The position numbers and the translations under genes are program-made. 64,000 bases of DNA from an uncultured delta proteobacterium (lineage in GTDB: Bacteria > Desulfobacterota > Binatia > UBA9968), in the NCBI GenBank assembly GCA_963771465.1, contig CAVYTU010000018.1, forward strand, positions 130,490-194,489, written 5' to 3'. This document shows, in pieces, positions 1 to 64,000 of the stretch. Position 1 is the stretch's first letter. Each line of letters opens with the position of its first letter. The notes under the pieces are model-generated. The model saw only the letters and a program-made list of their open reading frames with translations. It made no database searches and was not told where the DNA came from.

Positions 1-442
1 TGCGGGTCAGCGCATTGTGGACATGAAGCAGATGTAGCGCCTTGGCGTCTCCATAAAGTGTCGTCATCAGCGTCGAATCTTTCAAATCCGTGAACATGAT
101 GGCGCGAAAACCGGAATCAATGGCAATCTCCCCTGTCTTTCCCGGTGACCCATCCATAGGCGGAGGATCTTTGATCCGCCCCAAAAACGCGTCCACCACC
201 GTGGGATCGACCTCAAGGACTTCATTGGGGACAGAGCCGTGAGCGTCGTTATGGGCTCGTTCAATAGTTTCTCGATTGGCCGCCTCGATGAGACAAAACG
301 CGGTAGAGCGCGTCTCATCAAACCAGTAGGTCAAAAACTTGACTTGATATTTATCCTGAAGCGCCAGATCCTTCTGGTGCGCATCTGCAATGGCATGTCG
401 AGTCGCACCTTCGATGTAATGGCGATCCATATAAACAGGCAT
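1..442 (-). CDS. DUF4242 (SCO4226-like nickel-binding) domain fused to class III adenylate/guanylate cyclase; runs off left edge
   Basis: Manual translation from ATG at 442 (GGAG RBS upstream): MPVYMDRHYIEGATRHAIADAHQKDLALQDKYQVKFLTYWFDETRSTAFCLIEAANRETIERAHNDAHG... then FRAIMFTDLKDSTLMTTLYGD (cyclase FxDxxxST motif). Not in the ORF track because it has no stop within the window. Confidence 0.85.
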   Translation of the reverse strand, partial: MPVYMDRHYIEGATRHAIADAHQKDLALQDKYQVKFLTYWFDETRSTAFCLIEAANRETIERAHNDAHGSVPNEVLEVDPTVVDAFLGRIKDPPPMDGSPGKTGEIAIDSGFRAIMFTDLKDSTLMTTLYGDAKALHLLHVHNALTR

Positions 443-465
443 GTTTCATCTCCATTCGCTCAAGG

Positions 466-765
466 TCACGCCGCTATTCGAGCTGGCAACTGTTGAGCCA
501 GTTGGTCAATCATCGCCGTGTCCGAGCCGACTAGAAACTGCAAGCTGTTGCCGATCAACGCCGGCACTGCACGGGCTCCGCCGCTCACGAGTATGGGTTC
601 GACATCGAAGCCGTACTTGCGCCACAGACCTTTATCAGCTGTGACCCAGGCCGGCGTCGAGCCAGGGGCGATGGCAGGGTAGGCGACGCGCAGTTTCTCG
701 GCAGCCTGTGCCGAACTGACGACGATAGCACAGGCGACAACGGCGATGAATGTGAGGATGCTCAT
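466..765 (-). pseudogene. Truncated NMT1/SsuA-like ABC substrate-binding protein (N-terminal ~85 aa only)
   Basis: Signal peptide plus EKLRVAYPAIAPGSTPAWVTADKGLWRKYGFDVE matches the N-terminus of paralogs in this window, but the ORF ends at 99 aa versus ~330 aa. Confidence 0.7.
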
Positions 766-781
766 AAAGGAAAGATGTTAC

Positions 782-864
782 TCACCACGAAGGTCACAAA
801 GGACACGAAGGGGTTCGGACGTAATATCTCTTAACCTTCGTGCTCTTTGTGACCTTCGTCGTGA
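782..864. repeat. 30-bp imperfect inverted repeat built from 9-nt periodic CACGAAG-like units
   Basis: TCACCACGAAGGTCACAAAGGACACGAAGG (782-811) vs CCTTCGTGCTCTTTGTGACCTTCGTCGTGA (835-864), 27/30 complementary. Confidence 0.85.
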
Positions 865-906
865 AATGTATTTCTCCAGTATGGTTACCAATTCACAACA
901 TGAACT

Positions 907-1908
907 TTACTGGCGAAAGATTTCGCGGAACTCTTTTTGATATTTGTTGTATTGCTCGCCGAGCTCGGGCGCGATCGGGAAGAGTTTCAAATTTTTCGCC
1001 TGCATCTTGGTATCGATGCCGGGACGAGACGGCGTGCGGCCGATCGCCAACACGAGCTGTTGCCCTTCTTTGGACAGGACGAAATCGATGAACAGTTTTG
1101 CCGCATTGGGATGTTGAGCTTTCGCGCCAACCGCGATGGGATGCAACGACGCCGTGATCGGGTCGAGGGTGGTGACCCATTCCACCGGCGCGCCTTGTTC
1201 TTTCATTTTTTCGATGCGATGGGCCAATGCCACGCCCAGATGAAATTCACCGGCCGCCAGCAGCTGCGCGATCAGAGACTGGCCATTGCGAAATTGGATA
1301 TCCTGTTTAGCCAGCGCTCTCATGTAACGTTGCGCTCGTTCCCGGCCCCAAGCGACGGATATGGCGGCGTACCACGAGTACATCTCGTCATCCATGGAAA
1401 TCTTGCTCTTCCAGCGCGGATCGAGCAGGTCCTCCCAGCTCTTCGGCGCCTGCTCCTTGGATACCAGCTTGGTGTTGTAAGCGAGGATGTTGTAGGCGTC
1501 GAAGTAGTCGACCCAATATCCCTTGGTATCTTTGAAGCCGGCCGGGTAGGCGGCGGCTTCGGGAGACACGTAGGGCTGGAGAAAACCACCGCTGATCAAC
1601 TGCTGCGTTTCCACCCCTCGCACCGCCACTAGATCGAAGAAAATCTTGCCGACACGGCTTTCATTGAGAATACGGTTGTAAAGCCGGGCCGAGCCGGCGT
1701 TGAAATATTCGGTCTTGATAAATGGATAGCGCTTGTTGAAAGCGGCGAAGAGACGGGTGATGTCCTCCACGCTAGTCGAGGTGTACCAAACCAGCGCGCC
1801 TTCCTTTTTCGCGCCCTCGATGAGTTTGGCAGTGTGGCCGTCCTGGCCGCGAACGAGCGCCGGTAAGCCAATCTGAACGATCAGAATCAAAATCAAAATG
1901 AAATGCAT
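907..1908 (-). CDS. ABC transporter extracellular solute-binding protein (iron/thiamine-type, SBP_bac_6/8-like)
   Basis: Signal peptide, AKKEGALVWYTS, YNTKLV..PKSWEDLLDPRWK, HPNAAKLFIDFVLS motifs. Confidence 0.9.
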   Translation of the reverse strand: MHFILILILIVQIGLPALVRGQDGHTAKLIEGAKKEGALVWYTSTSVEDITRLFAAFNKRYPFIKTEYFNAGSARLYNRILNESRVGKIFFDLVAVRGVETQQLISGGFLQPYVSPEAAAYPAGFKDTKGYWVDYFDAYNILAYNTKLVSKEQAPKSWEDLLDPRWKSKISMDDEMYSWYAAISVAWGRERAQRYMRALAKQDIQFRNGQSLIAQLLAAGEFHLGVALAHRIEKMKEQGAPVEWVTTLDPITASLHPIAVGAKAQHPNAAKLFIDFVLSKEGQQLVLAIGRTPSRPGIDTKMQAKNLKLFPIAPELGEQYNKYQKEFREIFRQ

Positions 1909-2700
1909 CTAGAACCACCTTTCTGTTAAAAAATGATTGATGTTTCTCTCTACCATGCGGCTCTTGCCGAGAGCGGCGTAGGCGCCGCTCTGCATATGTT
2001 GTGCGACTTCAGACTCACTCTTGCGGTCGAATTTGAGCTCTTCAAGATGACCGTGAAAATCTTCGAGATAGTCGTGCGTCCTTTTAAAGTATGCCATGCC
2101 GCTTTGCTCGCCCTCGACAGTCGGTCCATGGCCCGGCACCAGATGTTTGTAATGGGTTTCGAACAGTGCGGTGTAGAGTAAATCCCCGGCGATGAAAACT
2201 TCTTCTTCTTCGAAGTAAATCGTGGTGTCGCCCTTGCTGTGGCTGTGGCCGTTCTCAGCGCGGTATTGCAAATGCAGCGTCACCCTCGGCAGTTTGACTT
2301 GGGTCGTTTCATTGAACACGACGTCGGGCAGGGTTAGACGAAGACCGGGAAAGCGCTCATACAGCTCCGGCACCGGCTTAAGCATACGCGTGAAATCCGC
2401 CGCGCCGTCATCCTTCATCGCTTGAACGCAGCCGGCGCTGGCGACAATCGGCACTCCGCGTTGCGCGAAGTAAAAGTTCGCCGAAGTGTGGTCGAAGTGT
2501 TCGTGGGTGTCGATCAAATAACTGACTTTGGCACAGCCGGTCAGGCGCAGCGCTGCTTCGACTTCGTCGATACGGCGGATGTCGGCGTCGATGAGCGCAG
2601 CGCTACTGTCGCGCGCCTTGATAATGGCGAAGTGGGTCGCGCCTTCCGGCCCGATAACGACGTAGGCCGAACCGCTAAGCTGGCGAATCGTCGAGTCCAT
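1909..2700 (-). CDS. MBL-fold metallo-hydrolase
   Basis: THEHFDH motif, HS.GD, GDLL and VPGHG motifs. Confidence 0.85.
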   Translation of the reverse strand: MDSTIRQLSGSAYVVIGPEGATHFAIIKARDSSAALIDADIRRIDEVEAALRLTGCAKVSYLIDTHEHFDHTSANFYFAQRGVPIVASAGCVQAMKDDGAADFTRMLKPVPELYERFPGLRLTLPDVVFNETTQVKLPRVTLHLQYRAENGHSHSKGDTTIYFEEEEVFIAGDLLYTALFETHYKHLVPGHGPTVEGEQSGMAYFKRTHDYLEDFHGHLEELKFDRKSESEVAQHMQSGAYAALGKSRMVERNINHFLTERWF

Positions 2701-2830
2701 TGGCCATTGGGATAACCGATCGCGGCTGTTGTTGCAAGATAGTTTGAATACGACAATCGATGCGGTTGACCGGTCTCGGCAGCGGTGTTATTCGCCTAGA
2801 AAATAACGAAGCCGCTGAAAGGATTCCAAC

Positions 2831-3607
2831 ATGAACAAGCAAGGGAGGTTCACAATATTAGAAAGCCGCGGCGCCGTAGCGCTGCTTACGATCAACCGGC
2901 CGGAGAAGCGCAATGCGCTCAGCCGCGATGCGATTCGTGAGATTCTCGCGGTCTTCGAGGAGCTGCGTAACAATGACGAGATCGCCGTCGTGCTGACCAC
3001 CGGCGCAGGAAATGTGGCTTACTGCGCCGGGCGCGATCTTTCGGAGTTTCCCACCGAGGGCGGACAGAATCGCGGCACGGATCGGCGCAAAGAGCCGCGC
3101 GCTTACCACGTCGCCGAAGTTATTCGGACATTCCCCAAAGTCACCATCGCGGTGGTGAACGGTTTCTGTCTCGGTGCAGGAATTACTTTGTTGTTGCCGC
3201 ATGATCTGGCCATCGCTTCGGACAAAGCGATCTTCGGCTTGCCGGAGATCATGCGCGGATTCCTGCCATACCCGATCATCGCGACGATGTTTAAGACGTT
3301 GATTCCGACCAAGCTGGCTTTCGAACTGATCCTCACCGGCCAAAACTGGGACGCAAAAAAGTCGCTGGACGCTGGCTTGATTAACCGCGTCGTGCCGCAC
3401 GATCGGTTGCCAACCGAAGCGTGGAAGTGGGGCGAGGAGATCGGCAAGTTCGATAAGACGACGCTGAAATACTGCAAGATGGCGGCGCACGCGTCGATGG
3501 AAGCGGCGAGCGTGCCCATGGCGGCGGAGATCGCCTGGCTGATGCAAGAAGAGCACGCGCTGGTCAATCCGCACGCGTATGCGGGGACGAGGGAGTTTCA
3601 TAAGTAG
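2831..3607 (+). CDS. Enoyl-CoA hydratase/isomerase family protein
   Basis: INRPEKRNAL, YCAGRDL, IAVVNGFCLGAG, FGLPE crotonase motifs. Confidence 0.92.
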   Translation: MNKQGRFTILESRGAVALLTINRPEKRNALSRDAIREILAVFEELRNNDEIAVVLTTGAGNVAYCAGRDLSEFPTEGGQNRGTDRRKEPRAYHVAEVIRTFPKVTIAVVNGFCLGAGITLLLPHDLAIASDKAIFGLPEIMRGFLPYPIIATMFKTLIPTKLAFELILTGQNWDAKKSLDAGLINRVVPHDRLPTEAWKWGEEIGKFDKTTLKYCKMAAHASMEAASVPMAAEIAWLMQEEHALVNPHAYAGTREFHK

Positions 3608-3689
3608 GGTCTTGAACCAAAGAAGATAAGAGAATTGGCTGCAAAGAACGCAATGAATTAAGGCACGCGGAATTGAAAGAAGCGAAGAT

Positions 3690-4130
3690 TTGACCACCGA
3701 CCGGCTATCGGGGAGCGCGCTCGTCGTCTTCTCTCTGTTCGTGATCTGGGAGAGCCGTGTTCTGCCGCTCGGGACATTTCGCCAGCCGGGGCCGGCTTAT
3801 ATTCCGATCCTGCTCGCTTCGCTGCTGCTAATCTTCGGAATCTTCCTCGTAGCGACCGGCGGGCGCGCGCCGACGCTTTCTTCGATTCTTTGGTCCGAAT
3901 GGCGTCACGCCCTGGCGATTTTCGCGGCCTGTATCTTTGCGGCGCTTGGCATCGAGCGTCTTGGCTACCGTCTCACGGTCGTGCTCGTGCTTGGCTTCCT
4001 GCTCAAAGTTGTCGAGAGGCGCGGCTGGAGGGTGACCACAGGTCTTGCCTTGGGGCTAGCGTTCGGCTCGTTCTACCTGTTTCACACGCTCTTGCGGGTT
4101 CCTCTACCGTTGGGAGCGCTGGGGTTTTGA
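3690..4130 (+). CDS. tctB: Tripartite tricarboxylate transporter small subunit TctB
   Basis: Four hydrophobic helices, PGPAYIP and LRVPLP motifs, directly upstream of tctA. Confidence 0.88.
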   Translation: MTTDRLSGSALVVFSLFVIWESRVLPLGTFRQPGPAYIPILLASLLLIFGIFLVATGGRAPTLSSILWSEWRHALAIFAACIFAALGIERLGYRLTVVLVLGFLLKVVERRGWRVTTGLALGLAFGSFYLFHTLLRVPLPLGALGF

Positions 4131-4132
4131 CG

Positions 4133-4216
4133 GAAATGAAAAATTCAAAATTTAAACTAAAAAGTAAGGACTGACAGAGTGGATTTTTTACTTTTACATT
4201 TTTAATTTTTCATTTC
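4133..4216. repeat. AT-rich ~7-nt periodic inverted repeat between tctB and tctA
   Basis: GAAATGAAAAATTCAAAATTTAAA (4133-4156) vs TTTACATTTTTAATTTTTCATTTC (4193-4216), 22/24 complementary. Confidence 0.8.
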
Positions 4217-4220
4217 TTCC

Positions 4221-5744
4221 ATGGCCGAAACTCTGCAAAATCTCTATCTCGGATTTTCCGTCGCGCTTGCGCCGAATGTCTTGCTCTATGCTTTTGTCGG
4301 CTGCGTGATCGGCACTCTCGTGGGCGTTTTGCCGGGAGTGGGTCCGCTTGCCGGCATTAGCTTACTGCTGCCCGCATCGTTCGGTCTGGATGCAACTTCG
4401 GCTATCGTTCTGCTCGCGGGCATTTATTACGGCGCCATGTACGGCGGCTCGACGACCTCGATTCTGATGCGCATCCCTGGCGAGGCCGCCTCGGTCATGA
4501 CCTGCATCGACGGCTACGCGATGACGCGCAATGGCCGGGCGGGACCGGCATTGGCCATCGCTGCCGTCGGCTCCTATATCGCCGGGACGGTGAGCGTCGT
4601 CGCACTCATGTTGCTCGCGCCGCCGTTGGCGAGCTTCGCTCTGCGCTTCGGACCGCCGGAGTATTTCACACTGTTACTTTTGGGTCTGGTCGCGCTCGCC
4701 TATATGAGCGGCGGTTCCATGATCAAAGCTCTCGCGATGGCGGCGCTGGGACTGCTCTTAGGTATGATCGGCATCGATCCGATGACCGGTTTCTCGCGCT
4801 TCACTTACGGCCTAGTGGAATTGGGCGACGGCATCGGCGTGGTGCCGGTTGCGGTAGGGCTCTTCGGTCTTTCAGAAATTTTACTGACCGCGGGGCAGCC
4901 GACCGCGGTCGAGGTCAAAAAGCCGCGGCTGAGGGAACTCCTGCCGTCGCGCGATGAATGGAGCGCTTCGCTCTGGCCGATTGGCCGAGGGACGGTTCTG
5001 GGCTTTTCGATCGGTATCATTCCCGGCTCGGCCCACATCATCTCGTCATTTGTTTCCTACGCCGTCGAGCGGCGTCTCTCCGAGCATCCCGAGCGCTTTG
5101 GCCAGGGGGCCATCGAAGGTGTCGCCGGTCCCGAGTCGGCGAATAATGCGGCGACCTCTGGTGCGTTTGTTCCCATGCTTGCGCTGGGTGTGCCGTCTGG
5201 GCCGATACCGGCGGTGATGATCGCGGCGATGATGGTACATGGTGTCGCCCCCGGCCCGCTCTTGATCTCGCAGCAGCCGGAGATCTTTTGGGGTTTCATC
5301 GCCAGCATGTACGTGGGCAATGTGGTGCTGTTGATTTTGAATCTGCCGTTGGTCGGAATATTTGTCAATGTGCTGCGCATACCTTATCCGCTGCTTTATC
5401 CGGCGATCCTGATTTTTTGCGTTCTCGGCGTCTACGCAGTCAACGGCAGCGTTGTTGACGTCGGTATCATGACGGCGATGGGCGCCCTCGGCTACGGGCT
5501 ACGCAAGTTTGACTTCGAGACCGCGCCGGTAGTATTGGGGCTGGTGCTGGCGCCGATGATGGAGATGAGCTTTCGCCAGTCGTTGTCAATGTCATCGGGC
5601 AGCTACGCGATCTTTGTCACCCGGCCTATCGCTGTGGTGTTGCTGGCGGTCGGGGTGGCGCTCTTGTTATCGAGCATTATTTCGTTTGTCATGAAAAAGG
5701 CGGATTGGCGGCAACGATCCGGAATTGCCGCCGCCAAAGAGTAG
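4221..5744 (+). CDS. tctA: Tripartite tricarboxylate transporter permease TctA
   Basis: GVLPGVG, IYYGAMYGGSTTSIL..PG, GVAGPESANNA motifs. Confidence 0.95.
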   Translation: MAETLQNLYLGFSVALAPNVLLYAFVGCVIGTLVGVLPGVGPLAGISLLLPASFGLDATSAIVLLAGIYYGAMYGGSTTSILMRIPGEAASVMTCIDGYAMTRNGRAGPALAIAAVGSYIAGTVSVVALMLLAPPLASFALRFGPPEYFTLLLLGLVALAYMSGGSMIKALAMAALGLLLGMIGIDPMTGFSRFTYGLVELGDGIGVVPVAVGLFGLSEILLTAGQPTAVEVKKPRLRELLPSRDEWSASLWPIGRGTVLGFSIGIIPGSAHIISSFVSYAVERRLSEHPERFGQGAIEGVAGPESANNAATSGAFVPMLALGVPSGPIPAVMIAAMMVHGVAPGPLLISQQPEIFWGFIASMYVGNVVLLILNLPLVGIFVNVLRIPYPLLYPAILIFCVLGVYAVNGSVVDVGIMTAMGALGYGLRKFDFETAPVVLGLVLAPMMEMSFRQSLSMSSGSYAIFVTRPIAVVLLAVGVALLLSSIISFVMKKADWRQRSGIAAAKE

Positions 5745-5762
5745 ATGTTAAAACGGTAAAAC

Positions 5763-5822
5763 CGATGATGGAGAATCGAAGATTGAGGCTAGTGAACTTC
5801 GATTCTCGGTCCTCTATCTTCG
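5763..5822. repeat. 7-nt periodic inverted repeat between tctA and tctC
   Basis: GAGAATCGAAG (5771-5781) pairs perfectly with CTTCGATTCTC (5797-5807) inside GAAGATC-like heptamer runs. Confidence 0.7.
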
Positions 5823-5839
5823 CATCTCGGAGGTGAAGT

Positions 5840-6862
5840 ATGACGGCCATTTTTAGTCGAGACCGGATCTGTTTATGCCGGCGCAGTGTTTTCCCGGTAC
5901 TAGTCATTTTGCTATTCGGCCTTCTAGCGGACTCGGTGGCGCAGGAGAAATATCCCGACCGTCCGATTACGATCGTTGCGCCATTTCCGCCCGGCGGCGT
6001 CGCCGATCTCATGGCCCGTCCGGTTGCGGCGGCGTTGGAGAAGGTGCTGAAAAATCCGGTGGTGGTCGCCAATAAAGTCGGCGCGGCGGGCGCCGTGGGA
6101 ATGTCTTTCGTCGCCAACAGCAAGCCTGACGGTTATAACTTGCTGATGGCGTTATCCAGCATCTCGATCATTCCAGAGGCGGACAAACTCTTCGACCGCA
6201 AGCCCGCCTACACCATGGACCAGCTCATTCCCATCGCTCTAATTTCCGCAGACCCGACGATCTTCGTCGTTAGCGCCGATCGGCCGTGGAAAAGCGTCAA
6301 GGAGTTTGTCGATGACGCCAAGAAACGTCCGGGACAGATTTCATTTTCGTCCTCCGGTGTGTACGGGACCTTGCACATGGCGATGGAGATGCTTTCGCAC
6401 GGCGCAGGTATCAACCTGAAGCATGTGCCATATTCCGGTGCCGGGCCGGCGCTCACGGCGATTCTCGGTGGTCACGTCGATACGCTTGCATCCGGACCGG
6501 CAGTTGTGATCCCGCATATCAAAGCCGGCAAACTGCGGCCTCTTGCCGGTTGGGGCGCCAAACGGGTCGCGTCCCTGCCGGAGGTGGCCACCTTCAAAGA
6601 GCTGGGATACGACATCGAGTTTTATATCTGGGCCGGACTGTTCGCGCCGCGCGGGACACCGGAGGTGGTTATGAAAAGTATCCGCGAGTCGGTGCGCCAG
6701 GCGGTGAACACTACCGAGTTCAAAACCGCCATGGAAAAGCTTCAGACCCCGATCGCCTATCTCGACGCGCCCGAGTTCCAAAAATTCTGGGACAAGGACG
6801 CCAAGATGCTCGCCGACGCGATCAAACGCGTGGGGCGACTGGAGATACCTGAAGCGAAGTAG
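5840..6862 (+). CDS. tctC: Tripartite tricarboxylate transporter substrate-binding protein (Bug/TctC)
   Basis: YPDRPITIVAPFPPGG..D..AR, KPDGYNL, HVPYSGAGPAL motifs. Confidence 0.93.
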   Translation: MTAIFSRDRICLCRRSVFPVLVILLFGLLADSVAQEKYPDRPITIVAPFPPGGVADLMARPVAAALEKVLKNPVVVANKVGAAGAVGMSFVANSKPDGYNLLMALSSISIIPEADKLFDRKPAYTMDQLIPIALISADPTIFVVSADRPWKSVKEFVDDAKKRPGQISFSSSGVYGTLHMAMEMLSHGAGINLKHVPYSGAGPALTAILGGHVDTLASGPAVVIPHIKAGKLRPLAGWGAKRVASLPEVATFKELGYDIEFYIWAGLFAPRGTPEVVMKSIRESVRQAVNTTEFKTAMEKLQTPIAYLDAPEFQKFWDKDAKMLADAIKRVGRLEIPEAK

Positions 6863-6962
6863 GTTTAGAGTCTTAGGTTTCGGGTTTCGTGTTGTAACCG
6901 ACAGGTCGCAGAGTTGAACATTGAAGGCCGGGAGCGAGTCGTCTCTTTGCCGATTGCCTTGA

Positions 6963-7079
6963 CCGGCGCGCGATGTGATCGAGGAAATGGAGATGATGAG
7001 CGACGAGGCGACGTCCTATATCAATCGCCAGAATGCGATCGTTCAGCGCGACTTTGAGATGACTGCGGGGATATCATGA
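6963..7079 (+). pseudogene. Possible C-terminal remnant of a nitronate monooxygenase-like gene
   Basis: Reads PARDVIEEMEMMSDEATSYINRQNAIVQRDFEMTAGIS*, resembling the PA.E++EE+..EA terminal helix of NMO proteins. No start or upstream body is present. Confidence 0.3.
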
Positions 7080-7146
7080 CATCGGGAGCGAGCAGATCGT
7101 ATCCACAGAGACTGATGATGGCCACGTTCACGGAGGGAAAGAGACA

Positions 7147-7623
7147 ATGGCACTGCAAATACGACGGGTAGTCACCGGGCATGATGTGAACGGACGGGCG
7201 GTCGTCAAGATCGACGAGATCTCCAAAAATCTCGTCTCGAGCCGGCCGAGGCAGTCAGCTTGTGTGGTCTGGACGACGGAATCTTTTCCAGTCGACAACA
7301 CCGGTGACATCGACGATGGACTTCGGCAGGTCGGCACGACGTTCAAAAACGGCACAGTTTTTCGTGTTGTCGAGTTTGGTCCCGGGGTGGCGCCGCGCAA
7401 CCACCGGACGGATTCCGTCGATTATGCCGTCGTGATGTCGGGCGAGATCGATATGGAGCTCGATGACACTGTCGTCCATTTGAAGGCCGGTGATGTGCTG
7501 GTGCAGCGCGGCACGATTCATAACTGGGTCAATCGCGGCAGCGAGCCTTGCGTGATGGCCTTCGTTTTGATCGACGCCAGGCCAGTCGAAGTCGGCGGCA
7601 AGATGCTCCGTGCGGAAGGCTAA
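7147..7623 (+). CDS. Cupin domain protein
   Basis: RRVVTGHD..G, HRTDSVDY, GDVLVQRGTIHNW motifs. Confidence 0.9.
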   Translation: MALQIRRVVTGHDVNGRAVVKIDEISKNLVSSRPRQSACVVWTTESFPVDNTGDIDDGLRQVGTTFKNGTVFRVVEFGPGVAPRNHRTDSVDYAVVMSGEIDMELDDTVVHLKAGDVLVQRGTIHNWVNRGSEPCVMAFVLIDARPVEVGGKMLRAEG

Positions 7624-7627
7624 TCGG

Positions 7628-7662
7628 CAGTCGGAGGTCAGAAGTCAGAAGTCGGACGTCTG
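7628..7662 (+). repeat. Heptamer tandem repeat (nnGTCrG x5)
   Basis: CAGTCGG AGGTCAG AAGTCAG AAGTCGG ACGTCTG between the cupin and SBP genes. Confidence 0.65.
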
Positions 7663-7664
7663 AA

Positions 7665-8655
7665 ATGGGAATTGCGATGTTACTTGCTCGATTTGTTGCG
7701 TTGAGCGCAATTCTCTTTGCATCGCCGCTGTTTGCGGCGAGCAAGGCGCCGACGCAACTCCGCGTCGCTTACAGTTCGATCTCCGGCTCGGCGGTGATTC
7801 CGTGGATCGCGGTCGATAAGGGAATCTTCGCCAAATACGATCTCGATGTGGAGTTGATTTATGTCGCCGGCTCGCCGGCGATGCAGTCGTTGCTAGGTGG
7901 GACGACGCAGCTCGGCATTCAAGGCATCGAGCCGGTCATGCGCGTCAATGCGCAGGGTAGCGACGCGGTGATGATCGTCGGTCTGGTGACTAAGCCGCCG
8001 TTCTCGATTATCGTGCGCCCGGAAATTCGCGAGCCTAAGGATCTCAAGGGTCGGGTCACTCGTTTTGGTTCGGCCACCGATGCGCTGCTGCGTCTTGCCC
8101 TCGATAAATGGGGCTCAGGCCGGAAACCGACGTGCCGATTATTCAGATGGGCGGCGTGCCGCCGATTCTTTCCGGCATGCAGAGCAAGAAGATTTTCGGC
8201 GGGCCGATTTCGCTGCCGACCTTGGCGGTGGCCAAGCAGGAAGGCTTTCGTGAGTTGGTCGACCTGGCCGATGTCATTCCGGACTATCAGTCAGCGGGAG
8301 TAGTGACACGGAAATTGTTTCTGCGCCAAAATCCGGAAGTGGCGCGCAACTTTGTCCGCGCGATCGGCGAGGCGATTGCGGTTTTCAAAAACGACCTGGC
8401 GTATTCAAAGAAGATCATTAAAGACCGGCTGAAAATCGACGACGCGCTGATCCAAGCAGAAACCCAGCGCACCTATCTGAACTACGTCCCGAGGGTTCCT
8501 TATCCCAACGGGCCGGCATCGCGCTGATCAAATCGTTTTTGGAAAAAAGCGAGCTGCAGCTGCGGCCGCTCTCCGTCGACGATCAGATCGATGGCTCGAT
8601 TTTACGCGGATTGGAGCAGAGCGGTTTTTTCAGTGCTTTGTATTCGACCAAGTAG
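7665..8655 (+). pseudogene. NMT1/SsuA-like ABC substrate-binding protein, frameshifted (pseudogene or assembly indels)
   Basis: Continuous SBP sequence spread over three frames: signal peptide/LRVAYSSISG to ~8115, GLRPETDVPIIQMGG to ~8510, then GIALIKSFLEK...SGFFSALYSTK* ending at 8655. Confidence 0.8.
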
Positions 8656-8764
8656 CTTTACGCGAATTCAGACATGCTCTCGATTCGAAGCTATAGGTGG
8701 GGCGATAGGAACCTGTAGTTGCGCATGTTCGACCGCCAAATATCAAACTTGAGAGGCAATTGGC

Positions 8765-9796
8765 ATGAAGAGAAGTTTGTTACTTCTATTATCGCTCAGC
8801 TTAATCGCGGTTGCGCCGGTTGCGGCCCAGACACCATTTTACCAGGGCAAGACCGTGCAGATTCGCGTTGGCTTTGCCGCGGGCGGAGCGTTTGATTTGT
8901 GGGCGCGGCTGATTGCTCAACATTGGGGGAAATATGTGCCGGGCAATCCGACGTTTGTCGTGCAGAACATGACCGGCGGCGGTTCGATGATCGCGGCAAA
9001 TTATGTGTATGGCGTGGCCAAGCCCGATGGCTTGACCCTCGGTGTCGTCAGTCCGGCGATGTATATCGAGCAGGTGACGGGGAAGAAGGAAGTTCAGTAC
9101 GATTGGTTCAAGTTCAGTTTCATCGGCTCGCCGGACAAGACCGAACGGATTTTCTATATGCGCGCCGACACCGGGATCAAAACTTTGGAGGATATGCGCA
9201 CGGTGGCGGAAACGCCCAGGTGCGGTTCCACCGGCATCGGCACCGCGGCGTATTATTTCCCGCGCTTGCTGCAAGATACCTTCGGACTCAAGCTCATGAT
9301 CGTGCCGGGTTATCCAGGCGCGGCCGATGTGAACCTTGCCATCGAGAAGGGCGAAGTTCACTGCTTTAGCGGCACCGTTCAAGCGTACTTCGGCAGCGAG
9401 CCGCTGCGCACGTGGGCAAAGAGCGGGTTCGCGCGTGTGCTCGTGCAGGGCGGTGTGAAGCGCGATCCGCGCATGGCGAGCGTGCCGACGTTGTGGGAGG
9501 TGATGGACAAAAATAAGAGCAGCGAGCTGCACCGCCGTCTGGCGAAGATTCTGCTCATCCCCGACGACATGGGCCGGCCATTATTCGGCCCGCCGGGCAT
9601 GCCTGCCGATCGAGTGAAGTTGCTGCGCGACGGATTTAACAAAATGATGAACGATCCGGAACTGCTCGCCGACGCGAAAAAGAAAGGTCTCGATGTCGCA
9701 CCCTTGAGCGGCGAAGATGTCGAAGCGCTGATCAAAGAGGCCGGCGTGCCGTCGCCGGATCTGATCCAGCGACTCAAGCCGCTGATGGAGAACTGA
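8765..9796 (+). CDS. Bug/TctC-like periplasmic substrate-binding protein
   Basis: PFYQGKTVQIRVGFAAGGAFD, PGNPTFVVQNMTGGGS, KPDGLTLG motifs. Confidence 0.9.
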   Translation: MKRSLLLLLSLSLIAVAPVAAQTPFYQGKTVQIRVGFAAGGAFDLWARLIAQHWGKYVPGNPTFVVQNMTGGGSMIAANYVYGVAKPDGLTLGVVSPAMYIEQVTGKKEVQYDWFKFSFIGSPDKTERIFYMRADTGIKTLEDMRTVAETPRCGSTGIGTAAYYFPRLLQDTFGLKLMIVPGYPGAADVNLAIEKGEVHCFSGTVQAYFGSEPLRTWAKSGFARVLVQGGVKRDPRMASVPTLWEVMDKNKSSELHRRLAKILLIPDDMGRPLFGPPGMPADRVKLLRDGFNKMMNDPELLADAKKKGLDVAPLSGEDVEALIKEAGVPSPDLIQRLKPLMEN

Positions 9797-9901
9797 TTGC
9801 CTCTACTCGCGTTCGCTTTCATTTAGGTCAAGGACTGCTTGTCTTGTCGGCGTGAATCAGTCTACTTTACCTTCCAGATACTCCGCCGCTAGATTTTATC
9901 T

Positions 9902-10687
9902 TTGACTGTGATGACCCAACCAGTGGAGAAAAGCGATTCGTTAGCCGGCCATGTGGCGCTCGTCACTGGCGGCGCCACCGGGATCGGGCGCGCCATGGCC
10001 GAGGCCATGGCGAAGGCTGGCGCCAAGGTTTGGATCGCTTCGCGCAACGATGGAGCGATCAATCTAGCGGTCGCCGAAATGCGCGCTGTCGATTGTTCAG
10101 TGCACGGCGCGCGGCTTGACGTGACCGATCGCGCACAGGTCGAAAGTGTCGTCAGCTCGATTGTCGAGGAAGACAAAAAGATCGACATACTTTTCAACGG
10201 CGCCGGCGTGATGATCAAACATCCGGTCGTCGAAATGCCGGAGGATGTTTGGGATCGGGTGATCGAGGTCAACCTGAAGGGTGTGTTTCTGTGCATCCAG
10301 GCGGTGGCACGCGCCATGATCGCGCGCCGTTATGGGCGCATCATCAATGTTTCCTCGGGACACGTGAAGGGCAATGCGGCCAACTCCGCTTACGCCGCTT
10401 CCAAGGGCGGCTTGGAGTCGTTCACCAAAAGCTTTGCCGCTGAATTAGCGCAACTGAACGTCGACGTGACCATCAACGCCATCGAGCCGGGCGGCACGGA
10501 CACGGCGATGTGGCGCCGCGGTAAAAGCGCCGAATACATCAAGCACGCCGTGGCGTCCGGCCGAATTCGTCCGCCGAATTATATGCGCGATGTGGTTATG
10601 TATTTGGCGAGCCCGGCGAGTGGAGCGGTAAATGGAAAAATTATCAATCACCGCGAACGCTCTGACTATGCCAGCAAGTCGGTCTGA
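9902..10687 (+). CDS. SDR family NAD(P)-dependent oxidoreductase
   Basis: TGGATGIG, NGAG, YAASK catalytic motif. Confidence 0.92.
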   Translation: MTVMTQPVEKSDSLAGHVALVTGGATGIGRAMAEAMAKAGAKVWIASRNDGAINLAVAEMRAVDCSVHGARLDVTDRAQVESVVSSIVEEDKKIDILFNGAGVMIKHPVVEMPEDVWDRVIEVNLKGVFLCIQAVARAMIARRYGRIINVSSGHVKGNAANSAYAASKGGLESFTKSFAAELAQLNVDVTINAIEPGGTDTAMWRRGKSAEYIKHAVASGRIRPPNYMRDVVMYLASPASGAVNGKIINHRERSDYASKSV

Positions 10688-10788
10688 AACCGGCATCGGA
10701 AGTTAACCGCAACGAGCGCAAAGTGCAAAAATAAAAATTCTGCATCGTTGGCCATTCGAAATACGCCCTTTCTTCGCTAACAACTCTG

Positions 10789-12096
10789 ATGAGCTTACCT
10801 GGCAAACAAAGTTTTTTTTCAAATCTCTACGCCGGCTGGGTGATGGTCGGTTTGGTTTCGGCGCTGCGGGTTATTGGCGGCGGGCTGCATGGTTTCGGCT
10901 TCACCGTTTTCTTTTTGCCCGTGAGCCAAGACCTGGGATTGAACCGGGCGCAGACTTCACTGGCCTTCTCGCTGGCGCGCGCGGAGGGTGCCATCGAAGC
11001 GCCGGTGATCGGTTATCTCGTCGACCGCTTTGGGCCGCGGCCGTTGATGGTAACCGCCGCCTTGCTCGCGGGTGTCGGCTACATCGCGCTCTCGTGGGTT
11101 AATAACTACACCGCATTTCTGGTGGTCTACCTGGGATTGATCTCACTGGCTTACTCCGCTGGGTTTATTCAAACGCCGATGGTGATCGCCAATAACTGGT
11201 TCATCCGCAAACGGGCGCGGGCGATGACCGTGGTCGGATCAGCGGTCACCATCGGCGGTACGCTCATTACTCCCGTGCTCGCCGCAACGGTAACTTATTT
11301 CGGTTGGCGTTGGGGTGCGTTTTTCGCCGGCTGTGCTTTTCTAGTAATTTGTATTCCGTTAAGTCTGAAAGTTGTGCGTTCGCCGGAAAGTATCGGCCTG
11401 CAACCCGACGGCGACGCGCCGCCCGATCCGTTTCGTTCAGGCGTCACGGCGGATGGGTCGTCAAGCGCTCGCATGATTGCCACCGACGTCACCGCCAAGG
11501 ATGCGCTAAAGAGTCTGGCCTTTTGGTCCCTGGCGTTTTCCATGTTGGTGCGGGTTGGCACGCAGAGCACGTTGATGGTGCATTTTATTCCAATCATGGT
11601 TTGGAAAGGCATAAGCCAGGAACGGGCCGCGGTGTTGTTGAGTGTTTTCGCGCTACTCAACTTATTGTTTCACTTTCTGCTCGGCTGGATTGCCGACCGG
11701 GTCAACAAACCGCGGCTGCTGTCGCTGTGGATGGTCTTGCCGCTCAGTGCTATCGTCATACTGACTTTCGGCCAATCCACGCTGTCGCTCTGGCTATTCG
11801 CGATACTTTATTCGGCGCTCGATGCGGCCTTCCCGGTAACTTGGGCGATCATCGGCGATTTTTTCGGCCGCAAGCACTTCGCGACGATTCGCGGCAACAT
11901 GACCTTCTGTTATATGTGGGGCAGCGCGTTGGGTCCGGTGATCGCGGGATATATTTACGATCAAACCCAAAGCTACGGCTCGGTACTCTGGGGATTGGTG
12001 GCGACCTTATCGCTATCGGTGGTACTTACGGGACTATTGATCAAACCGTGGCGGGTTAAGATCGCCGCGCTCGACGGCGCCGCGGTTGCGTCCTAA
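10789..12096 (+). CDS. MFS transporter (OFA/MCT-like)
   Basis: About 12 TM helices, GYLVDRFGPR motif, DFFGRKHFATIRG. Confidence 0.9.
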   Translation: MSLPGKQSFFSNLYAGWVMVGLVSALRVIGGGLHGFGFTVFFLPVSQDLGLNRAQTSLAFSLARAEGAIEAPVIGYLVDRFGPRPLMVTAALLAGVGYIALSWVNNYTAFLVVYLGLISLAYSAGFIQTPMVIANNWFIRKRARAMTVVGSAVTIGGTLITPVLAATVTYFGWRWGAFFAGCAFLVICIPLSLKVVRSPESIGLQPDGDAPPDPFRSGVTADGSSSARMIATDVTAKDALKSLAFWSLAFSMLVRVGTQSTLMVHFIPIMVWKGISQERAAVLLSVFALLNLLFHFLLGWIADRVNKPRLLSLWMVLPLSAIVILTFGQSTLSLWLFAILYSALDAAFPVTWAIIGDFFGRKHFATIRGNMTFCYMWGSALGPVIAGYIYDQTQSYGSVLWGLVATLSLSVVLTGLLIKPWRVKIAALDGAAVAS

Positions 12097-12182
12097 TTGC
12101 TAGTGCACGCGGCGTTCTTTATATTTTGCATAAGGGATTTTTGACTTGCAGATTCACTAACTATTCGAGCGAGGAGTTTGTT

Positions 12183-14729
12183 ATGGCCGCACAGCTTTCC
12201 CATCGTTTGCCGACGACGGTTACACCGGAGCGTTATGCGATCCGGTTGACTCCGGATCTCACGACTTGGACGTTTACCGGCGAGGAACAAGTGACGATTC
12301 ACATTCACCAGCCGGTAGGCATGATCGTGACTAATGCCGCGGAACTCGCGATCGATTCTGTGTCGATCAAGGATGCCAAGGGAAAACTGCTATCCGGCAA
12401 CATTGCCTTGGATCATGACCATGAACGAGCCTGTTTCAGTTTTCCGGCGGATTTGCCGGTTGGACGAAGCGAGTTGTCGATCAAGTTCAGCGGCATTTTG
12501 AACGACAAGCTGCACGGTTTTTATCGCAGTACTTACAAAGGGGCGGACGGCAAAGAGCAGCCGCTGGCGTCGACGCAATTCGAGTCGACCGACGCGCGCC
12601 GGGCATTTCCCTGTTGGGACGAGCCGGCGTTCAAAGCGGTCTACCAAGTGACTTTGGTGGTCGACGAAAAACTGACGGCGATTTCCAATGCCGGCGTGAT
12701 TCGCGAGACGCCTTTGCCGGGAACCGGCAAAAAGGAAGTGGTGTTCGCCGACTCGATGAAAATGTCGACCTATCTGGTCGCCTTCATCGTCGGCGAGTTT
12801 GAAGCGACGGAGCCGGTGAGGGTCGGCAACACGCCGCTGCGCGTGTGGGCCGTGCCGGGGAAAAAGCGCTTGGCGAATTTCGCCGTCGATATCGGCAAGG
12901 CGTCGCTGGAACATTTCGGCGCTTATTACGCCATTCCTTATCCCGGCGATAAGCTGGATTTGATCGCGATCCCTGATTTCGCTTCCGGCGCCATGGAAAA
13001 TTTGGGCGCGATCACTTTTCGCGAAACCGCCCTGCTGGTCGACGCGGCGAACGCCACGCGCGCGGAGCTTGAGCGCGTCGCCGACGTGGTGTCGCACGAG
13101 AACGCGCATATGTGGTTCGGCGATCTGGTGACGATGCGCTGGTGGAACGGCTTGTGGCTGAATGAAGCCTTTGCGACATTTATGGAAATGCTCGCGGTCG
13201 ATGCTTGGAAGCCGGAATGGCGGCGCTGGGATAGTTTTACCGTGTCGCGCGCGGCGGCGATGCAAGTGGACGGCCTCAAGAGCACGCGCCCCATCGAGTT
13301 TCCCGTCGAGAAGCCGGAAGAAGCGGCGGGCATGTTCGATGTGCTCACCTATGAGAAGGGCGCGTCGGTACTGCGCATGTTGGAGCAATATCTCGGCGCC
13401 GACGCGTTTCGCGACGGCATCCGCTTGTATCTCCAGCGCCATCAGTATGACAACGCCGAGACCACCGATTTGTGGGACGCCTTGGAAGACTCGACCAAGC
13501 AGCCGGTGCGGGCGCTGATGGATACCTGGATTTTTCAGCCGGGCTATCCGCTCATCAGCGTGATGAAAGAGGGCAAGACACTTGTGCTCTCCCAACAGAT
13601 CTTTCGTTACATTCAGGATGGGACGGATCTGGCGCGGCGCTGGCATGTGCCGATTTTTCTGCGCGTCGGCACGCGCGGCGGAACAGTCACTAAAACGCTG
13701 CTCATGACCGGTGCCGAGCAGCGCGTCGAGTTTTCTGATGACATCGAATCGGCGGTGGTGAACGCCGGCGGCCATGGTTTTTACCGTGTTCGTTACAGCG
13801 CCGAGCTTGCGACGGCGCTGAAAGGTGGATTGGCCAAAACTCTTTCGGCGGTTGAACGCTTCGGCTTGATGAACGACGCCTGGGCGACAACGCTTGCCGG
13901 ACCCACTTCGCTGACTGACTATCTCGATTTGATCGAGCTATTGCGCGACGAAGACGACGTCAATGTGTGGACCACCGTCATCGGTTCCAGCCACCATCTC
14001 GCGCGCATTCTCGACGACGGACAATGCGCCGAATTGGAAAAGCGGCTGCGCGCCTTGATCGCGCCGGCGGTGGCGCGCTTGGGCTGGACGGTCAAAGCGG
14101 GCGAAAGTGAACTGGCGAGTCAGCTGCGCGGCGATTTGATCGGCGCCTTGGGAACGGTTGCCAACGACGAGCCGACACAAACGCGCGCGCAAGAATTATT
14201 CGCCGCTCACCAAAAGGGCACCGATGACGTCGACCGCAATCTGATTCCCGCCCTGGTAGCGATTGTGGCTCATACCGGCGGCAGCGACGACTACGAAATG
14301 TTTTCGCGCCGGTTTAAAACTGCCCAAACGCCGCAGGAAGAAACCCGCTATCTGTTCGCGCTGGGAAACTTTCGCGACCCGCAACTGATCGATCATACGC
14401 TGGATCTAACGATCAATGGGGAAGTGCGCACGCAAAATTCTCCGTATTTGATGCGCGGCATTCTTTTGAACCGCCACGCGCGCGACAAAGCATGGGTGTT
14501 CATGAAATCACACTGGGAAGAGATGCTGCGGCAGTATCCGGACAACTCGATCCCCCGCATGTGCGAAGGCATCATTGGCTTGGTGACGAAGGAACTCGAA
14601 GCCGACGTGAATAGTTTTTTTGCCAAGCATCCGGTCAAGCAGGGCAGCAAGCAAATGGAGCAACATCTCGAGCGACTGCACGTCGCGGTAGCCTGTAAGC
14701 AACGCTGGCAGAGCTCGTTGCGGGGATAA
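12183..14729 (+). CDS. pepN: M1 family zinc aminopeptidase (PepN/puromycin-sensitive type)
   Basis: GAMEN, HENAH-x18-E and YEKG motifs, ERAP1-like C-terminus. Start taken at ATG 12183 behind GAGGAG. Confidence 0.93.
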   Translation: MAAQLSHRLPTTVTPERYAIRLTPDLTTWTFTGEEQVTIHIHQPVGMIVTNAAELAIDSVSIKDAKGKLLSGNIALDHDHERACFSFPADLPVGRSELSIKFSGILNDKLHGFYRSTYKGADGKEQPLASTQFESTDARRAFPCWDEPAFKAVYQVTLVVDEKLTAISNAGVIRETPLPGTGKKEVVFADSMKMSTYLVAFIVGEFEATEPVRVGNTPLRVWAVPGKKRLANFAVDIGKASLEHFGAYYAIPYPGDKLDLIAIPDFASGAMENLGAITFRETALLVDAANATRAELERVADVVSHENAHMWFGDLVTMRWWNGLWLNEAFATFMEMLAVDAWKPEWRRWDSFTVSRAAAMQVDGLKSTRPIEFPVEKPEEAAGMFDVLTYEKGASVLRMLEQYLGADAFRDGIRLYLQRHQYDNAETTDLWDALEDSTKQPVRALMDTWIFQPGYPLISVMKEGKTLVLSQQIFRYIQDGTDLARRWHVPIFLRVGTRGGTVTKTLLMTGAEQRVEFSDDIESAVVNAGGHGFYRVRYSAELATALKGGLAKTLSAVERFGLMNDAWATTLAGPTSLTDYLDLIELLRDEDDVNVWTTVIGSSHHLARILDDGQCAELEKRLRALIAPAVARLGWTVKAGESELASQLRGDLIGALGTVANDEPTQTRAQELFAAHQKGTDDVDRNLIPALVAIVAHTGGSDDYEMFSRRFKTAQTPQEETRYLFALGNFRDPQLIDHTLDLTINGEVRTQNSPYLMRGILLNRHARDKAWVFMKSHWEEMLRQYPDNSIPRMCEGIIGLVTKELEADVNSFFAKHPVKQGSKQMEQHLERLHVAVACKQRWQSSLRG

Positions 14730-14939
14730 TTCGCCCAGCTATGGTTCACGCGTCATCTCGGCGTTGTTTAAACACGAAGTAAAGCCAGGCTGCAATCGAT
14801 ACAAAGTTGTCACATTCTTCTTGTCCTAGTAAGGCATGGATCTCAGCTCGCAACAGACGGAAGTTTTATTAAAATAGTTAAATTAGATCAGCGTGTTAAC
14901 GGCTTTTATTCAACAGAAGAAAAATCTCGTATAATTCTC

Positions 14940-14971
14940 TTGACAAGGTTAGTGAGTAAATGCTAACTAAC
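14940..14971 (+). promoter_or_regulatory. Sigma70 promoter overlapped by a palindromic TetR operator candidate
   Basis: TTGACA at 14940-14945, followed by GTTAGTGAG-N6-CTAACTAAC (14948-14971, 8/9 inverted), 8 nt upstream of the tetR ATG. Confidence 0.7.
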
Positions 14972-14979
14972 TATTCCTC

Positions 14980-15669
14980 ATGCGGAATATACCGAGGTTA
15001 ACTGCGGAAGCGCGCAAGGAAGCGATCGTTGAGGCGGTGCAGGATATTTTCGCTGAAAAAGGTTTCGACGGCACGACGATTAAAGAGTTAGCGCAGGCAG
15101 CTGGGGTTTCGGAAGCGCTTTTATATAAACATTTTCCGAGCAAGGAATCACTCTACGCGGCGATGCTCGATGCCTGTTCCAAGGGCCCGACATTCGCGGA
15201 AGCGAGCCGCATACTTGAGTTCGAAACGTCAACTTCCACGCTCGTGATGATGGCGCATTTCATGATCTCGCATTATGTGCTGGGTCGCATCGGTGACACC
15301 CATAGGGCGGCGCTCAATTCGCTTTTAGTACGCAGTTTGCTCGGCGATGGTGAACTGGTCAGATTGATGCATAAAAAGCTCGCTTCGGCGTGGGTCAAGA
15401 AATTCACGGCCTGTTTGCATGCGGCGGCCTCGGCCGGCGAGACGCATGAGACGCCGATCCGGCGCGATCTCGGTGTCTGGTTCGTCCAGCATGTGGCGTT
15501 TTCTTTGATGCTGCATTTGCGTCCGACGACGCCGGCGATCGATTATAAGGTTAGTCGGGAAGAGTTGGTGTCGCAGGCGACTTGGTTCGCGCTCTTGGGA
15601 CTGGGGTTAAAAGAGGACGCGGTAAAGCGCTACTACAGTCCGAAAGCGTTGCAGCTTTTGGCCAGTTGA
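14980..15669 (+). CDS. TetR/AcrR family transcriptional regulator
   Basis: FAEKGFDGTTIKELAQAAGVSEALLYKHFPSKESLY helix-turn-helix. Confidence 0.93.
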   Translation: MRNIPRLTAEARKEAIVEAVQDIFAEKGFDGTTIKELAQAAGVSEALLYKHFPSKESLYAAMLDACSKGPTFAEASRILEFETSTSTLVMMAHFMISHYVLGRIGDTHRAALNSLLVRSLLGDGELVRLMHKKLASAWVKKFTACLHAAASAGETHETPIRRDLGVWFVQHVAFSLMLHLRPTTPAIDYKVSREELVSQATWFALLGLGLKEDAVKRYYSPKALQLLAS

Positions 15670-15722
15670 AAAGTGGCAATTAAAATTTAAACTTTTCTTT
15701 TTATCCAAAGGGGAGGGGTAAA

Positions 15723-16151
15723 ATGGAACTTAAGGAAAACACGAATAATAATACCGGCACACGCACCGCCGGAATGGATGAGCGGATCGGTTCGCTGTTT
15801 CAACCCGACACCCTGCTCGCCGAGGACTATGCGGCGAACTTCCGCCGCAAGATTCCGCTTGAACCGGAGCGCACGCTGCTGTTGGCGGTATTGGAAGACG
15901 GCATCCGTTGCTTTCAAGAAAATCTCTTTGCGGTTAACGGCAAACGGCGTGGGTTGTTCGATGAGGCCAAGGATTGGCTGTTTAGCGACGACGCGAATTG
16001 GTTTTGCTCGTTCGTATCCATCTGCACGTTGCTCAACTTGGAGCCCAGCTATATTCGCCGTGGCCTAAGAGAATGGGAAGCGCTCGAGCGCAGAGCTATG
16101 CGTAAGAAGGCGCAGGGCGCTCTCGCCGTTGAACAACGTCTGGTCGCCTGA
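15723..16151 (+). CDS. Conserved hypothetical protein (paralog of 61123-61485)
   Basis: Strong RBS GGGAGGGG. PE+.L+.A+L.D.I...EA.+W...DW.FSF..+C..L.L.P.Y+RRGL pattern is shared with 61123-61485. Confidence 0.8.
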   Translation: MELKENTNNNTGTRTAGMDERIGSLFQPDTLLAEDYAANFRRKIPLEPERTLLLAVLEDGIRCFQENLFAVNGKRRGLFDEAKDWLFSDDANWFCSFVSICTLLNLEPSYIRRGLREWEALERRAMRKKAQGALAVEQRLVA

Positions 16152-16153
16152 AT

Positions 16154-17335
16154 GTGTTCTCTCAGGTAAAACTGATTCCCGTGACTTGGCATACGGCGGC
16201 GACCGTTAGGTTCGCCGCCGTATGCGTTTGTGCGGCACTCATTGCGGGTTGCGGCAAGAAGGAACCGGCGAACTTCGAGCGCCCGCCCGCGCCGGTGACG
16301 GCGACGCCGGCAACCAGCCAGGACGTGCCGCTCTATATCGATGCCGTGGGTAAAATCGTCGCCCGCGAAGTGGTGTCGATCCAGCCGCAAGTTTCCGGGC
16401 GCATCACGCAAATCCATTTCACCGACGGCGCCGATTTAAAAGTCGGCAACTTGCTTTTTACCATCGACCCGCGGCCGTACCAAGCTCAACTCCAGCAAGC
16501 CGAAGCCAACGTAGCTCAAGCCGAAGCGGGATTGAGTTTAGCGAAAATAACATTCGCGCGGGTCGAAAACGTCAGCGATCCGAGAGCGGTTTCACGGCAA
16601 GAATATGACACCAAGAAGAGCGCCGTGGAATCCGCTGAAGCGACGGTCAAACAAAACCGCGCCGCGCTGGCGAGCGCGCGCATCAATCTCGATTACTGCA
16701 CGATTCGCTCACCGATCACCGGCCGGGCCGGCCAGCGCGCGGTCGATGTCGGCAACGTGGTGGCGGCCACTAGCGGCTCGTTGCTGGTGATCCAGCGTTT
16801 GGATCCGATATACGCCGACTTCACCGTCACTGAGAGCGAGCTGACCGCAGTGCAGCGCAACATGGCGCAGCGCGGCTTGCGCGTCGAAGTGCGCTTGCCT
16901 GACGACAGTGCTGGCGCGCGCGAAGGCAAACTCACTTTTCTCGACAACTCGATTCAAGAGGGCAGCGGCACGGTGAAGCTGCGGGCGACGCTGGCCAACG
17001 GCGACCGGCGCTTTTGGCCCGGCCGTTTCGCAAAAATTCGCCTGGTTCTTGCAACCCAGCGGGATGCGGTGCTGGTTCCCGCCGAGGCGCCGCAAGTGTC
17101 GGCTAAAGGCTCATTCGTTTTCATCGTCAAAAACGATTCGTCGGCGGAACTCCGCCCGGTGAAACTCGGACAGCGCCATGACGACTTGATTGTCGTCGAA
17201 GAGGGCGTCAAAGCCGGTGAACGAGTGATTGTCAAAGGGCAGCTCGGCGTCACGCCGGGAGGCAAGGTGCGCGTCACAGAGCCGGCCTCCAGCGGCGCGG
17301 CGCCGCCACCGGCCAAGGCCGGAGACAAGCGGTGA
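16154..17335 (+). CDS. RND efflux periplasmic adaptor (MdtA-like)
   Basis: Lipobox LIAGC, IDPRPYQAQL, IRSPITGRAG, WPGRF motifs. Confidence 0.92.
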   Translation: MFSQVKLIPVTWHTAATVRFAAVCVCAALIAGCGKKEPANFERPPAPVTATPATSQDVPLYIDAVGKIVAREVVSIQPQVSGRITQIHFTDGADLKVGNLLFTIDPRPYQAQLQQAEANVAQAEAGLSLAKITFARVENVSDPRAVSRQEYDTKKSAVESAEATVKQNRAALASARINLDYCTIRSPITGRAGQRAVDVGNVVAATSGSLLVIQRLDPIYADFTVTESELTAVQRNMAQRGLRVEVRLPDDSAGAREGKLTFLDNSIQEGSGTVKLRATLANGDRRFWPGRFAKIRLVLATQRDAVLVPAEAPQVSAKGSFVFIVKNDSSAELRPVKLGQRHDDLIVVEEGVKAGERVIVKGQLGVTPGGKVRVTEPASSGAAPPPAKAGDKR

Positions 17336-20300
17336 ATTTTTCCGAACCGTTCATTCGCCGTCCGGTGCTGACCGCGGTGATGACCGCGTCAGTGATTGTG
17401 TTCGGCGTGCTGAGCTATTTACGCCTACCGGTCAATGACCTGCCGGCGGTGGATTATCCGGTCATCCAGGTGCAAGCGGATTATCCCGGCGCCAGCCCCG
17501 AGACCGTGGCAAACAATATCGCCACACCGCTCGAACGCCAATTTATGCAGATCAATGGATTGGAGTTGGTGACTTCCAAGAGCACTCAAGGGCACACGAG
17601 CATAACGCTCCAGTTTGCTCTCAGCAAAAGCATCGATGCCGCCGCCACCGATGTGCAAACCGCGATCTCACAGGCGACCGGCAGCCTGCCGGTGGATTTG
17701 CCTTCGCCGCCGACTTTCTCCAAGACCAATCCTAATGATCAACCGATTATGTACATCGCGCTCACCAGCGACTCGGTGACGCGCGGCCAGCTGTACGACT
17801 ACGGCAGCACCCAGATCGGCCAACGCATCAGCATTCTGGCCGGCGTCTCGCGGGTGTCGGTGTTCGGCACCAAGTCGGCCATTCGCATCAAGGCCGACCC
17901 CGCCGCCATGTGGGCGCGCGACATCGCCATCGATGAACTAGCCACGGCGATTAGGAATGGCACGAGCTATACCGGCGCCGGGCAGTTCGACGCCGCCAGT
18001 GGGACGGCGCTGCTCAGACCGCAGGGACAGCTCGACAGTGCCACGGCTTATAGCGATTTGATCGTCGGCACGCGCAACGGTGCGCCGATTTACCTGCGCG
18101 ACGTCGCGCAAGTTTACGACTCGGTGCAGGACGAGCGCTTGAGCATGCGCTTCTGGGCGCGCGGCTATCCCGTACCGGGCGCCACAGTCGTGATGGCGGT
18201 CTACCGTCAAGCCGGCGCCAACGCCGTCGAAGTCGCCGACCGTATTAGCGCGCTGTTGCCGGTGATCGGCTCGGAGCTGCCCGGATCGATTCGCATCACG
18301 CCGCTTTACGACCGCTCGCGCGGCATCGTCAAATCCGTCCGTGACGTTCAAGAGACGCTGGCGATCGCCTTCGTGCTAGTCGTGCTGGTGATTTTCCTAT
18401 TTCTTGGCCGGGCCACCGACACGCTGATTCCCGCCGTGGCGTTGCCGATTTCCTTGCTGCTGACATTCATCGCCATGCAGCTGCTGGGTTACAGCTTGGA
18501 CAACCTTTCGTTGATGGCGCTCACTTTGGCCATCGGGTTTCTCGTTGACGACGCCATCGTCTTTCTCGAAAATACCGTGCGCCGCATGGAGCATGGCGAG
18601 AACGCCTTCGAGGCGACGCTCCATAGCGCCAAGGAAATCAGTTTCACTATTCTATCGATGACGGTCTCCTTGGCGGCGGTGTTCATTCCGCTGGTGTTCA
18701 TGCCCGGTTTAGTCGGGCGCATCTTCCGCGAATTTGCCATTACAATAGTTGTCGCGATCATGGCTTCTGGACTGGTTTCGCTGACACTCACGCCGCTGAT
18801 GTGCGCGCGTCTGCTCAAGGAACGAGGCGAAGGGATCAAACGCAGCTGGGTGGAACGCGTCATCGGCGGCATTGAGCGGCGCGTGCTCGGCTCCTACGGT
18901 CGATCGCTCAACTGGTTTATCGAACGGCGCTGGATCTCTGCGCTGACTTGGCTGATTTGCCTGGCCGGCACCGTGTGGTTTTTTCTCGTCGTGCCGAAAG
19001 CGTTTTTACCGCCGGGAGACAGCAGCGTGGTCACCGGTATTTTCATCGGCCGCGAAGGTTCGTCCCCCGAGCAAATGCGCGCGATCCAAGCCCAAGTCGA
19101 CGCCGTTCTTCTGGAGAATCCCAATGTCCTGGCCACCATCGAAGTTACTGGCCTCAGCCAATTTATCGCTTCGAATCAGGGAATTATTTTTACTTTTCTA
19201 AAACCGCCGGCGGGCCGGCCGCCGATCCAGCAGGAGGTCGCCAAGCTGATGGGCAGCCTGGGCTCGATCCCCGGGGTAATGGCATTCTTGCGGCCGTTTC
19301 CCGTGCTCGAGATCAGCACCGGCGCCACCAGTCAAAATCAGGGACAATATGCTTTTTCTGTCTCCGGCGTGAACCCTGGGCAAGTCTACGACGCCGGCGC
19401 CAAGCTGTTGGCGAAAATGCGCGAGTATCCAGGATTTCTCACCGTGTCATCGGACTTTTTCAACGACACGCCGAACCTCGACATTGAACTGCGCCGCGAG
19501 CAAGCCAAAAGCTACGGTGTTTCCGAGACGCGCATCCTATCACTGCTGCGTAGCGCCTATGCGCAGAACTATGTTTATCTGATCAAGAAGCCGGCGGATC
19601 AATACCAAGTCATTCTGGAAGTTGCCGATGCGGCGCGCTCCCAGCCGGATAATCTCGCTGAACTTTACATCCGCTCCGACGACGGCAAGCGTTTGGTGCC
19701 GCTCGAGGCGCTGGTCACGTGGAAGGCTGCGATCGGACCGCAGGCGGTCAATCACCTCAACCAATTCAACGCCGTGACGTTGTCCTTTAACCTAAAACCC
19801 GGCGTCGCCATCGGCGATGCGACCGATTTCGTCACCAAGGCGGCCGCCGAGATCGTGCCGCCGACTTTGCGCGCGAGCCTACAAGGCGAAGCCTTGACGT
19901 TCCGTGACACGGTGCGCGATTTGACGCTGCTGATGCTGCTGGCGGTTTTCGTCATGTACGTGATCCTGGCGATGCTTTACGACAGTTATCTTCATCCGTT
20001 GACAGTCTTGTCGACGCTGCCGCCGGCGCTGGTCGGCGGCTTGGCGACGCTCTATCTATTCGGCGAGCAGGCGTCGCTCTACGCCTTTGTCGGCATGTTC
20101 ATGCTCATGGGCATCGTCAAGAAAAACGGCATCATGATCGTCGACTTCGCCATGCAACGCGTCGATTTGGGCGAAGCGGCGCCAAAGGCGATTCACGACG
20201 CCAGCATGGACCGCTTCAGGCCGATCCTCATGACCACCTTGGCCGCGGTGTTTGGCGCGCTGCCGATCGCGCTCGGTTACGGCGCGGATGGCGCGTCGCG

Positions 20301-20496
20301 CCGTCCGCTCGGTCTGGTGATCGTCGGCGGACTCGTCGTATCCCAATTCATCACCTTGTTTATCACGCCGGTGATCTATCTATACTTCGAAGACTTCCAA
20401 GAAAAATTTTTAGACCGCACGTCATTTTTCCGCTCGACGCGGACCGCGGCAGCGCAGCAGTTAGTCACAAGAGATGATTCGGATGCGAAGATTTAG
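17332..20496 (+). CDS. RND efflux permease (AcrB/MdtB-MdtC family)
   Basis: FIRRPV start, GFLVDDAIV, GIVKKNGIMIVDFA, RFRPILMTT motifs. Confidence 0.95.
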   Translation: MNFSEPFIRRPVLTAVMTASVIVFGVLSYLRLPVNDLPAVDYPVIQVQADYPGASPETVANNIATPLERQFMQINGLELVTSKSTQGHTSITLQFALSKSIDAAATDVQTAISQATGSLPVDLPSPPTFSKTNPNDQPIMYIALTSDSVTRGQLYDYGSTQIGQRISILAGVSRVSVFGTKSAIRIKADPAAMWARDIAIDELATAIRNGTSYTGAGQFDAASGTALLRPQGQLDSATAYSDLIVGTRNGAPIYLRDVAQVYDSVQDERLSMRFWARGYPVPGATVVMAVYRQAGANAVEVADRISALLPVIGSELPGSIRITPLYDRSRGIVKSVRDVQETLAIAFVLVVLVIFLFLGRATDTLIPAVALPISLLLTFIAMQLLGYSLDNLSLMALTLAIGFLVDDAIVFLENTVRRMEHGENAFEATLHSAKEISFTILSMTVSLAAVFIPLVFMPGLVGRIFREFAITIVVAIMASGLVSLTLTPLMCARLLKERGEGIKRSWVERVIGGIERRVLGSYGRSLNWFIERRWISALTWLICLAGTVWFFLVVPKAFLPPGDSSVVTGIFIGREGSSPEQMRAIQAQVDAVLLENPNVLATIEVTGLSQFIASNQGIIFTFLKPPAGRPPIQQEVAKLMGSLGSIPGVMAFLRPFPVLEISTGATSQNQGQYAFSVSGVNPGQVYDAGAKLLAKMREYPGFLTVSSDFFNDTPNLDIELRREQAKSYGVSETRILSLLRSAYAQNYVYLIKKPADQYQVILEVADAARSQPDNLAELYIRSDDGKRLVPLEALVTWKAAIGPQAVNHLNQFNAVTLSFNLKPGVAIGDATDFVTKAAAEIVPPTLRASLQGEALTFRDTVRDLTLLMLLAVFVMYVILAMLYDSYLHPLTVLSTLPPALVGGLATLYLFGEQASLYAFVGMFMLMGIVKKNGIMIVDFAMQRVDLGEAAPKAIHDASMDRFRPILMTTLAAVFGALPIALGYGADGASRRPLGLVIVGGLVVSQFITLFITPVIYLYFEDFQEKFLDRTSFFRSTRTAAAQQLVTRDDSDAKI

Positions 20497-20497
20497 C

Positions 20498-20558
20498 CGC
20501 AAAGGGCGCAAAGTACGCAAAGAAAATTCATGATTCCGGATTTGGCGTTTGGGCGCGA
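20498..20558. repeat. 9-nt periodic CGCAAAG repeat with a degenerate inverted partner
   Basis: CGCAAAG at 20498, 20507 and 20516, followed by TTTGGCGTTTGGGCGCG. Confidence 0.65.
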
Positions 20559-20605
20559 GTGTTGAATATGAGTTTTGACTAATGGTCGACCCGTTGAGAA
20601 TAAAA

Positions 20606-22021
20606 ATGCGCGGATTGTTGGCCGGATTCTTTCTACTTATGGTTGGTTGTTCGGTTGGACCGGATTATCAGGCGCCCAAATCCGTCATGCCACAAGCTTG
20701 GCTCGAAGGGGCGAATGTCGAGATCGATGCGCAACCGGCGGAGTTGGCGCGCTGGTGGGGCGAGTTTAACGATCCGTTGCTCGATTCGCTGATCGAGCGC
20801 GCGGCCAAATCAAACCTAGATATCGCCCTTGCCGAAGCGCGTGTGCGTGAGGCGCGCGCATTGCTCGGAGTGACCAGTGCGGGGGCATGGCCGACGGTCA
20901 ATGTAAGCGATTCCTACGAGCGCATCCGCACCAGCGAAAATGCTTTTGCGGCGGGGAGTTTGGCGCCACAAGGGGGCGGCAATCTGGAACAAAATCTGTT
21001 TAGGACTGGTTTTGACTCGAATTGGGAAATCGATCTTTTCGGCGCGACACGCCGGCGTGTCGAGGCGGCGCAAGCCGGCGTCGATACCGCAGTCGAAGAC
21101 CGCCGCGCGGTGCTGGTAACGCTGCTCGGCGACGTGGCCAAGAACTACATCGATCTGCGCGGTTTTCAGCGTCGGCTGGCGGTCGCGCAAGCGACCTTAC
21201 AGGCGCAACAAGAAACCGCGCGCCTGACCAAAATCCGTTTCGACGCCGGGCTCGCGAACGATCTCGACGCGACGCAAGCGGAAGGCTTGTCGCAGCAAAC
21301 CGCGGCGCAAATTCCCGCGCTCGAAAGCGCATTGAAACAAACCGCATACCGTTTGGATTTGCTTCTTGGTCGCCAGCCCGGCGCGTTGGCCAATGAATTA
21401 ACACTGGATGCGCCGATCCCCGCGCTGCCGCCCACGGCCCATGTGGGTTTGCCTGCGGAGTTGCTCCGACGGCGGCCGGACATTCGCCGCGCGGAGCGGC
21501 AGTTGGCGGCGGCGACGGCAGAGGTTGGCGCGGCGACCGCCGATCTCTATCCGCAGTTGTCATTAACCGGCACATTTGGCTTGCTGAGCGTCAGCGCCAG
21601 TGATTGGTTCACCGGACGAAGCCGTTTCTGGTCCATCGGTCCGACGATTTCCTGGCCCATTTTTGACGCCGGTAAGATTCGCGCCAACATCGAAGTGCGC
21701 AATGCCCAGCAAGAACAGGCGCTGCGCAACTATGAAAAATCGGTTCTGACCGCGCTTGGGGACGTCGAGAGCGCGCTGGTGAATTACGCTAAGGAACAAT
21801 CGCGTTATCGTTCCTTGCTTGACGCGACCGTGGCCAATCGCCGCGCTGTTCAACTGGCCAATGACCTTTATCGCCAAGGCCTGGTGGCTTTTCTCAATGT
21901 GCTCGACGCCGAACGCACGCTCTATGTTACGGAAAACGATCTCGCCCAGAGCGAAGCCAATATGGCATCCAACCTAGTGGTGTTGTATAAAGCTCTCGGC
22001 GGCGGTTGGGATACCCGGTAA
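20606..22021 (+). CDS. RND efflux outer-membrane lipoprotein (NodT/OprM family)
   Basis: Lipobox MVGC-SVGPDY, WEIDLFG, LLRRRPDIRRAE, LYKALGGGW. Confidence 0.94.
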   Translation: MRGLLAGFFLLMVGCSVGPDYQAPKSVMPQAWLEGANVEIDAQPAELARWWGEFNDPLLDSLIERAAKSNLDIALAEARVREARALLGVTSAGAWPTVNVSDSYERIRTSENAFAAGSLAPQGGGNLEQNLFRTGFDSNWEIDLFGATRRRVEAAQAGVDTAVEDRRAVLVTLLGDVAKNYIDLRGFQRRLAVAQATLQAQQETARLTKIRFDAGLANDLDATQAEGLSQQTAAQIPALESALKQTAYRLDLLLGRQPGALANELTLDAPIPALPPTAHVGLPAELLRRRPDIRRAERQLAAATAEVGAATADLYPQLSLTGTFGLLSVSASDWFTGRSRFWSIGPTISWPIFDAGKIRANIEVRNAQQEQALRNYEKSVLTALGDVESALVNYAKEQSRYRSLLDATVANRRAVQLANDLYRQGLVAFLNVLDAERTLYVTENDLAQSEANMASNLVVLYKALGGGWDTR

Positions 22022-22053
22022 AACTCGCGGCCTTGCCAAAGGAGTCCAAAGCC

Positions 22054-22453
22054 ATGGAAAAACTTCTCGCCGGCTATGGTCCGCAAGCCTATGCGGCCAT
22101 GCGCATCGTCATTGGCCTGCTGTTCTTTTGCCACGGGTTACAAAAAGTTTTTGGTTTGTTCGGCGGCGTCAACGGCGCAGCGGCGCCGCTGCTGTCGCTA
22201 TTCGGTATTGCCGGTCTCATCGAAGCTGATTGCCGGCGCTTTAATCACCGTCGGTTGGTTTGCCGCCACGGCTGCGTTTATCGCCAGCGGAGAGATGGCG
22301 GCGGCGTACTTTATCGCTCATTTCCCTAAGAGTTTTTGGCCCATTCAAAACGGCGGCGAGGAAGCGGTTTTCTACTGCTTTGTCTTTTTCTACATGGCGA
22401 CCCGCGCCGCGGGCATATGGAGCATCGACGGCGCATCAAAGCGAATCGGCTGA
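22054..22453 (+). CDS. DoxX family membrane protein (one frameshift near 22224)
   Basis: MRIVIGLLFFCHGLQKVFG in one frame continues as LIAGALITVG..AFIASGEMAAAYFIAH..PIQNGGE in another. Confidence 0.85.
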
Positions 22454-22546
22454 CGGCGCTTGCCGCGGCCGGCGCTTTGAATTATGTAATTGATATTACC
22501 GGGAACCTTCCGCCTCCCTAGCGCAGCTACTATAAGGAGATCAGCG

Positions 22547-23681
22547 ATGAAAGACGGATTCAAAGTTATCGACGCCGACCGGCATATTTTAGAGCCGACG
22601 GATTTATATCAGAAATATTTGCCGGAAAAGTTTAGAGAGCCGGGTGCGGCTTGCCGGACCGAACCAGACGGTGCGTGAAGTCGACGGCAAGCCGGTGTCG
22701 GATTCCGCCGTTCGTCCCGGCCGCGTGACGGAAGATTACGGTTACATCTTTTCCGCGTCGGCGCGCTGGCGCGAATGTTTTGCCGACGCCTATGCGCATA
22801 AGTTCGACCCGGCCTCCAACATCCGCGACATGGAGCGCGAAGGCATCGATGTTTCCGTGCTGTTTCCCACCATCGGTCTCTACATTATGTGGCGCGACGA
22901 TATCGATCCGGAGCTGAGCGCGGCGATCTGCCGGGCGTATAACACGTGGCTCGCCGACTACTGTGACCACGACCGCAAGCGGCTTTACGGCGTTATGTTG
23001 CTGCCACTGCAAGATCCCAAGCGCGCCGTCGAAGAATTGAAATACGCCCGCGAAAAACTCGGCCTGGTTGGCATCTTCTGGCGCCCCAATAAGTTTTGCG
23101 GCCGCACGTTATCCAGCCCGGACTACTATCCGATCTACGATGTCGCCGCGGAACTGGGAGTCACGGTGTGTGTCCACGAGGGCGCGCGCACAGTGTTGCC
23201 GCAAGCGGGCAATGATCGCTACAGCGAGTTTGGCCGCCACGTCGCCTGTCATCCGCTCGAGCAAATGCTCGCTTGCTTGAATTTCTGCGCCGACGGCGTG
23301 CTGGAGAAATTTCCCAAGCTCAAAGTCGCGCACTTGGAATCGGGCTGCGGCTGGGTGCCGTTCTGGCTCGAGCGCATGGACGAGCACTGGGAGCATGAAT
23401 CGCACGGCTCGGCGAAGATCACCAAGGAAAAACCGAGCCATTACTTCAAACAAAACTGCTGGGTTAGCTGCGAAGCCGGCGAAGAGCTGGCGCCGGTGTT
23501 CTGCGAGCATATCGGCGACGATTACCTGATGATCGCCACCGACTATCCGCACAGCGACGCCATCGATAAGTTCCCCGACAAAACCGTCGGCGCCATCAGC
23601 AGCAACGATAAAATCTCCCGCGCCTCGCGCACCAAGATTCTATGGGACAATCCGACGAAAGCATTTGGTTTGGGTGCATAG
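22547..23681 (+). CDS. Amidohydrolase-2 family protein (frameshift near 22635)
   Basis: MKDGFKVIDADRHILEP behind AAGGAG joins the 22644 ORF (DMEREGIDVSVLFPT, AYNTWLADYC, TDYPH). Confidence 0.88.
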
Positions 23682-23711
23682 AGTTCAAAATCGGCATTTT
23701 ATGGAAAGTTT

Positions 23712-23752
23712 AACGAGGCCTGGATCGATTCGATCCGGGCCTCGTTGCTTTT
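23712..23752 (+). terminator. Rho-independent terminator-like hairpin
   Basis: AACGAGGCCTGGATCG/CGATCCGGGCCTCGTT followed by GCTTTT. Confidence 0.7.
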
Positions 23753-23781
23753 ACACGGGCAATGCTAAAACAGGAGAAGCC

Positions 23782-24861
23782 ATGAAGCATTCGACTTATT
23801 TGTCGCGATCAGTGCGGCTAGTAGCGTTCTTCGCCGTGATGATTGGCCTAGAGTGTTCAAACGTCGAACTGACTCACGCGCAAGCGCCGTTTTTCCAGGG
23901 AAAGACGATCACGATAATTCAAGGCCGCGATCCCGGCGGAACCGGCGATCTTCGAACCAAAGCCCTAGTGCCGTTTCTGCAAAAATATCTTCCTGGGAAT
24001 CCCACGATTATGATGGAGTACATGCCTGGCGCCGGCGGGCGCATGGCGGCCAATCATCTTTTCCGAACCGCGAAGCCCGACGGCCTCACCATTGGCAATC
24101 CGAGCATCGGCATGATTTCTTCCGCCATCCTCGGCGAGGCCGGAGTGCAATACGACATCGATAAGTTTTCCTATCTTGGTTCGCCGTACAGCACCTATCA
24201 CGCCGTCTTCCTCAGTAGAAAACAGGCCGGCTTTAGCAGCGTCGAAAAATTGCAGGCGGCGTCCGGAATACGAATCGGCGCGCAGTCGGTCGGTTTCGTC
24301 ACCTACAACGAAGGGCGCCTGTTCGCTTACCTGTTGGGGCTGAAGGAACCGAGGTTCGTTGCCGCTTACAGCGGTGCCGAGCTCGATCCCGCGCTGATTC
24401 GCGGTGAGATCGACGCCCGCGCCACCGGCGCCGATTCGATTCTTCAGCGCAACAAGGAGTGGCTCGAAAAAAGTTCGCCGGTGGACTTCCATGCGATCCT
24501 CGAAGTTCCCAAGGGCGACAAGCATCCGCAATTCGCTTCGTTGCGGGAGATCGAGGGCTTCGCCAAATCGGACTTAGATCGCAAACTCGCCAATATGGCG
24601 CGCGCGTTCAGGATCGCCGGCACGCCGTTCGTGCTGCCGCCAGGAACGCCCAAAGACCGGGTCGAAATGATTCAGGCCGCTTTCCGCAAAACGTTTCAAG
24701 ATCCAGACTTCTCGCGTGAATATAAAAAGATGAGCGGCGACGAGGCATCGCCGCTGCTGCCCGAAAACCATGAAAAAGCGATCAAAGAAATTCCCCGCGA
24801 TCCCGAAGTGATCGAACTTTTCAAAAAACTCGTCGGCGCCGGACCGCTGCCGGGGCGTTGA
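23782..24861 (+). CDS. Bug/TctC-like periplasmic substrate-binding protein
   Basis: PFFQGKTITIIQG, PGNPTIMMEYMPGAGG, KPDGLTIG. Start at ATG 23782 behind AGGAG. Confidence 0.88.
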   Translation: MKHSTYLSRSVRLVAFFAVMIGLECSNVELTHAQAPFFQGKTITIIQGRDPGGTGDLRTKALVPFLQKYLPGNPTIMMEYMPGAGGRMAANHLFRTAKPDGLTIGNPSIGMISSAILGEAGVQYDIDKFSYLGSPYSTYHAVFLSRKQAGFSSVEKLQAASGIRIGAQSVGFVTYNEGRLFAYLLGLKEPRFVAAYSGAELDPALIRGEIDARATGADSILQRNKEWLEKSSPVDFHAILEVPKGDKHPQFASLREIEGFAKSDLDRKLANMARAFRIAGTPFVLPPGTPKDRVEMIQAAFRKTFQDPDFSREYKKMSGDEASPLLPENHEKAIKEIPRDPEVIELFKKLVGAGPLPGR

Positions 24862-25027
24862 GCAGCCTGTTGATTAGCTGCTCCGATGATCAAGCAGTTT
24901 TCCTCTTGGGCGAGTTACTTTTTGGTTAGCTCCACACTTTCAAGTGCCGTCTTTACAATCCCTCTGCCGTGCTTAGAGTAGAATCTAGAGTGATTGATTG
25001 GTAGACGAATTGGCCGAGGAGAAAGCC

Positions 25028-25894
25028 ATGAAATCGAAAACAAGACGAGTAATTCAAATTATTGAACCGCAAGCTGTCGTCGAGGGCGCGGGAGTGCGAT
25101 TGAAAAGAAGCCTTGGCGGTCGAGCGCTGGATTATCTCGATCCATTTCTTTTGCTCGATCATTTCGATTCGAAGGACCCGCAGGATTATCAGGCCGGGTT
25201 TCCGCTCCATCCACACCGCGGCATCGAGACGGTTACGTATGTTCTTTCCGGTGAGGTGAAGCATAAGGATTCGCTCGGCAACTCTGGGAGCATCGGGGTA
25301 GGGGACGTGCAATGGATGACGGCGGGGCGGGGAATTCTCCATGAGGAGATGCCGCAGGTCCGGCCGGAGGGCGTGAGCGGGTTTCAGCTTTGGGTCAACT
25401 TGGCGGCGAAGGAGAAGATGACCGCGCCGCGTTACCAGGACATCAGCGCGAACGAAATTCCAGAGATCATGCGCGCTGACGGCACGCGTATCCGCGTGAT
25501 CACTGGAACACTGGACGGCGTAAGTGGTCCGGTGAGCGGTATCTCAGTTGCGCCAACGTATTTGGACGTGAGCATTCCGGCCGGCGTAACTTTCGCTCAT
25601 CCGGTGGAGCATGACCATTCCGCTTTTACTTATGTCTTCAACGGAGCAGTCAACGTCAGAGCCGAGAAGAACGACGCCGATGTGATGGTTCAGTCGCCGA
25701 CGTTGCTGGTGTGGGGCGAAGGGGACGAAATTCAAATCGCTGCGACCAAGTCGCCTGCGCGCTTGCTATTGGTTTCCGGTGCGCCGTTGAACGAACCGAT
25801 CGCGCGCTATGGCCCGTTTGTTATGAATACGCGCGCTGAGATCGAGGCGACCGTGCGCGAATTGCAGAATGGGACGTTTCCGCCGACCTCTTGA
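25028..25894 (+). CDS. Pirin family protein
   Basis: DPFLLLD, GFPLHPHRGIETVTY, QWMTAGRGILHEE, YGPFVMNT. Confidence 0.95.
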   Translation: MKSKTRRVIQIIEPQAVVEGAGVRLKRSLGGRALDYLDPFLLLDHFDSKDPQDYQAGFPLHPHRGIETVTYVLSGEVKHKDSLGNSGSIGVGDVQWMTAGRGILHEEMPQVRPEGVSGFQLWVNLAAKEKMTAPRYQDISANEIPEIMRADGTRIRVITGTLDGVSGPVSGISVAPTYLDVSIPAGVTFAHPVEHDHSAFTYVFNGAVNVRAEKNDADVMVQSPTLLVWGEGDEIQIAATKSPARLLLVSGAPLNEPIARYGPFVMNTRAEIEATVRELQNGTFPPTS

Positions 25895-25979
25895 AGGCTA
25901 ACCCGTTTATGAAGTAGCGTAGGCGAAAATCTAAATTTGCCTAATCGCCGTGGCTTGCACGCGGCGCCGGAGGTTCGCG

Positions 25980-26372
25980 ATGTTAAAGACCCATGGCTTG
26001 TTGCACTTCAGTTTACCGGTGACCGATCTCGATCGGAGCCGGAAATTTTACGAAGGCGTGCTCGGCATGAAAGTCGTCGAGCAGTCGCCGCGCATGGTGT
26101 TTTTGCAGACCGGCGATGACTTTTTGATTTTGGCAAAAGGCAACGAGCCGCTCAAGTACGACTCGGCGAAATCCACGCCGGTACATCACGCCTTCAAAGT
26201 AAAGCCGGATGAGTTTCAGTGGTCCATTGACGACCTACGCAAAAACGGCGTCGAAGTGTTCAACATCGAGGAGCGCAACACCGGCGTGTTCTGGGGACCG
26301 CAGGCGTATTTCTTAGACCCGGATGGGAACAAGCTGGAGATTTATGCCGGGCCGGGGGCGAAGGTAAGTTAG
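25980..26372 (+). CDS. VOC/glyoxalase family protein
   Basis: HFSLPVTDLDRSRKFY, HHAF, YFLDPDGNKLE. Confidence 0.9.
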   Translation: MLKTHGLLHFSLPVTDLDRSRKFYEGVLGMKVVEQSPRMVFLQTGDDFLILAKGNEPLKYDSAKSTPVHHAFKVKPDEFQWSIDDLRKNGVEVFNIEERNTGVFWGPQAYFLDPDGNKLEIYAGPGAKVS

Positions 26373-26435
26373 CATCTCATTTTGCCTATTTACATATTAA
26401 ACGGGAGAAGGATTTTTCCCGTGGGTCGGAATGAT

Positions 26436-26479
26436 AGTAAAAAAGAAGCGCACTCTTTCGGAGTGCGCTTCTTTTTACT
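26436..26479. terminator. Bidirectional intrinsic terminator between convergent genes
   Basis: AAAAAAGAAGCGCACTC-TTTCG-GAGTGCGCTTCTTTTT. Confidence 0.88.
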
Positions 26480-26535
26480 GCACAAGATTTATTTTGGCCA
26501 TTTCCCGGCCTTTCAGCCTTCGGCATCCATCCTTT

Positions 26536-27351
26536 TTACTTTGCTTTAGTCGCGTTCAGCTTGTTGCCGCCGGAGCTAACTTCCATTGTATTACCGTTAA
26601 CCCGTCCCGTGTATTGCGTTCCGCCGGCGCTGAAGGAAATTTGATCGCCGTTAAGCTTGCCGCTGATTTGACTGGACGCGTTGCCGTTCTTGAGCGTGCC
26701 GCTGATCATCTGAAACGTTTGTTTGATCGTCAATTCACCCTGCGGAAGTTTCCAGTTCCCGTCCACTTTCGCCGGGACGATCCACAGATGCGCCGTGCAC
26801 CAGTTGCTGCAACCTTCGACGTTTTCGGTCTGGTCCGGTTTCCATTCTTCCATGTCGAAGGAGTTGGAAACGATGCGCGTGCCGGGTTTGAGATTGAGGA
26901 TCTTCGGCCGCAGTTTCACGTTAATGCTCGGCAGCAAGAACATGGTGATCACTTGCGCCTGGGAAAAGTCGCTCTCGAATAAATCCGCCTTCATGAACGT
27001 CGCTTTGTCGCTGACGCCTTCCTTCGCGGCATTACGCTTGGAGAGCTCGACCATGTCAGGATTGTACTCGATACCCAGCGCTTTGGAGCCGCGCTTGGCC
27101 GCGGTGATGACGGTGCGGCCATCGCCCGAGCCCAAGTCGATGACGTAATCCTTCGGCGTCACTTTCGCCATCTCGAGCATCTTGTCGACCAGTGATTGCG
27201 GTGTCGGCACCCAAACGACGTCCTTGCCGGCCTGGCCGACTTCGGGCTGAAATTCTTGCTTCGCCGGCTGGGCGAAGGCGACATCGTGTGCTGCCGGGCC
27301 GATGAGCGAAATCGCGAGTAATAGGGTTCCTGACAATTTTTTTAGATCCAT
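26536..27351 (-). CDS. Signal-peptide-bearing class I SAM-dependent methyltransferase (paralog 1)
   Basis: Signal peptide ending AFA, DVVWVPTP, VIDLGSGDGR motif I. Confidence 0.88.
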   Translation of the reverse strand: MDLKKLSGTLLLAISLIGPAAHDVAFAQPAKQEFQPEVGQAGKDVVWVPTPQSLVDKMLEMAKVTPKDYVIDLGSGDGRTVITAAKRGSKALGIEYNPDMVELSKRNAAKEGVSDKATFMKADLFESDFSQAQVITMFLLPSINVKLRPKILNLKPGTRIVSNSFDMEEWKPDQTENVEGCSNWCTAHLWIVPAKVDGNWKLPQGELTIKQTFQMISGTLKNGNASSQISGKLNGDQISFSAGGTQYTGRVNGNTMEVSSGGNKLNATKAK

Positions 27352-27441
27352 GTTTCTCCTCCGGTGTTTAACTATATCAAGCCGAGCTTAAAAGTGGAGA
27401 GGTCCGCGAGACAATTTTTATTGCAGCGCTGGTCGGTAATT

Positions 27442-28257
27442 TTATTTGGCGGCGCGGGTGGCGCTCCATTTGTTGGCGCCAGCATTGCCTTCCATGGAGT
27501 TGCCGGAAACGATGCCGGTATAGGTTGTGCTACCGGCAGTGAAAGAGATTTGCTCGCCGTTCAGTTTCCCGTTCACTGGTGTTTCGCTGCTGGCCGATTT
27601 GAGCGTGCCGGAAATATTTTGAAAAGTTTGCTTCAGCGTGAGATTGCCTTGGGGCAACGTCCAGCTGCCTTCGACTTTCGCCGGCACGATCCACAGATGC
27701 GCGGTGCACCAGGAGTTGCAACCGGGCAGACTCGCGGTCTCATCGGGCTTCCAGTCGCCCATGTCAAAGGTGTTCGACGCGATGCGCGTGCCCGGTTTGA
27801 GTTCGAGAATTTTCGGCCGCAGCTTCAAATTGATGCTCGACAGCAAAAACATCGTGATCACTTGGGCTTGAGAAAAATCGCTCTCGAAAAGATCGGCTTT
27901 GATGAAGCTCGCTTTATCGCTGACGCCTTCCTTGTCCGCGGCGCGCTTGGATAGCTCGACCATGTCGGCGTTGTATTCGATGCCGAGCGCTTTGGATCCG
28001 CGCTTGGCCGCGGTAATGACGGTGCGTCCGTCGCCCGAGCCGAGATCGATGACATAATCTTTCGGCGTGACCTTGGCCATGTCGAGCATCTTGTCGACCA
28101 GACCCTGCGGCGTTGGTACCCAAATGACGTCTTTCCCTTCCTGTCCGACGGAAGGTTTGAATTCCTCCGCGGCTTGAGCGACGACCAAATGGTTCGATGC
28201 TATCGCCGCTATTAAGAACAGCGAGAAAAAACCACGAAGGTAAAGTTTATTTTTCAT
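27442..28257 (-). CDS. Signal-peptide-bearing class I SAM-dependent methyltransferase (paralog 2)
   Basis: Start at ATG 28257 behind GGAGG, signal peptide ending AQA, same DLGSGDGR core as paralog 1. Confidence 0.88.
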   Translation of the reverse strand: MKNKLYLRGFFSLFLIAAIASNHLVVAQAAEEFKPSVGQEGKDVIWVPTPQGLVDKMLDMAKVTPKDYVIDLGSGDGRTVITAAKRGSKALGIEYNADMVELSKRAADKEGVSDKASFIKADLFESDFSQAQVITMFLLSSINLKLRPKILELKPGTRIASNTFDMGDWKPDETASLPGCNSWCTAHLWIVPAKVEGSWTLPQGNLTLKQTFQNISGTLKSASSETPVNGKLNGEQISFTAGSTTYTGIVSGNSMEGNAGANKWSATRAAK

Positions 28258-28379
28258 GCCTATCCTCCAAAAGTTGTAGCGCGCCAGTTCGCGCTGAAAT
28301 AATTGACACACTGGATACGCTATGAAATCGAAAAAGTCCAGGAACGGGCAAGGCCGTTGAGAATACCAACCGGCCGCTC

Positions 28380-29651
28380 TTAGGATTCCAATCTTCGGAT
28401 CGCCGGGATTCTCCACGCCACGAAGCCGGTCAAAACGATCACCATCGCGCCCATGATCGCGACGGTCGCTGGCGCGCCGATGAAATGCGCCGTAGCGCCG
28501 GCGAACAGCGCGCCGAGGGGCATGAAACCGCGGTCGAGCATGTACAAACTGAGCACGCGCCCGCGCAGCCCATCCGGCACGATCAACTGAAGTATTGTCG
28601 CCGTGCTGGCGAGAAAAAACATTTGAAACGCGCCGACGATCACCAAAGTGACCAGCGCGAGTGGAAACCAAGTGATTTGCGAAAAGAGCACGAGAAAAAA
28701 TCCCAGCACGACGATGCTGGCGAGAAGAAACAGCCCCTGGCGTTTTATCCGTTTACTGAGGGACGCTAGCGTCACGACGGCGATCACCGCCCCGATGCCG
28801 GGAGCCGCCATCAGTAAGCCCAAACCATCCGGACCGATTTTCAGCACGTCTTTTTGAAACACCGGCATGAGCGTTTGGTACGGCACGGCGAACACCCGCG
28901 GTACGTAGGCCAGGGTCATCAGCGCCAGCACCGCCGGCGTATGCCAAACGTAGGCGAAGCCTTCCTTAAGGTTGGCATAGGCGGTGGCGTGTCTGGTTTC
29001 GGAGCGCGAAGGGGGAATATGCATTCGATAGATCATCCCCAACACGCCAATATAGGCGGCAGCTTGCAGAAAGAAGTTTTCCGCCGCGCCGAACCATGCG
29101 ATCAGCGCGCCCCCGAGCGCCGGGCCGATCACTTTCATTAGATTGAATCCGCCGGAGTTGAGCGCGACGGCGTTGGCCAGCTCTGCTTTGGGGACGACGC
29201 TGGGTATCACGCTCATGCGCACGGGTTCGGTGATCGTCCAGGCCACGCCGGTGATCAACGTGAATAGAAAAATATGCCAGACATGCAAAAACGGCGAGGC
29301 GACCAGCGCGCCAAAGAGGATGGCCGTGGCGATCAAGACCCACTGCGTGCCTAGCAACAGCTTACGACGGTCCATCCGATCGGCGGCGACGCCGGCCATC
29401 GGTCCTGTTACTAAGAACGGTAAGGCACGCAGGCCGTTGAGCGCGCCGAGCAGCATCGAGTTGCCGGTGAGATCGTAGAGCAGCCACCCGAGCGTGACTT
29501 GCTGCACCCACTGTCCAGCGCTCATCATCAAAGTGCCGCTCCAGAGATAGCGGTAGTCTTGATAACGTAGCGATGAAAAGATTTGGAACTGAAACCAGCG
29601 GGATGTCGCCCGACGCGGCGTTTCGATGGGTTCTATTATTTCATCGTCCAA
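28380..29651 (-). CDS. MFS transporter (MFS_3/DHA3-like)
   Basis: GVAADRMDRRKLL, ANAVALNS, LRGRVLS motifs. Confidence 0.9.
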   Translation of the reverse strand: MDDEIIEPIETPRRATSRWFQFQIFSSLRYQDYRYLWSGTLMMSAGQWVQQVTLGWLLYDLTGNSMLLGALNGLRALPFLVTGPMAGVAADRMDRRKLLLGTQWVLIATAILFGALVASPFLHVWHIFLFTLITGVAWTITEPVRMSVIPSVVPKAELANAVALNSGGFNLMKVIGPALGGALIAWFGAAENFFLQAAAYIGVLGMIYRMHIPPSRSETRHATAYANLKEGFAYVWHTPAVLALMTLAYVPRVFAVPYQTLMPVFQKDVLKIGPDGLGLLMAAPGIGAVIAVVTLASLSKRIKRQGLFLLASIVVLGFFLVLFSQITWFPLALVTLVIVGAFQMFFLASTATILQLIVPDGLRGRVLSLYMLDRGFMPLGALFAGATAHFIGAPATVAIMGAMVIVLTGFVAWRIPAIRRLES

Positions 29652-29828
29652 GGATGTGGATTCCTGATCGGACTGCGAAGATTGGCTCGTTTCATTAGTA
29701 ACAACATTCGGCGCGTGTTGCCACTTACGGCGGATTTGCGGCGCATTGTTTTCTTTTCAACGGCGCCGTTGCGTGCTACAAGCCAGTCAGCGCGATTTGT
29801 GTTTGATTACCGAGGAGAAACTATCGCC

Positions 29829-30800
29829 ATGAAGCGCGGGATTGTTGCCATCTTCTTGATGCTAATTTCTGCTGCGTCCGTTTTCGCCCAAGAGCGGGTC
29901 AAATTCCCGGTCGGGGTTTCCTCCAAAGTGCTTGGCTATGGCCACCTGTGGGCGGCGTGGCGGCGCGGCTATTTCGAGCGCGAAGGACTCGACGCCGAGG
30001 TGGTGCTGATGCGCGGCACGGCACCCGCGGTGCAAACCTTGATCGCCGGGTCGATCTCGGCGGGACTACTCGCCAGTGACGGGCCGATTACCGCCGTCGA
30101 GCAGGGGGCGGATCTAGTCATGGTTGCCAGCAGCAGCAAGCTCACCCATATGTTGATGGGCGCGAAGAATTACACGACTTACGAGAGTTTGCGCGGCGCC
30201 ACCATAGGGTCGTCCACTCTCACTTCCGGCACCGCATTTGTTTTGCGGCGCGCGCTCAAGGCCAAGGGTCTCGAATACCCGCGCGATTACAAGTTGCTGA
30301 ACGTCGGTGGCACGACGTCGGCGTTTCTGGCGATGAACGCCGGGCAAATCGCAGCGGCGATGATGGCCGTGCCGAACGCGTTTCAGGCGCAGGATGCCGG
30401 CTTCAACGTGATCGGCCGCGTCGCCGACGTGGTGCCGAACTATCTATTGTCGGCGTATAACGTGAGACGTAGTTGGGCGGAAAAAAATCGCCCGTTGGTA
30501 GTGCGCTTTCTCAAAGCCGTGGTCCGGGCCAAGAAATGGTTCGAGCAGGATCGCAAAAACGCCATTGAATTCTTAGCCAAAGAATTTCAGCTCACGCCGG
30601 CGCTTGCCGAGCGCGGCCTCGATTATTATCTCACGCACCAAGCGTGGCATCCCGAGCTGGAGATCGAATTGGATGGATTGAAAACTGTGGTCGACATTTA
30701 CGCCGAACAAAACAATTTGAAAGGTCCGATCCCCAACCCGGAGAAATACGTCGATCAGAGCTATCTGCGCCAGGCGTTGAAGGAGTTGGGGCTTAGGTGA
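29829..30800 (+). CDS. NMT1/SsuA-like ABC substrate-binding protein
   Basis: Signal peptide, GYFEREGLDAEVV. ATG 29829 behind GAGGAG. Confidence 0.88.
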   Translation: MKRGIVAIFLMLISAASVFAQERVKFPVGVSSKVLGYGHLWAAWRRGYFEREGLDAEVVLMRGTAPAVQTLIAGSISAGLLASDGPITAVEQGADLVMVASSSKLTHMLMGAKNYTTYESLRGATIGSSTLTSGTAFVLRRALKAKGLEYPRDYKLLNVGGTTSAFLAMNAGQIAAAMMAVPNAFQAQDAGFNVIGRVADVVPNYLLSAYNVRRSWAEKNRPLVVRFLKAVVRAKKWFEQDRKNAIEFLAKEFQLTPALAERGLDYYLTHQAWHPELEIELDGLKTVVDIYAEQNNLKGPIPNPEKYVDQSYLRQALKELGLR

Positions 30801-30833
30801 AACGGCGGCGCTGAGTTACCCAGCGCCGCCGTT
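30801..30833. terminator. GC-rich hairpin between convergent genes
   Basis: AACGGCGGCGCTG/CAGCGCCGCCGTT perfect 13-bp stem. Confidence 0.75.
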
Positions 30834-30854
30834 GCGAGTGATTTAATATAAGTC

Positions 30855-31253
30855 CTAGCGGGCTAGTACTTCGACAGTTCCCTTTCCTTCGCGGCGACTG
30901 ATACTTTTGTAATCGAAATCGATGCGTCTAATCGCTCGCCGGTCGCCCGGAAGATCAATGACGCGGGTGCCTTTGCCTTCGGAGAATTCGTGACGGATCT
31001 TGGGGCTAAAGGTCTGATCGTTGGAGAAAGTCACGACCACTTTATTGAGCTCAATCGGAGCATCTTTAACTCTGATCTGAAGCTGTTTAAACCGGCCTTC
31101 GCTTCTGCCCACATCGATCTGGTCGTGGTCATTCCTAAAATCCACCTGACGTTGCCCCAACGATTCCCACCGCCCCGGGGCCTGTGCTGCGCCCGCCAAT
31201 CCCGACACCAGCAAACACAATGAAAGCATTCCTAAAGTAATATATTTTTTCAT
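30855..31253 (-). CDS. Secreted DUF2541/YaaI-like protein
   Basis: Signal peptide, WESLGQRQVDFRNDHDQI, TRVIDLPGDRRAIRRI pattern. Confidence 0.75.
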   Translation of the reverse strand: MKKYITLGMLSLCLLVSGLAGAAQAPGRWESLGQRQVDFRNDHDQIDVGRSEGRFKQLQIRVKDAPIELNKVVVTFSNDQTFSPKIRHEFSEGKGTRVIDLPGDRRAIRRIDFDYKSISRREGKGTVEVLAR

Positions 31254-31336
31254 ACCCACCTCTTTCGTTATTTCTGACTACTATTTCCTAGGTAAACTAA
31301 GCGACCCCTATTCGGCTCCTTTCGAAATGGTTTAGC

Positions 31337-31352
31337 AGCAAGAGCCATACCA
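31337..31352 (-). promoter_or_regulatory. Sigma54 (-24/-12) promoter candidate
   Basis: Minus strand TGGTATGGCTCTTGCT (GG-N10-GC), upstream of the DUF2541-like gene. Confidence 0.6.
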
Positions 31353-31567
31353 CACCTCGAATTACGTAAATTTGCTTGATTATCTCCCGCTACTGGAATC
31401 GTTGATAGATTTTTTCGTATGCGTTTTTCCTACAATCCTGTCAAACCAAATATGTTGATCGGCGTCGCTGCCCGCATACATTCCCCTAGTGCGCGCGATG
31501 AGGATTGATGTATAGAAGAGAGAAATCGGGCTATGGATCAGGGCTGATGTGAGGTGCGACAAGGATT

Positions 31568-32548
31568 ATGAATATCGACCTTCATTCCCATTTTTTTCCT
31601 GTGGACGCGTTGCAGCATCCTGGCAAATACGAAAAACGCGCGCCGAAGCTGGTATTGGAGAACGGCAAGCTGTCGGTCACATCGCAAATTGGTTTTCGTC
31701 CTGGGCTCGGTGCCGGAGCTTATGATGCGCAAGCGCGGATCAAGGCGCTCGATGAGATGGGCATCGACCTACAGGCGATATCGCCGTCGCCGATTCTACT
31801 ATTTTATTGGGAGGACGCGGCGGTCGCCGCGCACTTTTCGCGCAAGCAGAACGAAGCGATTCAGTCCGTAGTACAGAAACATCCTGACCGTTTTGTTGGT
31901 TTCGGCAGCGTGCCGTTGCAGAGCGTTGCCGATTCCATCGCCATCGCTGAAGAAGCGAAGAGCATGGGACTGAAAGGTTTGGAGATTGGCAACGCGGTCG
32001 GCGACAAGCCACTCGACGATCCAAGCTTCGAACCCTTCTTTGAGGCGGCGCAAAAATTAGACCTGCTCTTGTTCGTCCATCCGCTTGAAGGCGGTCTCGA
32101 CGCTGACGACCCGTTGTCGCCAATCCTCGGCAACGTTTTGCAGTTTACTTTTCGCACGACGATGATGGTTGAGCGGATGATTATCACCGGCATGTTGGAA
32201 AAATATCCTAATCTTAAGTTGTGCCTTTCCCACGGCGGTGGATTATTGGCATTTAATGTCTGGCGATTGGATCACTCCTACGGCTTGCGCGCGGACTTGC
32301 AAAAACGGCTGCCAAAGAAACCGTCCGAGTATTTAACGAAGCTTTACTTCGATACCATCGTTCATTCCGTCGCGGCGTTGCGTTATTTAATTCAGGTCGC
32401 CGGCATAGACCGCGTGGTGCTGGGCACCGATTATCCGATGGCCATGGGTGATTTCGCGACAGTGGACAAAGTCATGCAGCTGGAAATTTCTGACGCCGAG
32501 CGCGCGCAGATTCTTGGCGGTAACGCGGCGCGGGCGTTGAATCTTTAG
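31568..32548 (+). CDS. Amidohydrolase-2 family protein (ACMSD-like decarboxylase)
   Basis: IDLHSHF, LFVHP, SHGGG, LGTDYP. Confidence 0.9.
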   Translation: MNIDLHSHFFPVDALQHPGKYEKRAPKLVLENGKLSVTSQIGFRPGLGAGAYDAQARIKALDEMGIDLQAISPSPILLFYWEDAAVAAHFSRKQNEAIQSVVQKHPDRFVGFGSVPLQSVADSIAIAEEAKSMGLKGLEIGNAVGDKPLDDPSFEPFFEAAQKLDLLLFVHPLEGGLDADDPLSPILGNVLQFTFRTTMMVERMIITGMLEKYPNLKLCLSHGGGLLAFNVWRLDHSYGLRADLQKRLPKKPSEYLTKLYFDTIVHSVAALRYLIQVAGIDRVVLGTDYPMAMGDFATVDKVMQLEISDAERAQILGGNAARALNL

Positions 32549-32615
32549 CGGCGACGCGATAAGGCAAGCGGGCCAATAGCTCCAAGGACGACGGTTATAA
32601 TATGCGGAGGTCGCT

Positions 32616-33611
32616 ATGCGTACGGCGTTGCTGGCATTTCTAATATTTCTTGTCAGTGGCTGTGCGGCCATACAGATGGGCAGCCCGACGGTCTCGATTC
32701 TGGTTGATCTAGATCCGGCGAGCACGGATCGCACAGCGATTGTGGAGAGTGTCACGGCCGATCAGCAGGGGCGGCTCTATTTGGCTGACTGGGTCTCGGG
32801 AAATATCCTACGCGTTGACCCAAAGGCGCCAAAGCCGGTGGTCGTCGGTCGTATTGAAAACCGTCAGATCGCGGGAAAGAGCGTCCGCGGCGATGGCCGA
32901 GGAGTTGCGTTTAACGCACAGGGCGATCTGTTCATTGCTTGTGACCCCTTCGGTGAGGTTGTTCGAATCAAAAATGCAGATATCAACGCCGAGAAACCTG
33001 GAATCGCCGAAACGTTCGCAACCGGTACCGAAGGCGCCAATGGAATCGTGTTCGACAAGAAGGGAAATCTTTACGTAGCGGGCGCCCGAACCGGCCGAGT
33101 CTACCGCGTCGGACCTGCTGGTGGCCGGGCTGAAGTCGTGCTCCGGATCGAGCCTCATAACCGAATATTGTCTGATAAGAAAACCCAGCAGCCCATCGTC
33201 GCGAATGGATTGGCGTTCGATGCCAACGGGATCCTTTACATTAGCGACACCGCTCGCGGCGCTATTTGGAAAACAACGATCGGCGCCGATGGAAGTGTCG
33301 GCAAACCGACCTTACTGGCGCAAAGTTCTCTGTTGGAAGGGGCGGATGGGTTGGATTTCGATCGGAGCGGTAAGCTTTGGGTCACAGCCAACGAGAGAAA
33401 TGCGATTCTCACTCTCACCTCCGACGGCAAGGTTCAAGAGATCGCCAAGAACGGCAGCCAGGGTCCGCTGGAGTTTCCCTCCGCCATCGTGTTTGTCGGC
33501 AACGCCGCTTACGTGAGCAATAATGACACGCCGCGGGGAGATAACTTGGACGCCAACGGCGCCACCGCGCGCGACGGCATCGGTGCTTCGATCGCGCAGA
33601 TCACGCCCTAG
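32616..33611 (+). CDS. SMP-30/gluconolactonase/LRE-like beta-propeller lipoprotein
   Basis: Lipobox VSGC, repeated ANGIVFD/ANGLAFD/ADGLDFD blades. Confidence 0.85.
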   Translation: MRTALLAFLIFLVSGCAAIQMGSPTVSILVDLDPASTDRTAIVESVTADQQGRLYLADWVSGNILRVDPKAPKPVVVGRIENRQIAGKSVRGDGRGVAFNAQGDLFIACDPFGEVVRIKNADINAEKPGIAETFATGTEGANGIVFDKKGNLYVAGARTGRVYRVGPAGGRAEVVLRIEPHNRILSDKKTQQPIVANGLAFDANGILYISDTARGAIWKTTIGADGSVGKPTLLAQSSLLEGADGLDFDRSGKLWVTANERNAILTLTSDGKVQEIAKNGSQGPLEFPSAIVFVGNAAYVSNNDTPRGDNLDANGATARDGIGASIAQITP

Positions 33612-33619
33612 GATTCAAA

Positions 33620-34396
33620 ATGTCGCTGCTGACAATCGAAGGCGTCGCTAAGGAGTATTCCGTTCGCGGCACGAGAGTCGTCGCTCTCGAATCCATCGAT
33701 TTAGACATCGCCGAGGGTGAATTCGTCACCATCGTCGGACCGTCGGGCTGCGGCAAATCGACGTTGCTCAATTTGATCGTCGGCCTGCTGCGCTCGACGT
33801 CCGGCCGCATTACCTTTCGCGGCCAACGCATCGATGGCATCTGCACTAAGATCGGTTACGTCACCCAGAAAGACAACCTGCTGCCATGGCGCACCTTGGT
33901 CCAGAACGTCGAGATCGCCTTGGAAATTCGCGGCGTGGAAGCCGGGTCGCGCCGAACCCAGGCGCGCGAGTACATCGAGCGGGTCGGTCTCGGTGGCTTC
34001 GAAGAGCATTATCCCCATGAACTTTCCGGCGGCATGCGCCAGCGCGCCAATATAATTCGCACGTTGATCTACGATCCCGAGCTGATTCTGATGGACGAAC
34101 CCTTCGGCCCGCTCGATGCGCAGACGAGGATTGTTTTGCAAGATCAGCTTTTGCAGCTTTGGTCGGCATCCAAGAAAACGATTATATTCATAACCCACGA
34201 TCTCGTCGAAGCGATCACGCTGGCGGACCGGGTCGTGTTGATGAGCTCCAGACCGGGAAAGATTAAATCCATCGAGAACGTTTCGATTCCCCGGCCGCGC
34301 GACGTGTTCAAGATTCATGAAAGCCAGCAATTCCGTGCCGTCTACGAGCGGCTTTGGCAGCAGCTGCGACCCGAAGTCAAACTAGCAGAAGCGTAG
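33620..34396 (+). CDS. NitT/TauT family ABC transporter ATP-binding protein
   Basis: GPSGCGKST, LSGGMRQR, LMDEPF. Confidence 0.95.
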   Translation: MSLLTIEGVAKEYSVRGTRVVALESIDLDIAEGEFVTIVGPSGCGKSTLLNLIVGLLRSTSGRITFRGQRIDGICTKIGYVTQKDNLLPWRTLVQNVEIALEIRGVEAGSRRTQAREYIERVGLGGFEEHYPHELSGGMRQRANIIRTLIYDPELILMDEPFGPLDAQTRIVLQDQLLQLWSASKKTIIFITHDLVEAITLADRVVLMSSRPGKIKSIENVSIPRPRDVFKIHESQQFRAVYERLWQQLRPEVKLAEA

Positions 34397-34411
34397 AAAG
34401 GAATATCGATA

Positions 34412-35425
34412 ATGAAGAAGATCATGGGGATGATTCTGAGCGCGGTGATTTTCCTTGGCTGGTTTTCCGTGTCCGCGCGGGCGCAAGCGCCGCGCAAAGT
34501 GAAAATGACGATTCCCGTCGTCGCCCACTCGATGACGCCGGTGTATGTCGCCCAGAGCAAAGGCTTCTTTGCCGAAGAGAAGCTCGAACTCGACATCACT
34601 TCCACAGGCGGCGGCGGTCCCGACATTCGAGCCCTCATCGCCGGCGACGTCGAGTTCACTTTTACCACCGGTGACAACGTCATACTGGCGCATCAGGAAG
34701 GCAAGCGGCTGTTGATGGTGATGAGCGGCCTTAACAAAGTGTTCATCAACTGGGCGATGCACAAGGAGGCCGCCAAGGCGAAGGGTATCACCGAGTCGAT
34801 GCCGCTGGCGGATAAAATCAAAACGCTCAAGGGGCTCAACGTGGGAGTGACCAATCCCGGCGCATTGACGGCGCACCTGGCGGCGTTCGTTATTCGCAAA
34901 GCGGGATACAACCCGCAGCAAGACGTGCAGGTGGTTCCCATCGGTGCCGGGCCGACTTGGCTCGCGGCTTTGGAAAATCGCAAAGTGGATGTCGCGTTGA
35001 CGGCGCCGCCGGTGCCGGAGACGGCGATCAGCCGCGGCTTCGCGATCATGTTCATCAACAACGCCAAAGGCGAAGACCCATCGATCCCGGAATTTCTCAT
35101 GGAGAATCTCGTCGCTCGTCCCGAGACGGTGGCCAAAGATGGTGATATCGTGCGGCGCATGGTGCGCGCGCTCACGCGGGCAAATCAATGGGCGCTCAAG
35201 AGCACGCCTGAACAACTGGCCGACGCATTGAAGCCGGCGCTGGGCAAAACCCCGCCTGATTTATTACTCGCCGGCGCCGCATCGGTGATGCCGGCGCTCA
35301 GCCCCGACGGCCGCACCAGCGAGCGAAGCTTTCAAGTGACCCAGGACGTTCTCGAACAGGCGGGCATCTTGAAAAAACGCGCGCCTTACAGCGAACTTGT
35401 CACCAATGAGTTTCTCGCGAAATGA
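34412..35425 (+). CDS. NitT/TauT family ABC substrate-binding protein
   Basis: Signal peptide, KGFFAEEKLE, lies between the ATPase and the permease. Confidence 0.9.
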   Translation: MKKIMGMILSAVIFLGWFSVSARAQAPRKVKMTIPVVAHSMTPVYVAQSKGFFAEEKLELDITSTGGGGPDIRALIAGDVEFTFTTGDNVILAHQEGKRLLMVMSGLNKVFINWAMHKEAAKAKGITESMPLADKIKTLKGLNVGVTNPGALTAHLAAFVIRKAGYNPQQDVQVVPIGAGPTWLAALENRKVDVALTAPPVPETAISRGFAIMFINNAKGEDPSIPEFLMENLVARPETVAKDGDIVRRMVRALTRANQWALKSTPEQLADALKPALGKTPPDLLLAGAASVMPALSPDGRTSERSFQVTQDVLEQAGILKKRAPYSELVTNEFLAK

Positions 35426-36207
35426 TCAGCCGCGGCCGACTTTTTCTTTACCGGCTGATTTTCGCTGTGGTTCTGCTCGCCCTTTGGGAGCTGAGCTCGG
35501 GACGATGGATCGATCCCTTTTGGGTATCGAGCCCGTCACAAGTATTTTTATATCTCTACGGAGTATTCGCCGACGGTTCCATTTACGGCCATCTGGCGAT
35601 TACTCTCTACGAGACTTTCGCGGGTTTTTTCATCGGCTCGATTTTCGGTATAGGCTTGGGTTTCGCGCTTGGGCAGCGCGAAGTGCTGGCGCAAATCCTC
35701 GACCCCTTCGTCGTCGCTTTTAACGGTATACCGCGCATCGCCTTGGCGCCGCTGTTTATTATCTGGTTCGGCATCGGCCCGACTTCCAAGGTGATTCTCG
35801 TCATCAGCGTGGTGTTCTTTCTCACCTTCTTCAATACTTTCGCCGGCGTCAAAGGCGTCGACAACGAGCTCAAAAATATTCTTCGCATCATGGGCGCCAG
35901 CGAACGGCAAATTCTCTTGAAAGTCACTTTGCCGGCGATCGTGCCGTGGATCACCACCGGATTAAAGATCGGCCTGCCGTATGCCATCGTCGCCGCCGTG
36001 GTGGGAGAATTTATCGCCGCCAGCAAAGGCTTGGGCTATCTGATCAATTACAATACCTCGCTGTTCTCGACCACCGGAGCGCTTGGCGGCATTTTGATTC
36101 TTGCCCTGGTCGTCGTGCTGTGCAACGAAGCGATCACCCGGGCGGAAACTTATTTCCTGCGCTGGCGCCCAAGCGACGAAAAGAAAGCCGAAGGGGAGTT
36201 GTACTAG
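35422..36207 (+). CDS. NitT/TauT family ABC transporter permease
   Basis: PRIALAPLFIIWFGIG, AVVGEFIAASKGLG. Confidence 0.93.
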   Translation: MISRGRLFLYRLIFAVVLLALWELSSGRWIDPFWVSSPSQVFLYLYGVFADGSIYGHLAITLYETFAGFFIGSIFGIGLGFALGQREVLAQILDPFVVAFNGIPRIALAPLFIIWFGIGPTSKVILVISVVFFLTFFNTFAGVKGVDNELKNILRIMGASERQILLKVTLPAIVPWITTGLKIGLPYAIVAAVVGEFIAASKGLGYLINYNTSLFSTTGALGGILILALVVVLCNEAITRAETYFLRWRPSDEKKAEGELY

Positions 36208-36241
36208 AAGTTTTCATTTCGGATGGTGAAGTAAAATTGAC

Positions 36242-36423
36242 GCAGCGAGTGAGGCGCAATCCTTCCGTAGTGACGACCATGGGTCTGTGCCTCTTAGCAG
36301 GCAACCGGCATCTTTACTCAGCGAGCAATCCTTTGCCTTTGGAATTGCTTGCCAACCACGCAGATTAACTTTGCAGCCGCAGCGTTGGGTGTTGTCACTA
36401 CTCCATCGCACCTCACTCGGCGC
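36242..36423. ncRNA. Candidate structured noncoding RNA (nested long stems)
   Basis: 36246-36260 pairs with 36405-36419, 36267-36277 with 36391-36401, and a central hairpin 36321-36331 with 36341-36352. No credible ORF. Confidence 0.45.
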
Positions 36424-36452
36424 ACGTAATGCTCTAACTACAGAATCTCCAT

Positions 36453-37736
36453 CTAGCCGAGCCGCTCCAGAGCGTGGAGCGCCAAACCTTGAGCGACCGA
36501 AGTAAATTCCTCGCCGGCGCGGATCGGCACGTTGGGGAATTTTTGTTCGAAGAGCCGGCGCACTGCGGGAACGAAGGACGAGCCACCGGTCATGAAGACG
36601 GCATCCACGTCGTTCGCCGCGACGCTGCACTTCGACAGCAAGCGGTTGACGCAGTCGGCGATCTGCCGTACCTCGGGATCGATCCAGCTTTCGAATTCGT
36701 TACGCTGTACCGCTTTCTCGATATCGACGGCGGCTTCGCTGAAGCGGAACTCGGCGATCGGGGTTTCCGAGAGAGTGCACTTGGCTGACTCGATCGCCCG
36801 ATAGAGCCGGTAGCCGAGATCGTGATCGACGAGGTCGATGAGCGCGTCGATCTTCACCGGTTCGAGCGCCTGGTAGCGAATCTGCTTAAGCAGTTCCATA
36901 TTTTTTCGTGTTTTCAAAAACGACAGATAATGCCAGCGTTCCAAATGCTCAAAGAGCCAGTACGGTACAGGCAAGACTTTGCCGAACTGCGAGCGATATT
37001 TGGAGCCGAGACCGAGCATCGGCGCGACCAGATTGCGCACCAGCTTGCTGTCGAAGGTATCGCCGGCGATGCCAACACCGTCATTGCCGATAACTTGGTT
37101 TTTTAGGTTGTGATTGCTGGCGCGCTTGGCGGTCAATTGCACCAAAGAAAAATCGCTGGTGCCGCCGCCAAAGTCCGCGATCAGGACCAGCTCGTCGTGA
37201 TCGAGCTGTTGCTGATACTTATAAGCAGCGGCCACCGGTTCACCGAGAAAATCGACGTGGTTGAAACCGGCGTTGCGAAACGCCGTGCGCAGGCGGTTTA
37301 CGGCAAAGTCATCATCGTCCGCGCTTTTCGTGCCGCTGAAATGCACCGGGCGACCGACAACCAGGCTTGTTCCTAGATCACCGAATTGGGCTTCGGCGGA
37401 CTGGCGCAGGTGACGCAGCAGTATGCCGATCAATTCTTGCAGCGAGTAGGTCTCGCCGAAAATCTGCGTCTGACTAAACAAGCGGCTGGCGAGGTAAGAC
37501 TTGGTTGACTGTATCAGCCGCCCCGGAGTTTTGGCGTTCAAATAGCTTTGGATCGCCTCGGGTCCGGCAACCACGCGGAGCTTGTTGACGCGCGAATTTT
37601 CATCCTCATCGAAATACAAAATCGAGCGGAACGTCGAACCCGCGCCGAAGTTCGCGACTTCGACCGTACGATCCGCATGGGCGCGGGCGAGGGCACTGTT
37701 GGTCGTGCCAAAGTCGAGTCCGAAAGCTTGGCGCAA
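36453..37736 (-). CDS. yegD: Hsp70-family chaperone-like protein YegD
   Basis: GLDFGTTNS, EPVAAA, DFGGGTSDFS, TGGSS. No substrate-binding domain. Confidence 0.88.
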   Translation of the reverse strand: MRQAFGLDFGTTNSALARAHADRTVEVANFGAGSTFRSILYFDEDENSRVNKLRVVAGPEAIQSYLNAKTPGRLIQSTKSYLASRLFSQTQIFGETYSLQELIGILLRHLRQSAEAQFGDLGTSLVVGRPVHFSGTKSADDDDFAVNRLRTAFRNAGFNHVDFLGEPVAAAYKYQQQLDHDELVLIADFGGGTSDFSLVQLTAKRASNHNLKNQVIGNDGVGIAGDTFDSKLVRNLVAPMLGLGSKYRSQFGKVLPVPYWLFEHLERWHYLSFLKTRKNMELLKQIRYQALEPVKIDALIDLVDHDLGYRLYRAIESAKCTLSETPIAEFRFSEAAVDIEKAVQRNEFESWIDPEVRQIADCVNRLLSKCSVAANDVDAVFMTGGSSFVPAVRRLFEQKFPNVPIRAGEEFTSVAQGLALHALERLG

Positions 37737-38061
37737 AACTGTCTCCAGTGGGGAAAAGGATAAGCCCCAAGTTTAGCATTCACGGCGAGCTTGCTAAAGA
37801 GAGTGACGGAACGGGCCGGCTAAAAGTTGCATCAAAGTCGTGCCCGTTGCCACAGCGTCTTCCGCTTTGCATTTCTTTCAAACACGACCATGCCCATGGC
37901 TTGGCCAGGATGACCTAGTTGTTGTAGTTCAGGTGCGCCGAAATTCACCATGACATTTGCTGTCGCGTACTGCCGCCAACTGTCATTGGGAAGTTACCGA
38001 GTATTGTCATCTGGATTCATAAGAAGTCGCTGGAATTTGCGCCCATTCTCTTAACGCTCAG

Positions 38062-38077
38062 TGGCATCGCAGTTGCT
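38062..38077 (+). promoter_or_regulatory. Sigma54 (-24/-12) promoter candidate
   Basis: TGGCATCGCAGTTGCT, with TGTCA/TGACA boxes about 50-110 bp upstream. Confidence 0.65.
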
Positions 38078-38158
38078 CAATCAGACATGGATGAGCTGAC
38101 GGACGTTAGGCCAATGACTTGGCCAGTCCAGTCTTGCCAAACAAGGATTTTTCGTGTC

Positions 38159-41100
38159 ATGCGGATTAGGCTGAATACAAATTTACGAGCCCGGCTGTTT
38201 CAGCTAGTTTTCGTTGCGCTGCTACCGGCGCTCGGGTTGATCATTTATCACGCCGGCGAGCAGAGCAGCAAAGCCGTTAGCGATGCGGAGAACGAGATGC
38301 TGCGCATGGCGCGTGTGGTTGCCGCCGAACAGCGGCGATTTATCGACAGCTCGGGCCACTTGCTGATTGCTTTGTCGCAGCTTCCCGCAGTGCGCCAGCT
38401 GGACAAACGCGAGTGCAGCATTTTGTTCGCCCGCCTGCTTAAAGGATACCATTCCTATTCCAATCTGGCGGTGGCGACGGTCGATGGAAATGTGGTGTGC
38501 AGCGGGCGGGCAACCGAACTTGGCACTAACGTCGCCGACCAGCGCTTCTTTCAAGAAGCGCTCCAGCGCCGAGAGCTGGGGATTGGCACTTATCAAGCCG
38601 AGCAGAATTCAACGAGAGGATCGCTCAGTCTCGGATACCCAGTTTTCACTGGTGCCGAGCAGCCGCCGGCTGTGGTTTTTGTTGCCGTGGATTTAGTCTG
38701 GCTCAACCACACCGCCAAACTCACCAGCTTGCCGGAAGGCTCCGAGGTGACTGTTTACGATGGAAACGCGACGATCCTGTCGCGCCACCCGCAGGCCGAA
38801 GGTTTCGTCGGCAAATCATTTCCTAATACCGAGATCGTCAAAATCATGATGGCGCGTGGAGAAGGGGTGGCGGAAGCTACCGCGGTAGACGGCAAGCAGC
38901 GGCTCTTCGGCTTTGTCTCGATCGGCAGTGCCACACATAAGAAGCAAATCTTTTTGCATGTGGGCGTACCGAAAGGGTTGGCGCTCAGTGACGCCGATTG
39001 GTACCTAACGCGGAACCTCAGCGCGTTGTTGGCCGTCGGATTCCTGGCACTTTTCATCGCCTGGTATCTGGGCGACGTCTTGTTGGTACGTCAGATAAAA
39101 GGTATGGCGCAAACCACGAAGCGCATCGGCGCCGGCGATTTCACGGCGCGCACCGGGCTCAGCCGGCGTAGCAATGAGCTCGACCGTTTCGCGGCGTCCC
39201 TCGATAAGATGGCCGAGATGCTCGATCTTCGGGACCGGGAAGCGGAAAAGGCCAAGCAGCGAGCCCAGCGTCAATTACAACGCTTTGATGCGTTACGTGA
39301 AATCGATATGGCCATATCTTCAAAGCTCGATTTGGCGGCGGTGCTGCAAGTGTTGCTTGCGAAAATCGAGCTCGTCTTACCGGGCGGTGTCGCGACGATT
39401 CGTCTATTCAATAAAAGGTCGGGAGAGTTGGAGGCGGTCGCCGGTCGCAATCTCGATAATCATTCCTGGCATGCCGAGAATTGTCGGTGCGTACATGGCT
39501 TTGAAAAAACGGTTTTGGAAAACCGCATTCCATTGACCATTGCTAACGTACAGACCGATCCACGCGTTGCGAGCCATCGATTTGCCACGAAGTTTGGCCT
39601 GATCTCTTGTCTGGTTTTGCCGCTGATCGCGGCCGGTGATTTAGTCGGCTTGATCGATTTTTATACGACGAAAGAACACGCCTTCGACGACGAAGAGATA
39701 GATTTTCTTTCCGCTTTGGCAGGATTGGCCGCGGTGGCGAGTCATAACGGCCGGCTGTTCGAAGAGATTCGCCGGCGCGAAGCCGAGGCGCTAGCGCTAC
39801 ACGCATTGACCGCTGCTGCCTCGCAATCTCTCGACCTCAATATCGTCTTGAAAGAAGCGGTGGAGAAAATTGGCGAGAATTTTCAGTTCGATGCCACGCG
39901 GATATTTTTGTTCAACCACGACATGACCGAGCTGGAGGTCAGAGCCGCCAGCGAAAGATGCCCCGAATTTTGGTTGGAGTCGAGACGATTTCAGCGCGGC
40001 GAGTCGATTGTCGGGCGAGTCGCGGACATGGGCGAAGCGATGCTGTTCGAAGACTTAACCACGGACGGGCGTTATCGCCAACTCAGTTTGACCAAGGCGG
40101 CGGAGAAGTCTGGCAATCGGTTCCTAGGGGTTTTCCCGCTCAAGACTAAATTTAAAATCTGGGGAGCCGCGGTTTTTGCCGGCGCAGCAGCGCGGAAGAT
40201 TGCTGACGAGGACTTCCGGCTTTTGACGTCCATGTGCCAGCAGGTCGGGATTGCCGTGGAAAATGCCAATTTGTACGAGCAGACCGCCGCTAAAGCCAAG
40301 GAATTGACGGCGCTTTATGCGTTCGCCGGATTGGCCAGCCAATCCCTCGACGTTGACGTCTTGTTGCGCGAGACAACGTCGAAAATTCTGGAAATTTTTC
40401 AGTTTGACGCGGCGCAGGTGTTCTTGCGCCAACGTCAAGGTGATGGTCTTGAGTTGGCGACGCATGTCGGGTTCTCTCCGGTCTTCACTCCGGATAGCTG
40501 CTACCGGATCGGTGAAGGCCGACTGGGACGGGTTTTCGAGTCAGGCGAACCCATGTTCTCCGATGATATGGCGGCGGATCAAGGCGATCAAAACAGCGCC
40601 GGCAGCAAGGTCTTGTTGGAACTGGGGTTTCGGAGTTCATTCCTGCTACCGATCAAGTTAGGTGGCGAAAGTTTTGGCGTGATGAATTTTCTCTGCAAGA
40701 AAGCCTATGCGTTTTCTGAGAGCGATATTCACTTGATTCACGCGGCCGCCTACCATTTGGGCGTAGCCATCGGCAATGCCAAGCTCTATTCACAGGTTCG
40801 CGAAAAGTCCGTTGAGCTGGAAAAAGCCAACAAGGCCAAGGACGAATTTCTCGGCGTCATATCCCACGAACTGCGGACACCGCTCAATGTCATCAAGGGT
40901 TACGCGGAAGTCTTGCGGCAGAAAGTGTTTGGCGAAGTCAACATGGAGCAGGCGTCGGCGCTGGATAAAATCACGACGCAATCGCTGACGCTGCTGCGTA
41001 TGATCAACGATGTCTTGCAGGTGTCCTCGATTGAAGCCAATTCAACCCGATTAGTGTGTTCTGACATCGATCTCGTCGCGCTGTTAGCCGAACTGGGCGA

Positions 41101-41569
41101 GAGCTATCGGTTCGCCGGCGGAAAATCGGTCAGAACCGTTTGGGATATTCCATCCAATCTGCCGGCGGTTCGCACCGACGATGAGAAACTCCGGGCGATA
41201 CTGCAAAATCTGGTTAACAATGCGCTCAAATTCACCGAACAAGGAACGGTGACAGTTAGCGCGCGTTACCTTGTCAATAAAGACGTTGTTGAGTTTAACG
41301 TTATTGATACTGGCATCGGCATCCCCGCTGACAAGATAGGGGCCGTCTTCGAAATGTTTCAGCAGGTCGATAGTTCGGTCACCAGAGGTTATGGCGGCGT
41401 GGGATTAGGGCTCTACATCGTTAAGAACTTTACCGAACTGTTGGGCGGTGAAGTCTCGGTTGTGAGCGAACTCGGCGAGGGCACCACTTTTACAGTTAAG
41501 ATACCCGTTGCGGTCGATGCTGACGCTGGGCCGACTGAAACCAGGCCATCAACGGCACAAATGAATTAA
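38159..41569 (+). CDS. Membrane sensor histidine kinase (Cache-like, HAMP, 3xGAF, HisKA, HATPase)
   Basis: Two TM segments, HAMP (IGAGDFTARTG), three GAF repeats, SHELRTPL, NALKFT, DTGIGI, GVGLGL. Confidence 0.92.
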   Translation: MRIRLNTNLRARLFQLVFVALLPALGLIIYHAGEQSSKAVSDAENEMLRMARVVAAEQRRFIDSSGHLLIALSQLPAVRQLDKRECSILFARLLKGYHSYSNLAVATVDGNVVCSGRATELGTNVADQRFFQEALQRRELGIGTYQAEQNSTRGSLSLGYPVFTGAEQPPAVVFVAVDLVWLNHTAKLTSLPEGSEVTVYDGNATILSRHPQAEGFVGKSFPNTEIVKIMMARGEGVAEATAVDGKQRLFGFVSIGSATHKKQIFLHVGVPKGLALSDADWYLTRNLSALLAVGFLALFIAWYLGDVLLVRQIKGMAQTTKRIGAGDFTARTGLSRRSNELDRFAASLDKMAEMLDLRDREAEKAKQRAQRQLQRFDALREIDMAISSKLDLAAVLQVLLAKIELVLPGGVATIRLFNKRSGELEAVAGRNLDNHSWHAENCRCVHGFEKTVLENRIPLTIANVQTDPRVASHRFATKFGLISCLVLPLIAAGDLVGLIDFYTTKEHAFDDEEIDFLSALAGLAAVASHNGRLFEEIRRREAEALALHALTAAASQSLDLNIVLKEAVEKIGENFQFDATRIFLFNHDMTELEVRAASERCPEFWLESRRFQRGESIVGRVADMGEAMLFEDLTTDGRYRQLSLTKAAEKSGNRFLGVFPLKTKFKIWGAAVFAGAAARKIADEDFRLLTSMCQQVGIAVENANLYEQTAAKAKELTALYAFAGLASQSLDVDVLLRETTSKILEIFQFDAAQVFLRQRQGDGLELATHVGFSPVFTPDSCYRIGEGRLGRVFESGEPMFSDDMAADQGDQNSAGSKVLLELGFRSSFLLPIKLGGESFGVMNFLCKKAYAFSESDIHLIHAAAYHLGVAIGNAKLYSQVREKSVELEKANKAKDEFLGVISHELRTPLNVIKGYAEVLRQKVFGEVNMEQASALDKITTQSLTLLRMINDVLQVSSIEANSTRLVCSDIDLVALLAELGESYRFAGGKSVRTVWDIPSNLPAVRTDDEKLRAILQNLVNNALKFTEQGTVTVSARYLVNKDVVEFNVIDTGIGIPADKIGAVFEMFQQVDSSVTRGYGGVGLGLYIVKNFTELLGGEVSVVSELGEGTTFTVKIPVAVDADAGPTETRPSTAQMN

Positions 41570-41668
41570 CCATGATGTCATCTCTCACGTCGCGTCCGAA
41601 CCTGTGATCGTGGTGCGCCTGTGGTCGTATCCAATCATCCGATGGATTTTCGCTCGCCGGGAAGGCGA

Positions 41669-42641
41669 CTATCTTTTGGCGCCTAATTCTTTGGCTGCGA
41701 TAGCCGATAAAGAAAAATCGAAAATCGTCGGCGCCGGCAAATCGGCGCTTAAACCTTCAGTGGCGGCGAGCATGGCGATGTAGGCTTTGCTTTGCTCCTG
41801 CGTCGGCACGCCGTCGCGTGAAAAGGTGCCCTTCACCGTGTCGTAGAATTAATTGCTTGCGCCGGCGTCAAACTCATCCACTTACCGATCAACGCGGTGG
41901 CATCTTCCTTTTGTATGGCTGTGTAGTCGAGACCGTCGATCGCTGCTTTCACTACTTCGATGACTTCGCCACGGTTGGTTTTCAGTTTCTCATCGGTGGC
42001 CGCCAAGCCCGCCTGAGGAATCTGCAAGATGTCCCATCTGAAGCAACCGCTTGAGTCCCATCTCCTCACCTTTTAAGTCGGCAGGGGCGGCGATGATCGC
42101 GCCGTCGGCGATGCCTTTTGCACGGCGATCAAGCGGTCGAAGGACGACCGCGCGCTAATTATCGTTGTCTTGGGGCCGAGTTTGTAACGGTCGATGAGAA
42201 ATTGAATCTCGTAGGCGACCAGATTGCCAAAACCGCTACCGGCAATTTTCTTTCCGGTGAGATCATTGATCGTCGCGATGTCGGAGCGAACGACCAAGGT
42301 ATGTTGCAGCTTCACCGAGGCGAACATGATCACCTTCACGGCAGCGCCGCGGGCCGCCGCCGTGGCGATGGTGCTGGGGATGATTGTGTAATCGACCGCG
42401 CGGTTGAGCAGTGCCGCCGCGGTCAGGCTGGCGCTCATCTGGATCATCTCGACGTCGAAACCGCGCCGCGCATAGAAACCTTTCTGCACTGCGGCGTGAA
42501 TCGGAAAATAGCTGAGCGACGGCGCGGCGGTGGTGATGCGGATTTTGCTGCGCAGCGGAGCGTCGGCGGCAAAGACCGATGACGGGGTTGGCTGCGCGGT
42601 GAAAAGAATGGGCTGGATAGGGGACTCAGTAGTAGCTTCAC
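41669..42641 (-). pseudogene. NMT1/SsuA-like substrate-binding protein with multiple frameshifts
   Basis: KIRITTAAPSLSYFPIHAAVQKGFY..., IPQAGLAATDEKL..., DFSLSAIAAKELGAKR* are distributed over several frames. Confidence 0.75.
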
Positions 42642-42642
42642 A

Positions 42643-42774
42643 CTATCTCCACGGCAGTTGCAGAATAAACTCGCGCTCGGCGCCTGCTGCGATATTTGCC
42701 CTCGAAGTATTCTTCGATCCTTCGTGATTCTCGTAGATATGTCCGTCGGCATCGATGACTTTGGGCTGGTTCAT
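42643..42774 (-). pseudogene. N-terminal remnant of an amidohydrolase gene
   Basis: MNQPKVIDADGHIYE matches the N-terminal metal motif of the neighbouring amidohydrolases. The ORF is only 43 aa. Confidence 0.65.
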
Positions 42775-42927
42775 CTCATTTTTCCACCTACGTATCGCTT
42801 TCTCGGCGGACGGTATGCTGGGGTGTCTTTTGTGTCAAGTGAGTGTCGCCGCGACAATAGACGTTGATTGCCTCGGCCGTTCTGCGATAAATGGAGAGAA
42901 ACTCACGAATGACGAGGAGGCACGATC

Positions 42928-44013
42928 ATGGCTTGGAATGGAATACCCGTCGTCGACGGCGACGGACATGTGATGGAAGATTGGGATGCGCTCTTGCATT
43001 ATATGCCTGAGCCGTACATTAAAAGCGGTCGCTTCAAGGGGCGAATTTTTCCGCCGCTCGATCATCTGCATTCCGCCAGTTTGTTTCAGCTTGTTCCCGG
43101 CGCATTCCGCCAAGTTCGCGAAGACGGCTGGCTCGAATTCATGGAAGATGTCGGTATCGAGCGCGCCGTGCTTTACAGCACCGGCGGCTTAGCTTTTGGC
43201 AAAGTGATTACGCGGGAGTTCGCCGTCGACGTGGCGCGCGCCTGGAACAACTGGTTCGCCGATACCTACTTGAAGAAAAGCCCGCGTTTCCAAGGTTTGG
43301 CGTTGATTCCGCTGCAAGAGCCAGAGGAAGCCGTGAAGGAAATGCGCCGCGCGGTGACCGAATTGAATTTCTGCGGCGTCATGCTGCCGTCCACCGGTTT
43401 CAAAGGTCATCTGGGCGACAAAGAATACTGGCCGGTCTACGCCGAAGCTAACCGGTTGGGTTGCTGCATCGGAGTCCATGGCGGCGCGCATGAAGGCTTG
43501 GGCATGGATTGGCTGACGCCCTATGCGCCGATCAATGGTTTGGGACATCCCTTCGGTCAGATGGTGGCGTTCGCCGGTTTTGTTTTCAATGGTCTTTTCG
43601 ACAAGTACCCCAACATGCGCGTCGGTTTCATGGAAGCGGGTGTCTCGTGGCTGCAAACATGTTTGGAAAGATTCGACCGCGGCTGGGAAACTCACATTCA
43701 ATACGATCCGCGCGGCGAATACATCGCGCTTAAACCCAGCGAGAAAATCAGCGACTACATTCGCCGCCATGTCGAAGCGGGAAGAATCTTCGTCGGCTGC
43801 GAGGGAACCGAGAAAGCGTTGCATCATTTGGTTGAAGCGGTCGGCAACAAGCCGTTCATGTTTTCGAGCGACTTTCCGCACGAGGTCAACAACGAATACT
43901 GCAAGCATGAGATCGAAGAGATCGTCGACAACGAGCATTTGAGTGACGACGACAAGCATGCCGTGTTGCACCGAAATGCCGAACGGTTCTATGGATTGAA
44001 GCCGCTTGGATAG
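42928..44013 (+). CDS. Amidohydrolase-2 family protein
   Basis: VVDGDGHVME, ARAWNNW, FSSDFPH, RBS GAGGAGG. Confidence 0.92.
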   Translation: MAWNGIPVVDGDGHVMEDWDALLHYMPEPYIKSGRFKGRIFPPLDHLHSASLFQLVPGAFRQVREDGWLEFMEDVGIERAVLYSTGGLAFGKVITREFAVDVARAWNNWFADTYLKKSPRFQGLALIPLQEPEEAVKEMRRAVTELNFCGVMLPSTGFKGHLGDKEYWPVYAEANRLGCCIGVHGGAHEGLGMDWLTPYAPINGLGHPFGQMVAFAGFVFNGLFDKYPNMRVGFMEAGVSWLQTCLERFDRGWETHIQYDPRGEYIALKPSEKISDYIRRHVEAGRIFVGCEGTEKALHHLVEAVGNKPFMFSSDFPHEVNNEYCKHEIEEIVDNEHLSDDDKHAVLHRNAERFYGLKPLG

Positions 44014-44181
44014 GAGAATCGAGGCTTCGGACAGGCACAGTTGGAGATAGCGCGAGTTGGAAAGCGAAATTTTGCCGATGGACGGGCCGCTGTCAGACTG
44101 CCGATCGAGCGCATGTTGAGTATTATTTGATCGCAAATAGCTCGGAGAGTAGCACGCCGCAAATTAGAAAGGTCGACGAAG

Positions 44182-45798
44182 ATGGAAGATGTTATCGAGA
44201 TCGTCAATCCAATCGGTATCCCACGCAGACAACAGAGCAAGCTGGCGCCACGACAATACCAAAGTCTGGGTGGCCGACGCATCGGCCTGCTCGATAACAA
44301 CAAACCCAACGCCGACAAATTTCTCCAATTCATCGGCGCAATGCTGCAAGAACGTCACGCTGATATCGAGCTGGTGCCCAAACGGAAAATGACGCGCATG
44401 GAGGCCGACGGTTTGGTCGAGTTGGCCAGCCGTTGCGATGTGGTCATCAACGCTTTCGCCGATTGAGGCTCATGCACGTCGTGGAGTGTCCACGACTCGG
44501 TCAAGCTTGAAAGCGCCGGTATTCCTACCGCCACGGTGGTCACGGATGAATTCTTTACTTTAGCGCAAGCCGAATCGCGAAGTCGCGGTAGCGCTGATTT
44601 GCCGCTCGTCAAGGTGCCTCACCCGATCGGCACGATCGCGCTTGATCCGTTGCGCTCGGTGGCGCAGTTGGTGATCGATAAGATTATTGCCGCCGTTGTC
44701 AATAATGGAGCCAGCAACGGCGCTTGTGTCGAGGGACAAGCACACACCGACGATACGCGATTGATGCTGTCCGTGCCGCGCGATCCGGCAGAAATGTTTC
44801 ACAATTTAGCCGATCGGGGTTGGACCGATGGGCTGCCTGTGATCGCGCCGACTGAAGCTGCTGTGCGCGCGATGATCGCTGCGAGTGGATTGGCAAAGGA
44901 TTTCAGTCTCGGCGTGTTTTCGCCTTTAAACGGTAACGCCACCGTCGAGAAATTGGCTGCCAACGCCGTAATGGCCGGCTGCTTGCCGGAGTACTTTCCG
45001 CTGGTGCTGACGGCGGTGCGTGCGATGCTGCGACCGGGATACAATCTCGACGGCGTGCAGACGACGACCGGCAATGTCGCGCCGCTGGCGATTGTCAATG
45101 GACCCTGTCGAGATAAATTGGCGATCAACTACGGCGCCAACGCGCTGGGCCAAGGCTGGCGCGCCAATGGCACCATCGGCCGAGCGATTCGGCTGATCAT
45201 GGCGAATGTCGGTGGCGCGGCGCCGGGCTTGTTCGACAAGTCGACTTTAGGTCAGCCGGCGAAGTATTCTTTTTGCATCGGCGAAAATGAAAAGGAGAAT
45301 CCATGGCAGCCGCTCCATGTCGAGCGCGGCAGGGCGCAGGACGCGGATGCCGTGAGCATGTTTGGCTGCAGCGGCGTTTATAGCGCGGTCGATATGGCCA
45401 GCCAGACGGCTAAGGGATTGCTCAAAACGTTCGCTCTGACGATGACAGGAGGATTGACAAGCGGTGTCACCAGCACCGAAGTGATGTTTATCATTTGCCC
45501 GGAGCATGCGGCGATTTTCGCCCGCGACGGTTTTTCCAAGGATAAGCTTCGCACCGAGCTTTTCGCTATCGCGCGTGTGCCGTTCGATAAAATTTCGGAT
45601 GAAAATTTAGAGCTGCTGGAAAAGCGCCGGCCGCAGTGGTTCCAGGTCGGTTTGGCCCGCGAAATCGGCGCCGTTGATAAGCCGGAAGATATTTGGCTCG
45701 TCGTTGCCGGCGGCGCCGGCGCTAAGTCGGCGTATATTCCAGGGAGAACGGGGACGCGGCTGCAAACCGTGGCCGTGGGAAGCGGAGTGCTGAAGTAA
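44182..45798 (+). CDS. UGSC-family selenoprotein (Sec at codon 95) fused to a large conserved C-terminal domain
   Basis: ORFs 44182-44466 and 44536-45798 share a frame and are separated only by TGA 44464-44466: ...VINAFAD-U-GSCTSWSVHDSVKLESAGIPTATVVTDEF..., with a downstream SECIS-like hairpin. Confidence 0.88.
44478..44496 (+). promoter_or_regulatory. Bacterial SECIS-like hairpin
   Basis: GTCGTGGA-GTG-TCCACGAC perfect 8-bp stem starting 11 nt after the UGA, with G leading the apical loop. Confidence 0.72.
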
Positions 45799-46790
45799 TG
45801 GTGCGGAATAAAAATATTGCGATCCCGATAATTTTTTTCTGTGTGTCGTTTATGCCCTTCGTGGCGACGGCGCAAACCAAGTCGATCGTCATCGGCGAAG
45901 GCGTGCGCGGGGCGATGTATTTGCCGGCTTACATCGCCGAGGAGAAGGGATTTTTCAAACGGCGCGAGCTCGATACGAAAATCGTCACCTTTAGCCGGAG
46001 CAATGATATCAATGCGCTGGTCGCCGGCGATATCCAGTTTGATTTGACCGCGCCGGATAAGGTCATTCACAGCGCGCTGGGCGGCTATCCGGTCAAGATG
46101 GTGATGGGTACCGCGCGAGGATTGAACTTGGCGCTCGTGGTTCATCCGTCGATTCGTTCCGCGGCGGATCTGCGCGGCAAGTCGGTGGCGATCACCGGCT
46201 TTTCCGGCCTGCCCTACACCGGTTTGCTGCTCTGTCTGAAAGAACTCGGCATGGCCAAAGATCAGGTGGTTCCTCTCAACATCGGCGGTAAGTCGGCGCG
46301 CTTCGAAGCTCTGCTCGGCAACAAAGTGCCGGCGGCGATTCTCGATCCGCCGTACACCACCTTCGCGGCCAAAGAAGGTTACAAATTATTGGTCGATTTG
46401 GCGCCGCTTGATGTGCCGTATCTGCGCAACATCGTCGCGGTGTCCGAAAAATCATTGCGTGACGACGCGCGCACCGTAGCGCGCTTTGTCGCGGCGCTGG
46501 CGGAAGGGATTCAATTTTACCGTAACAAGGCGAATAAAGATGACAGCATGAAAATCTTGGCCAAATACCTGCGTCTGCCGCTGGAGAAAAATCGCGCGCT
46601 GATCGAAGAGGGTTACGAAACTTACCGCGACATCATGTTGAGAAAACCGTACGCCGATCCGGGCGCCATGAAGATACTGTTAGAAATCATCGCGGAATCG
46701 AATCCCAAGGCGAAGGGGATGAACTTGGCGGCATTGATCGATTCGAGTTTTGTCGAACGGCTCGATCGGGAAGGGGCATTCGAGAAATAA
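45798..46790 (+). CDS. NMT1/SsuA-like ABC substrate-binding protein
   Basis: Signal peptide, YIAEEKGFFKR, DLRGKSVAI. The ATG overlaps the selenoprotein stop (TAATG). Confidence 0.9.
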   Translation: MVRNKNIAIPIIFFCVSFMPFVATAQTKSIVIGEGVRGAMYLPAYIAEEKGFFKRRELDTKIVTFSRSNDINALVAGDIQFDLTAPDKVIHSALGGYPVKMVMGTARGLNLALVVHPSIRSAADLRGKSVAITGFSGLPYTGLLLCLKELGMAKDQVVPLNIGGKSARFEALLGNKVPAAILDPPYTTFAAKEGYKLLVDLAPLDVPYLRNIVAVSEKSLRDDARTVARFVAALAEGIQFYRNKANKDDSMKILAKYLRLPLEKNRALIEEGYETYRDIMLRKPYADPGAMKILLEIIAESNPKAKGMNLAALIDSSFVERLDREGAFEK

Positions 46791-46823
46791 CGGCCCGCGA
46801 TCGGCTGAGCGTTGAACGATGTC

Positions 46824-47723
46824 CTAGAGACCTTCTTGCAGCCGGCCGATGACTCGGCGCCAAATTTTCGTCTCGCCGCCGCTGGGGATTTTATTAGCAT
46901 CGGCGCTGCTGCGTGATTGGCTGATTTCCTGAAGTTCGCGATTTAGTTGCTCGCATTCGCCGGACAGCCGCTTGATCAAATTACCCATCTCAACTTCCTT
47001 GGCCGCGGTAGCTTGGAGCAGCGTGTCCTTTTCTTTGAGCTTTGCTTCCTCTATTTGCAGTTCTTGTTGAGTGTCGCGCAGCCGCTGTTCCAGCTCGGCA
47101 ATTTTACTTTGGAAATCGCCCTCAATGGCCTTGATCATACGGTTTTTCGTTTCGATCGTTTCGTCGCGCGCGGCTAATTGTTGTTTGAGGTGAGCGAGCT
47201 CTTGGTTGAGCGGCGGGGTTTCCGCCTGAACCGCTGATGGCCTTGGTTCCTCGGTTTGTTTCGGCTGCTGACGGACAATGGTCACGGCAGCGCCGTTTGA
47301 ACGCAGCGCATCGATTTCCCGCTCCATGGTCTCGATTTCTTTTCGGTGTAGTTGTTTCTCCAACGTTGTGAGTTGCGCCCGCGAGGCTTGCTCCAGGCGC
47401 GTCATGGCGCGTTGCTGTTCGCGAAATTGCGTGTTGGCTTGATCCAGCTGCCGGCGCAAGTAGACGACCTCGCTGTGGCGATTATCTTCCACTCGCTGGG
47501 TCGTTTCGGATTGTTGCAGCGCCGTGGTGCAGGCGCGGTCGGCGAGAGAAGTGAGCTTGTTGATGTAATTGAGCAGCTGGTCGGCTTGGACTTCAATATC
47601 GAGAATATTTTTGGCGTCGCCAAAGGAGAAAGACGGTATTGCCGGCAGGGCGACAACTTCCGCCGTTTTTGCCGGTCGGCCTCCCGGCTCCTTTACCGAC
47701 TGCACGTTTCGATGATCCTGCAT
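46824..47723 (-). CDS. Coiled-coil hypothetical protein
   Basis: E/Q/L/K-rich heptads and a terminal amphipathic IWRRVIGRLQEGL. ATG 47723 has a GAGGA RBS. Confidence 0.7.
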   Translation of the reverse strand: MQDHRNVQSVKEPGGRPAKTAEVVALPAIPSFSFGDAKNILDIEVQADQLLNYINKLTSLADRACTTALQQSETTQRVEDNRHSEVVYLRRQLDQANTQFREQQRAMTRLEQASRAQLTTLEKQLHRKEIETMEREIDALRSNGAAVTIVRQQPKQTEEPRPSAVQAETPPLNQELAHLKQQLAARDETIETKNRMIKAIEGDFQSKIAELEQRLRDTQQELQIEEAKLKEKDTLLQATAAKEVEMGNLIKRLSGECEQLNRELQEISQSRSSADANKIPSGGETKIWRRVIGRLQEGL

Positions 47724-48087
47724 TGAGCTAACGGTTTCCTCAAGCGAGGCTGGTTTCCCCAAAGCCATTGGTAGAAACGTCAGCAAATCCGAGTCCAAAA
47801 ATCACTCTCGTTGGAGCTTCTAAAAATGCCCGGGATTACCGAATGACGTTCCAGCAGGCCCTTGATGTACAGGATTTTGCCGTTGGGTGTCACAAAAGTG
47901 TTCGTTCTCCGTAAAGCTGGCATGTTGTCATCATCCGAGATTTCCCGTGGAAATATTTGTATGCGCCGCACTCGCCGGCCGTATTTATCAACATCGTACC
48001 GGCGATTGACAACACGCCGCCTCTTTACCAAACTTGCCGGCCCGTGTTAGGTTTCGGCATTGAATAATCTAATTGCGAGGTTTGAAG

Positions 48088-48825
48088 ATGCGCATCATTG
48101 AAAAATCATTTACGGCTAAAGACGACGGCGTTGCCGGATATTTGTCCTATCCCGATCGAAAGGAGCCGGGACCGGCGCTTTTTTTAATCCATCCGAAAGG
48201 CGGACTTGGCGAGTACATCAAGACCGAGACGCGGAAGTTCGCTAAACTCGGTTACACGACGTTCGCCGTCAACGTTTTCGAACAGCTGGGTTTCCCCGCT
48301 GAAACTCATATCGTTACCGGCTCGCAGATTCAGGCGAAAACTCCGGACCCGGAATTCACCCGTGTGCTTACAGAAGGGTGGCGGTTTTTGCTCAAGCATC
48401 CGACGGTGAACCAAGGCCGTGTGGCGGTGTGCGGCTACTGCATGGGCGGGCGCATCGCGATTCATTTCGTCGCGGCGACGCCGGAAGTGCGGGCATTCGT
48501 CGGTTACTATCCCACCGTGCGCGATGAACCGGAGTCGACGATGCGGCCGGTGCATCCGTCGGTGGCGGTCGCAAAGTTTCGTTGCCCGTCAATTAACTTG
48601 TATGGCGCCGACGATGTCACGACAGTCGTGCCCGTGCAGGAAAAAATGTGGCAAGCGTTCAAGCAAAACGGCCAACCCTTGGAGTGGCATTTTTTCCCCT
48701 TTGGCGGCCATGGCTATGTCGATCCCGGCGCGCCCGGATACAATGCCCACACCGCCGAATTGTCCTGGCCGCTCGTCACCGACTTCTTAGAGCGCCATCT
48801 CCAGTGGAGTTCGCCGGAAGTCTGA
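48088..48825 (+). CDS. Dienelactone hydrolase family protein
   Basis: GYCMGG nucleophile elbow, GADD, GHGY. Confidence 0.9.
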   Translation: MRIIEKSFTAKDDGVAGYLSYPDRKEPGPALFLIHPKGGLGEYIKTETRKFAKLGYTTFAVNVFEQLGFPAETHIVTGSQIQAKTPDPEFTRVLTEGWRFLLKHPTVNQGRVAVCGYCMGGRIAIHFVAATPEVRAFVGYYPTVRDEPESTMRPVHPSVAVAKFRCPSINLYGADDVTTVVPVQEKMWQAFKQNGQPLEWHFFPFGGHGYVDPGAPGYNAHTAELSWPLVTDFLERHLQWSSPEV

Positions 48826-48857
48826 CCGGCTGTTCAATTGAACAGCTTCACAAGCTT

Positions 48858-48891
48858 GACGCCGCACCACCCTTTCGAGTGGGGCGGCGTT
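48858..48891. terminator. Hairpin between convergent genes
   Basis: GACGCCGCACCAC...GTGGGGCGGCGTT. Confidence 0.55.
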
Positions 48892-49768
48892 ATTGTTTAA
48901 CCGGCAGCTTAAGAACTCTAGTCAAAAGCTTGTCTTGCAGAGAATCTGGCAGACAAGCGGTGAGTAAGGCTCGCAGTTTTGCATCTCGCCCGACGAGATA
49001 ACGGGGTTTTGGATTTGGCGCCGTGAGCGCATGAATTACCGCATCGGCGACGAGCGACGGTGGTGCGGCATTTTCTTCAGACATTGCCGCGATGTGTTTC
49101 ACTCGGTTCAAACCATCAAGGTATACGGCTTTGGATTCTTCGCGCCAGGTTGATTCCCAGCCGTCAACCTCCTTACGAGTCTTGTGCCAAATCGGCGTAG
49201 CGATGGCACCGGGTTGGATGACCGATACCCGGACGCCGGTGTGTTGTAGCTCGATGCGCAGCGCGTCGGATAGCGCTTCCAACGCATGCTTCGACGCGGC
49301 GTAGGGGCCCATGTAGGGCATGGCAGCGCGCCCGGCGATGGAACTCATGTTGACCACACGGCCGCGCGCTTTACGCAGCAGCGGTAACAGCGCTTGAGTC
49401 ACGGCGATCAGACCGATCACGTTCACTTCGAATTGTCGACGGAGTTCGTCAAGCGAAACGATTTCGAGCGGTCCCACCACGCCGATGCCGGCGTTGTTCA
49501 CCAGCCCGGTCAGTCCTGCATGGCCAACTTCGCCAGGGAGAAAATTTAACGCCGCTGCGATGTCATCGGCGCTGGTAACATCGAGCTGGAAAGGTCTCAG
49601 TCTGGCGCTAGCTTGGGCTTGGAGCGCTTCGCCGTCGGCGCGCTTGCGCACGCCGGCGAAGACACGGAAGTTCAATTTATCCAGGGCAAGGGCGCAGGCA
49701 GCGCCGATTCCGGTGGACGCACCGGTAATAACGACGCTGCCTGCGGAAGTTGTTTCGGCTGCGCTCAC
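48890..49768 (-). CDS. SDR family oxidoreductase (17-beta-HSD/RDH-like)
   Basis: TGASTGIG, NNAG, YAASK. Confidence 0.92.
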   Translation of the reverse strand: MSAAETTSAGSVVITGASTGIGAACALALDKLNFRVFAGVRKRADGEALQAQASARLRPFQLDVTSADDIAAALNFLPGEVGHAGLTGLVNNAGIGVVGPLEIVSLDELRRQFEVNVIGLIAVTQALLPLLRKARGRVVNMSSIAGRAAMPYMGPYAASKHALEALSDALRIELQHTGVRVSVIQPGAIATPIWHKTRKEVDGWESTWREESKAVYLDGLNRVKHIAAMSEENAAPPSLVADAVIHALTAPNPKPRYLVGRDAKLRALLTACLPDSLQDKLLTRVLKLPVKQ

Positions 49769-49783
49769 TCGCAGTTTAAAAGC

Positions 49784-50041
49784 CTATTCGCGGCTGCGCA
49801 GGGTGCTTTTAAAGCCTTCGATGGTGAGCTTGCCGAGGACGATGCGCTCGAAGTCGGAACTGCTGACATAGTGGTTCAAGTCAGGCATTTCGACATCCCA
49901 ATGAAAAATCTCGCCGATCGCCGGCAGTGAACTGGGGAGATCACGATCCTTGTGCGATAGCGAAATATCTTTACCGCGGTATACGCCGCGCACGTCGGCG
50001 CGGTTTTTCTGGCACCAGCTTAACACGTCGGCAAACGTCAT
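49784..50041 (-). CDS. Hypothetical protein
   Basis: ATGA overlap with the upstream cupin and a short gap to the SDR gene, consistent with an operon. Confidence 0.7.
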   Translation of the reverse strand: MTFADVLSWCQKNRADVRGVYRGKDISLSHKDRDLPSSLPAIGEIFHWDVEMPDLNHYVSSSDFERIVLGKLTIEGFKSTLRSRE

Positions 50042-50487
50042 TGGCGTTGCTCGGCTTTTGCGTCAGTTGAAATCACCGGATTGAGCAGGTGCTCTTTAAG
50101 TCCGGTGTGAACACCATAGATCACTTTGCCGATCTTGGGTTTTTTTAGCGGCTCGGTGCTCACCTGGTAGAGGATCAAGCGTTCGGTGCCGGTGTTGTTC
50201 AATTGATAGAAGAAGCCGGGAGGCACATGGACGGCTTGGTGTTGCTTCAGGCGAAACTCTTCGCCATCTTTGAGTCCCTTCATCGTACACTCTCCCTGAA
50301 CCACGAAGAAGGTATGATCGGAACCTGGATGGCAGTGAAGCTCATCGTTGACCCCGGGCTCGTAACTATTGAGCGCGATGTGCAGCCGATCGGTTTGGGT
50401 TGGGCGCGCATAGTTGCGGCCGGTGGGTTTGCCCCACTGTGCTTCTTGTTCCGTGTCGACAATCGTAATCTTGGTAATATTTGCCAT
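50038..50487 (-). CDS. Cupin domain protein
   Basis: HCHPGSDHTFFVVQGE and VHVPPGFFYQL, GGAGG RBS. Confidence 0.85.
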   Translation of the reverse strand: MANITKITIVDTEQEAQWGKPTGRNYARPTQTDRLHIALNSYEPGVNDELHCHPGSDHTFFVVQGECTMKGLKDGEEFRLKQHQAVHVPPGFFYQLNNTGTERLILYQVSTEPLKKPKIGKVIYGVHTGLKEHLLNPVISTDAKAEQRQ

Positions 50488-51044
50488 TGATACCTCCGGT
50501 TAGTTAGCTTTGATCGAATCTACAGGATGTTGTCGTCTGAACACAAGCGCGTGACCAACAGCGAGGACAAAAAATTACCATTAGGGCCGACCAGCGTCAG
50601 ACACTGAGAATGAATGCTCCTGAGGCTCACGATGCGTGTCTGCGGCGATCCCCAGAATGCCCCTGTTGGCGCCGCTAAGGCTTTCGAGGGAAGACAAAAT
50701 AGCCTTATTTGTTAATAAGTTTCGTCACTTTCGGAGAATCTCCTTCAAGCCTGCGAGGCTAACTCAGTAGATTGCGCGCCCATAATATTTTTAAGCCGCG
50801 GAAACTACGGGGGAAAGCGGCGAAATTAGAGAACAAAATGGGCCTGCCAAGGTTTGACGTCTAACGTTTAGATGATAGGGACTAGGCTCGATCACGGAGG
50901 ATAACATGGCTGCCAAAGTCGACTGTATGACATGCCGCAAACGGCCCCGAAAAAAACAGGGGAAAAAATAACCGAACGCATTTCTAATGTCTTGAGATCG
51001 TTTTTGAACGATTGAAGGTTGCGCTAGTCGCAAAATGCTCGAAT

Positions 51045-51083
51045 AACAAGCGGCATGCGTTATCCCAACGCAGGCCGCTTGTT
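51045..51083 (-). terminator. Intrinsic terminator downstream of the CmcJ-like gene
   Basis: AACAAGCGGC-TGCGTT...AACGCA-GCCGCTTGTT stem. Confidence 0.7.
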
Positions 51084-51103
51084 TATGGGGGAATTAACCG
51101 GAT

Positions 51104-51940
51104 CTAGAAAAAAGCTATCGTGCGCATTTCAATACTTTCCCGCGGCGGCGCATCCGGCGGAGCGGTGGGATCGTCGAAGGCACAGTGCGCCGTCCAGCGG
51201 GCGCGGCCGTCTTTCATTGAATCGAAGGTCTTAAACACCATCGCCTCGTTGCGTTGCATGTTGGGGAAGTAATACCAGCGGTGTTCCGGATTGAACGTGG
51301 AGTGGTAGACTTCGCCGCGGCGGTCCGGGTAGATGCGCGCGCTGGGGATCAACTCCTTGGTGCCGATGCTGCGCGCGTCTGCGATCGCCAGCGGCTCACG
51401 CTGCACCGGTTTATTGATCGGCCGCCAGGTTTGCACCACCGCGAATCGACTCTTGAGCAGCTCTTCCGCTTGGTTCGGCAAGAGATCGCGCACCCGCTGC
51501 GGACCGGACCATTCGGTGTAATCGTTGTGCGCGTTGCGTACGGGACCGCTGATGTTCTTTTCCTCGCGGGTCGCTGAATCGGCCGATCGTAGAGTGTGAT
51601 CGAAGACCAGCACGCGCTTCGCGCCAGCGGTTTGTTTCACCAGTTCTTCGGTCTCGTTGTAGTAGACCGAACGCACTTCATCCTCGTCGTAGAAGTCCTT
51701 CATCCTGGTTTCGTGCTCAACCAGGATAAATCCCTCGCGCTCAAGGGACAGCTGATCGGCGATGGCGCGACCGTTGTAGATCGGCATCCTATGCTCGATG
51801 TATTTTCCCTTGCGCTGCTTATCGGCGACAGATTGGCTTACACCCCCGTAGCTTTCGGGTGTTTCGGTGCTGTCAGCCAGGTAGTTTAGCAACGCTTCGA
51901 ACGCCGGCGCCGATTCTTGGACTCGTTCCGCTCGAGACAT
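51104..51940 (-). CDS. CmcJ/NvfI-like Fe(II)/2-oxoglutarate oxidoreductase
   Basis: LSLEREGF, VFDHTLR, AHNDYT (HxD), HRWYYFP, TAHCAF, RESIEMR. Confidence 0.85.
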   Translation of the reverse strand: MSRAERVQESAPAFEALLNYLADSTETPESYGGVSQSVADKQRKGKYIEHRMPIYNGRAIADQLSLEREGFILVEHETRMKDFYDEDEVRSVYYNETEELVKQTAGAKRVLVFDHTLRSADSATREEKNISGPVRNAHNDYTEWSGPQRVRDLLPNQAEELLKSRFAVVQTWRPINKPVQREPLAIADARSIGTKELIPSARIYPDRRGEVYHSTFNPEHRWYYFPNMQRNEAMVFKTFDSMKDGRARWTAHCAFDDPTAPPDAPPRESIEMRTIAFF

Positions 51941-51970
51941 AGATTTTTCCTCAGTGAATTAATTCTGTCG

Positions 51971-52609
51971 CTACTTCGGCATCATTTCACAAGGGGTTTG
52001 CCGTGGGCCCAAGCTCTCGAAGTATTCATGGGTCTCAAGATTGTAGCGTCCCTGATTAAAGTCGCCACCTTTTTGGCTGCGAATAATCACCGCTACCGTC
52101 CGTTCGCCGACGGTCAACTCGGTGTGGATTTCATAGGGCTTGACGAGATCGATTTCGCCGGGACCGCAGAGCACGTCGGCCGATTCCTTTATCTGCGCGT
52201 AGTTGGGTTTCGAGCGATCGTCAATGCGGTCGTAACGGACGACTCTTTCCCGGCCGTCGAGGACGCCGTAGAGCGTGTAGATATGGGCGTGGTCGTGGAT
52301 GCGCGCGGCGACGCCTTGGCGCGCCTGGCCTTTCGTCAGGCCGTTGATCGCGAAACCGTAGTCGGGATCCTCGTAAAAAAGCAAATTTTCCGCGCGGCCA
52401 TTGGCCGGCACGCAATCGGGCCATTGCTTCGACGCGGCGATCATGTCCGGATCGGCCAAGAGCTCGGCCAAGATCGGTCTGAGTGCATTCCAGCGCTTGT
52501 CGAGGTCGGTTTCTTTAGCGAACAGTTCGCGTGTCTTTCTAATGAATCGTTCCTTGGCATTCTCGGTATGGTTTTGTACCTGGGATTGGGTCGCGGTTTG
52601 AGTCTCCAT
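51971..52609 (-). CDS. Cysteine-dioxygenase-like cupin (thiol dioxygenase-like)
   Basis: LLFYEDPDYGF, IHDH, YGVLDGRE and EIH give a three-His metal site. Confidence 0.7.
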   Translation of the reverse strand: METQTATQSQVQNHTENAKERFIRKTRELFAKETDLDKRWNALRPILAELLADPDMIAASKQWPDCVPANGRAENLLFYEDPDYGFAINGLTKGQARQGVAARIHDHAHIYTLYGVLDGRERVVRYDRIDDRSKPNYAQIKESADVLCGPGEIDLVKPYEIHTELTVGERTVAVIIRSQKGGDFNQGRYNLETHEYFESLGPRQTPCEMMPK

Positions 52610-52621
52610 GTTTCCTCCTAG

Positions 52622-53794
52622 TTATTGTTGGACCTGCTGCCGGTCGTGATCGGTCGCTATTCTTCGCGGTTCATTGTCCGCCGCGCCGTAAAAGCGCGCG
52701 CAGTTGTCCCAAAGAATTTTTCGCTTGTCTTCATCTGACAATTTCGACGCGAGAAAACTCTCGACGGCATGCGGATACTTGGAATCGCCGTGCGGATAGT
52801 CGGTGGAGAACACCAATTGATCGCAGCCGAACTCTTCGATGGTATAGCGCGCCGGCGCTTCATCAGGCTCGATGGAAATCCAGCATTGCCGTTTGAAATA
52901 TTCGCTCGGCTTCATGACCAGGTCCGGCATAAAGACGTCGCCTTCCCGTTCATAACCTTCGTCCAAGCGCCACAACAGCCACGGTAGCCAAGAACAGTTG
53001 GCTTCGAGAAAGGCGACGCGCATTTTTGGATGGCGTTGGAGAATGCCGCCACCGAGAAAAGCGCCCATGCCCATCATTTGCTCAAACGGCTGGGCGTAGA
53101 CCCGACGCAAGCCAAAATTAGGTTCAAAGTGTTCCGCCGCTTGACGCGAGCGCGAAGCGGAGGCTTCGTGAAAGCCGAGCGGCAAGTTCAATTCTTCGAG
53201 CAGATTCCACAGCGGTTCGTAATGCGGGTCGTACCAGTTTTTGCCGTTGATGATGTTCGAACGCAAAAACACCGAGCGAAAGCCGTATTCTTGGGCCACC
53301 CGTCGGGTTTCACGCAACGCATCATCCAAGTCATAAACCGAAATCATGCCGGCACCGAGCAGACGCTTTGGATCGGCCGAACAGAAATCATGCAGCCAGT
53401 CGTTGTAAGCGCGCGCCATCGCCGCCGCGAAACGCGGCTCTTGATCGGGAAAGGTTAGGATGCCCAGGCCGCGAGTGGGAAACAACACCGCGGTGTCGAT
53501 GCCTTCGGTGTCCATGGCTTCGAGCTGCACCGCGCCGGTCCAACCGCGTTCGGCGTGGCTGCGATAGATGTCTTGGTTCTTGTTGAAATTGCTGCCGCGG
53601 TGCGGCGTGCCGCCGGTGCGCCGGGTGTCCTTCGGCACATTGGGAAAGATCGTGCCGAGGTCGCGCACATTATCCGAGGTCCGACCGCGCGGCGCCTGAT
53701 CGCTAAACTCGGGATCGATGTAGCGCTGCCAAAGATCGGGCGGCTCCATGATATGCATGTCGCTGTCAAAAACTCTAAAGCCGTTTTTCGCCAT
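52622..53794 (-). CDS. Amidohydrolase-2 family protein
   Basis: MAKNGFRVFDSDMHIMEP (true start 53794), AYNDWL, FSTDYPH. Confidence 0.92.
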   Translation of the reverse strand: MAKNGFRVFDSDMHIMEPPDLWQRYIDPEFSDQAPRGRTSDNVRDLGTIFPNVPKDTRRTGGTPHRGSNFNKNQDIYRSHAERGWTGAVQLEAMDTEGIDTAVLFPTRGLGILTFPDQEPRFAAAMARAYNDWLHDFCSADPKRLLGAGMISVYDLDDALRETRRVAQEYGFRSVFLRSNIINGKNWYDPHYEPLWNLLEELNLPLGFHEASASRSRQAAEHFEPNFGLRRVYAQPFEQMMGMGAFLGGGILQRHPKMRVAFLEANCSWLPWLLWRLDEGYEREGDVFMPDLVMKPSEYFKRQCWISIEPDEAPARYTIEEFGCDQLVFSTDYPHGDSKYPHAVESFLASKLSDEDKRKILWDNCARFYGAADNEPRRIATDHDRQQVQQ

Positions 53795-53989
53795 GCTGCG
53801 TCCTTTCCCTTCTCGAAAGCGTAATGCCGAGCCAGGTTCGATGTCAAGCCGACTCAGCGTCAATCGAAGTCCGATCTTCGTTTCCACAGCCTGCCTGAAC
53901 TCTTTGGGGCAACCGGCAAATACGATGATACCAAACGAGTTGAGCTGCGGCGGCTCCGCTACTATCGGAGAAACTTCTCCCGGTAACGC

Positions 53990-54005
53990 TTGGCATGGAT
54001 AGTGC
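53990..54005 (+). promoter_or_regulatory. Sigma54 promoter candidate
   Basis: TTGGCATGGATAGTGC (GG-N10-GC) upstream of the small ORF at 54077. Confidence 0.5.
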
Positions 54006-54076
54006 GGATTGACCGTGAGCGACAACACCCCCGACCTGTTTGGCAATCAAGAATGGGGGCGTTTGGGAGGAGGATT

Positions 54077-54259
54077 ATGGCCGCACTTCTCGCCTCTGTT
54101 TTCGTCTTGTACTCATTGGTCATCCTACTGTCTGCAGACTTTAATCGGGATAACGCAGGTTCCCCATTGTTTAGCAATCAAGAGAGGATTTCCGATATCC
54201 GGACTCCGCACTGCCTTTCGCCACTAGCATCTTGTGGTACAGGTTCGAGAGAGAAATAA
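54077..54259 (+). CDS. Small hypothetical membrane/secreted protein
   Basis: GGGAGGAGG RBS, hydrophobic N-terminus MAALLASVFVLYSLVILLS. Confidence 0.5.
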   Translation: MAALLASVFVLYSLVILLSADFNRDNAGSPLFSNQERISDIRTPHCLSPLASCGTGSREK

Positions 54260-54418
54260 GTATAAGAGTCGAGGCGACAGCGTAAAATTCAGGTCACGAA
54301 ATCTTCTCGAAATTCTCCTCCGACGTGTCCCGATTTAGCAACACAAAAATAAGTTTAGGTGTCCCGCGGTTAGGACGAAATCTGCATAATCGGCTGTGTT
54401 CATACCGGAGGTTACAAA

Positions 54419-54880
54419 ATGAAACAACCACTATTGCTAGTAGCGTTTTTGGCGATGTTTTTAATGCCGGTGCAGCCAGCACTTGCATCGAGCCCCGTAA
54501 TCGTAGGCGAGATTTCGGGGGTGGAAGTATGTCCAGAATTTGGATGCGGTGCCGCTATTTTCACTGGAACCTGCAAATGTAGAGTCAATAATCGAGACAC
54601 AGTCGGTTTTTTTTGGATTGCCGTACAGCACGATCCACTACCGGCTCCGCTTAACTCTTCGGCCATCATCGACGGCAAATGGACCTTGACGACCTTGCGG
54701 GGCAATTTTTCCGGCAGGGTTCTCGAAGGAAGCATCGTCAACAACGGAGACGATACATTTAACATCACTGCGAGACTTCGCCTGAAAAAGGATGGGAGTG
54801 GCGATGTTATGGTATCGGGAGTGCTCGACCACACTGATTTTCCCCCGACCTTTGACGGAGACCTTATTCAGCCTCAGTAG
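54419..54880 (+). CDS. Secreted hypothetical beta-rich protein
   Basis: GGAGG RBS, signal peptide ending ALA, Cys pairs and alternating beta-strand pattern. Confidence 0.75.
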   Translation: MKQPLLLVAFLAMFLMPVQPALASSPVIVGEISGVEVCPEFGCGAAIFTGTCKCRVNNRDTVGFFWIAVQHDPLPAPLNSSAIIDGKWTLTTLRGNFSGRVLEGSIVNNGDDTFNITARLRLKKDGSGDVMVSGVLDHTDFPPTFDGDLIQPQ

Positions 54881-55017
54881 CTTGGTGCTACGGTCCCAAT
54901 TTTTACGCTATACAGTCAGGTGTGAACACAGCTGTTGTTACCGAATTTAGTCAGTCAGCCCCCGATCGAGTCAAGTCTCGGCTTGTGGTTCTCTCTCAGA
55001 ACAATAGGAGGTGAAGA

Positions 55018-55350
55018 ATGAGCCTCATTAAAAAACCGTTACTGGCAGCACTGTTTGTTTGTGCTTTTATTGGCTACTCAGCAGACTGGAGTCAGACAGC
55101 GGAGATCACAAAACAGCCTACTACTGAGACCCAAAAAGCACCCTCAAAGACCAAACCACTAGATATAAACACCGCGTCGATTGATGACCTAAAAGCGCTT
55201 CCGGGAATCGGCGATGCTTATGCTCAAAAGATCGTAGATAGTCGGCCTTACCAGAAAAAAGACCAACTCGTTTCAAGGAAAATCGTTCCGCAAGCCACCT
55301 ACGATAAAGTCAAGGATCGAATTATAGCTATGCAGGCTAGCAAGAGCTAA
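55018..55350 (+). CDS. ComEA-like helix-hairpin-helix protein
   Basis: LDINTAS.DDLKALPGIGDAYAQKIV, signal peptide, AGGAGG RBS. Confidence 0.9.
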   Translation: MSLIKKPLLAALFVCAFIGYSADWSQTAEITKQPTTETQKAPSKTKPLDINTASIDDLKALPGIGDAYAQKIVDSRPYQKKDQLVSRKIVPQATYDKVKDRIIAMQASKS

Positions 55351-55386
55351 TCACTCTTTCGGAGAGTTCGCGGGCGGTTTCCATTA

Positions 55387-55859
55387 TTATGAATCACGGC
55401 GTAACAAAGCCCTCGTCGCGGTAGTAGCCAATTCCATCGCAAAAACTGTAGGGCTCTTGCACGTTGCGATTCTTTCGATAGTCGCTCGGTTTTCTTCTTC
55501 GAGCAGCAGTTTCCACGCTCGCTGTTGATCGGCAAACTGTTGCTCGATTCCCTCTGCGGTTAGTTCGCGGACTCCTCTGAGAAATAATAGTCGATCGTTG
55601 GCTTGTTCCGGGTCGAGCATACATTCACCTATCAATAATGAGTAACGGTCGCCGACCAAAGTGAGGCGGCGAAATTCTAACCTTCACTCCGCTTTCTTGG
55701 AGTTTGAGATACTCCGGCCAGAGTTTGAGATATTGGCGCATGTGGCTTTGTGCTTCGTCGCCATAAACACCTTCGAGTGCATCAAAAAGATCCTGGAAAA
55801 CGCGAGCATCCTGGCCAGTGAATGGAATGCTAGAGAATTTTGATTTTCGCCGTTTTCAT
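55387..55859 (-). pseudogene. Probable degraded hypothetical gene
   Basis: Protein-like segments in different frames (DARVFQDLFDALEGVYG..., IGECMLDPEQANDRLLFLRG...). No single intact ORF. Confidence 0.3.
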
Positions 55860-56064
55860 CTATATCGCCTATATTCCGATCGGGGCGATATCTCAAGCCC
55901 GCTGTCAACTCAATCGCTTTTCGACGAACGCTGTCGGCATGAGAAACAGTTGGTCATCTACACGACTGCCCCTTGGGCCATCGCACACGGATCATCGAGC
56001 CAAAGTGAGTCACCGACCATTAAACGCGTCGCCTACCACATGGGGTTCGGTGCTTCATGGGATT

Positions 56065-56916
56065 TTACAACATCCCGCTCGCAGAAAACGTATCGCACTG
56101 TTTTAGATCGCCGGTTTGGATGCCGGTGCGAAACCAGCGGACGCGCTGTTGGGCGCTGCCATGGGTGAAGCCTTCTGGCACGACATAGCCTTGAGAGCGT
56201 TTTTGTAGCGTGTCATCGCCGATCATCGCCGCGGCGTTCAGGCCTTCTTCGAGATCGCCTTGTTCGAGAATCTTTCGCTCCCGGTTGGCCAAACTCGCCC
56301 AGATTCCGGCCAGGCAATCGGCTTGCAATTCGAGACGGACTGAAAGTGCATTGGCGTCGCGCTCGCTGGCGCGCTGCTGGCGCGCCTGCACTTTGCCCAT
56401 AATGCCAAGCAGGTTTTGCACGTGATGGCCGACTTCGTGGGCGATGACGTAGGCTTGAGCGAAGTCGCCGGGTGCTTTAAAGCGGTCGCGCAGCTCGCGA
56501 TAGAAGGCGAGATCGATATAAACCTTTTGGTCTTGGCCGCAATAGAACGGACCGGCCGCCGCTTGAGCAAAGCCGCAAGCTGACTGCACTCGGCCGGAGA
56601 ACAGCACTAATTTAGGCTCAACATATTTCCTGCCTGCCTGCTGAAATATCTCGCCCCAAACCCGCTCACTGCTGCCGAGCACTCGCGCGACGAACTCGCG
56701 GCCTTCATCGCGCGCGCCCGACTGACTGGCGGACGGCGGCTCTTGGACGTTGGACTGCGGGTTTTCCTGCAAGATCGCGCTCGGATCGATGCCGAAGAAG
56801 AGCGCGATCAAGACCAAAGCGATGCTGCCGATACCGCCGCCGGCGACGCCTTTGGAGACGCGGAAACCGCGGCGGTCTTCTACGTTGCTACTTTCTTGTT
56901 CGTCATCGAGGCGCAT
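56065..56916 (-). CDS. ypfJ: Neutral zinc metallopeptidase YpfJ family
   Basis: SSNVEDRRG, GPFYC, AYVIAHEVGHHVQ, ELQADC, FTHGS. Confidence 0.92.
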   Translation of the reverse strand: MRLDDEQESSNVEDRRGFRVSKGVAGGGIGSIALVLIALFFGIDPSAILQENPQSNVQEPPSASQSGARDEGREFVARVLGSSERVWGEIFQQAGRKYVEPKLVLFSGRVQSACGFAQAAAGPFYCGQDQKVYIDLAFYRELRDRFKAPGDFAQAYVIAHEVGHHVQNLLGIMGKVQARQQRASERDANALSVRLELQADCLAGIWASLANRERKILEQGDLEEGLNAAAMIGDDTLQKRSQGYVVPEGFTHGSAQQRVRWFRTGIQTGDLKQCDTFSASGML

Positions 56917-56970
56917 GATGCTCCTCCGTATTCGGTAGTGCTAGGGACCTTAGCGGAGACGTTCTGGAGT

Positions 56971-57240
56971 TTATACACCGGACTTAGCCATTGTTTCGCG
57001 AACACTAACAGTAGAACCTACCCCCTCCATGGGAGTGTATTTAGCGCCCTCGATTGCAACGTCCTCTGAAATTTCGGACCAAAAGAGCAAGTAGGCCACC
57101 CAGTATTCCCTAAAAATTTCCGGCGGATTCGATAGCCAAATCACCGGATGTAAGTCCTTCAGGATGACGTTGGCCGCAGTTTTAATCGACGAATCCGCCT
57201 TCGAACGAGTCTCAAAAGCAACGAAATAGTACGTGCTCAT
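56971..57240 (-). CDS. Hypothetical protein
   Basis: GAGGAGGAG RBS upstream of the ATG, 89 aa. Confidence 0.6.
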   Translation of the reverse strand: MSTYYFVAFETRSKADSSIKTAANVILKDLHPVIWLSNPPEIFREYWVAYLLFWSEISEDVAIEGAKYTPMEGVGSTVSVRETMAKSGV

Positions 57241-57291
57241 GAACTCCTCCTCTTGTAGGCAGTTTCATATTTAGGCAGACCATCGGTGCGC

Positions 57292-57720
57292 TCAGGTTGA
57301 ATCTAACTGTATCTTTTTGATCGTCCTCGTGAGCAATTCATGAATCGTTTTACGTTCGTCGGGATGTTAATTCACTTCATTGGGTATCAAAATCTCCGCA
57401 AGTTTTTTTTGGATGAGGAGTAGGTATGCAGCAAAACTATGCGTGTTCCACCATTCGCTAGAACTTCCTGGACGATATGCAGTCGGTTAAAGTGTCCATA
57501 TTTCATTTCTTCCGTAATGCTATCAGGAAGGACAGCAATCACTGTACCAAAATATAAATGCTAGATAACTCCAACCTCCACATGTGCAAAAACTGAATTA
57601 TGGAAGAGAAATTCTTGCAAAGTTTTGGGAAATTTCATCCGTCCCAAACCTCCGCCACATTTAACCCAGCTGTTCCACACTTGAGATGCCCGTTAGTCCC
57701 CGGTAATTTGATTCATCCAT
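57292..57720 (-). pseudogene. Low-GC decayed gene with in-frame stops
   Basis: One frame reads MDESNYRGLTGISSVEQLG*MWRRFGTDEISQ...GVI*HLYFGTVIAVLPD..., then shifts at an A-run. Confidence 0.45.
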
Positions 57721-57875
57721 TATGCTCACAAAATAACTTTAAAAATTGCCAGCGATTTGTGAGGTATTTACCCATCTATTTCATCGTTCCTTTTCTTGAG
57801 ATTAGCCTCTGACACGAGTCAGACCAATCGCGCATCCGCCTCCAGAAAAAGAAATCTGTTAGCTTGACGGAAACC

Positions 57876-59078
57876 ATGCTCGCGTCCCTGCCGTCGACCA
57901 CACTGACAAGATTCATCCTGCTTTATGCCGCGATGTATGCGGCATTCGGAGTCGCTTCTCCCTTCCTACCTGGCTTCATCAGTGCGCGAGGGTTACCGCC
58001 CGAACAGCTTGGGCTTGTTCTGGGCGCCGGCACGGCCGTGCGACTCCTCACGGCGCCCCTCGCAGGCCGCATCGGCGACTTGATCCAGGCGCTCCGGATT
58101 GTGCTCGTGGTCTGCACGGCGGTTGCCGCCTTGGTGACGCTAGGCTATCTCTCAGCGCACAGATTTTGGATCTTGCTTGCGATGACTCTGCTGCATTCCG
58201 CATCGCTGGCGCCGATTACCGTCTTAGCGGACGCTTTGGCGCTAGGATCTGCCTCTCCGCTGCCGAACAGCAGCGACCGCCGGGGCTTCGAGTATGGATG
58301 GGTGCGCGGCACCGGCTCGGCCGCCTTCATCGTTGGTACTTTGCTCTCCGGGCAGGCAGTGAGCGCACTCGGTTTGGACGTGATCGTCTGGCTGCAGGCT
58401 TTGCTACTCGGCGCGGCAGCTTTTGCCGCGCTCCTGGTACCCGAACCGATTCACGCTCGCGCCGTCGACGCCGTGCGAGCGCCGGCGGGCGGTGTTTTCA
58501 TTCTCCTTCGGCTTCCGCTGTTTCGGAATCTTGTGCTTGTGGCAGCACTCATTCTCGGTAGTCACGCCATGCACGACGCATTTGCGGTGATCCGCTGGAG
58601 CGCCGCAGGCATTGGCCCTTCTACCGCGAGCTTGCTCTGGTCAGAGTCGGTCGTCGCAGAGGTGATCGTGTTCTTCGTCATTGGCCCGGCGCTCGTGACG
58701 CGCCTGACCCCGGCCGGCGCGCTCGCGGTTGCGGCCCTAGCGGGTATGCTGCGCTGGGCGGTGATGGCACAGTCAAGCGATGTCATTGCACTTGCGCTGG
58801 TCCAGCCGCTGCACGGCATCACCTTTGCGCTGCTTCATCTCGCGTGCATGCGTCTGCTCGCCCGCACTGTGCCGCAAGGCCTAGAAGGGACGGCGCAGGC
58901 GATCTACGGTACGGTTGGCATCGGAGCAGCCTCCGCATTGCTTACCTTTGTCTCTGGCGCGCTCTACGCGCGCCTAGGCGCGCAAGGGTTTTGGGTCATG
59001 GCTGCACTATGTGCGCTTGCCTTTCCGTTGACTTGGAGCCTGAGGCAACCTGTGTTCGGCAAAAGCGCAATTCAATAG
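57876..59078 (+). CDS. MFS transporter (HcaT/MFS_1_like)
   Basis: YGWVRGTGSAAF, LWSESVVAEV, QPLHGITFALLHLA. Confidence 0.88.
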   Translation: MLASLPSTTLTRFILLYAAMYAAFGVASPFLPGFISARGLPPEQLGLVLGAGTAVRLLTAPLAGRIGDLIQALRIVLVVCTAVAALVTLGYLSAHRFWILLAMTLLHSASLAPITVLADALALGSASPLPNSSDRRGFEYGWVRGTGSAAFIVGTLLSGQAVSALGLDVIVWLQALLLGAAAFAALLVPEPIHARAVDAVRAPAGGVFILLRLPLFRNLVLVAALILGSHAMHDAFAVIRWSAAGIGPSTASLLWSESVVAEVIVFFVIGPALVTRLTPAGALAVAALAGMLRWAVMAQSSDVIALALVQPLHGITFALLHLACMRLLARTVPQGLEGTAQAIYGTVGIGAASALLTFVSGALYARLGAQGFWVMAALCALAFPLTWSLRQPVFGKSAIQ

Positions 59079-59490
59079 CTGCTGGCGAGACTCGCATTAT
59101 TTTCCGCCGAGAGTTGCCTCCGATAGGGTTAGACGGGCGGGGCGCGCGGTTGTCTGGCGAAGTGAAACGTAAACTGTGCTGATGGGTCGTTTCTGCTCCT
59201 CGAGGAGACCGCGCGCGCCGCGCCGATGAGTTTCTTCGACAACAATTCAAATCTCTCAATCTGTCGACCTGAAGCAGCGTTATAATTGCACGGATTGAAT
59301 ATGTATCTTGAGAGCGGGCGTGTGGAAAGCTTGCATAAATGGGACAAGGCTGTCCCCCAATTGGGACAATGAATTTCAATCCGTCAGAATTTCATTTCCA
59401 TAATTCGGTGCATGTGAGAGCCTCTTAGAGCATTTAAATTTTGGTTCGATAATTGCGTTTGTGTTCAATTGCGCCGAGGAGAAATAAATC

Positions 59491-59892
59491 ATGGCAACTA
59501 ATAGCTATGTAAAGTGTCGAACGTGTGACGGCACGGGGTACGGTCGAAAATTGATTTTCTTTAAAAAGATTTGCGCACTGTGTTTTGGCATCGGTTACCG
59601 GAGGGTGGACTATGATATCAAGAGATACAGACCAATGCCGGGCCCAATGCCAAGACGACAACGAGTCGAAGAGGTAAAAGCAACAAGCCGTTCAGAGGTT
59701 GATAGCCTGGCGCTTGCCGGTGTTTTAAACACCCCGTGTGCTCCGACTCCTGAGCCGTGTAGCGGGCCAGGAGTTCGTTGGCGGTGCAGGTGCGTCTTAC
59801 TGTGGTCCGAGAGTTCAAGTGAATCTAGTAACTCAAGTTCCAGCAGCGATAGAAGTTCCAGTTCTAGTGACGGTGGTAGTTCTCATTCGTGA
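59491..59892 (+). CDS. Hypothetical protein with DnaJ-type CxxCxGxG zinc-finger pair and Ser-rich tail
   Basis: CRTCDGTG and CALCFGIG, SSSESSNSSSSSDRSSSSS tail, GAGGAG RBS. Confidence 0.6.
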   Translation: MATNSYVKCRTCDGTGYGRKLIFFKKICALCFGIGYRRVDYDIKRYRPMPGPMPRRQRVEEVKATSRSEVDSLALAGVLNTPCAPTPEPCSGPGVRWRCRCVLLWSESSSESSNSSSSSDRSSSSSDGGSSHS

Positions 59893-59907
59893 AATGATTA
59901 CCCTCCA

Positions 59908-60042
59908 ATGGAGCGCCTGTCGCAACGCTGGACGGTGCCGCAGATTTTTATTGACGGTCAGCCGATCGGCGGGTACGACGACTTGCGCGAATTAGAGAGC
60001 AATGGACAACTCGATCCGTTGCTCGCAGCCAGCGATCGATGA
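59908..60042 (+). pseudogene. 5'-truncated glutaredoxin (GrxC-like C-terminal half)
   Basis: MERLSQRWTVPQIFIDGQPIGGYDDLRELESNGQLDPLL. The N-terminal CxxC half is absent. Confidence 0.8.
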
Positions 60043-60089
60043 GCAGTGCTAAGAATTTAGTCGTTTGATGTGCTCGCGGGATGGTTGAT

Positions 60090-60280
60090 TGGCGGCGCGA
60101 GCGGAATCGAACCGCTGCATCGAGCCAGCGGCTTAGCGGTTCCAAAATACGTCGCATTGGTTTTAGTGCCGCGTATCGCATTTCCACATCGAATTCTCGC
60201 GCTGCGGCAGCAATAGCACTGCACGCGAATTGCACGAGATCGTCTTCATTCCAGGTCATGCAAATCGTTCTCGGCGCGCC
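60090..60280 (-). other. tRNA/tmRNA-like element (T-arm plus CCA end)
   Basis: Minus strand ends AGCGG-TTCGATT-CCGCT-CGCGCC-G-CCA, with a complementary GGCGCG at 60280-60275. Confidence 0.35.
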
Positions 60281-60332
60281 AAGGGCATTACCAACTAAAT
60301 CTTTCTCGAATTAAAAAGTCAGCAAAGGGGGC

Positions 60333-60360
60333 TTGACATCGGTTCATGTGGAATTAAATT
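60333..60360 (+). promoter_or_regulatory. Sigma70-type promoter of hsp20
   Basis: TTGACA-N16-TAAATT. Confidence 0.6.
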
Positions 60361-60401
60361 TCAAATAGAGATTCACACATACATGAAAGGAGGAGCTGAC
60401 A

Positions 60402-60868
60402 ATGTTTGGTGAATTGGCGAGATGGAATCCCGGGAAGAATTGTCGAATTGGCATCGTGATATCGATGATCTGTTCGGCCGGTTTTTCCAGGGTCCTGAAA
60501 ATTCTGTGAACAACTGGGTACCTCGGATGGAGACATACCGTAAAGACAATGACTATGTCGTCCGGGTCGATCTTCCTGGTGTCGATCCCAAGAATGTTCA
60601 TGTCCAGGCGGATGGCAATCTCCTCACGATTACGGGAGAACGAAAGAGCGAGGAGAAGGGGCCGGAATATCGGGAAACCTTCTATGGCAAGTTTGAACGG
60701 CAGATCGCCTTACCCCAAGGTGTAGAGGCTGACAAAATTGCAGCACGCTATGAACACGGGGTCCTAGAGATTCGACTGCCGCTGCCGGCGCAGCTTGCTG
60801 GACGAAAGATTCCGATTGAGATCGAGCAGAAGGACAAAACCAAAAAGCTGGAATCGAAAGCCGCGTAA
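60402..60868 (+). CDS. Hsp20/alpha-crystallin small heat-shock protein (1-nt frameshift near 60432)
   Basis: AAGGAGG-ATG 60402 MFGELARWNP, then EELSNWHRDID...DLPGVD, YGKFER, YEHGVLEI. Confidence 0.9.
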
Positions 60869-60914
60869 GTTACGCCGGCTTATTTCAACCGCCCCATCTG
60901 CGGGCGGTTTAATC

Positions 60915-60950
60915 GAAGGGGTCCTCTCACGCAGGACCCCTTTCTTTTTT
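60915..60950 (+). terminator. Intrinsic terminator after hsp20
   Basis: GAAGGGGTCCT...AGGACCCCTTTC followed by TTTTTT. Confidence 0.85.
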
Positions 60951-61122
60951 CAACTCGTGGACTTGTGCAAACCGCACCCCCTTGCCAGATAAACAACGCG
61001 ACTTATATTTACTGTTAGTGGCGTATTGATTGTATGGCCTCGATACAAAATGAGAAGACGCTTGTAAAAGCTCTTTCTGCTAGGAAACAACCGAGAACAG
61101 TCAGCGCGAAGGGAGTAAACAT

Positions 61123-61485
61123 ATGGCGGAAGACACTTTCACGATGATAGGTGATGACAGTTTGATGACGCAGCAGTACGCGGATACATTTCGTCGCAGC
61201 GAGCATCTTGACCCGGAGAAAGCGCTCGTCGCTGCGATCCTCAATGATGCGATTCAGGAATATCGCAAATACAGTGGGGCACAAGATCGAAATGGCAAAA
61301 AGCGGTTCCGTGAAGCCGAGGAATGGATTATGCACGATGGTAACGACTGGATCTTTTCCTTCGATAACGTATGCCACTTCCTTGGCCTCGACCCGGATTA
61401 TGTTCGACGCGGATTACGTATAAGGAAAGGTAAGGCAGAGCAAGAAAAGGGAGTTCAGGAGGAAGGGAGTAAATGGGCGGCATGA
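61123..61485 (+). CDS. Conserved hypothetical protein (paralog of 15723-16151)
   Basis: PEKALVAAILNDAI...EAEEWI...DWIFSFDNVCHFLGLDPDYVRRGL. Confidence 0.8.
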   Translation: MAEDTFTMIGDDSLMTQQYADTFRRSEHLDPEKALVAAILNDAIQEYRKYSGAQDRNGKKRFREAEEWIMHDGNDWIFSFDNVCHFLGLDPDYVRRGLRIRKGKAEQEKGVQEEGSKWAA

Positions 61486-61623
61486 TCATTCTGGTTTGTC
61501 GCCGCTATGGTCCTCGCGATATTTTTTGCGGGCAGATTACGATGAGATTCGCCGAGTGATCGTCCGCTAAAGCGGATTCGGCTCTTTTTGAAAAAATGCA
61601 AGTCCGACCAAAGAGGTAAGACA

Positions 61624-62067
61624 ATGGAAAATCTAAACGAACCAGATCGAGTTAGGGCTAACACATCGGATGGGATAAACCGGCTAATTGATCACGGCAT
61701 CTCGGACCGCATCGCGTATTACAGCGGAAAGAGCAAAGTTGAAATAGGCCACCGTATCCACGAACTAGAACACGAATGGGATATGGAACGCCTGCTTGAA
61801 ACTAACGCTTCAGCGCTAGCGTTCGTTGGTCTTCTTCTTGGTGCTACGAAAAATAAAAAATGGCTTCTGCTGCCATCTATCGTCTTACCGTTTCTGTTCC
61901 AACATGCGGTACAAGGCTGGTGCCCCCCGGTCCCGATATTTCGTCGCTTGGGAGTTCGTACTCGCGAAGAAATAGACCGGGAAAAATACGCATTGAAAGC
62001 GCTCCGTGGTGACTTTGAGGATGTCGGTTCGAGTCCACAAAATGCCGATCAGGCAGTGAAAGCATAG
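61624..62067 (+). CDS. DUF2892/YgaP-like membrane protein
   Basis: EWDMERLLETNA, two TM segments, HAVQGWCPP, GVRTREEI. Confidence 0.75.
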   Translation: MENLNEPDRVRANTSDGINRLIDHGISDRIAYYSGKSKVEIGHRIHELEHEWDMERLLETNASALAFVGLLLGATKNKKWLLLPSIVLPFLFQHAVQGWCPPVPIFRRLGVRTREEIDREKYALKALRGDFEDVGSSPQNADQAVKA

Positions 62068-62555
62068 AATCAGGTCTTGGCGGCACCATCGGTTTATGCT
62101 TTAGCCACGACACCGTCGAACCGCCGCTCCACGTCGATTTTCTCAGTCCCATGTCATGCACTTGTATCCGCGCATTCGCTGCTGATCGCTCCCGCGGCCA
62201 GTGCCCGCTCGTAAAAGTTGGGGGAATCAACGCGGCAGCCGGAGTAGGAGGAGAGAAAGATGCCGACGCTCACTAGTTTCGCTTCTGGGTAGCTCCCTTT
62301 GCTGAGTTGGAGATCAAATTTATTGAGCCTGTGCCCGCGACTTGGAATTGACCGCTCGCCGGGACTCACACAACAGTCCGACAGCTTTTTCCAATGATCG
62401 TTTTGATGAACGTCGTCGTTTCGAGGATGAAACTGTAGGTAGCTGTTCGTCCACCGCGCCGCTGGAGGTTATCCCCTATCCCAACTTCGGGACGGCGGAG
62501 CAAAATCGGAACCGCCGAACGCTAAATTCTGTCGATAAATCAGCTTGGCAAGATA

Positions 62556-62571
62556 TGGCATATCTATTGCT
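62556..62571 (+). promoter_or_regulatory. Sigma54 promoter candidate
   Basis: TGGCATATCTATTGCT (GG-N10-GC) upstream of 62689. Confidence 0.65.
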
Positions 62572-62688
62572 TTTGACGTAAACGTGGCCACTTCAATCGA
62601 GAGGAGCAATACCCATGTAAGAACTTGCGTTCGGGCCTGAGAGTATTAGACGAAGCAGAACGGTAAAATGAACTGAGAGGAGTTTAAT

Positions 62689-63455
62689 ATGAAAAGCCGC
62701 ACAGTGTTTTTGAGTCTGATTATATCTGGAATGACAATGACAATACCGGTCACGGCGACAATCGCCGCGGACTCGGCTCAACGTGTGGATCGCCCCAATC
62801 GTTATAGCGACAGGGATCGAATGAGAACTGGGAAAGATTCCGAAGATAAATTGGAACAAGCGCTCAAGACCGGCGAGACCAAGGATTTTTATCGTAAGGA
62901 GCTGGGTAAGCTGGGCTGGCAAATCACTTCGGTGAACTACGACAAGCCGGACTACGTCGAATACGAAATCGTCAAAGGGGACGACTCGTATGAAGTTCAG
63001 ATCGACTTCGATAAAAACAGCAACAAAGCGACCAAAGTTGACGTCACTACGAATGCCTGGCAAACCGACGCGACCGACCGAGCGTTGAAAGACAAAAGAA
63101 AGTAGCTTACCCTAAAAGCACGACGCCCAATCCAGAAAGGTACAGCGATCGCGACCGGATGAAAGTGGCAAAAGATTCCGAAGATAAATTGGAACAAGCG
63201 CTCAAGACCGGCGAGACCAAGGATTTTTATCGTCGCGAACTAGAAAAAATGGGTTGGAAAATAACGTCGGTAAACTACGATAAGACGGATTATGTCGAGT
63301 ATGAGATCGTCAAAGGGGATCAGTCCTATGAGGTCCAAATTGACGTCGATAAGAATAGTCACAAGGCCACTAAGATAGACGTGGCTACGAATGCGTGGAA
63401 AACCAATGCCACCAAACAAGCGCTGAAAGGGACCGACAGGCAGGCACTGCGATAG
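62689..63455 (+). CDS. Secreted protein with two tandem PepSY-like repeats (split by a frameshift near 63097)
   Basis: ORFs 62689-63105 and 63159-63455 are near-identical repeats. The linker reads KVAYPKSTTPNPERYSDRDR in the second frame, so one added A fuses them. Confidence 0.78.
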
Positions 63456-63530
63456 CTTGGGGTGACATTTACAGGATGAAATTGTGGGCTGACCCAGGTC
63501 TTTATGCTGAAAAGTAATTGGGTGCGTGCT

Positions 63531-63561
63531 GACACCCCCGGTTTCCAACACTGGGGGTGTC
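63531..63561. other. Hairpin
   Basis: GACACCCCCGGT...ACTGGGGGTGTC. Confidence 0.5.
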
Positions 63562-63579
63562 GTGATTGACATCGTTCTG

Positions 63580-64000
63580 ATGAAAAGCAAATTTTCTGTC
63601 AGGCGAAAACCCAGTCGCATAACTCATGCTAAGTCGTTGAGGGTGATTGGTCAGATGCTTGAGACCGCCGGGATTACGATTTTCAAGATAAAAAACGAAC
63701 GTCGTGGATATTACGCAGTCAAGAGCAATTTGTTGACGAAGGTAGCTGAACCGATTTCGCAAACTATTGTTGGGAGCGAATTTAGTGATTCTGGAGTGCC
63801 AATCCACGCAGGGTGCTTCACTCCGTTTGATATCTCGCGACTCGATACCAGGGTGAAAAGGAGAGGTGGAATTACGTCGTCGGGGACTTGGACTCAACGA
63901 ACACATTATCTCAGCTTTTACGCACTTTGGGCGATTGTCTCGATAGGATAGGCACCACCGCTTTCCAGCTTTCCTGGAATACTGATTCCATTACCGTAGA
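63580..64000 (+). CDS. Hypothetical protein, probably frameshifted, runs off right edge
   Basis: SLRVIGQMLE...FTPFDISRLD, then TLSQLLRTLGDCLDR in another frame, an internally repeated LR.+G..L+ motif. Confidence 0.5.

Follow-up and report, generated by a model that had tools for sequence, protein, structure and literature searches.

A very probable selenoprotein gene of the UGSC/Unknown_1 fusion family in an uncultured soil deltaproteobacterium

The locus and its reading frame

The window, that is, the whole stretch of 64 000 nucleotides that was analysed, comes from contig 18 of the genome of an uncultured deltaproteobacterium (GenBank assembly GCA_963771465.1, contig CAVYTU010000018.1). Its forward strand carries one reading frame that runs from an ATG at 44182 to a TAA at 45796–45798, with a TGA at 44464–44466 (codon 95) as the sole interruption (Table 1). 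Under translation table 11 this stretch is listed as two open reading frames in a shared frame, the first of 94 residues (44182–44466) and the second of 420 residues with a GTG start (44536–45798). When the TGA is translated as selenocysteine (Sec, U) the read-through product is 538 residues long, with the TGA in the context ...NAFAD-U-GSCTSWSVHDSVKLESAGIPTAT...; in the numbering of the full protein the residues around the site are NAFAD-U95-G-S-C98-TSWSVHDSVKLESAGIPTAT. Translation and the ORF listing therefore confirm the original prediction, made from the letters of the DNA, that two reading frames separated only by this TGA make up a single 538-residue protein.

The same prediction held that gene callers truncate the fusion, and this is what the databases contain: the best 120 matches to the 538-residue query are all 397–447 residues long and cover 73–80% of it. 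Split at the Sec codon, this gene is typical of how the family appears in public data, where such cuts have removed the N-terminal part from thousands of database entries. The fusion selenoprotein had also been called hidden. The gene is real, but the word is an overstatement, as the fusion of UGSC with the domain named Unknown_1 has been in print since 2008 (PMC2398784).

An NMT1/SsuA-like gene follows directly, its ATG overlapping the TAA of the selenoprotein gene by one base, and an Amidohydro_2 gene lies upstream; genes of these two types flank most copies. The association is suggestive, but both families are so abundant in the host genome (at least 150 copies of the NMT1 family and at least 136 of the Amidohydro_2 family) that the flanking genes say little about the substrate, and the neighbourhood was rejected as a clue to it. 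It is uncertain whether the two genes are members of the system. Where the UGSC/Unknown_1 pair occurs in a sister family of genomes, its neighbours are genes for acyl-CoA dehydrogenase, enoyl-CoA hydratase, thiolase-like proteins and TctC.

Table 1. Features of the locus, with positions in the window
Feature	Position	Strand	Basis or remarks
Amidohydro_2 gene, upstream	42928..44013	+	Present in 3/4 orthologous loci
Complete selenoprotein gene (very probable)	44182..45798	+	538 codons plus TAA, single in-frame UGA; same layout in orthologues
UGSC domain, residues 6–172	44197..44697	+	PF24696, NF041046; predicted flavodoxin-like alpha/beta fold
UGA codon, very probably selenocysteine 95	44464..44466	+	Translation; Cys column in relatives; TGA kept in orthologues and phylum sample
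Cys98, completing the U-G-S-C motif	44473–44475	+	
SECIS-like hairpin GUCGUGGA-GUG-UCCACGAC	44478..44496	+	8-bp stem, GUG loop
Low-confidence linker between domains, residues about 173–199	44698..44778	+	pLDDT dip, poor alignment
Unknown_1 partner domain, residues about 200–538	44779..45795	+	Alignment and motif of Fig. S1A in PMC2398784
Conserved C267 of Unknown_1	44980–44982	+	
Conserved C365 of Unknown_1	45274–45276	+	
NMT1/SsuA-like substrate-binding protein gene, downstream	45798..46790	+	Kept in 4/4 orthologous loci examined

Evidence on the UGA codon

Two profiles of the UGSC family run across the stop codon. PF24696 matches residues 6–172 with 155.5 bits (cut-off 25) and NF041046 (UGSC_fam) gives 136.7 bits (cut-off 125); by these scores, both of which pass the profile cut-offs, the 538-residue protein is a member of the UGSC family. 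The U/C-G-S-C motif is present as AD-U95-G-S-C98-TSWSVHD, and relatives have either Sec or Cys in that column. The machinery for selenocysteine was searched for in the host genome (6.9 Mb in 19 contigs). Genes for selA (614.1 bits), selB (358.6 bits) and selD (376.3 bits) are consecutive on contig 14, selD having an in-frame TGA of its own, and a tRNA-Sec gene (selC; 76.7 bits, cut-off 47) was found on contig 13. All four of the genes that the original prediction had proposed to look for are thus present, with scores above their cut-offs.

Cys-bearing homologues, which had likewise been proposed as a check, were retrieved by an HMM search. Of 16 full-length relatives with a UGSC domain, 13 have Cys in the column of the TGA; the other three have Ile or Ser there, lack both Sec and Cys in the UGSC motif and still have an intact Unknown_1 domain. 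A word-index search with residues 1–110 for close Cys-bearing full-length homologues returned one protein, which ends at the Sec codon; the Cys forms come from the HMM search and not from this one. Eight orthologues in sister genomes, 64–74% identical over essentially the full length, have exactly one TGA each, at the same place (the tally includes one unpublished genome, G005, on which alone no claim rests). Of 101 evenly sampled genomes from the phylum, 11 have UGSC, with 31 matches in all, ten of them in one genome; one TGA is present in 28 of the 31, none in two, and one match is decayed. The two stop-free copies both belong to genome G074.

The TGA is also unchanged in sequences from elsewhere. 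Soil DNA contigs from two other studies span it (X1 record 1, 44100–44685; X2 record 22, 44100–45419), and no difference is listed for either at 44464–44466. A contig of 337 nt from a soil RNA library (X15, 44239–44575) bridges the UGA codon with 0 differences, although the library may contain DNA and the contig alone is no proof of transcription.

Bacterial SECIS elements are stem-loops that lie shortly 3' of the UGA and have a G in the apical loop. The hairpin at 44478–44496 is of this kind: its stem begins 14 nt after the U of the UGA and its loop provides the G. It is kept in 12 of the 12 orthologues and paralogues first examined, some of which have only 31–36% protein identity. In an alignment of 18 sequences 99.3% of the stem cells are paired, and pairing drops to 21–49% when the 3' arm is slid along the alignment. 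Two stem pairs are compensatory (G-C to A-U, through synonymous codon changes), both of them stemming from a single sequence, and the hairpin overlaps the strongly conserved codons for TSWSVHD. A distant copy (G130) has a different hairpin, a few bases further downstream. The folding energy of the 67 nt after the UGA is unremarkable when compared with shuffled sequences (z of -0.75; a fold as good or better in 43 of 200 shuffles), so support for the hairpin is drawn from conservation and covariation. In two DNA runs, soil metagenome depth climbs from about 6 to values of up to about 245 in the two bins (44405–44526) that span the 40 nt at 44457–44498, and many unrelated contigs match this piece alone. 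The spike and these contigs indicate that UGA plus hairpin form a module whose nucleotide sequence is conserved in many genes. An Rfam scan around the UGA gave a lone miRNA match (E of 8.5), which was taken as chance; Rfam is not known to include a general model of bacterial SECIS elements, so the scan has no bearing on the hairpin.

Were the UGA to terminate translation, the locus would yield a 94-residue peptide and a 420-residue protein from the GTG at 44536, or would be a pseudogene. Standard gene calling gives exactly these two products, and one clearly decayed copy with several stop codons does occur elsewhere in the genome. However, the stop would fall midway in a folded domain, the eight orthologues and 28 of the 31 phylum matches keep a TGA and no other stop, and this TGA aligns with Cys, is followed by a conserved hairpin and occurs in a genome with complete Sec machinery. 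We consider termination highly improbable. The profile span, the Sec machinery, the hairpin and the Cys residue in 13 of 16 relatives bear out the proposal that the TGA is a selenocysteine codon within a UGSC-family domain. Judged from these comparisons, the locus is almost certainly a true selenoprotein gene, in which the TGA very probably encodes selenocysteine.

The two domains and their relatives

The AlphaFold model of the full-length protein is of high overall confidence (pLDDT of 94, pTM of 0.94). Confidence dips in the linker between the domains (pLDDT down to 79 and 57 in residue blocks within 171–190), which is also poorly aligned among the full-length relatives. The N-terminal domain is modelled as a parallel beta/alpha fold in which Sec95 lies at the start of a helix (residues 96–111). 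Foldseek matches for this domain are AzoR, the flavodoxin domain of flavodiiron protein, CheB and flavodoxin (probability 1.0, with modest TM scores), and the UGSC domain is therefore predicted to be flavodoxin-like. This prediction differs from the proposal of 2008 that UGSC has a 'likely Trx-like fold' (PMC2398784). Scans with Pfam and NCBIfam found no match between thioredoxin-family profiles and the 538-residue protein, and a PDB sequence search with the N-terminal domain found no relative. Like the thioredoxin-fold UxxC/CxxU selenoproteins (Trx-like, Prx-like and AhpD-like), the UGSC domain has its UxxC redox motif where a helix begins and is likely to be connected with the thioredoxin reductase system; its predicted flavodoxin-like fold, suggested by the Foldseek matches, would set it apart from them.

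By alignment, the C-terminal domain is the 'Unknown_1' of Zhang & Gladyshev (2008). The local sequence AANAVMAGCLPEYFP matches the AVNGVMAGCRPEYMP and AINAVMAGCKPEYMP rows of Fig. S1A in PMC2398784, and the Unknown_1 motif A-x-N-x-V-M-A-G-C-x-P-E-Y with its conserved Cys is present here, joined to UGSC. In that figure the Hyphomonas and Sulfitobacter rows start from residue 241, which is consistent with fusion, and those of Methanothermobacter and others from residues 1–94, consistent with standalone proteins. The domain spans some 330 residues and its family comprises 4733 clusters at 50% identity at E<=0.001 (1172 at E<=1e-30). Conserved residues are D216, N261, C267, T296, N329, R334, K361, C365, E368, W375 and H442. 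Among 150 sequences the counts are G307 150, R334 149, E368 149, N329 148, W375 147, D216 143, C267 142, C365 136 and H442 124. Pfam and NCBIfam scans found no family for Unknown_1, and PDB sequence searches with the C-terminal domain and with the family profile found no relative; a YqeY hit (E of 0.11), the sole exception in the PDB searches, was treated as chance.

The predicted fusion of UGSC to the domain with the GWTDGLP and NAVMAGC segments is real, and it is widespread among Unknown_1 representatives. Domain layouts were counted for the best 149 of these, of which 83 are standalone, 46 look like truncated fusions and 20 have a long N-terminus. The 46 start 55–149 residues before GWTDGLP, the signature of a fusion cut after the Sec codon. 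Sixteen of the 20 long N-termini were aligned, and 15 of these have a UGSC-like N-terminal domain (P0194 does not). Further layouts came from a Pfam scan that covered 16 of the 150 sequences of the Unknown_1 alignment. In P0214, which is counted with the 20, an AhpC/TSA-fold domain replaces UGSC. In four representatives the order is reversed: Unknown_1 precedes the first half of UGSC, and the protein ends exactly at the Sec position. Two further proteins carry reductase-type domains: Unknown_1 is fused to a thioredoxin-reductase-like domain in P0244 (TIGR01292, 331 bits) and to an FTR-beta/FtrB-like domain in P0266.

The host genome holds five intact copies, besides the decayed one. Three are fused (this gene on contig 18, one on contig 17 at 61 kb and one on contig 11) and two are split into adjacent UGSC and Unknown_1 genes (contig 17 at 441 kb and 458 kb); such split adjacent pairs are also found in related genomes. 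A TrxR-like gene (TIGR01292, 321 bits) follows the contig-11 paralogue after about 100 nt. Both fused paralogues, at 61 kb on contig 17 and on contig 11, keep Sec and have Ala at the position of C267, and the one on contig 11 also lacks C365.

The Unknown_1 domain is modelled with high confidence (pLDDT of 96), and its best Foldseek match is a class I fumarate hydratase (E of 2e-4, probability 0.91, TM of 0.28–0.33, r.m.s.d. of about 16 Å). The VIA search gave a Z of 4.2 for the same fumarate hydratase chain and a best overall Z of 5.8, for chorismate mutase, an encapsulin A-domain and HypA; these cover residues about 200–327, a common alpha+beta subdomain. With low TM scores and partial cover, none of these four is a convincing structural relative of Unknown_1, and none was adopted as a named fold for it. 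Class I fumarate hydratases are 4Fe-4S enzymes, and one possible reading of the protein is that Sec95, Cys98, Cys267 and Cys365 ligate a metal or Fe-S centre with a role in detoxification, sensing or hydro-lyase chemistry. The four conserved Cys/Sec positions and the top structural match, weak as it is, are in keeping with such a centre. Against it stand the low TM score, large r.m.s.d. and low Z of that match, the loss of some of the cysteines in the paralogues and the nature of the fusions, which involve disulfide reductases and not metal-handling domains. A metal or cluster role is therefore improbable.

The original prediction had further noted a resemblance of the segment around the Sec to the active site of selenoprotein B of glycine and proline reductases (GrdB/PrdB). 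TIGR01917 matches residues 81–158 with an E of 0.0037 and 16.2 bits, far below its cut-off of 602.2, and is matched by five of 19 relatives at a threshold of E<=1, 0.0037 being the best value; TIGR01918 and PF07355 gave no match to the 538-residue protein in the Pfam and NCBIfam scans. The host genome has five GrdB-like loci, four of which read through as intact selenoproteins (TIGR01918, 396–464 bits with a cut-off of 65.45; TGA in ...ILTST-U-GTSTRSGAAITTELEKAGIPT... in each), the fifth being split across frames. An hhalign comparison of eight UGSC domains with the four intact proteins aligned 64 columns with Sec on Sec (probability 80.6%, E of 1.3e-5). The distant likeness is thus real but falls short of the family thresholds, and on these profile comparisons UGSC is probably a remote and shorter relative of the protein B Sec core, outside the family itself.

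The likeness to GrdB, GrdF, GrdH and PrdB lies in a Sec that follows a beta-strand, with ...E-x-A-G-I-P-T after it, in a two-part architecture of Sec module and larger partner and in a dependence on a thiol-reducing system, which for the UGSC protein is a proposal. The N-terminal part of GrdB, of about 340 residues, is absent from UGSC, and the partner is also different: GrdB and PrdB work with the pyruvoyl proteins GrdE and PrdA (PF09338), whereas the partner here is Unknown_1. Each of the five GrdB-like loci in the host adjoins a GrdE/PrdA-like gene, and these five PF09338 genes lie beside the GrdB-like genes and not beside UGSC loci; Unknown_1 itself has no Pfam match at E<=0.1, PF09338 included. 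UGSC always sits with Unknown_1, a GrdB-type architecture with a different partner.

Possible chemistry and place in the published record

The protein may well be a self-contained selenol/thiol reductase that is recharged by thioredoxin-type systems, with Sec95 and Cys98 acting at a pocket in Unknown_1; the recoding signals, the identities of the domains, the pattern of fusions and adjacent genes and the links to thioredoxin-reductase-type modules are observed, and the chemistry, the direct role of Sec and the electron path are inferred. In such a scheme SelB and tRNA-Sec would read UGA-95 as Sec, guided by the hairpin 14 nt downstream, and the UGSC module would bring the Sec95-x-x-Cys98 redox pair at the start of its helix. 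Unknown_1 would most likely form the substrate pocket, at whose active site Sec95 would act. A Se-S bond would then form with Cys98, or with Cys267 or Cys365, and a thioredoxin-type reductase would restore the reduced state. Proline reductase provides a precedent for Sec attacking the substrate directly (PMC11229817). Direct attack is slightly favoured here, because Sec is retained in two paralogues whose residue at position 267 is Ala. The three full-length relatives that have lost Sec and Cys from the UGSC motif and retain Unknown_1 are a point against the reading as a whole.

Alternatively, UGSC might never touch the substrate. Unknown_1 would then be the catalyst, cycling a Cys267/Cys365 disulfide, and UGSC only its (seleno)redoxin, much as thioredoxin serves MsrA, ArsC or PAPS reductase. 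The conservation of C267 (142 of 150) and C365 (136 of 150) is as such a relay would predict. So is the exchange of partners, with an AhpC/TSA-fold domain replacing UGSC in P0214 and a TrxR-like domain fused directly in P0244, and so are the three full-length relatives that have a degenerate UGSC motif and keep both cysteines. The two Sec-keeping paralogues with Ala at C267, one of them also without C365, argue the other way, as does the direct use of Sec on the substrate by the probable UGSC relatives GrdB and PrdB (PMC11229817). A relay of this kind is a tentative reading, nearly as good as direct attack by Sec.

Earlier papers already describe the UGSC family with its Sec motif and its fusion to Unknown_1 (PMC2398784, PMC1976440), and this gene joins a known, functionally uncharacterised fusion family. 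In a GOS table of PMC2398784, Sec forms of UGSC number 255 and Cys forms 21. Few selenoprotein families are as abundant as UGSC in environmental metagenomes. The present protein has the U-G-S-C and NAVMAGC-PEY motifs reported there and belongs to a family in which Sec forms are likewise predominant; nothing essential differs from the UGSC/Unknown_1 proteins as that paper presents them, this copy being from a soil lineage in which a genome has five intact copies. Reviews of 2022 (PMC9312934) and 2026 (PMC13188914) still list the function of UGSC as uncharacterised, and a full-text literature search for functional characterisation of UGSC found none, the papers retrieved being bioinformatic surveys by title. 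With the fusion published in 2008 (PMC2398784), the value of the present analysis is in confirmation and correct annotation and not in discovery. Possible additions to the printed record are the prediction of a flavodoxin-like fold, the Sec-on-Sec profile link to GrdB, the fusion in reverse order and those with FTR-like, TrxR-like and AhpC-fold domains.

More speculatively, the family could represent an undescribed class of selenium-dependent reductases, in which a minimal GrdB-like Sec module has had its pyruvoyl subunit swapped for Unknown_1, as a catalytic domain with no known structural relative. If so, the new class would cleave bonds reductively in small organic acids or amines, it would have radiated in soil and aquatic bacteria into many substrate-specific paralogues (five intact copies in the host genome and ten UGSC matches in one genome of the phylum sample), and electrons would come from a thioredoxin-reductase-type supply. 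With a partner domain that is obligate in either order, fusions of the thioredoxin-reductase type, a distant link to GrdB and a predicted flavodoxin-like fold, the comparative evidence turns an uncharacterised family into a testable model, that of a thioredoxin-linked, GrdB-like reductase.

Selenocysteine machinery and GrdB-like selenoproteins

The source genome carries selA, selB and selD consecutively (Table), and selD has an in-frame TGA of its own, so SelD probably contains Sec. Genes for a GrdE/PrdA-like protein (PF09338) and a GrdB-like protein lie side by side at five loci in this genome (L050-L056). On read-through, four of the five GrdB-like genes give an intact selenoprotein, each with a single in-frame TGA in the motif ...TST-U-GTST..., and all four exceed the TIGR01918 cut-off. 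Five loci of the protein-B reductase type is an unusual number for a soil genome.

Coordinates of features in the source genome (C, contig; L, locus)
Feature	Location	Remark
selA, selB, selD	C14:197319-201637	consecutive (L001, L009, L011)
UGSC + Unknown_1 copy	C14:928247-929400	decayed; several TGA and TAA stops (L027, L029, L030)
GrdE/PrdA-like + GrdB-like pair	C17:160162-162549	
GrdE/PrdA-like + GrdB-like pair	C11:115398-117888	
GrdE/PrdA-like + GrdB-like pair	C7:3954-6572	
GrdE/PrdA-like + GrdB-like pair	C13:123391-125825	
GrdE/PrdA-like + GrdB-like pair	C15:775527-777939	GrdB-like match over three separate frames
NMT1/THI5-like or Amidohydro_2	window 34412-35425	
NMT1/THI5-like or Amidohydro_2	window 45798-46790	
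NMT1/THI5-like or Amidohydro_2	window 42928-44013	
NMT1/THI5-like or Amidohydro_2	window 52622-54046	

Interrupted copies and the wider gene complement

The decayed UGSC and Unknown_1 copy on C14 is probably a pseudogene. The orthologues in two other genomes (G003:C13:26637-28242 and G019:C13:712310-713894; L039, L040) each match as two overlapping pieces with no single open frame, which could reflect a frameshift or an assembly error.

Two gene families are very greatly expanded across the 6.9-Mb genome, and the Table lists examples from the window. NMT1/THI5-like binding proteins account for at least 150 matches (a lower bound, since scoring covered 150 of 341 candidates), and Amidohydro_2 for 136. 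A Pfam search (E<=0.001) assigned no family to two minus-strand window ORFs of 324 and 278 residues (46824-47798 and 51104-51940).

The UGA-plus-hairpin element

Among soil metagenome contigs, the summed depth in the two bins (44405-44526) spanning the UGA-plus-hairpin piece (window 44457-44498, given as 40 nt) reaches up to about 40 times that of the flanks, and the loose ends of the matching contigs diverge on both sides. The element is therefore common to many different genes, across which it is nearly letter-for-letter identical. The UGAC-motif copy L075 (G130:C30) has the hairpin GCUGGUC-GUU-GACCAGC, which differs in sequence from that of the other copies and lies a few bases further 3'.
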